Part shown: one piece after another, positions 1-19,482 of the stretch
How the letters are laid out: each line of letters starts with the position of its first letter
Position numbering within the stretch: position 1 is the first letter of the stretch
NCBI GenBank assembly: GCA_965649215.1
Contig: CBFGJZ010000029.1
Coordinates: 1-19,482, forward strand
Length of the DNA: 19,482 bases
Source of the DNA: a candidate division WOR-3 bacterium
GTDB taxonomy: Bacteria > Hydrothermota > Tepidihabitantia > Tepidihabitantales > CAIPLT01
Direction of reading: 5' to 3'
The notes under the pieces: generated by a model
What the model was told of the DNA's origin: nothing
Databases searched by the model: none
The model's input: only the letters and a program-made list of their open reading frames with translations
Position numbers and translations under genes: made by a program

Positions 1-2
1 CT

Positions 3-422
3 GGTCTTACTGAAAAGCAAAAAAAGAAAATTGACCGTGATATTTCATATTATCTGATGAGAATTAGCGGTCAAAAAGGAAAAGCAAAACCTTATTCAGA
101 ACAACAAAAACATAAGGCAGCAGTTGAATTTGGCAAATATCGGATAAAAATTGAGCCGATTGAAGACGAAATTCAAAAAAGGCTCGGTGAACTGAATGTG
201 CCGATTGCCCATAATCAAGCATATAAAGATTTTGCTCGGGAATGTTATAAGGCACTTAAAAATAATATTGGCAGAAAATTGTCTTTTGATGATACAGATT
301 TAAAAAAGATTGCTCTCCTTGAATCAATGTTAGATGAAATTATTAAGAAATGGAATAAACAGGGATTAGATTTAAATACAATGCAAATAGTCAAAGGTAT
401 TGTCATATCAAAGTTACAGTAA
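3..422 (+). CDS. Hypothetical protein, 5'-truncated by the window edge; predicted helical C-terminal domain, possibly SIRV coat-protein-like
   Basis: The frame of ORF 57..422 stays open back to position 3 (GLTEKQKKKIDRDISYYL-MRISG...), so the true start probably lies outside the window. It ends TAA at 420-422, just before the tRNA promoter. Confidence 0.75.
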   Translation, partial: GLTEKQKKKIDRDISYYLMRISGQKGKAKPYSEQQKHKAAVEFGKYRIKIEPIEDEIQKRLGELNVPIAHNQAYKDFARECYKALKNNIGRKLSFDDTDLKKIALLESMLDEIIKKWNKQGLDLNTMQIVKGIVISKLQ

Positions 423-425
423 ATA

Positions 426-453
426 TTGACAAATGGATAATTTTCACTAAAAT
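426..453 (+). promoter_or_regulatory. sigma70-type promoter for tRNA-Phe (possibly also rpsT)
   Basis: TTGACA (426-431), 16-bp spacer, TAAAAT (448-453), ending 9 nt before the tRNA 5' end. Confidence 0.7.
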
Positions 454-462
454 AAAGTTCAA

Positions 463-535
463 GCCGGGGTAGCTCAGTTGGTAGAGCACGGGACTGAAAA
501 TCCCGGTGTGGGCGGTTCGATTCCGCCCCCCGGCA
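463..535 (+). tRNA. tRNA-Phe (GAA), CCA not encoded
   Basis: 73-nt cloverleaf: acceptor stem GCCGGGG/CCCCGGC, D arm GCTC-AGTTGGTA-GAGC, anticodon arm CGGGA-CTGAAAA-TCCCG with GAA at 496-498, T arm GGCGG-TTCGATT-CCGCC. Discriminator A535 is followed by TATT. Confidence 0.98.
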
Positions 536-581
536 TATTTAAAGTTAATGATAAAATTTTAAAGAAAGAGTTGGAGGAAAC

Positions 582-827
582 TTGGCTAAAAAATCAATTT
601 CTGTCTTAAAAAGAACTCGGCAGGCCGAGAAGAGAAGACTCGAAAATAGAGTCAAAAAAATAAAATTAAAAAAGGCATTAAAAAAAATCAAAACAATTAA
701 AGAAAAAGAAGAAATAACAAAATTAATACCTGACATTCAAAAACTTATCGATAAGTCGGTAAAGCAAGGAATCATTCATAAAAATACCGCAGCCAGAATG
801 AAATCAAAGATCATGCGGATTAAATAG
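582..827 (+). CDS. rpsT: 30S ribosomal protein S20
   Basis: 81 aa, very basic, with N-terminal S.LKR.RQAEKRRL.NR and C-terminal IDKSVKQGIIHKNTAARMKS, typical of bS20. TTG start with GGAGG SD at 573-577. Confidence 0.96.
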   Translation: MAKKSISVLKRTRQAEKRRLENRVKKIKLKKALKKIKTIKEKEEITKLIPDIQKLIDKSVKQGIIHKNTAARMKSKIMRIK

Positions 828-884
828 CTATTATCAAACATGTTTAATTTTTACCAGAAGTCGTAATAATAGCTTATAAGTCGC

Positions 885-1598
885 ATGTCTTTTTATGATT
901 TTAAAAGTAAATATCCTCGCACTAAAATTGGTCAGAAAATAGTTGAGAAAGTAACTGATACTGTTTTTACAACAATAAAACCGTATCTGAAAGAAAATTT
1001 TTCAATTCTTGATATCGGTGCAGGAAATGGTGAGTTTGCCGAACGATGTGTTAAAAATAAATTTAATTATACAGCCATTGAAATCAACGAAATTTATTGT
1101 CAACAATTAATAAATCGGGGAATAAAAGTTATTAAAGAATATGTTCCACCAATACCTTGTTCAAATGAAGAATATGACTATGTTCACCTATCCCATCTAC
1201 TTGAACATATGACTTCATTAGAAAAAGCGATCGATTTGATAAAAGATATTTATAGGGTTCTTAAACCAAATGGATATCTCTGCATAATTGCACCTGACTA
1301 TCTTCATTCACCAAGTTTTTTTTATGATGGAGATTATTCCCATACATTTGTAACAACGGAAAACAGAGTAAAGATGTTATTAGTCGACAATGGCTATAAT
1401 ATTGTATTTAGTAAATATTTGATGGGTTGGAAAATCGGGTGGAGTGGTTGGTTGTTAAGTTTTATTGGTAAGATTTATAATAATTATTTATACTGGTTTT
1501 TTCTAAATTTGATTAAAACCAAAATTGATTCATTAAAATTTGGCAGAACAAGGGGTAGTTTTGCTCGCTCACTATTTATCTTAGCCCAAAAGGTATAA
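885..1598 (+). CDS. Class I SAM-dependent methyltransferase (glycan-cluster type)
   Basis: Motif I ILDIGAGNGEF; YDYVHLSHLLEH; RVLKPNGYLCI. Confidence 0.9.
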   Translation: MSFYDFKSKYPRTKIGQKIVEKVTDTVFTTIKPYLKENFSILDIGAGNGEFAERCVKNKFNYTAIEINEIYCQQLINRGIKVIKEYVPPIPCSNEEYDYVHLSHLLEHMTSLEKAIDLIKDIYRVLKPNGYLCIIAPDYLHSPSFFYDGDYSHTFVTTENRVKMLLVDNGYNIVFSKYLMGWKIGWSGWLLSFIGKIYNNYLYWFFLNLIKTKIDSLKFGRTRGSFARSLFILAQKV

Positions 1599-1600
1599 AA

Positions 1601-2503
1601 TTGAAAAGAATACCATTAAAACGAATTTTAGGTGTTTTTATCATTATAATTTTTTTCTATTTTATTATAAAATCGTTATACGAAAATTGGTATAATTTAA
1701 AAGAAGCAAAGTTAAGATTTGAGATATATTATTTATTGCTTTCATATATTATGATGTTTATAACTTTTATTTTAGTTGCCTTTACTTGGAAAAAAAACCT
1801 CCAAATGCTTAATGAAAATATTAGTTTAATTACAGCAATAAAAATAAATGCGATTTCAGTATTACCCAAATATGCACCAGGAAAAGTCTGGGGTATTATT
1901 GGAAAAGTATACTTAGCAAAAAAAGAGGGAATTTCTGAACATAGTTCAGTCATTACTATAAGTTTAGAGACAATTTTATATTTGTTAAGTGGTATAATAT
2001 TATTTCTGGTTACGTCACTTTCAATTATCAAAAGTAACTTTACTTATTTATATTATCTTTTAATAATTCCGATCTGCTTGATCGCAATATATCCACCAAT
2101 TTTAATACGGATAACAAATTTTTTTCTCAAATTATTTAAGCGGCCGACTATTGATATAATGCCTCATTATTACCAAATTTTAATTCTTTTGTTACTCTAT
2201 ATGCTTAGTTGGATCCTACAAGGAATCGGTGTTTTCTTTTTGATTAGTTCCTTTTATTCAATTCCTTTTAAGTCAATATTAATTATTTCGGGATTACATG
2301 CGTTTTCATGGGTCGTTGGATTTTTGAGTATAATTGCTCCTGCTGGTTTAGGGGTTAAAGAAGGAATTTTTAGTTATTTTTTATCATATATCTTACCTGT
2401 TGGAATTGCTGCAATTTCATCTCTGTTAGTGCGAATATGGGGCACAATTGGTGAATTATTATATTTTCTTATATTTTCGACAAAATTAAAAAAGTATTTA
2501 TAA
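1601..2503 (+). CDS. UPF0104 / lysylphosphatidylglycerol-synthase TM-domain (flippase-like) membrane protein
   Basis: Many hydrophobic helices; family motifs KYAPGKVW and PAGLGVKEG, plus C-terminal LLVRIW. TTG start 2 nt after the methyltransferase stop. Confidence 0.85.
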   Translation: MKRIPLKRILGVFIIIIFFYFIIKSLYENWYNLKEAKLRFEIYYLLLSYIMMFITFILVAFTWKKNLQMLNENISLITAIKINAISVLPKYAPGKVWGIIGKVYLAKKEGISEHSSVITISLETILYLLSGIILFLVTSLSIIKSNFTYLYYLLIIPICLIAIYPPILIRITNFFLKLFKRPTIDIMPHYYQILILLLLYMLSWILQGIGVFFLISSFYSIPFKSILIISGLHAFSWVVGFLSIIAPAGLGVKEGIFSYFLSYILPVGIAAISSLLVRIWGTIGELLYFLIFSTKLKKYL

Positions 2504-2508
2504 ATAAA

Positions 2509-3528
2509 ATGAAAATTCTCTATTGCACATTAACTGGTAAATCCGGTGGTGATATTTATTTTAATCAATTACAAAAAAGTCAAATAACATTAAATAACTT
2601 AATTTATTCTCAAAATTATCACCGATTTTGGTCAATTTTCCCAACTCTATTATCTCCATTTATTAAAATTACTGATTCAATTGATATCGTACATTCAAAT
2701 ATAGAGTATGGTTACATATTTCATCGTTATGATAAACCCTTAATTGTTTCTGCGTTACATATTGTGTCAGAAGATTTTATTAACAAATATTATAAATCAA
2801 CACAAAAATTTTATTATCAAGCGATTCTTAAATATATTAAAAAGACTATTGAAAAAGCTACATACATTGTAGCAATTAGTAAAGCAAGTGAATTACAAGT
2901 AAAAGAAATTGTTCAAGCAAAGAATATTCAAACAATTTATTGTGGTATTGACACAAATTTATTTCAACCTCTTAAAATAGATAATGATCCGTATGAAAAG
3001 AAGATTAAATTATTATTTGTTGGGAATCTCACAAAAAGAAAAGGAATTGACTTGCTGCCAAAAATTATGGCTAAATTAGACAATCGTTTTTTGTTATTTT
3101 ATACTACAGGGATGCGTACTCCAAAACGTATATTTACTGATAAACGAATGTTGCCGATCGGTAATTTACAATTATCAGAATTAGTCTATTGGTATAATTT
3201 ATGCGATATCTTTGTGTTGCCAAGTCGTCTGGAGGGGTTTGGCTATGCGATAGCAGAAGCGATGGCTTGTGCTAAACCTGTTGTAACGACTAACTGTTCT
3301 TCTTTACCTGAAATAGTCATTGATGGTGAAAATGGTTTTTTATGCAGAATCGATGATGTATTAGATTTTGTTGACAAAATAAAGTTATTAGCAGATAATA
3401 AACAGATGCGAGAGGAAATGGGTATCCGTGGTCGTAAACGAATTATTAATAATTTTAATTTAATAAAAATGGGAAAAGAATATAATGATATGTATCAAAA
3501 AGTCTATAAGGAGTTTTATTCATTATGA
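2509..3528 (+). CDS. Glycosyltransferase family 4 (GT-B fold)
   Basis: N-terminal SGG; IYCGID; LFVGNLTKRKG; PSRLEGFGYAIAEAMACAKPVV (E-x7-E motif); ENGFL. Confidence 0.93.
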   Translation: MKILYCTLTGKSGGDIYFNQLQKSQITLNNLIYSQNYHRFWSIFPTLLSPFIKITDSIDIVHSNIEYGYIFHRYDKPLIVSALHIVSEDFINKYYKSTQKFYYQAILKYIKKTIEKATYIVAISKASELQVKEIVQAKNIQTIYCGIDTNLFQPLKIDNDPYEKKIKLLFVGNLTKRKGIDLLPKIMAKLDNRFLLFYTTGMRTPKRIFTDKRMLPIGNLQLSELVYWYNLCDIFVLPSRLEGFGYAIAEAMACAKPVVTTNCSSLPEIVIDGENGFLCRIDDVLDFVDKIKLLADNKQMREEMGIRGRKRIINNFNLIKMGKEYNDMYQKVYKEFYSL

Positions 3529-5972
3529 AAAAAGAAAAGGCTAATAAACCTATCTTATTTCATCAACCTTTTGACCTTAATAATAAAATCGCAATAATTG
3601 TTATTTTATTATTACCAATTATTTATTTCTTGATTTTTAACTCGGGGCTTCTAACAGGTGCTAAAATGATGTATGGTTCTGATTGGTTACTAGGTGGTTA
3701 TTCTGCTCGAGAAGTGATTAGCCGTCAAATTTCTGAATTTAAAAATATCCCAATGTGGTATAATTTTATATTTAGTGGTTTACCTACGGTTTCTGGACCG
3801 TATGGAGATGTAGCATCAATTTATCCTTTTGTACGGCTTTTGATTCCAACCCACTTATTTTGGACATATTTATTCATTTTTGGCATAATGATTGCTGGTA
3901 TTGGGATGTATTTGTTTTTAAGATCTATTAATATGTCTAATGCAGTTGCGTTACTCGGGTCAATTACTTATATGTTTGCAGGTAATCTATTGTCAACAAC
4001 ATATGCAGGACACGAAGGTCGTTTATTGGCAGCTGCTTTTTTCCCGTTAGCATTTTTCTTGTGGCACAAAGCTATTATAACTAAGAAATTTATATGGTTT
4101 GTTTGTGCGGGTGCAATAGTTGGTATTAGTTTTACCCATGCACATTTTCAATTAACCTATTATGGACTATGGGTTGCTTTTGCATATTTTGTTATGCAGT
4201 TGATTATAAATCGTAAAGAAAATGGCGTTAGAAATACTGTTAAACTTATTATATTTGCCGGTATTAGTATAATAATTGCTTTAGGAATATTAGCAGTTAA
4301 TTATCTTCCATTTCTAACTAATTTAGCTTACGGAGCAAGAGGTGAAGTGAGAGGATATGAATTTGCTGCTTCCTGGGCATTACCAATTAAAGAGTTGTTT
4401 GATTTAATCGTACCCCAATTTAGTGGTATTCTTGATAATTATTGGGGTGAAAATGCATTCAAACTTCATTCTGAATATTTCGGAATAATTTTATTGATTT
4501 TTGCATTTTTTGCTTTATTAATTAAATTTAAGGAAAGAATAACGACCTTCTTTTTTACAACAAGTATTATTGCTACTTTGATTGCCCTTGGCAATCATAC
4601 TCCATTTTTTAGATTAATTTATTATACCTTACCTGGCATTAAAAGATTTCGCGGACCTTCAATGGCATTCTATTTAGTTGCTTTTTCAGTAATTGTGATC
4701 GGTTCACTTGGCTTACAATATTTAACTGAATATGCTCAAAACAAGAAAATTTTTGAAAGATCCATACAAAATAAAATCAAGAAATTTTATTATATTATTG
4801 CTATTATCTTTATTATATTGGTTTTATTATTTTTAGTTTTTAAAAACGATATTACACAAAATATTCAAGATACTAATAAATTACAAGCCTTTAATAGAAA
4901 TTTATCTTCTTTTTGGGTTGGCGTATTAATTTCTGGGTTTTTAATTTTAATAACTCTTCTATTAATTTATCAATTGCAAAATCGTAAATTAAAAATAAAA
5001 ACATTATTAATAATATTGGTTCCGCTAATTATATTTGATCTTTGGCGAATTGATAAACAATTTATAAAAACAGTTGAGCACCCTTCAGTTTATTATGGAC
5101 CTGATGAGGTTATTAGTTTCTTAACTAAAGATACTTCACTTTATCGTGTACATCCACTATATTATGAACGTTCAAACGATGGTATTTTAGATTTGTATAA
5201 TATCCAAAATGCGGGTGGTTATGCGCCAAATCCGTTACAAACTTATCAAGATTTTACAGGAGCAGAAAAGACTGTAATGTTTTCTGCACCGAACTTAGTA
5301 TATCCTAATTTTTTAAATCTTCTTAATATCAAATATATTATTAGTGTTCCCTTACCGGATGACATATCAAGATATGATATGCGGGTTCAAGCGATGATTA
5401 CAGAACTTCGCAATTTTGTAAGTCGTGCTGGAATTGAACTTGTTTACAACGGGAGAAGAAATGTTATTTACCGTAATAATAATACACTACCTCGTGCATT
5501 TTTAACACCTCGTTACGAAATTATCAAAGATAAAGATCAAATTATTAATCGTTTGAAAGATCCTCAATTTAATCCGGCAAGTACTGTAATTATTTCTGAT
5601 GATATATCAAACATAGATTCAGGCATTGATAATCTTAATGGGACCGTTCAAATAATTCACTATTCTCCTAATCGAATAGTATTAGAGACGGAACTAAACA
5701 ATGCCGGTTTTTTGGTTTTAAGTGAAAATTATCATCCTGATTGGTTATGCAAAGTTGATGGACAACTTACTAAAGTATATCGAGCCTATCATACTTTACG
5801 GGCCATTTATTTAACTAATGGAAAACATCTCGTCGAATTTTATTATTATTCAAAATATTATGTCTTAGGTAGATTAATCACAATTATTACAGTATTATTT
5901 TGTTGTGTAATAATAATACTTACCATCTACAAAAATAAAGCTAAAAAATCCATAAAGCAAACAAACCAATAA
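3525..5972 (+). CDS. YfhO-family polytopic membrane glycosyltransferase (GT-C)
   Basis: 815 aa with many TM helices. Asp (SDW) in the first outer loop followed by PMWYNFIFSGLP; large soluble C-terminal region with TLPRAF and GFLVLSENYHPDWLCKVDG, then a final TM helix. ATGA overlap with the GT4 stop; AAGGAG upstream. Confidence 0.85.
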   Translation: MKKEKANKPILFHQPFDLNNKIAIIVILLLPIIYFLIFNSGLLTGAKMMYGSDWLLGGYSAREVISRQISEFKNIPMWYNFIFSGLPTVSGPYGDVASIYPFVRLLIPTHLFWTYLFIFGIMIAGIGMYLFLRSINMSNAVALLGSITYMFAGNLLSTTYAGHEGRLLAAAFFPLAFFLWHKAIITKKFIWFVCAGAIVGISFTHAHFQLTYYGLWVAFAYFVMQLIINRKENGVRNTVKLIIFAGISIIIALGILAVNYLPFLTNLAYGARGEVRGYEFAASWALPIKELFDLIVPQFSGILDNYWGENAFKLHSEYFGIILLIFAFFALLIKFKERITTFFFTTSIIATLIALGNHTPFFRLIYYTLPGIKRFRGPSMAFYLVAFSVIVIGSLGLQYLTEYAQNKKIFERSIQNKIKKFYYIIAIIFIILVLLFLVFKNDITQNIQDTNKLQAFNRNLSSFWVGVLISGFLILITLLLIYQLQNRKLKIKTLLIILVPLIIFDLWRIDKQFIKTVEHPSVYYGPDEVISFLTKDTSLYRVHPLYYERSNDGILDLYNIQNAGGYAPNPLQTYQDFTGAEKTVMFSAPNLVYPNFLNLLNIKYIISVPLPDDISRYDMRVQAMITELRNFVSRAGIELVYNGRRNVIYRNNNTLPRAFLTPRYEIIKDKDQIINRLKDPQFNPASTVIISDDISNIDSGIDNLNGTVQIIHYSPNRIVLETELNNAGFLVLSENYHPDWLCKVDGQLTKVYRAYHTLRAIYLTNGKHLVEFYYYSKYYVLGRLITIITVLFCCVIIILTIYKNKAKKSIKQTNQ

Positions 5973-6179
5973 AGCTTAAAAGCCAGTTAAATAAATAATG
6001 CAGACACACCGCACGATAGACAAATTAAGATTTGAAGTTTCCGATTTTTATAAAATATATGTAAAAATTAAATTGATGTTTCAATAAATTGAGATTTGAT
6101 AATAAATTTTAATTAGTATTTTTTAAATAATTTTAATAATCTGCAAAGATAAAAAATAAATGAAATTGATACTCTAAAA

Positions 6180-6665
6180 TTACAAATTGATAAGTTGTGC
6201 TTGAAGATTATCAAGATCTAATATGGCAATTGACGGTTGTTGAAACAACCAACCACCAGCTTCACCGGGATTTACTATAACAGAGGGTTTAATCCCATTT
6301 GTTTGATAAATTATTTCTGCTTTATGAGTATGGCCATATAATTGAACATCACATTGGTGATTATAAGGGATTGGTTGATGACTGATTAATATTTTTTTAT
6401 CATTAATGTTAAAAATATAGGGTGGTTGAAAAATTGAATAATTTAATTCACGGGCACGCTCAAGTAAGAAATCTCTTTCGCCATCACAATTGCCGAAAAC
6501 ACCAACTAACGAACACTGTAAATCCTTAAATGCCAGCAAAGAAAAAGGAGCAACAAAATCACCACAATGAATTACCTTACTAACTTGATGATAATTGAAT
6601 AAAACTACAGCTTTAGTTATATTTGTGATGTTATCATGAGTATCAGAAATAACTCCAATTTTCAT
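6180..6665 (-). CDS. YfcE/MJ0936-family metallophosphoesterase
   Basis: Calcineurin-like motifs SDTHDN, HCGD, GNCD, SH, GHTH, NPGE. Confidence 0.92.
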   Translation of the reverse strand: MKIGVISDTHDNITNITKAVVLFNYHQVSKVIHCGDFVAPFSLLAFKDLQCSLVGVFGNCDGERDFLLERARELNYSIFQPPYIFNINDKKILISHQPIPYNHQCDVQLYGHTHKAEIIYQTNGIKPSVIVNPGEAGGWLFQQPSIAILDLDNLQAQLINL

Positions 6666-6675
6666 ATTGATAATT

Positions 6676-8262
6676 CTATTGAAGTAATTCGCGTAATTGA
6701 TTAAAGCGACGAATCCGAACAGGGTGTTGAAGTTTTTTTAATGCCTTAGCTTCAATCTGACGAACTCGTTCGCGAGTGATATTAAAAATCTGACCAACCT
6801 CTTCTAAAGTGCGAGGATAACCATCAGTAAGCCCAAATCGTAAACGTAATACTTTTTCTTCTCGTTTTGATAAAACACTTAATGCTTCACTTAATTTTTC
6901 CCGCAATAAGGATATGCCTGCGGCATGAGCAGGAGAAATAGTTTTTTCATCATATATAAAATCACCAATAAAACTGGATTCATCGTCATCAATTGGTTTA
7001 TCTAAAGAAATGCCAAATTGTGAAATTCGCATCAAGGCTTCAATTTTATCTTTGGGTGTCGATAACCTTTGAGCTAATTCGGAAATTGATGGTTCACGGC
7101 CATAAGTTTGGATAAATTTTCTTTGTGCTTTAGCGATTTTATTTATTGCATCTAAAATATGGGCAGGGACTCGGACCGTTCGAGACTGGTCAGCAATCGC
7201 TCGAGTAATTGCTTGTTTAATCCACCATGTAGCATAAGTAGAGAATTTAAAGCCTTTATGGTAATTAAATTTTTCAATTGCTTTAATTAAACCAACATTT
7301 CCTTCTTCCAGCAAGTCAGCGAATTCAAGACCTCGATTGACATATCGCTTGGCAATTGAGATAACTAATCGAATATTACCTTCAATCATTCGATCGCGTG
7401 CTTCTAAAATTTTTCTTTCTTCATTATCAATATTAATTAATATTTCTTCTAATTGTTCAGGTTTTTGATTAAAATAAGATTTATAATAATTTAGTTTTTT
7501 GCGTAAGGCTTTGATTTCAATCGGAGAAGCCTTTTTATTTTTAAGCAACTCTTTTAGCCGTTTATTTGTTTCAATCGCTTCTTTTGCATTAGTTTTAAAT
7601 TCTTGAATGAAATTATTGATTAGATGATGTTGTAAAGATAAAGATTGAATTTTGTTAAAGATTTTTTTCTGGATTGCGTTAATGCGTTTCTGCACTGCAG
7701 CTGTTTGTTTTCTTTGGAATATTTTTTTTAGGGTTTCTAATTCTCGTTTAATAGCTCGAACTCGTCGAATAAATTTTTGACGATCTCGCCACAATGCCTT
7801 TTTGTTGAGTAAACATTCAAATTCAACTCGAGCGATTTGATCTAATGTGCGAGTTCCGTCTTCAACAGTGGAACATTCTTGCATCAATCTCTCAACAATT
7901 GGTGGGGGGGAGAAGATATATTGGGTTAATGCTTTATAACCCGTTTCCATAATTTTTGAATATTTAATTTCGTCATCTCGGTCCAATAAAGAAAATCTTC
8001 CTAATTCACGAAAATACGATTTAGTGGGATCTTCAACTTTAAAAATTGTAGGCTTAATATTTTTTCGCTTTGAGCCGGTTGCTAAATCTTTAGCGGCAAG
8101 AATTTTAATACCTTTATCAGTTAAGCCAGAAACTATTTCCTCAATTTCTTCGGCAGAAACAATTTCATCAGGTAATAACTCGTCTAATTCATCATAGGTT
8201 ATAGTTTTTGTTTTGGCTATTTTACTATATAACTCATTAATAATTTTATTTTTAACTTTCAT
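6676..8262 (-). CDS. rpoD: Primary RNA polymerase sigma factor (sigma70 group 1)
   Basis: Region 1.1 ([16 protein letters not shown]), 1.2 ([11 protein letters not shown]), a long non-conserved region, region 2 ([24 protein letters not shown]), region 4 ([25 protein letters not shown]). Directly follows dnaG with an ATGA overlap. Confidence 0.96.
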
Positions 8263-9956
8263 TTTATATTACTCCTTAATTGATTAATTTTTCGTTTTAT
8301 TTCATAATGTTGTAAAGTTAAATCTTTAATTTTGTCAGTTTCCTTATTATTTTTTGCATTTTGAATTTCTTGGTAGAGCCATTTAGATTTTAAAGATAAT
8401 AGTTTTTTTCTAAATTCAGATTCCTTTGGTATCGTTTTTGTTGCAAAGGTTAAGTCAGCTACAATTTTTTTCAAGTTTGGCTTTTCCAGTAAATCTATCA
8501 ATTTTGCTGTGGATAAATCTTCTTTTTCAAAATTTGCATAAATAATTCCAATAATTTCTTTGAAATTATTATCCTTAAAACAATCTGTTGTAACTTCTTG
8601 TTTGGCTACACCGATGTAAGATGGATTTAAAATTAATGAACATAAAATTTGTTTTTCTAACGAAGAATAGTTTGTAGCATTCGAGTCAATATGAGTTTTG
8701 GAGGAGTAATTAGATTTAACGGTTGATTTAATTTTTTTAAATAATACATCTTTAGTAATCTTGAAGATATTGGCTGTTTTATTAAGATATAATTCTTGAA
8801 TCATTGGTTCTTCGATGAGCGCAATATAGTTTAATATTTGTTTTAAACAATTTTGTTTATCATAGATACTATCGCTTGGTTTAATTGTGATAATAAAATC
8901 AATAAAGTCTAAACTCTCATTTAGTAAAGCTAAGAATTTATCTTTTCCATAAGTATTGATGTATTTATCGGGATCATATTGTGCGGGCAGAGGAACGATA
9001 CGAGGTTCAACATTATGGGGGAGTAAAATTTCAAGGGTTCGTAAAGTTGCGGTTTGACCTGCACTATCACTATCAAAGGCAATTATAATTTGATTACTAT
9101 AGCGTCTGATTAATTGAGCTTGTTGCGTGGTTAAAGCAGTACCTAATGGAGCAATGACATTTAAAATATCATTATTGACTAAAGAGAGTAAATCAAAATT
9201 GCCTTCAACAAGAATGGGCGCAAGTTGATAGAGATAGTTTTTAGCCTGATATAGTCCGAATAAATTTTCTCCTTTTTTAAAGATTGGTGTTTCTGGAGTG
9301 TTAATATATTTCGGTTGGGTTGTGTCATCAATAGCTCTGGCACTAAAACCAATTACTTTACCAGATAATGAGAAGATAGGAAAGATTAGTCGATTATAAA
9401 ACCAATCAAAATATTTATCATTCTTTTTTACAACCAAACCTGCTTTAAGTAAAATTTCCTCACTAATATTTTGTTTTCGTGCCGCGTTAACTAATAAATT
9501 ACCCGTTGGTGCAAACCCGATTCGAAAGCGTTTAATAGTTTCATTGCTTAATTTTCTGAACTTAATATAGCCTTGCGCGATTTTCGATGTATTAAGGCAT
9601 TCTGTATAAAAGTTACACGCAAAATCACAGGCCTGATACAGCTCTTGATATTTTGACGGAATTACTTCGCTTTCGATCTTAATACCAACTTTATCAGCTA
9701 ATTTTTTTACTGCGTCAAGAAAAGATAATTTTTCATATTGCATAAGAAAAGTTATTACCGACCCACTTGCGCCACATCCAAAGCAATGATAAATTTGACG
9801 CTCTTGACTAACATAAAATGAAGGTGATTTTTCGGTGTGAAAGGGACATAAAGTGCGATAATACTTACCAGCTTTTTTTAACGGCAAATATTCATTAATA
9901 ATCTGCACAATATCGCTTTGTTCACGAATAAGATCTATTGTTTCCCGTTTAATCAT
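8259..9956 (-). CDS. dnaG: DNA primase
   Basis: CHC2 zinc finger [42 protein letters not shown] and FDSDSAG; DPD. Confidence 0.97.
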
Positions 9957-12285
9957 ATTTTATACTCTTTAGTTTTATTTTTGTAATTCCTGCGCCACCT
10001 TCATAACTCTCACCGAGACGAAATTGTTCAATGCGATTATCGTTTTTAAGTAATTGCCAAAGCATATCTTTTAAAATACCTTTACCTTTGCCGTGAATAA
10101 TTCTCACTTCATTAACATTAAAATCATAGGCTTGATTTAGAAAATTTTCAATAGCAATTTTAGCCTCATCAATATTTAGACCACGAATATTAAGCAAAGG
10201 TTGAAAAAATTTGTTAGGAATATTAATATCAAAATCACGATTACGATTAATTGATTTTTCTAAATTTGTTGCCAATTGCAAATCATCAACAGGTAATGAG
10301 ACTTTGATCCCACCAAAAGCAACTTTGATTTGATCAGGTTTAATTTCTACCACTTCGCCATATTTTTGAAAGGTTTTGCTGAACACCCAGTTACCAACTT
10401 GGTAGCTAATATTTTGATAATCATTTTTCGAATCAGTATTTATAATGTTTTCTTTAATTTCGTTTAATTGTTCAGTAAAATAAGTTTTAGAAGTTACAGT
10501 TGCTTGCTTGCTAGCATTTGATTCCTTGATGTTTCGGATTAAATTTTCAATATTCCGTCGCTGTTCTAAAAGAAAATTTTGCTTATCTTTTACTAACTTA
10601 CTTCTTTCTTCTTTAATGACATTTTTAAGATTTTTGATTTTATCTTCATATTCGATATGGAGTTGCTTTAATTCTGTATATTCTTTTTGTAGTTGCTTTT
10701 GCAAGATTTGGTTTTTTTCTATTTCACTTGACAATAAAGCCATTCGTTCTGCAAGATTTAACCAATCTTGATTTAAAAACTGTTTTGCTCGATTAATAAT
10801 TTTTTCAGGTAATCCTAATTTTTGAGAAATCTCTAGTGCACTAGAAGAACCAAAAAATCCCATAATTAACCTATAAGTAGGACGGTCTTGATATTCCATC
10901 ATTGCATTAATCATCCCTTTGGCGTCATGAACATAAATCTTTAAAGGATTAAAATGACTAGTTGCAATACAGTATGATTGTTTATCTCGAATTGTTTCTA
11001 AAATCGCAATTGCTAAAGCAGAACCTTCTTCAGGAGCAGTTGAAGAACCAATTTCATCTAACAAAATAAGACTTTTTTCATTAGCATGTTCAAGGATTGT
11101 TTTGAGTTGTAAAAGATGAGCAGAAAATGATGAGAGATTTGTATCGATTGATTGTTCATCCGTGATGTCAACAAAGATTGTTTCGAAGAATGGTATTTCG
11201 CTATCAGGGTGGGCGGGAATATAAATACCAGAAAGAGCCATAAGAACAATTAAACCAACGGTTTTTAGAGCAACGGTTTTGCCACCGGCATTAGGTCCAG
11301 AGATAAGAATAATATTAGTGTTATCGGGAAAATGTATGTTTAAGGGAACTAATTCTGATTTTTTTTGTTTAAGTAAAGGATGAATACCATTGATAATTCG
11401 AAATTTGCGATCGGATGCTATTTTAGGACGGAAGCAGTCAAAAGAAGTAATAAATTTACTTTTTGCTAATAAGACATCAAGTTCACCAATTATTTTTAGA
11501 CTTCTCAACAATTCATCTTTAATTTGTAAAATCGATTGCGATAACTTTGCGAGAATCTGGGCAATCTCATTTTTTTCTTCGTCAAGCAGAAAAGCAAAAT
11601 AATTTTGATCATTCACTAATTCAAGAGGTTCAATAAAAATTGTTTTACGAGCAGGTGAATATTCGTGAAGGATCCCAGTGAGTTTATTTTGAGCTTCTGC
11701 TTTCAATGGCAAACAATAGCGATTATTACGAATTACAAAAGTATTATCTTGAAGATATTCGGTTTTTGCTTGAATTAATGTTTGTAGTTTTGCGATTATT
11801 AGATTACGTTGTTTTGTAATTTGTTGGCGAATATTAGAAAGTTTGGCACTAGCGTTATTTTTTATTTCACCAAACTCATCAATTTTATTATCGATTGATT
11901 TTTCCAATTCTTCAGCGCTAATGATAGGTTTAATAAGTTGTATTAACTTTGGATATTTATTTTGATTTTTCATAAAATATTGTTTAACAGCTCGGAGAGT
12001 TCTCAGAGTTTTTAAAATATTTTGTAAATTGAGAGTTGATAAAATAATATGTTCACTGCCATCAAATAAGAGTATCTCTCGCAAATCATAAATGTCTGTC
12101 AGATTTATTTCATTTTTGGCTGTGAGGCATTCTTGGAGTAAATCAAATTCATTTTCAATTTCCGACACATTACTTTTTGGTTGAATCGTATATGTTAATT
12201 CTTTGCCCAGTTGAGTTTGGGTGTAGCTCCCGATTATTTCAATTATACGATCAAAACCTAAAAGTTGAAAAACGCGCTTATCCAT
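9949..12285 (-). CDS. mutS2: MutS2 (ATPase, coiled coil, KOW and Smr domains)
   Basis: Walker A GPNAGGKT, LSSFSAH, Walker B LILLDEIGSST, ATSH, coiled coil, KOW-like YQVGNWV..GEVVEI, Smr LNIRG..IIHGKGKGIL. No MutS1 mismatch-binding domain. 8-bp overlap with dnaG. Confidence 0.95.
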   Translation of the reverse strand: MDKRVFQLLGFDRIIEIIGSYTQTQLGKELTYTIQPKSNVSEIENEFDLLQECLTAKNEINLTDIYDLREILLFDGSEHIILSTLNLQNILKTLRTLRAVKQYFMKNQNKYPKLIQLIKPIISAEELEKSIDNKIDEFGEIKNNASAKLSNIRQQITKQRNLIIAKLQTLIQAKTEYLQDNTFVIRNNRYCLPLKAEAQNKLTGILHEYSPARKTIFIEPLELVNDQNYFAFLLDEEKNEIAQILAKLSQSILQIKDELLRSLKIIGELDVLLAKSKFITSFDCFRPKIASDRKFRIINGIHPLLKQKKSELVPLNIHFPDNTNIILISGPNAGGKTVALKTVGLIVLMALSGIYIPAHPDSEIPFFETIFVDITDEQSIDTNLSSFSAHLLQLKTILEHANEKSLILLDEIGSSTAPEEGSALAIAILETIRDKQSYCIATSHFNPLKIYVHDAKGMINAMMEYQDRPTYRLIMGFFGSSSALEISQKLGLPEKIINRAKQFLNQDWLNLAERMALLSSEIEKNQILQKQLQKEYTELKQLHIEYEDKIKNLKNVIKEERSKLVKDKQNFLLEQRRNIENLIRNIKESNASKQATVTSKTYFTEQLNEIKENIINTDSKNDYQNISYQVGNWVFSKTFQKYGEVVEIKPDQIKVAFGGIKVSLPVDDLQLATNLEKSINRNRDFDINIPNKFFQPLLNIRGLNIDEAKIAIENFLNQAYDFNVNEVRIIHGKGKGILKDMLWQLLKNDNRIEQFRLGESYEGGAGITKIKLKSIKYD

Positions 12286-12352
12286 TATCTAACTCGTAAT
12301 ATTTTTATGCTTTTGATGTAAGTTGTATTATCATCCCAGGCGCACAAAATCT

Positions 12353-12550
12353 TTACATCATATTTTCTTGGCTTTTTCGCCAGGCTTTTCTTCTGGCTTC
12401 AGCAAGTTTTCGTTTTCTACGCTCACTGGGTTTTTCATAATACTCTCGACGCTTGACTTCTTTGGGAATTCCAGCCCGTTCGCAGGCACGTCGAAAACGT
12501 CGAATAAAACTTTCGTAACTTTCTCCTTCTTTAACATTAATTTGGGTCAT
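12353..12550 (-). CDS. rpsU: 30S ribosomal protein S21
   Basis: 65 aa; ES.E..IRRFRR..ERAGI..EVKRREYYEKPSERRKRK signature. Confidence 0.97.
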   Translation of the reverse strand: MTQINVKEGESYESFIRRFRRACERAGIPKEVKRREYYEKPSERRKRKLAEARRKAWRKSQENMM

Positions 12551-12559
12551 TTCGACTCA

Positions 12560-12571
12560 CACCTCCTTTCT
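12560..12571 (-). promoter_or_regulatory. Extended Shine-Dalgarno of rpsU (AGAAAGGAGGTG)
   Basis: Plus strand CACCTCCTTTCT at 12560-12571 matches the common 16S 3' tail sequence over 12 nt; 9 nt separate it from the ATG. Confidence 0.85.
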
Positions 12572-12595
12572 TTATCTTTAATAGTTAAAATCATC

Positions 12596-13318
12596 TTACA
12601 TCTCATTTAATTTTGCTAATAATATTGCTAAGGCACTTATTGCAGCAGTTTCCGCACGTAATCTTCGAGTACCTAAGGATACAATCTCAGCATTTAAATT
12701 TATTGCTTGGATAACTTCTTCTTTACTAAAGCCACCTTCTGGTCCTATCACAAGGAGAATATTTCTAATAAAATCATTAAAAGTTATATCATTAATTTTT
12801 TTAGCAGTTTCTTCTTCATAAGCAAAAATAACTTTATCATAAGAATTAAACATTATGAGTAATTCCGAAAATTTTATTGGTTTAGTAATGGATGGTAAAA
12901 AGGTTCGCATTGAAGATTTAATTGCTGAAAGCATAATTTTTTGATAGCGTTCTAATTTTTTATTAGAAATTGAAGCAATTGTTCGTTCTGAAATAAAAGG
13001 AATTATTTTTTGAATTCCTAGTTCTGTTACTTTTTCTACGATTAAGTCAAAATGATTTCCTTTGATAATACTTTGGGCTAAAGTTATTTTCCTAATTGGT
13101 TCACGAGCATTTCGAGTGCGATTAACAATGGTAGCTTCAATAGTTTTGTCTTGTATTTTTTTAATGATTGTCTGATATTCATTACCTAAACCATCGGTCA
13201 CATATAAAGGATCACCAATTTTATATCTCATAACGCGAAGAATATGATGTGCTTCTGGTCCGCTGATACGAAGATAATTAGAAAAAATATTCTTGGCTGG
13301 GGTATAATATAGTTCCAT
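12596..13318 (-). CDS. rsmE: 16S rRNA m3U1498 methyltransferase
   Basis: HHILRVMR, EKVTELG, SPOUT motifs IGPEGGFS and LGTRRLRAETA. The start is more likely MELYY at 13318 (TAATG overlap with the dnaJ stop) than 13369. Confidence 0.94.
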   Translation of the reverse strand: MELYYTPAKNIFSNYLRISGPEAHHILRVMRYKIGDPLYVTDGLGNEYQTIIKKIQDKTIEATIVNRTRNAREPIRKITLAQSIIKGNHFDLIVEKVTELGIQKIIPFISERTIASISNKKLERYQKIMLSAIKSSMRTFLPSITKPIKFSELLIMFNSYDKVIFAYEEETAKKINDITFNDFIRNILLVIGPEGGFSKEEVIQAINLNAEIVSLGTRRLRAETAAISALAILLAKLNEM

Positions 13319-14454
13319 TATTCTGGTTTGTGTGGGGGAGGGGTTACTTCGGAACGAATTCGTTCCCATTCTTTAAGCAGATTCTTTTCTTGAGAAGAAA
13401 GATGTTTCGGAATATGCACAGCAATACGTACTAATTCATCACCGCGACCACCATTTAATTTTTTAATCCCAAAATTTCGTAGGCGAACAATTTCACCTGC
13501 TTGCACACCAGGACTAATTTTTATCTTCTTTTTACCATTTAAGGTTGGTACTTCAATGTCACCACCTAAAATTGCCGTGGTAATGGGAATAGGTACTTCG
13601 ACCATAATATCATCATTTACGCGTTTGAAAAGTGGATGTTCTTTTTCTTCAATTTCAATAATCACATTACCTTTACCACCCGGTCCATAATGTCCTTCAC
13701 CGCGCAGTTGCATAAAATTACCATTACTGACACCAGCAGGGATCGTTACTTTGATGGTTCTTTCAACACGAACTCGTCCTTCACCAATACATTTAACACA
13801 GCGATGTTTAATAACTTTACCTTCTCCATGACAATCAGGGCAAGCTGTGATTTGAACAAATTGGCCAAAAATACTTCGTGTTACATGTTTGCGTTCACCG
13901 CTTCCTTGACAAGTTGAACAAGTTGTTGTATCAGAACCACCAGTGCCTTTACATTCATCACATCGTTCATAGCGGGAGAAAGTAATTTCTTTGGATGTGC
14001 CTTCGGCGATCTCTTCTAAAGTAAGTCGGAGTCGGACATGGATATCTCGACCTTTAGGGCGGGTGGTACGAGCTGTTCGGGTACCGCTAGTAAATAAATC
14101 AAAAATACTACTTTCTCCAAAACCGCGGAAAAATTGATCAAAGTTAAAAATATCACCAAAAATATCGCGCAGGTCTTCAGCGTGTGAGAAATCTCGCCAT
14201 TGAAAGCCACCGGGACTAAATTTCTGAGAAACACCTTCATGCCCAAATTGGTCGTAGAGTTTTCGTTTTTCGGGATCAATTAAAACTTCATAGGCTTCTG
14301 ACAATTCCTTAAATTTCTCTTCGGCTTCTTTGCGATTCTGGGGATTCATATCAGGATGATATTGCTTTGCTAACCGCCGATAAGCCGATTTTATTTCATC
14401 AAAAGAAGCGTTTTTATTTACACCTAAAATTTCGTAATAGTCTCGTTTTGACAC
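13318..14454 (-). CDS. dnaJ: Chaperone DnaJ (class A)
   Basis: J domain with HPD, G/F region with DIF motifs, four CxxCxGxG zinc repeats, C-terminal substrate-binding domains. GTG start. Confidence 0.98.
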
Positions 14455-14525
14455 TTTTTACTTTCGCACTTTCTTACTCAGTAATGATTTATCTTGCAAT
14501 TTAAAACTAATAACTCCTAACTCGT

Positions 14526-16415
14526 TTATTTCTTGTCTTCGGGTTCATCATATACTTGATAATCAGCGTCAACCTTTTTTTCTGAAGTTTTCGCTTGTTC
14601 ACCTTCGGTGGATTTTGTCTGGGCCTGTTTATACATCTCTTCAGCTAATTTATAACTCACCTTTTGGAGCGCTTCGATATCGCGTTCAATCGCAGCTTTG
14701 TCTTGGTCTTTCATCGTTTCTTTAAGTTTATTAATTGCATCTTGAATTTTGTTTTTGTCGTCTTGGGATATTTTATCGTCAAAATCTTTAAGACTCTTTT
14801 CTGTATGGTAGATTAATGTATCTGCCCGATTGCGTACTTCAATTACTTCGCGTTTGGCTCTATCTTCAGAAGCATGCAGTTCAGCGTCTTTAATCGCACG
14901 GTCAATATCTTCTTTGCTTAAACCCGATGAAGCAGTAATCTTAATGCTCTGTTCTTTTTTAGTAGCTAGATCTTTTGCGGTAACATGTAAGATTCCATCT
15001 GCATCAATGTTAAAAGTAACTTCAATTTGAGGAACCCCACGTGGTGCGGGAGGAATACCGACTAATTCAAATCGGCCTAAAGTACGATTATCTACTGCCA
15101 TTTCTCGTTCTCCTTGTAAAACATGAATAGTCACTGCATTTTGATTATCTTCAGCAGTTGTGAAGATTTGACTTTTTCGCGTTGGGATTGTAGTATTGCG
15201 TTCAATAATCTTGGTCATAACACCGCCTAAAGTCTCAATTCCTAAGGAGAGCGGGGTTACATCTAACAAAACGACATCTTTAACCTCACCAGCCAACACC
15301 GCACCTTGTATTGCTGCACCAATTGCAACAACTTCATCAGGATTAATACCTTTATGGGGTTCTTTATTAAAGAAATTACGCACAACTTCTTGAACTTTGG
15401 GCATTCGGATTTGTCCCCCCACTAAAATCACTTCGTCAATTTGGTCAGGAGTCAGTTTAGCATCTTCCAGCGCTTTTTGCACAGGTTTTAAGGTACTTTG
15501 AATCAAATCATCAACCAATGCTTCTAATTTTGCCCGGGAAAGTCTTAATTCAAGATGGAGTGGTCCTTTTTGCGGGTCAGAATAGATAAATGGTAAACTA
15601 ATAGTGGTTTCCATTACTGTGGATAATTCGCATTTTGCTTTTTCCGATGCTTCACGAATTCGTTGTAAAGCAGTGCGGTCTTTGGATAAATCAATGCCAT
15701 GTTCTTTTCTAAATTCATCTAACACCCAATTCATAATCCGAATATCAAAATCATCACCACCCAAATGAGTGTTACCATTGGTGGAAAGCACTTCAAAAAG
15801 ACCATCGCCAATTTCTAAGATTGAGATATCAAAAGTACCACCACCTAAATCATAAACCGCTATTTTCTCATTCTTTTTCTTATCTAAACCATAAGCCAAC
15901 GAAGCCGCAGTCGGCTCATTGATAATGCGCAAAACTTCTAATCCAGCAATTTTACCAGCGTCTTTTGTTGCTTGTCTTTGTGAATCATTAAAATAAGCAG
16001 GTACGGTAATGACCGCTTTAGTGACAGGTTCTCCTAAATATGCTTCAGCAGCTTTTTTAAGATATTGTAAAATCATTGCTGAGATTTCAGGAGGTGAATA
16101 GGTCTTATCATCGATTTGAACCCAAGCATCGCCATTGGGTGCTTCAACAACCTTATATGGGACTTGTTTAATTTCTTGGGTAACTTCTGAATAGCGGCGT
16201 CCCATAAACCTTTTAATTGAATAAACAGTATGTTCGGGATTGATGATTGACTGCCGTCGAGCTAAAGTACCAACCAGTCTTTCTTTCCCAAAGGCGACCA
16301 CAGATGGTGTTGTGCGGCCACCTTCAGGATTCGGAATAACTACCGGTTGTCCGCGTTCCATTACTGCTACACACGAAAAAGTTGTTCCTAAATCAATACC
16401 AATAACTTTTGACAT
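14526..16415 (-). CDS. dnaK: Chaperone DnaK (Hsp70)
   Basis: [33 protein letters not shown], linker [20 protein letters not shown] at 16422-16426. The diderm-type insert after SIKRFMGR is present. Confidence 0.99.
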
Positions 16416-16455
16416 ATTTTGCCTCCAATTTTCATATAGACTTTTATAATTATTA

Positions 16456-16495
16456 GACTAAAAATTATAGCAAAAGATTTAGATATTTTTTAGTC
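16456..16495. repeat. 9-bp inverted repeat GACTAAAAA-N22-TTTTTAGTC bracketing the dnaK promoter
   Basis: Arms at 16456-16464 and 16487-16495, read directly. Confidence 0.6.
16464..16472 (-). promoter_or_regulatory. Extended -10 promoter (TGcTATAAT) upstream of dnaK
   Basis: Minus strand reads TGCTATAAT in the grpE-dnaK spacer, 48 nt upstream of the dnaK ATG. No good -35 at a 17-bp spacing. Confidence 0.6.
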
Positions 16496-16500
16496 AGGGG

Positions 16501-17079
16501 TTAGTTTTCACGCTCCTTTGATTCAGATTCTTTATCAGTTTCTGCTGTTTGTTTAACTTGACTTTCAGTAGCAGATTTACCGACAATGACGCGGGCAGGT
16601 TTCAATACCCGGTTCTCTAACATATAACCTTTATTAAGTTCTTTAATAATCGTGTTAGGGGGATTAGTGTTATCTTCTTCAAAACCAACTGCTTCAGCAA
16701 TTTTGGGGTCAAATTGCTTACCCAAACAAGAATATTCTTTTAAACCAAATTTTTCTAATGTATTAACTAATTGCCGATATGCAATTTCAATACCTTTTTT
16801 CAAATTCTGATAATTACTTTCATTGCTATTATTATCCGTCTTATTGAGATGGTCAAAGGCTAATTGGAAATTTTCTAGGATGGGTATTAATTCGCAGAGT
16901 AATTGTTCATTGGCAAAACATTTATACTCTTCCATTTCTTTCTCTTTACGACGCCGGTAATTATCAAAATCAGCCAATGCGCGTAGATAATTTTCCTGAT
17001 AGGATTTTAATTCTGCTTGGCACTTTTGAAAATCTTCTTTCAGTTGGGTTACTGGTCCTTTTTTCAAATTTATCACCAT
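16501..17079 (-). CDS. grpE: Nucleotide exchange factor GrpE
   Basis: YLRALADFDNYRRR, LIPILENF, FDP...EAV, KGYML..RVLKPARVIV; lies directly upstream of dnaK. Confidence 0.96.
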   Translation of the reverse strand: MVINLKKGPVTQLKEDFQKCQAELKSYQENYLRALADFDNYRRRKEKEMEEYKCFANEQLLCELIPILENFQLAFDHLNKTDNNSNESNYQNLKKGIEIAYRQLVNTLEKFGLKEYSCLGKQFDPKIAEAVGFEEDNTNPPNTIIKELNKGYMLENRVLKPARVIVGKSATESQVKQTAETDKESESKEREN

Positions 17080-17083
17080 TTTT

Positions 17084-17112
17084 ATTATAAACTATAAATA
17101 AAATATAGTCAA
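17084..17112 (-). promoter_or_regulatory. sigma70-type promoter for grpE (and the dnaKJ run)
   Basis: Minus strand TTGACT (17112-17107), 17-bp spacer, TATAAT (17089-17084). The grpE ATG begins 4 nt later. Confidence 0.75.
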
Positions 17113-17167
17113 GAATGTTAGTGATTAGAATATTCGTTTTTACAAAAAAATGCTTGAGTTAACATTA

Positions 17168-17196
17168 TTGACATATCATAGCTAACTAGTTATATT
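17168..17196 (+). promoter_or_regulatory. sigma70-type promoter for the MFS gene
   Basis: TTGACA (17168-17173), 17-bp spacer, TATATT (17191-17196). The ATG begins 8 nt later. Confidence 0.7.
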
Positions 17197-17204
17197 TTAG
17201 ACTA

Positions 17205-18551
17205 ATGATTGTTCCTTTTAGATTTGACTTAAAAAAATATTTTAAGGTTGACTTTCGGCAAATTTTTCGTGCATTCCAATATCGCAATTATCGTTACTAT
17301 TATATTGGGCAGGGGATATCCTTAATTGGAACTTGGATGCAAAGAGTAGCTATGAGTTGGTTGGTTTATCGGTTGACAAATTCACCATTTATATTAGGCG
17401 CGGTCGGGTTTTCCAGTGAGATACCTATCTTTTTAATCAGTCCGTTTGCCGGTGTATTACTTGATCGGTGGAATCGTCGCACAGTATTAATTATCACCCA
17501 GATTTTAGCAATGCTACAAGCCTTTATATTAACGGCGTTGGTTTTTGCCCATTATATTAAAGTGTGGCATATTATCAGCTTAAGTGTCTTTATGGGTATT
17601 ATAAATGCTTTTGATATGCCGGGTCGTCAATCCTTTATTGTAGAGATTGTTGAAAAAAAAGACGATTTAGGCAATGCGATTGCTCTTAACTCATCGATGT
17701 TCAATTTAGCCCGATTAATCGGACCGTCATTAGCAGGTATGTTAATCGCCAGTGTTGGTGAAGGAGTTTGTTTCTTACTAAATGGAATTAGTTATCTTTC
17801 TGCAATTTATGCCTTATATCTTATAAAAGTCAAAGCAAAGACAAAAGAACCGATTGCTCAAAATGTCCTTAACGAATTAAAACAGGGTTTAAGTTATGTT
17901 TATAACTTTTTACCAATTCGTTCAATATTATTACTTTTAATCATCATCAGTTTTTTTGCTTTTCCGTATCTTATATTAATGCCGGTTATTGCTCGGGAAA
18001 TCTTAAAAGGTGCTGCGAACACATTAGGATTTCTAATGGCAGGGGCAGGAATTGGTGCTTTGATTGGTGCTTTAATATTAGCGGCGCGGAAAACCGTGCG
18101 CGGTTTAGGCAGACTAATTCCGATTGCTTGTTCAATCTTTGGACTTGGGCTTATTGCTTTATCATTTTCTCGGATCTTTATTTTGTCATTCTTTATTCTA
18201 ATTATTACAGGCTGTGGCATGATGATTTTTATGGCATCTTGCAATACGGTTGTTCAGACTATTGTTGAAGACAACAAGCGGGGAAGGGTCATGAGTTTAT
18301 ACACAATGGCATTTATGGGGACAATGCCATTTGGGAGTCTTTTGGCGGGTTCAATTGCTAATAAAATTGGGGCTTCCTATACAATAACGATTAGCGGTAT
18401 AATCAGTATTATTGCAGCGCTAATCTTTATTCGTCAAATGCCCAAAATAAGAGCCATTATTCATCCGATTTATAAAAAATTAGGAATTATTCCGGATATC
18501 ACAAGCAGTGTTGAATGTGCTACTTCCCTAAATATACCAAAAGAAAAATAA
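17205..18551 (+). CDS. MFS transporter (MFS_3 / EntS-MefA-like efflux type)
   Basis: About 12 TM helices; RNYRYYYIGQGISLIGTWMQ N-terminus; motif A GVLLDRWNRR; AFDMPGRQS; KRGRVMSLY. Confidence 0.92.
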   Translation: MIVPFRFDLKKYFKVDFRQIFRAFQYRNYRYYYIGQGISLIGTWMQRVAMSWLVYRLTNSPFILGAVGFSSEIPIFLISPFAGVLLDRWNRRTVLIITQILAMLQAFILTALVFAHYIKVWHIISLSVFMGIINAFDMPGRQSFIVEIVEKKDDLGNAIALNSSMFNLARLIGPSLAGMLIASVGEGVCFLLNGISYLSAIYALYLIKVKAKTKEPIAQNVLNELKQGLSYVYNFLPIRSILLLLIIISFFAFPYLILMPVIAREILKGAANTLGFLMAGAGIGALIGALILAARKTVRGLGRLIPIACSIFGLGLIALSFSRIFILSFFILIITGCGMMIFMASCNTVVQTIVEDNKRGRVMSLYTMAFMGTMPFGSLLAGSIANKIGASYTITISGIISIIAALIFIRQMPKIRAIIHPIYKKLGIIPDITSSVECATSLNIPKEK

Positions 18552-18565
18552 TATAATCACAGCTC

Positions 18566-18593
18566 TTGACAAATCTGTAAAATAACTTAATAT
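18566..18593 (+). promoter_or_regulatory. sigma70-type promoter for radC
   Basis: TTGACA (18566-18571), 16-bp spacer, TAATAT (18588-18593). The ATG begins 5 nt later. Confidence 0.6.
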
Positions 18594-18598
18594 CCTAA

Positions 18599-19294
18599 AT
18601 GCTCAATAAACAATCAATTACCGTTCATGATTTACCCAAAGAAGAAAGACCCCGAGAGCGACTCAAAAGATTTGGCGCGGAAGCATTATCTCAACAAGAA
18701 TTATTAGCCATCATTATTGGCAGGGGTTCACCAAACAAATCTGTATTAACCATTGCGCAAGATCTTCTTGTGAAGTTCAAAAATATCCAGACCATCAGTC
18801 AAGCCACCGTTGAAGAATTATCTCAAGTTGAAGGCATTGGTGAAGCAAAGGCATTACAAATCAAAGCCTGTTTTGAACTTGCGCGTCGGCAGGACTTAAA
18901 TAAAGATGTCTTATTAGAAAATTACCTTGAAAACTCAAAAAGTGTGATTGAATTAATTCAAAACCAACTCAAAGATAAGACCAAAGAACATTTCAAACTT
19001 ATTATGTTAAATACCCGCAATAAAGTCATAAACATTGCTGACATTTCTACGGGCACCTTAAATGCCAGTTTAGTTCATCCCCGCGAAGTATTCATTGAAG
19101 CGATAAAACACCATTCTTGTGCGGTAATATTAGTTCATAATCATCCATCAGGTGAAGCTGAACCATCAAACGACGACCTAAAAATAACCAAACGATTAAA
19201 AGAAGCCGGCGAGATCATTGGCATCGAAGTCCTGGACCATGTTATAATTGGCAAAGACAAATATTACAGTTTTAAGGACAACAATCTTATCTAA
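18599..19294 (+). CDS. radC: RadC / UPF0758 JAB-domain protein
   Basis: ERPRERL..GAEALS..ELLAII, HhH GIGEAKA, JAMM motifs HPREVF..HNHPSG..PSNDD and LDHVII. Confidence 0.95.
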   Translation: MLNKQSITVHDLPKEERPRERLKRFGAEALSQQELLAIIIGRGSPNKSVLTIAQDLLVKFKNIQTISQATVEELSQVEGIGEAKALQIKACFELARRQDLNKDVLLENYLENSKSVIELIQNQLKDKTKEHFKLIMLNTRNKVINIADISTGTLNASLVHPREVFIEAIKHHSCAVILVHNHPSGEAEPSNDDLKITKRLKEAGEIIGIEVLDHVIIGKDKYYSFKDNNLI

Positions 19295-19330
19295 TCAACC
19301 AATCATACAAAATAAATTTATCTAATCAAC
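19287..19330 (+). repeat. 13-bp direct repeat TTATCTAATCAAC (two copies, 31 bp apart)
   Basis: Copies at 19287-19299 (spanning the radC stop) and 19318-19330. Confidence 0.7.
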
Positions 19331-19482
19331 ACCAAAGCAAAATCTTGACAAAGAGAGGTTTAAGGATTAACAGAAGTAAATTTGAGGTATATTTAATCAA
19401 TGTGCGTATCAATTGGAGTTCTAAATGTCTAATAATTTAAAGAAATTAAAAATGTTGACATAAGAAAAGTCTAGACAGATGA

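Follow-up and report, generated by a model that had tools for sequence, protein, structure and literature searches.

The window, by which we mean the whole 19,482-nucleotide stretch of DNA that was analysed, comprises positions 1-19482 of contig C29, that is, the start of this contig. Its first ORF (3..422) has no in-frame stop between the window's first base and the TAA at nucleotides 420-422; because the window begins at the contig start, the ORF is truncated by the assembly. A tRNA-Phe gene follows at 463-535, as stated in a preliminary description of this DNA, and the genes downstream of the ORF are all of housekeeping type: rpsT, glycosyltransferases, rpoD, dnaG, mutS2 and dnaKJ-grpE. The features of the ORF, with residues numbered along the 139-aa piece and MCP standing for major capsid protein, are as follows:

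3..422, forward strand: 3'-terminal piece of a gene (139 codons plus TAA, 5'-open ORF), almost certainly encoding the C-terminal portion of an XRE-HTH/MCP-like fusion protein of about 245 aa.
12..68, forward strand: helix 1, residues 4-22, with a conserved K-x-I-D-R-D...Y motif, matching the first part of the capsid N-terminal arm (model helices, fused-family alignments, alignment with 5w7g_B).
99..191, forward strand: long helix, residues 33-63, KP-x-S..Q..K..V.F.KYR..IE.IE.E, in which the first half continues the arm and the second is bundle helix 1 (model; bundle matches begin at model residues 36-50).
150..416, forward strand: four-helix bundle, residues 50-138, superposing on the C-terminal domains of Adnaviria MCPs (structure comparison of the model).
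222..239, forward strand: signature Y-K-D-F-A-R, Y74 to R79 (invariant columns, hhalign pairings).
267..296, forward strand: insertion of ten residues (89-98, GRKLSFDDTD) separating helices 2 and 3 of the bundle, a low-confidence loop (pLDDT 64 for block 91-100; insert in hhalign).
351..368, forward strand: W117...G121-L122 motif (KW..QGL), bundle helix 3/4 (family alignments).

The preliminary description suggested that the domain terminates a longer bacterial protein, and in all full-length relatives the part corresponding to the missing N-terminus is indeed an XRE HTH domain. Pfam HTH_3 or HTH_31 was found at the N-terminus of 4 out of 4 full-length relatives tested, which are approximately 245 aa long, and the closest intact relative (P0002, 247 aa) is 57% identical to the window protein. 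Within the alignment of the fused family, HTH_3 is matched by 24 of the 37 members, many of the remainder being fragments. The G009 orthologue is 91% identical across query residues 103-190, and its N-terminus is HTH_3 (E = 3.1e-07). An alternative start at the ATG at nucleotide 57, which would yield a standalone protein of 121 aa, was discarded because this orthologue extends upstream, at 91% identity, into the HTH. The HTH is missing from the window because the contig start falls inside the gene, and the HTH of this copy was not found anywhere else in its own assembly. We are nearly certain that the copy at 3..422 belongs to the HTH-fused architecture and that its HTH was lost at the contig break.

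For the 139-aa piece, an AlphaFold2 model (pLDDT 92.3, pTM 0.82) was built and compared with 48,161 PDB representatives. Ranks 1-5 were all occupied by Adnaviria MCPs, with Z scores of 12.0, 11.8, 11.0, 11.0 and 9.4, keeping in mind that Z values near 13 are possible for helical bundles without any relationship and that unrelated three-helix matches reached up to 9.3 in this comparison. AFV1 ORF140 gave Z 12.0, AFV1 ORF132 (3fbl_A) matched model residues 50..138 with Z 11.0 (81/82 residues), and the rudiviral structures 6wq0_A (89 residues) and 3f2e_A (77/83 residues) gave Z 11.0 and 9.4, with rmsd of 1.7 and 2.0 Å, respectively. The MCPs of SIFV, SFV1 and PFV2 were also within the top 50, where eight separate MCP entries were present. 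In the model of a 327-aa paralogue, 35% identical to the window protein (pLDDT 89.7), MCPs took ranks 1-3 (Z 12.7, 11.6 and 11.6), while residues 1-84 were matched by XRE structures (Z 11.5). Both models are predictions from one method, and the training of AlphaFold2 included the solved MCPs.

The preliminary description had proposed a SIRV/AFV-type coat-protein-like helical module at the end of the ORF and had set superposition on the capsid four-helix bundle as its test beforehand; the model does superpose (3fbl_A, rmsd 1.4 Å), and capsid proteins lead the PDB matches of two paralogue models. Foldseek likewise placed AFV1 ORF140 first in the PDB (probability 1.00, TM 0.57/0.64), and a Foldseek-type search of BFVD returned an unnamed 140-aa entry first (TM 0.51), with named capsid proteins at ranks 30 and 48. 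The N-terminal helical arm of the capsid proteins has its counterpart in two helices of the model, residues 4-22 and 33-49; the AFV1 coat protein in its virion form (5w7g_B) aligned with model residues 8..138 over 122/126 residues at an rmsd of 4.2 Å, the conformation of the model being a predicted one.

The sequence patterns reported in the preliminary description were largely recovered. The first, I..EI...L....V.......Y..FARE.YKAL, is exact from I53 onwards (I53, E56-I57, L61, V66, Y74, F77-A78-R79-E80, Y82-K83-A84-L85), but its start is not, since F43 lies 10 residues before I53 rather than 6, four residues having been dropped. The second, L...L..I..KW..QGLD...M..V..IV, is exact from L106 to V134. 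A match of about 43 residues to the SIRV MCP core had been described as ungapped; this claim is not quite right, because hhalign opens a gap of 4 residues between F43 and I53. The anchors Y, F and AL coincide with those matched to rudiviral MCPs in the profile-profile alignment (AYKDFARECYKALK vs IYQGFGLKVARALN), and the short insertion reported ahead of the last two helices is real, its ten residues being in the insert state in the hhalign alignments. In the fused family R47, E54 and L61 of the long helix are nearly invariant, as are W and L of KW..QGL, this W being invariant in the family of small bacterial proteins described below, and Y74 is the sole invariant column. By hhalign, the signature Y74-R79 pairs with Y-x-x-F-[AG] of the viral proteins (IYQGFG in rudiviruses, MYIAFG in AFV1) and, in the small bacterial family, with Y-L-x-F-[AG]-R.

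With the 139-aa single sequence as query, Pfam gave chance-level matches only (DUF5625, 0.058; Phage_Gp19, 0.079), as did PHROGs (best 0.79); NCBIfam gave MsvR with 17 bits vs a cut-off of 220, phmmer against the PDB gave multicystatin and apolipoprotein A-I at a domain E of 0.44 or worse, and nothing usable came from the ESM Atlas. Neither PF12193 nor PF21660 was detected in the window protein by Pfam search at E up to 10, BLASTP produced no match to AFV1 ORF140, and no MCP was retrieved from the PDB sequences by the window-family profile on its own, although weak PF12193 matches occur in 3 of 37 fused-family members (best 0.016). MCP alignments for profile-profile comparison were assembled from GenBank virus records, because a homologue search with AFV1 ORF132 had yielded only 4 near-identical proteins. 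Direct hhalign of the window family vs MCPs gave P of about 1e-3 to 1e-4 overall (2-4e-4 in the runs set against nulls), with probabilities of 7-45%. The resemblance is above chance level: the scores of 30.7 and 29.6 were reached in 0 of 70 column shuffles each (maxima 17.2 and 19.0, respectively), the reversed-profile control scored about 11, and the P values are comparable to that of a control alignment of rudivirus vs AFV1 (1.2e-4).

The transitive link runs through standalone bacterial proteins of about 123 aa (range about 115-130), MCP-sized, of which four or more are encoded in the genome that contains the window. One such 123-aa paralogue matched PF12193 with 32.6 bits (gathering threshold 25.2, E 1e-7), and among 23 small proteins 19 matched PF12193, 3 matched PF21660 (best E 9.7e-4) and 2 matched SFV1_VP4; in the four from the own genome, PF21660 was not found at E up to 10. 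A scan of the own genome with the PF21660 family returned nothing at the family loci and one weak match in an unrelated 1,049-aa ORF (E 0.09), which we judged to be chance. The top four PDB sequences for the small-family profile include the SIRV2 coat protein 3j9x (8e-6), SSRV1 (1.6e-5) and AFV1 ORF140 (0.003). On one side the small family aligns with rudiviral MCPs (hhalign 96.2%, E 2.6e-9, 114 columns), and on the other with the window-type domain (99.2%, E 1.3e-19). Moreover, sequence and structural registers are the same: window Y74 pairs with Y74 of ORF132, and model residues 50..138 pair with chain residues 51..132. Because the window protein has no direct sequence match to an MCP, homology of its domain is argued from structure together with this transitive sequence link. 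Taking the structure, the profile-profile alignments and the intermediate family together, we consider it very probable that the last 115-135 residues of the protein are truly homologous to the Adnaviria MCP of SIRV2/AFV1 type.

The bacterial proteins occur in three architectures, namely standalone, basic, MCP-sized proteins; an HTH followed by arm and bundle, the type of ORF 3..422; and longer forms of 290-340 aa with an HTH, a degenerate bundle, an arm and a second bundle, in which the insert aligns with the small family at an hhalign probability of 97.1%. Members were found in 65 of 272 genomes of the phylum, on contigs of up to 0.9 Mb, all within one order of candidate division WOR-3 and in every family of that order, with 1-15 copies per genome. 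A scan of genome contigs also recovered four loci in MAGs labelled 'uncultured bacterium'. In public annotation the proteins are 'hypothetical', 'HTH protein' or 'XRE-family transcriptional regulator' and make up two families of at least 45 and at least 78 database clusters. Across the window and 25 further family loci (10 small-gene and 15 fused-gene), the neighbours are housekeeping or restriction-modification genes only, with none for an integrase, a virion protein or replication among them; when ±4 kb were compared, the own-genome neighbours were not conserved around small-gene orthologues. Because of these neighbours, the protein is by context a capsid-protein homologue and not a capsid protein.

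Compared with the rudiviral MCP (SIRV2 ORF134 and SSRV1; PF12193, Sulf_coat_C; 3J9X, 6WQ0, 3F2E), the bacterial proteins have in common the four-helix bundle with an N-terminal helical arm, the size in the case of the small proteins (about 123 vs 134 aa), a basic character (pI 9.2-9.9) and the Y-x-x-F-[AG] signature. The R..R..KW..F arm motif is likewise common to the small proteins and the rudiviral MCP, the N-terminal R..RR..KW..F of the former pairing with RS.SQRY.KW.AKF of the latter. Rudiviral structures matched both bacterial models with Z 9.4-11.6 (9.4-11.6 for 3f2e_A, 11.0-11.3 for 6wq0_A) and rmsd of 1.5-2.0 Å, although identity is just about 12-23%. Unlike the viral protein, the bacterial ones are chromosomal with no virion gene alongside, and the window copy is of the XRE-HTH-fused type and carries the ten-residue loop insertion. 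Structurally, both models were closest to the AFV1 coat proteins ORF132 and ORF140 (PF21660, MCP_C; 3FBL, 3FBZ, 5W7G; Z 11.0-12.7), which align with the window family in the same hhalign register; AFV1 differs in having two paralogous MCPs that form a heterodimer within a lipid envelope.

The capsid fold is the defining trait of the virus realm Adnaviria and, to our knowledge, has so far been described from archaeal viruses only. Clear homologues on bacterial chromosomes, both standalone and HTH-fused, would give this fold its first cellular context, would make it testable where the capsid protein originated and whether the wrapping of A-form DNA was invented by viruses or is an activity of cells, and would provide a fold and a testable function for families labelled only 'HTH protein' or 'hypothetical'. 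No report of Adnaviria MCP homologues in bacteria or other cells came up in our literature search, the scope of which did not include Krupovic & Koonin (2017) and Krupovic et al. (2021).

Considering all of the above, we favour, with a probability of roughly 60%, the reading that ORF 3..422 is part of a chromosomal XRE-HTH protein with an MCP-homologous tail, acting as a dimeric regulator or local DNA organiser. The full-length protein would bind DNA, the XRE HTH supplying sequence-specific anchoring, while the MCP-like module would pair with a second copy or a paralogue, as in capsomers, with its basic arm possibly laid on the DNA; the outcome would be a dimeric transcription regulator or a local DNA-organising protein. 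This mechanism of regulation through dimerisation is, on balance, slightly favoured. It is weakened by the fact that XRE regulators employ many unrelated C-terminal dimerisation domains, which makes 'regulator' a default reading. Relatives of the window protein are similar to XRE/Cro-C1-type regulators (C.BclI 2B5A, SinR, ClgR, 434 repressor) in having the N-terminal HTH_3/HTH_31, a DNA-binding head and a helical tail. They differ in that the C-terminal domain is best matched in PDB searches by capsid proteins and not by XRE regulators, that the tail is capsid-derived or capsid-related, and that the family is multi-paralogous in small genomes. A homodimer prediction for the 139-aa piece (score 0.06, mark 0.42) counts neither for nor against dimerisation. 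The tail may be regarded as a putative domesticated DNA-binding or DNA-protecting domain, as the preliminary description suggested.

It is conceivable, though rather unlikely, that the standalone and HTH-fused modules retain the ancestral activity of capsid proteins, forming dimers that wrap dsDNA with their arms and polymerise on it, perhaps pushing it toward the A-form, which would amount to a chromatin-like protection or silencing with the HTH forms nucleating at particular sites. Consistent with such coating, the model offers a counterpart to the full length of the MCP, arm included (as seen with 5w7g_B), rudiviral MCPs share the arm motif, the proteins are basic, copies number 1-15 per genome and small orthologues are 79-85% identical between genera, which suggests strong constraint. 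In addition, the tandem bundles of the long forms resemble a fused capsomer. A preprint on archaeal 'Demeterviridae' describes a viral SIRV2-like MCP that is a tandem fusion and is proposed to form a complete capsomer (10.1101/2025.08.23.671958); it has two MCP-like units per polypeptide, as do the long bacterial forms, but in the latter the first unit is degenerate and is placed behind an HTH. Against coating stand the more acidic composition of the small proteins relative to the SIRV2 MCP (13-16 D+E vs 2) and the fact that bundle surfaces serving lattice contacts in the virion need not be conserved. HU is also already present in two copies, so there is no nucleoid-protein gap calling for a new protein, and a role of the MCP-like proteins as an HU replacement was ruled out on the same ground. 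The broader proposition, that this WOR-3 order keeps cellular homologues of Adnaviria capsid proteins that as small dimers coat, protect or silence the chromosome, possibly as A-form, with HTH-fused forms nucleating coats at specific sites, seems to us still a little less likely. If DNA wrapping were true, the hallmark protein of an entire virus realm would gain its first relatives in cells, possibly the long-sought lineage of its cellular ancestor; alternatively, the bacterial proteins could point to an ancient capture from an archaeal virus by a bacterium, or to undiscovered bacterial adnaviruses.

An ordinary four-helix-bundle dimerisation domain that came to look capsid-like by convergence is very improbable and already largely refuted. 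Helical bundles do recur, and the direct sequence signals between the window family and MCPs are weak, but the intermediate family lies above the curated Pfam threshold with hhalign probabilities of 96% and 99% on its two sides, the registers coincide at Y74, the Y-x-x-F-[AG] signature is common to both groups, and eight MCP entries are among the top 50 of 48,161 chains.

It is about as improbable that the gene is a remnant of an integrated filamentous virus or other element beside tRNA-Phe, being part of it or recently derived from it, with no function in the host. The tRNA-Phe gene does lie 41 bp downstream, the G009 orthologue is broken and adjoins an rve transposase, many copies are at contig ends, and at 4 of 10 loci a small paralogue has a restriction-modification, ResIII or methylase gene beside it, the neighbours of the small paralogues varying between genera. 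Nevertheless, subfamilies retain housekeeping neighbours across genomes (purE-Sua5, RlmN, nitroreductase), the family is spread throughout all families of the order, and integrase, virion and replication genes are lacking from the window and the 25 loci. A scan of IMG/VR viral contigs, which reaches close relatives only, gave no relative of one small protein, and with AFV1 ORF132 it gave AFV1 itself only. The suggestion in the preliminary description that the ORF marks the edge of an unrecognised element is thus unsupported, because the downstream genes are housekeeping ones and neither an integrase nor a virion gene is among them. Finally, the small and by extension the fused MCP-like proteins might work with restriction-modification islands, for instance to protect the host's DNA or detect that of invaders, given an HsdR gene directly upstream of the copy on contig C6, an AddA/UvrD-like helicase-nuclease gene upstream of that on C5, ResIII and N6_N4 methylase genes flanking 3 of 6 relatives' loci and an ECF sigma factor near 2 loci, but this is most improbable, as the copy at 3..422 is without any such neighbours and plain housekeeping genes surround 6 of 10 small-gene and all 15 fused-gene loci.

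The ORF at 3..422 on the forward strand gives 139 residues on translation, from an open frame starting at nt 3 to a TAA at 420-422. As the window begins at the start of contig C29, being its first 19,482 bases (assembly of 1.64 Mb in 39 contigs, 95% complete), the ORF is 5'-truncated by the assembly and lacks a genuine N-terminus, and the lost part was not found elsewhere in the same assembly. It is followed by:

463-535, tRNA-Phe (GAA), 3' of the ORF
582-827, rpsT
885-5972, co-directional cluster (class I methyltransferase, LPG-synthase-TM-like protein, GT4 glycosyltransferase, 815-aa YfhO-like membrane protein), likely to serve in glycosylation of the cell envelope

The rest of the window is of housekeeping type: besides the methyltransferase, LPG-synthase-like, glycosyltransferase and YfhO genes it comprises rpoD, dnaG, mutS2, genes for an rsmE-like methyltransferase and an MFS transporter, radC, dnaJ, dnaK and grpE.

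The 139-aa piece was matched in 11 of 41 related genomes, mostly several times per genome, in open frames of ~240-340 aa, and all four full-length relatives tested in Pfam carry an N-terminal XRE-type HTH (HTH_3/HTH_31), the HTH-bearing relatives including paralogues on contigs C18 (240 aa) and C4 (328 aa) of the same genome. The closest intact relative, P0002, has 247 aa and 57% identity. The nearest orthologue, from genome G009 (88% identity over query residues 1-92; 91% over the residues common with its N-terminal ORF), extends upstream into an XRE-type HTH; this copy (L004:1195-1931, G009:C1) has a stop and a frameshift after '...KALKKN', adjoins an rve-family transposase and is probably a pseudogene. 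Since the full-length relatives all carry the HTH and the G009 orthologue runs into one, the window ORF is almost certainly the 3' portion of a gene encoding a ~245-aa XRE-HTH protein, in keeping with the proposal of the preliminary description that the domain sits at the end of a larger bacterial protein.

Searches of Pfam, NCBIfam and PHROGs with the 139-aa piece returned chance-level matches and nothing better, and comparison of PDB sequences with the family profiles retrieved HTH proteins only, with no match to the C-terminal domain alone. An AlphaFold2 model of the 139 residues, built with a 37-row alignment (pLDDT 92.3, pTM 0.82), has five helices (4-22, 33-63, 68-89, 98-119, 124-138). 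In the PDB, Foldseek placed first AFV1 ORF140 (3fbz; probability 1.00, TM 0.57/0.64, E only 0.15) and also listed the AFV1 virion chain 5w7g_B, all others having TM < 0.35; in BFVD, an unnamed 140-aa entry came first (TM 0.51), with the major capsid protein (MCP) of Beppu filamentous virus and a 'SIRV coat protein' at lower ranks. VIA-align, an aligner that works independently of Foldseek, was applied to 48,161 PDB representatives.

Top VIA-align matches of the model
1, AFV1 ORF140, 3fbz_A: Z 12.0
2, AFV1 virion, 5w7g_B: Z 11.8, 122/126 residues, model 8-138
3, AFV1 ORF132, 3fbl_A: Z 11.0, rmsd 1.4 Å, 81/82 residues
4, SSRV1, 6wq0_A: Z 11.0, rmsd 1.7 Å, 89 residues
5, SIRV coat C-terminus, 3f2e_A: Z 9.4, rmsd 2.0 Å, 77/83 residues

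Coat proteins of SIFV, SFV1 and PFV2 appeared further down. The whole-protein model (pLDDT 89.7) of a 327-aa paralogue from the same genome, 35% identical to the window protein in the C-terminal domain, likewise placed MCPs first to third (Z 12.7, 11.6, 11.6), with XRE proteins matching residues 1-84. SIRV/AFV1-type capsid proteins thus rank top with both paralogue models in the structural comparison that the preliminary description had suggested. The best unrelated rows for the window model, covering three helices only (model 67-139), reached Z 9.3, and, because the models are predictions and helical bundles may give such Z values by chance, as the aligner itself warns, sequence evidence was sought.

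Capsid alignments were prepared from GenBank virus records: A3 (six rudiviral MCPs), A4 (AFV1 ORF132/140 and three relatives) and A5 (an 18-row mix). These were compared by hhalign with an 18-row (A2) and a 74-row profile of the bacterial C-domain.

Profile-profile alignments (hhalign)
A2 vs A5: probability 29%, P 5.9e-4
A2 vs A4: probability 11%, P 2.8e-3
A2 vs A3: probability 7%, P 5.6e-3
74-row profile vs A3: probability 45%, P 2.2e-4
74-row profile vs A4: probability 37%, P 3.6e-4

The positive control compared rudiviral with AFV1 MCPs, whose homology is accepted from their structures, and returned 55% (P 1.2e-4). Reversed targets scored ~11, and 70 column shuffles per target reached maxima of 17.2 and 19.0 against the observed 30.7 and 29.6 (0/70 each). 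The register is consistent with the structural ranges, window Y74 pairing with ORF132 Y74 and SIRV2 Y76 within a common Y-x-x-F-[AG] motif, and the pairing proposed in the preliminary description, AYKDFARECYKALK with IYQGFGLKVARALN, was recovered; the residue patterns described there are present in the translation, apart from the first six positions, which were miscounted (four residues dropped, F43 to I53). In a Pfam scan, 3 of 37 fused-family members had weak matches to PF12193 ('Sulfolobus virus coat protein C terminal'), the best at 0.016.

Many matches of the C-domain profile across the phylum were short ORFs, and four of them are intact, basic, standalone 123-aa proteins of MCP size encoded in the same genome:

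L038:3883-4251, +, contig C5
L039:3813-4181, -, contig C9
L040:4064-4432, +, contig C6
L041:4028-4396, +, contig C2

The C5 protein matches PF12193 over residues 7-114 with 32.6 bits (E 1e-7), above the curated gathering threshold of 25.2; two others match it at E ~0.002, and the fourth matches SFV1_VP4 weakly. The C9 protein aligns by BLASTP both to SIRV2 ORF134 (E 1e-5, 119 residues) and to the window protein (E 2e-7). Among 23 such proteins (115-130 aa; alignment A8) from 17 genomes of the window's order, PF12193 was matched by 19, PF21660 by three and SFV1_VP4 by two. The top four PDB sequences for the A8 profile were the SIRV2 coat protein 3j9x (8e-6), SSRV1 (1.6e-5) and AFV1 ORF140 twice (0.003), the fifth match lying already at 0.1. 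By hhalign, A8 aligns to rudiviral MCPs at 96.2% (E 2.6e-9, 114 columns), including the N-terminal arm (RPASRRLDKWNAMFS with RSYSQRYAKWQAKFN), and to the window-type domain at 99.2% (E 1.3e-19). As the small family is thus linked significantly to both, we consider the C-terminal domain of the window protein to be homologous to Adnaviria capsid proteins through a transitive chain, with a probability of about 0.9, and take the small family as the decisive link. Both the fold result and the direct alignments agree with this chain, and the SIRV-type likeness first proposed is borne out by the fold match, the hhalign links and the small-family PF12193 match.

Three architectures were distinguished:

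Small proteins: arm + bundle
Short fusions, to which the window protein is assigned, ~225-260 aa: HTH + arm + bundle
Long fusions, ~290-340 aa: HTH + degenerate bundle + arm + bundle

Long fusions have an additional ~90-aa segment between HTH and arm (roughly positions 138-206 in the 328-aa paralogue, L016:2790-3776, - strand), first flagged as a weak second match in a local HMM search. The third architecture follows from its match, aligned over 31 long forms, to the small family (hhalign 97.1%, E 6.8e-11, 69 columns). At the sequence level the long forms are tandem 'pseudo-capsomer' proteins, comparable to the tandem-fused archaeal viral MCP, with two MCP units per chain, reported in a preprint (10.1101/2025.08.23.671958). 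In two genomes (L008:875-1836, L035:1901-2862) a family gene is an adjacent ORF pair, a 191-aa HTH-containing ORF then a 124-aa one with the MCP-like domain; either the gene is truly split or the two copies have a frameshift in common.

When 1.84 billion representatives were searched exhaustively with the 139-aa piece (phmmer), 30 proteins scored E ≤ 1e-3; profiles run against 5.8 billion proteins yielded 45 clusters of the fused family and at least 78 of the small family. Fused clusters that bear a name are entered as 'helix-turn-helix domain-containing protein' or 'XRE-family regulator' and come from MAGs of candidate division WOR-3, two of the clusters from MAGs labelled Latescibacteria; their precomputed Pfam matches are HTH families only. 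The named small-family clusters listed are 'hypothetical' or 'uncharacterized', all WOR-3 (one Latescibacteria-labelled MAG), with no precomputed Pfam domains; homologues of rudiviral capsid proteins thus stand as 'hypothetical protein' in public records. The C-domain profile matched 65 of 272 genomes of the phylum, every one in the window's order (by family 9/9, 44/44, 2/2, 4/4 and 5/6), with 1-15 matches per genome and nine in the window's own; there were none among the remaining genomes scanned, from 38 other families.

At 15 loci, fused genes neighbour genes such as purE-Sua5, RlmN, leuS, uvrB, mraZ and nitroreductase, one neighbour recurring across different genomes per subfamily, and a transposase adjoins one locus. 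At ten small-gene loci (four from the same genome, six from relatives) the genes adjoin V-ATPase B, SurA, gltX, GidB, Lon, Gmk and Dtd housekeeping genes, an ECF sigma factor being close by in two, and the neighbours differ between genera despite 79-85% protein identity. Restriction-modification, methylase or ResIII genes lie beside four (type I HsdR, ResIII or N6_N4 DNA-methylase; L040 on C6, L065, L066, L067), which may reflect a link to defence islands or just variable regions. No integrase, virion or replication genes were seen in the window or at the fused- and small-gene loci examined, and no relatives were found on IMG/VR contigs in a scan reaching only close relatives. The context of the family is cellular, not viral. 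The sole phage-flavoured neighbour seen, a 153-aa ORF directly upstream of the C6 small gene (L040:3499-3957, +), matches Pfam DUF7307 'Pam3 gp33-like protein' at E 4e-6.

The fold is called unique to these archaeal viruses in passages of PMC12282232, PMC10848233, PMC9169541 and PMC7189273, and a full-text literature search of partial coverage turned up no account of Adnaviria MCP homologues from bacteria or other cells. The preprint 10.1101/2025.08.23.671958 roots the tree of SIRV2-like MCPs with DUF732 (PF05305) as outgroup; some distant non-viral relative has therefore been considered there. Of the 34 families with matches to the small proteins, the best 25 did not include DUF732, and a DUF732 protein of Mycobacterium phage Hawkeye was a weak structural match (BFVD rank 11, TM 0.37). 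The window protein is a cellular and almost certainly HTH-fused form of a kind of protein otherwise known only from archaeal filamentous viruses.

In virions, as described in PMC7189273 and PMC12282232, the N-terminal arms of an MCP dimer wrap A-form DNA and the bundles form the lattice. The bacterial proteins retain the arm together with its basic motif, and their pI is likewise basic (small proteins 9.2-9.9, window piece 9.6, SIRV2 MCP 10.2). The fused forms add a predicted sequence-specific HTH. The most conservative reading would be an XRE regulator that dimerises through its capsid-like tail, the tail perhaps also forming heterodimers with the small paralogues and adding auxiliary DNA contacts; genuine DNA coating would be the bolder one. 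The genome also has two HU genes. The sole sequencing run listed for the genome's DNA, a metatranscriptome of the same study labelled 'hot springs metagenome', contained next to none of the window's sequence words; should the organism be an inhabitant of hot springs, its habitat would be one in common with hosts of adnaviruses.
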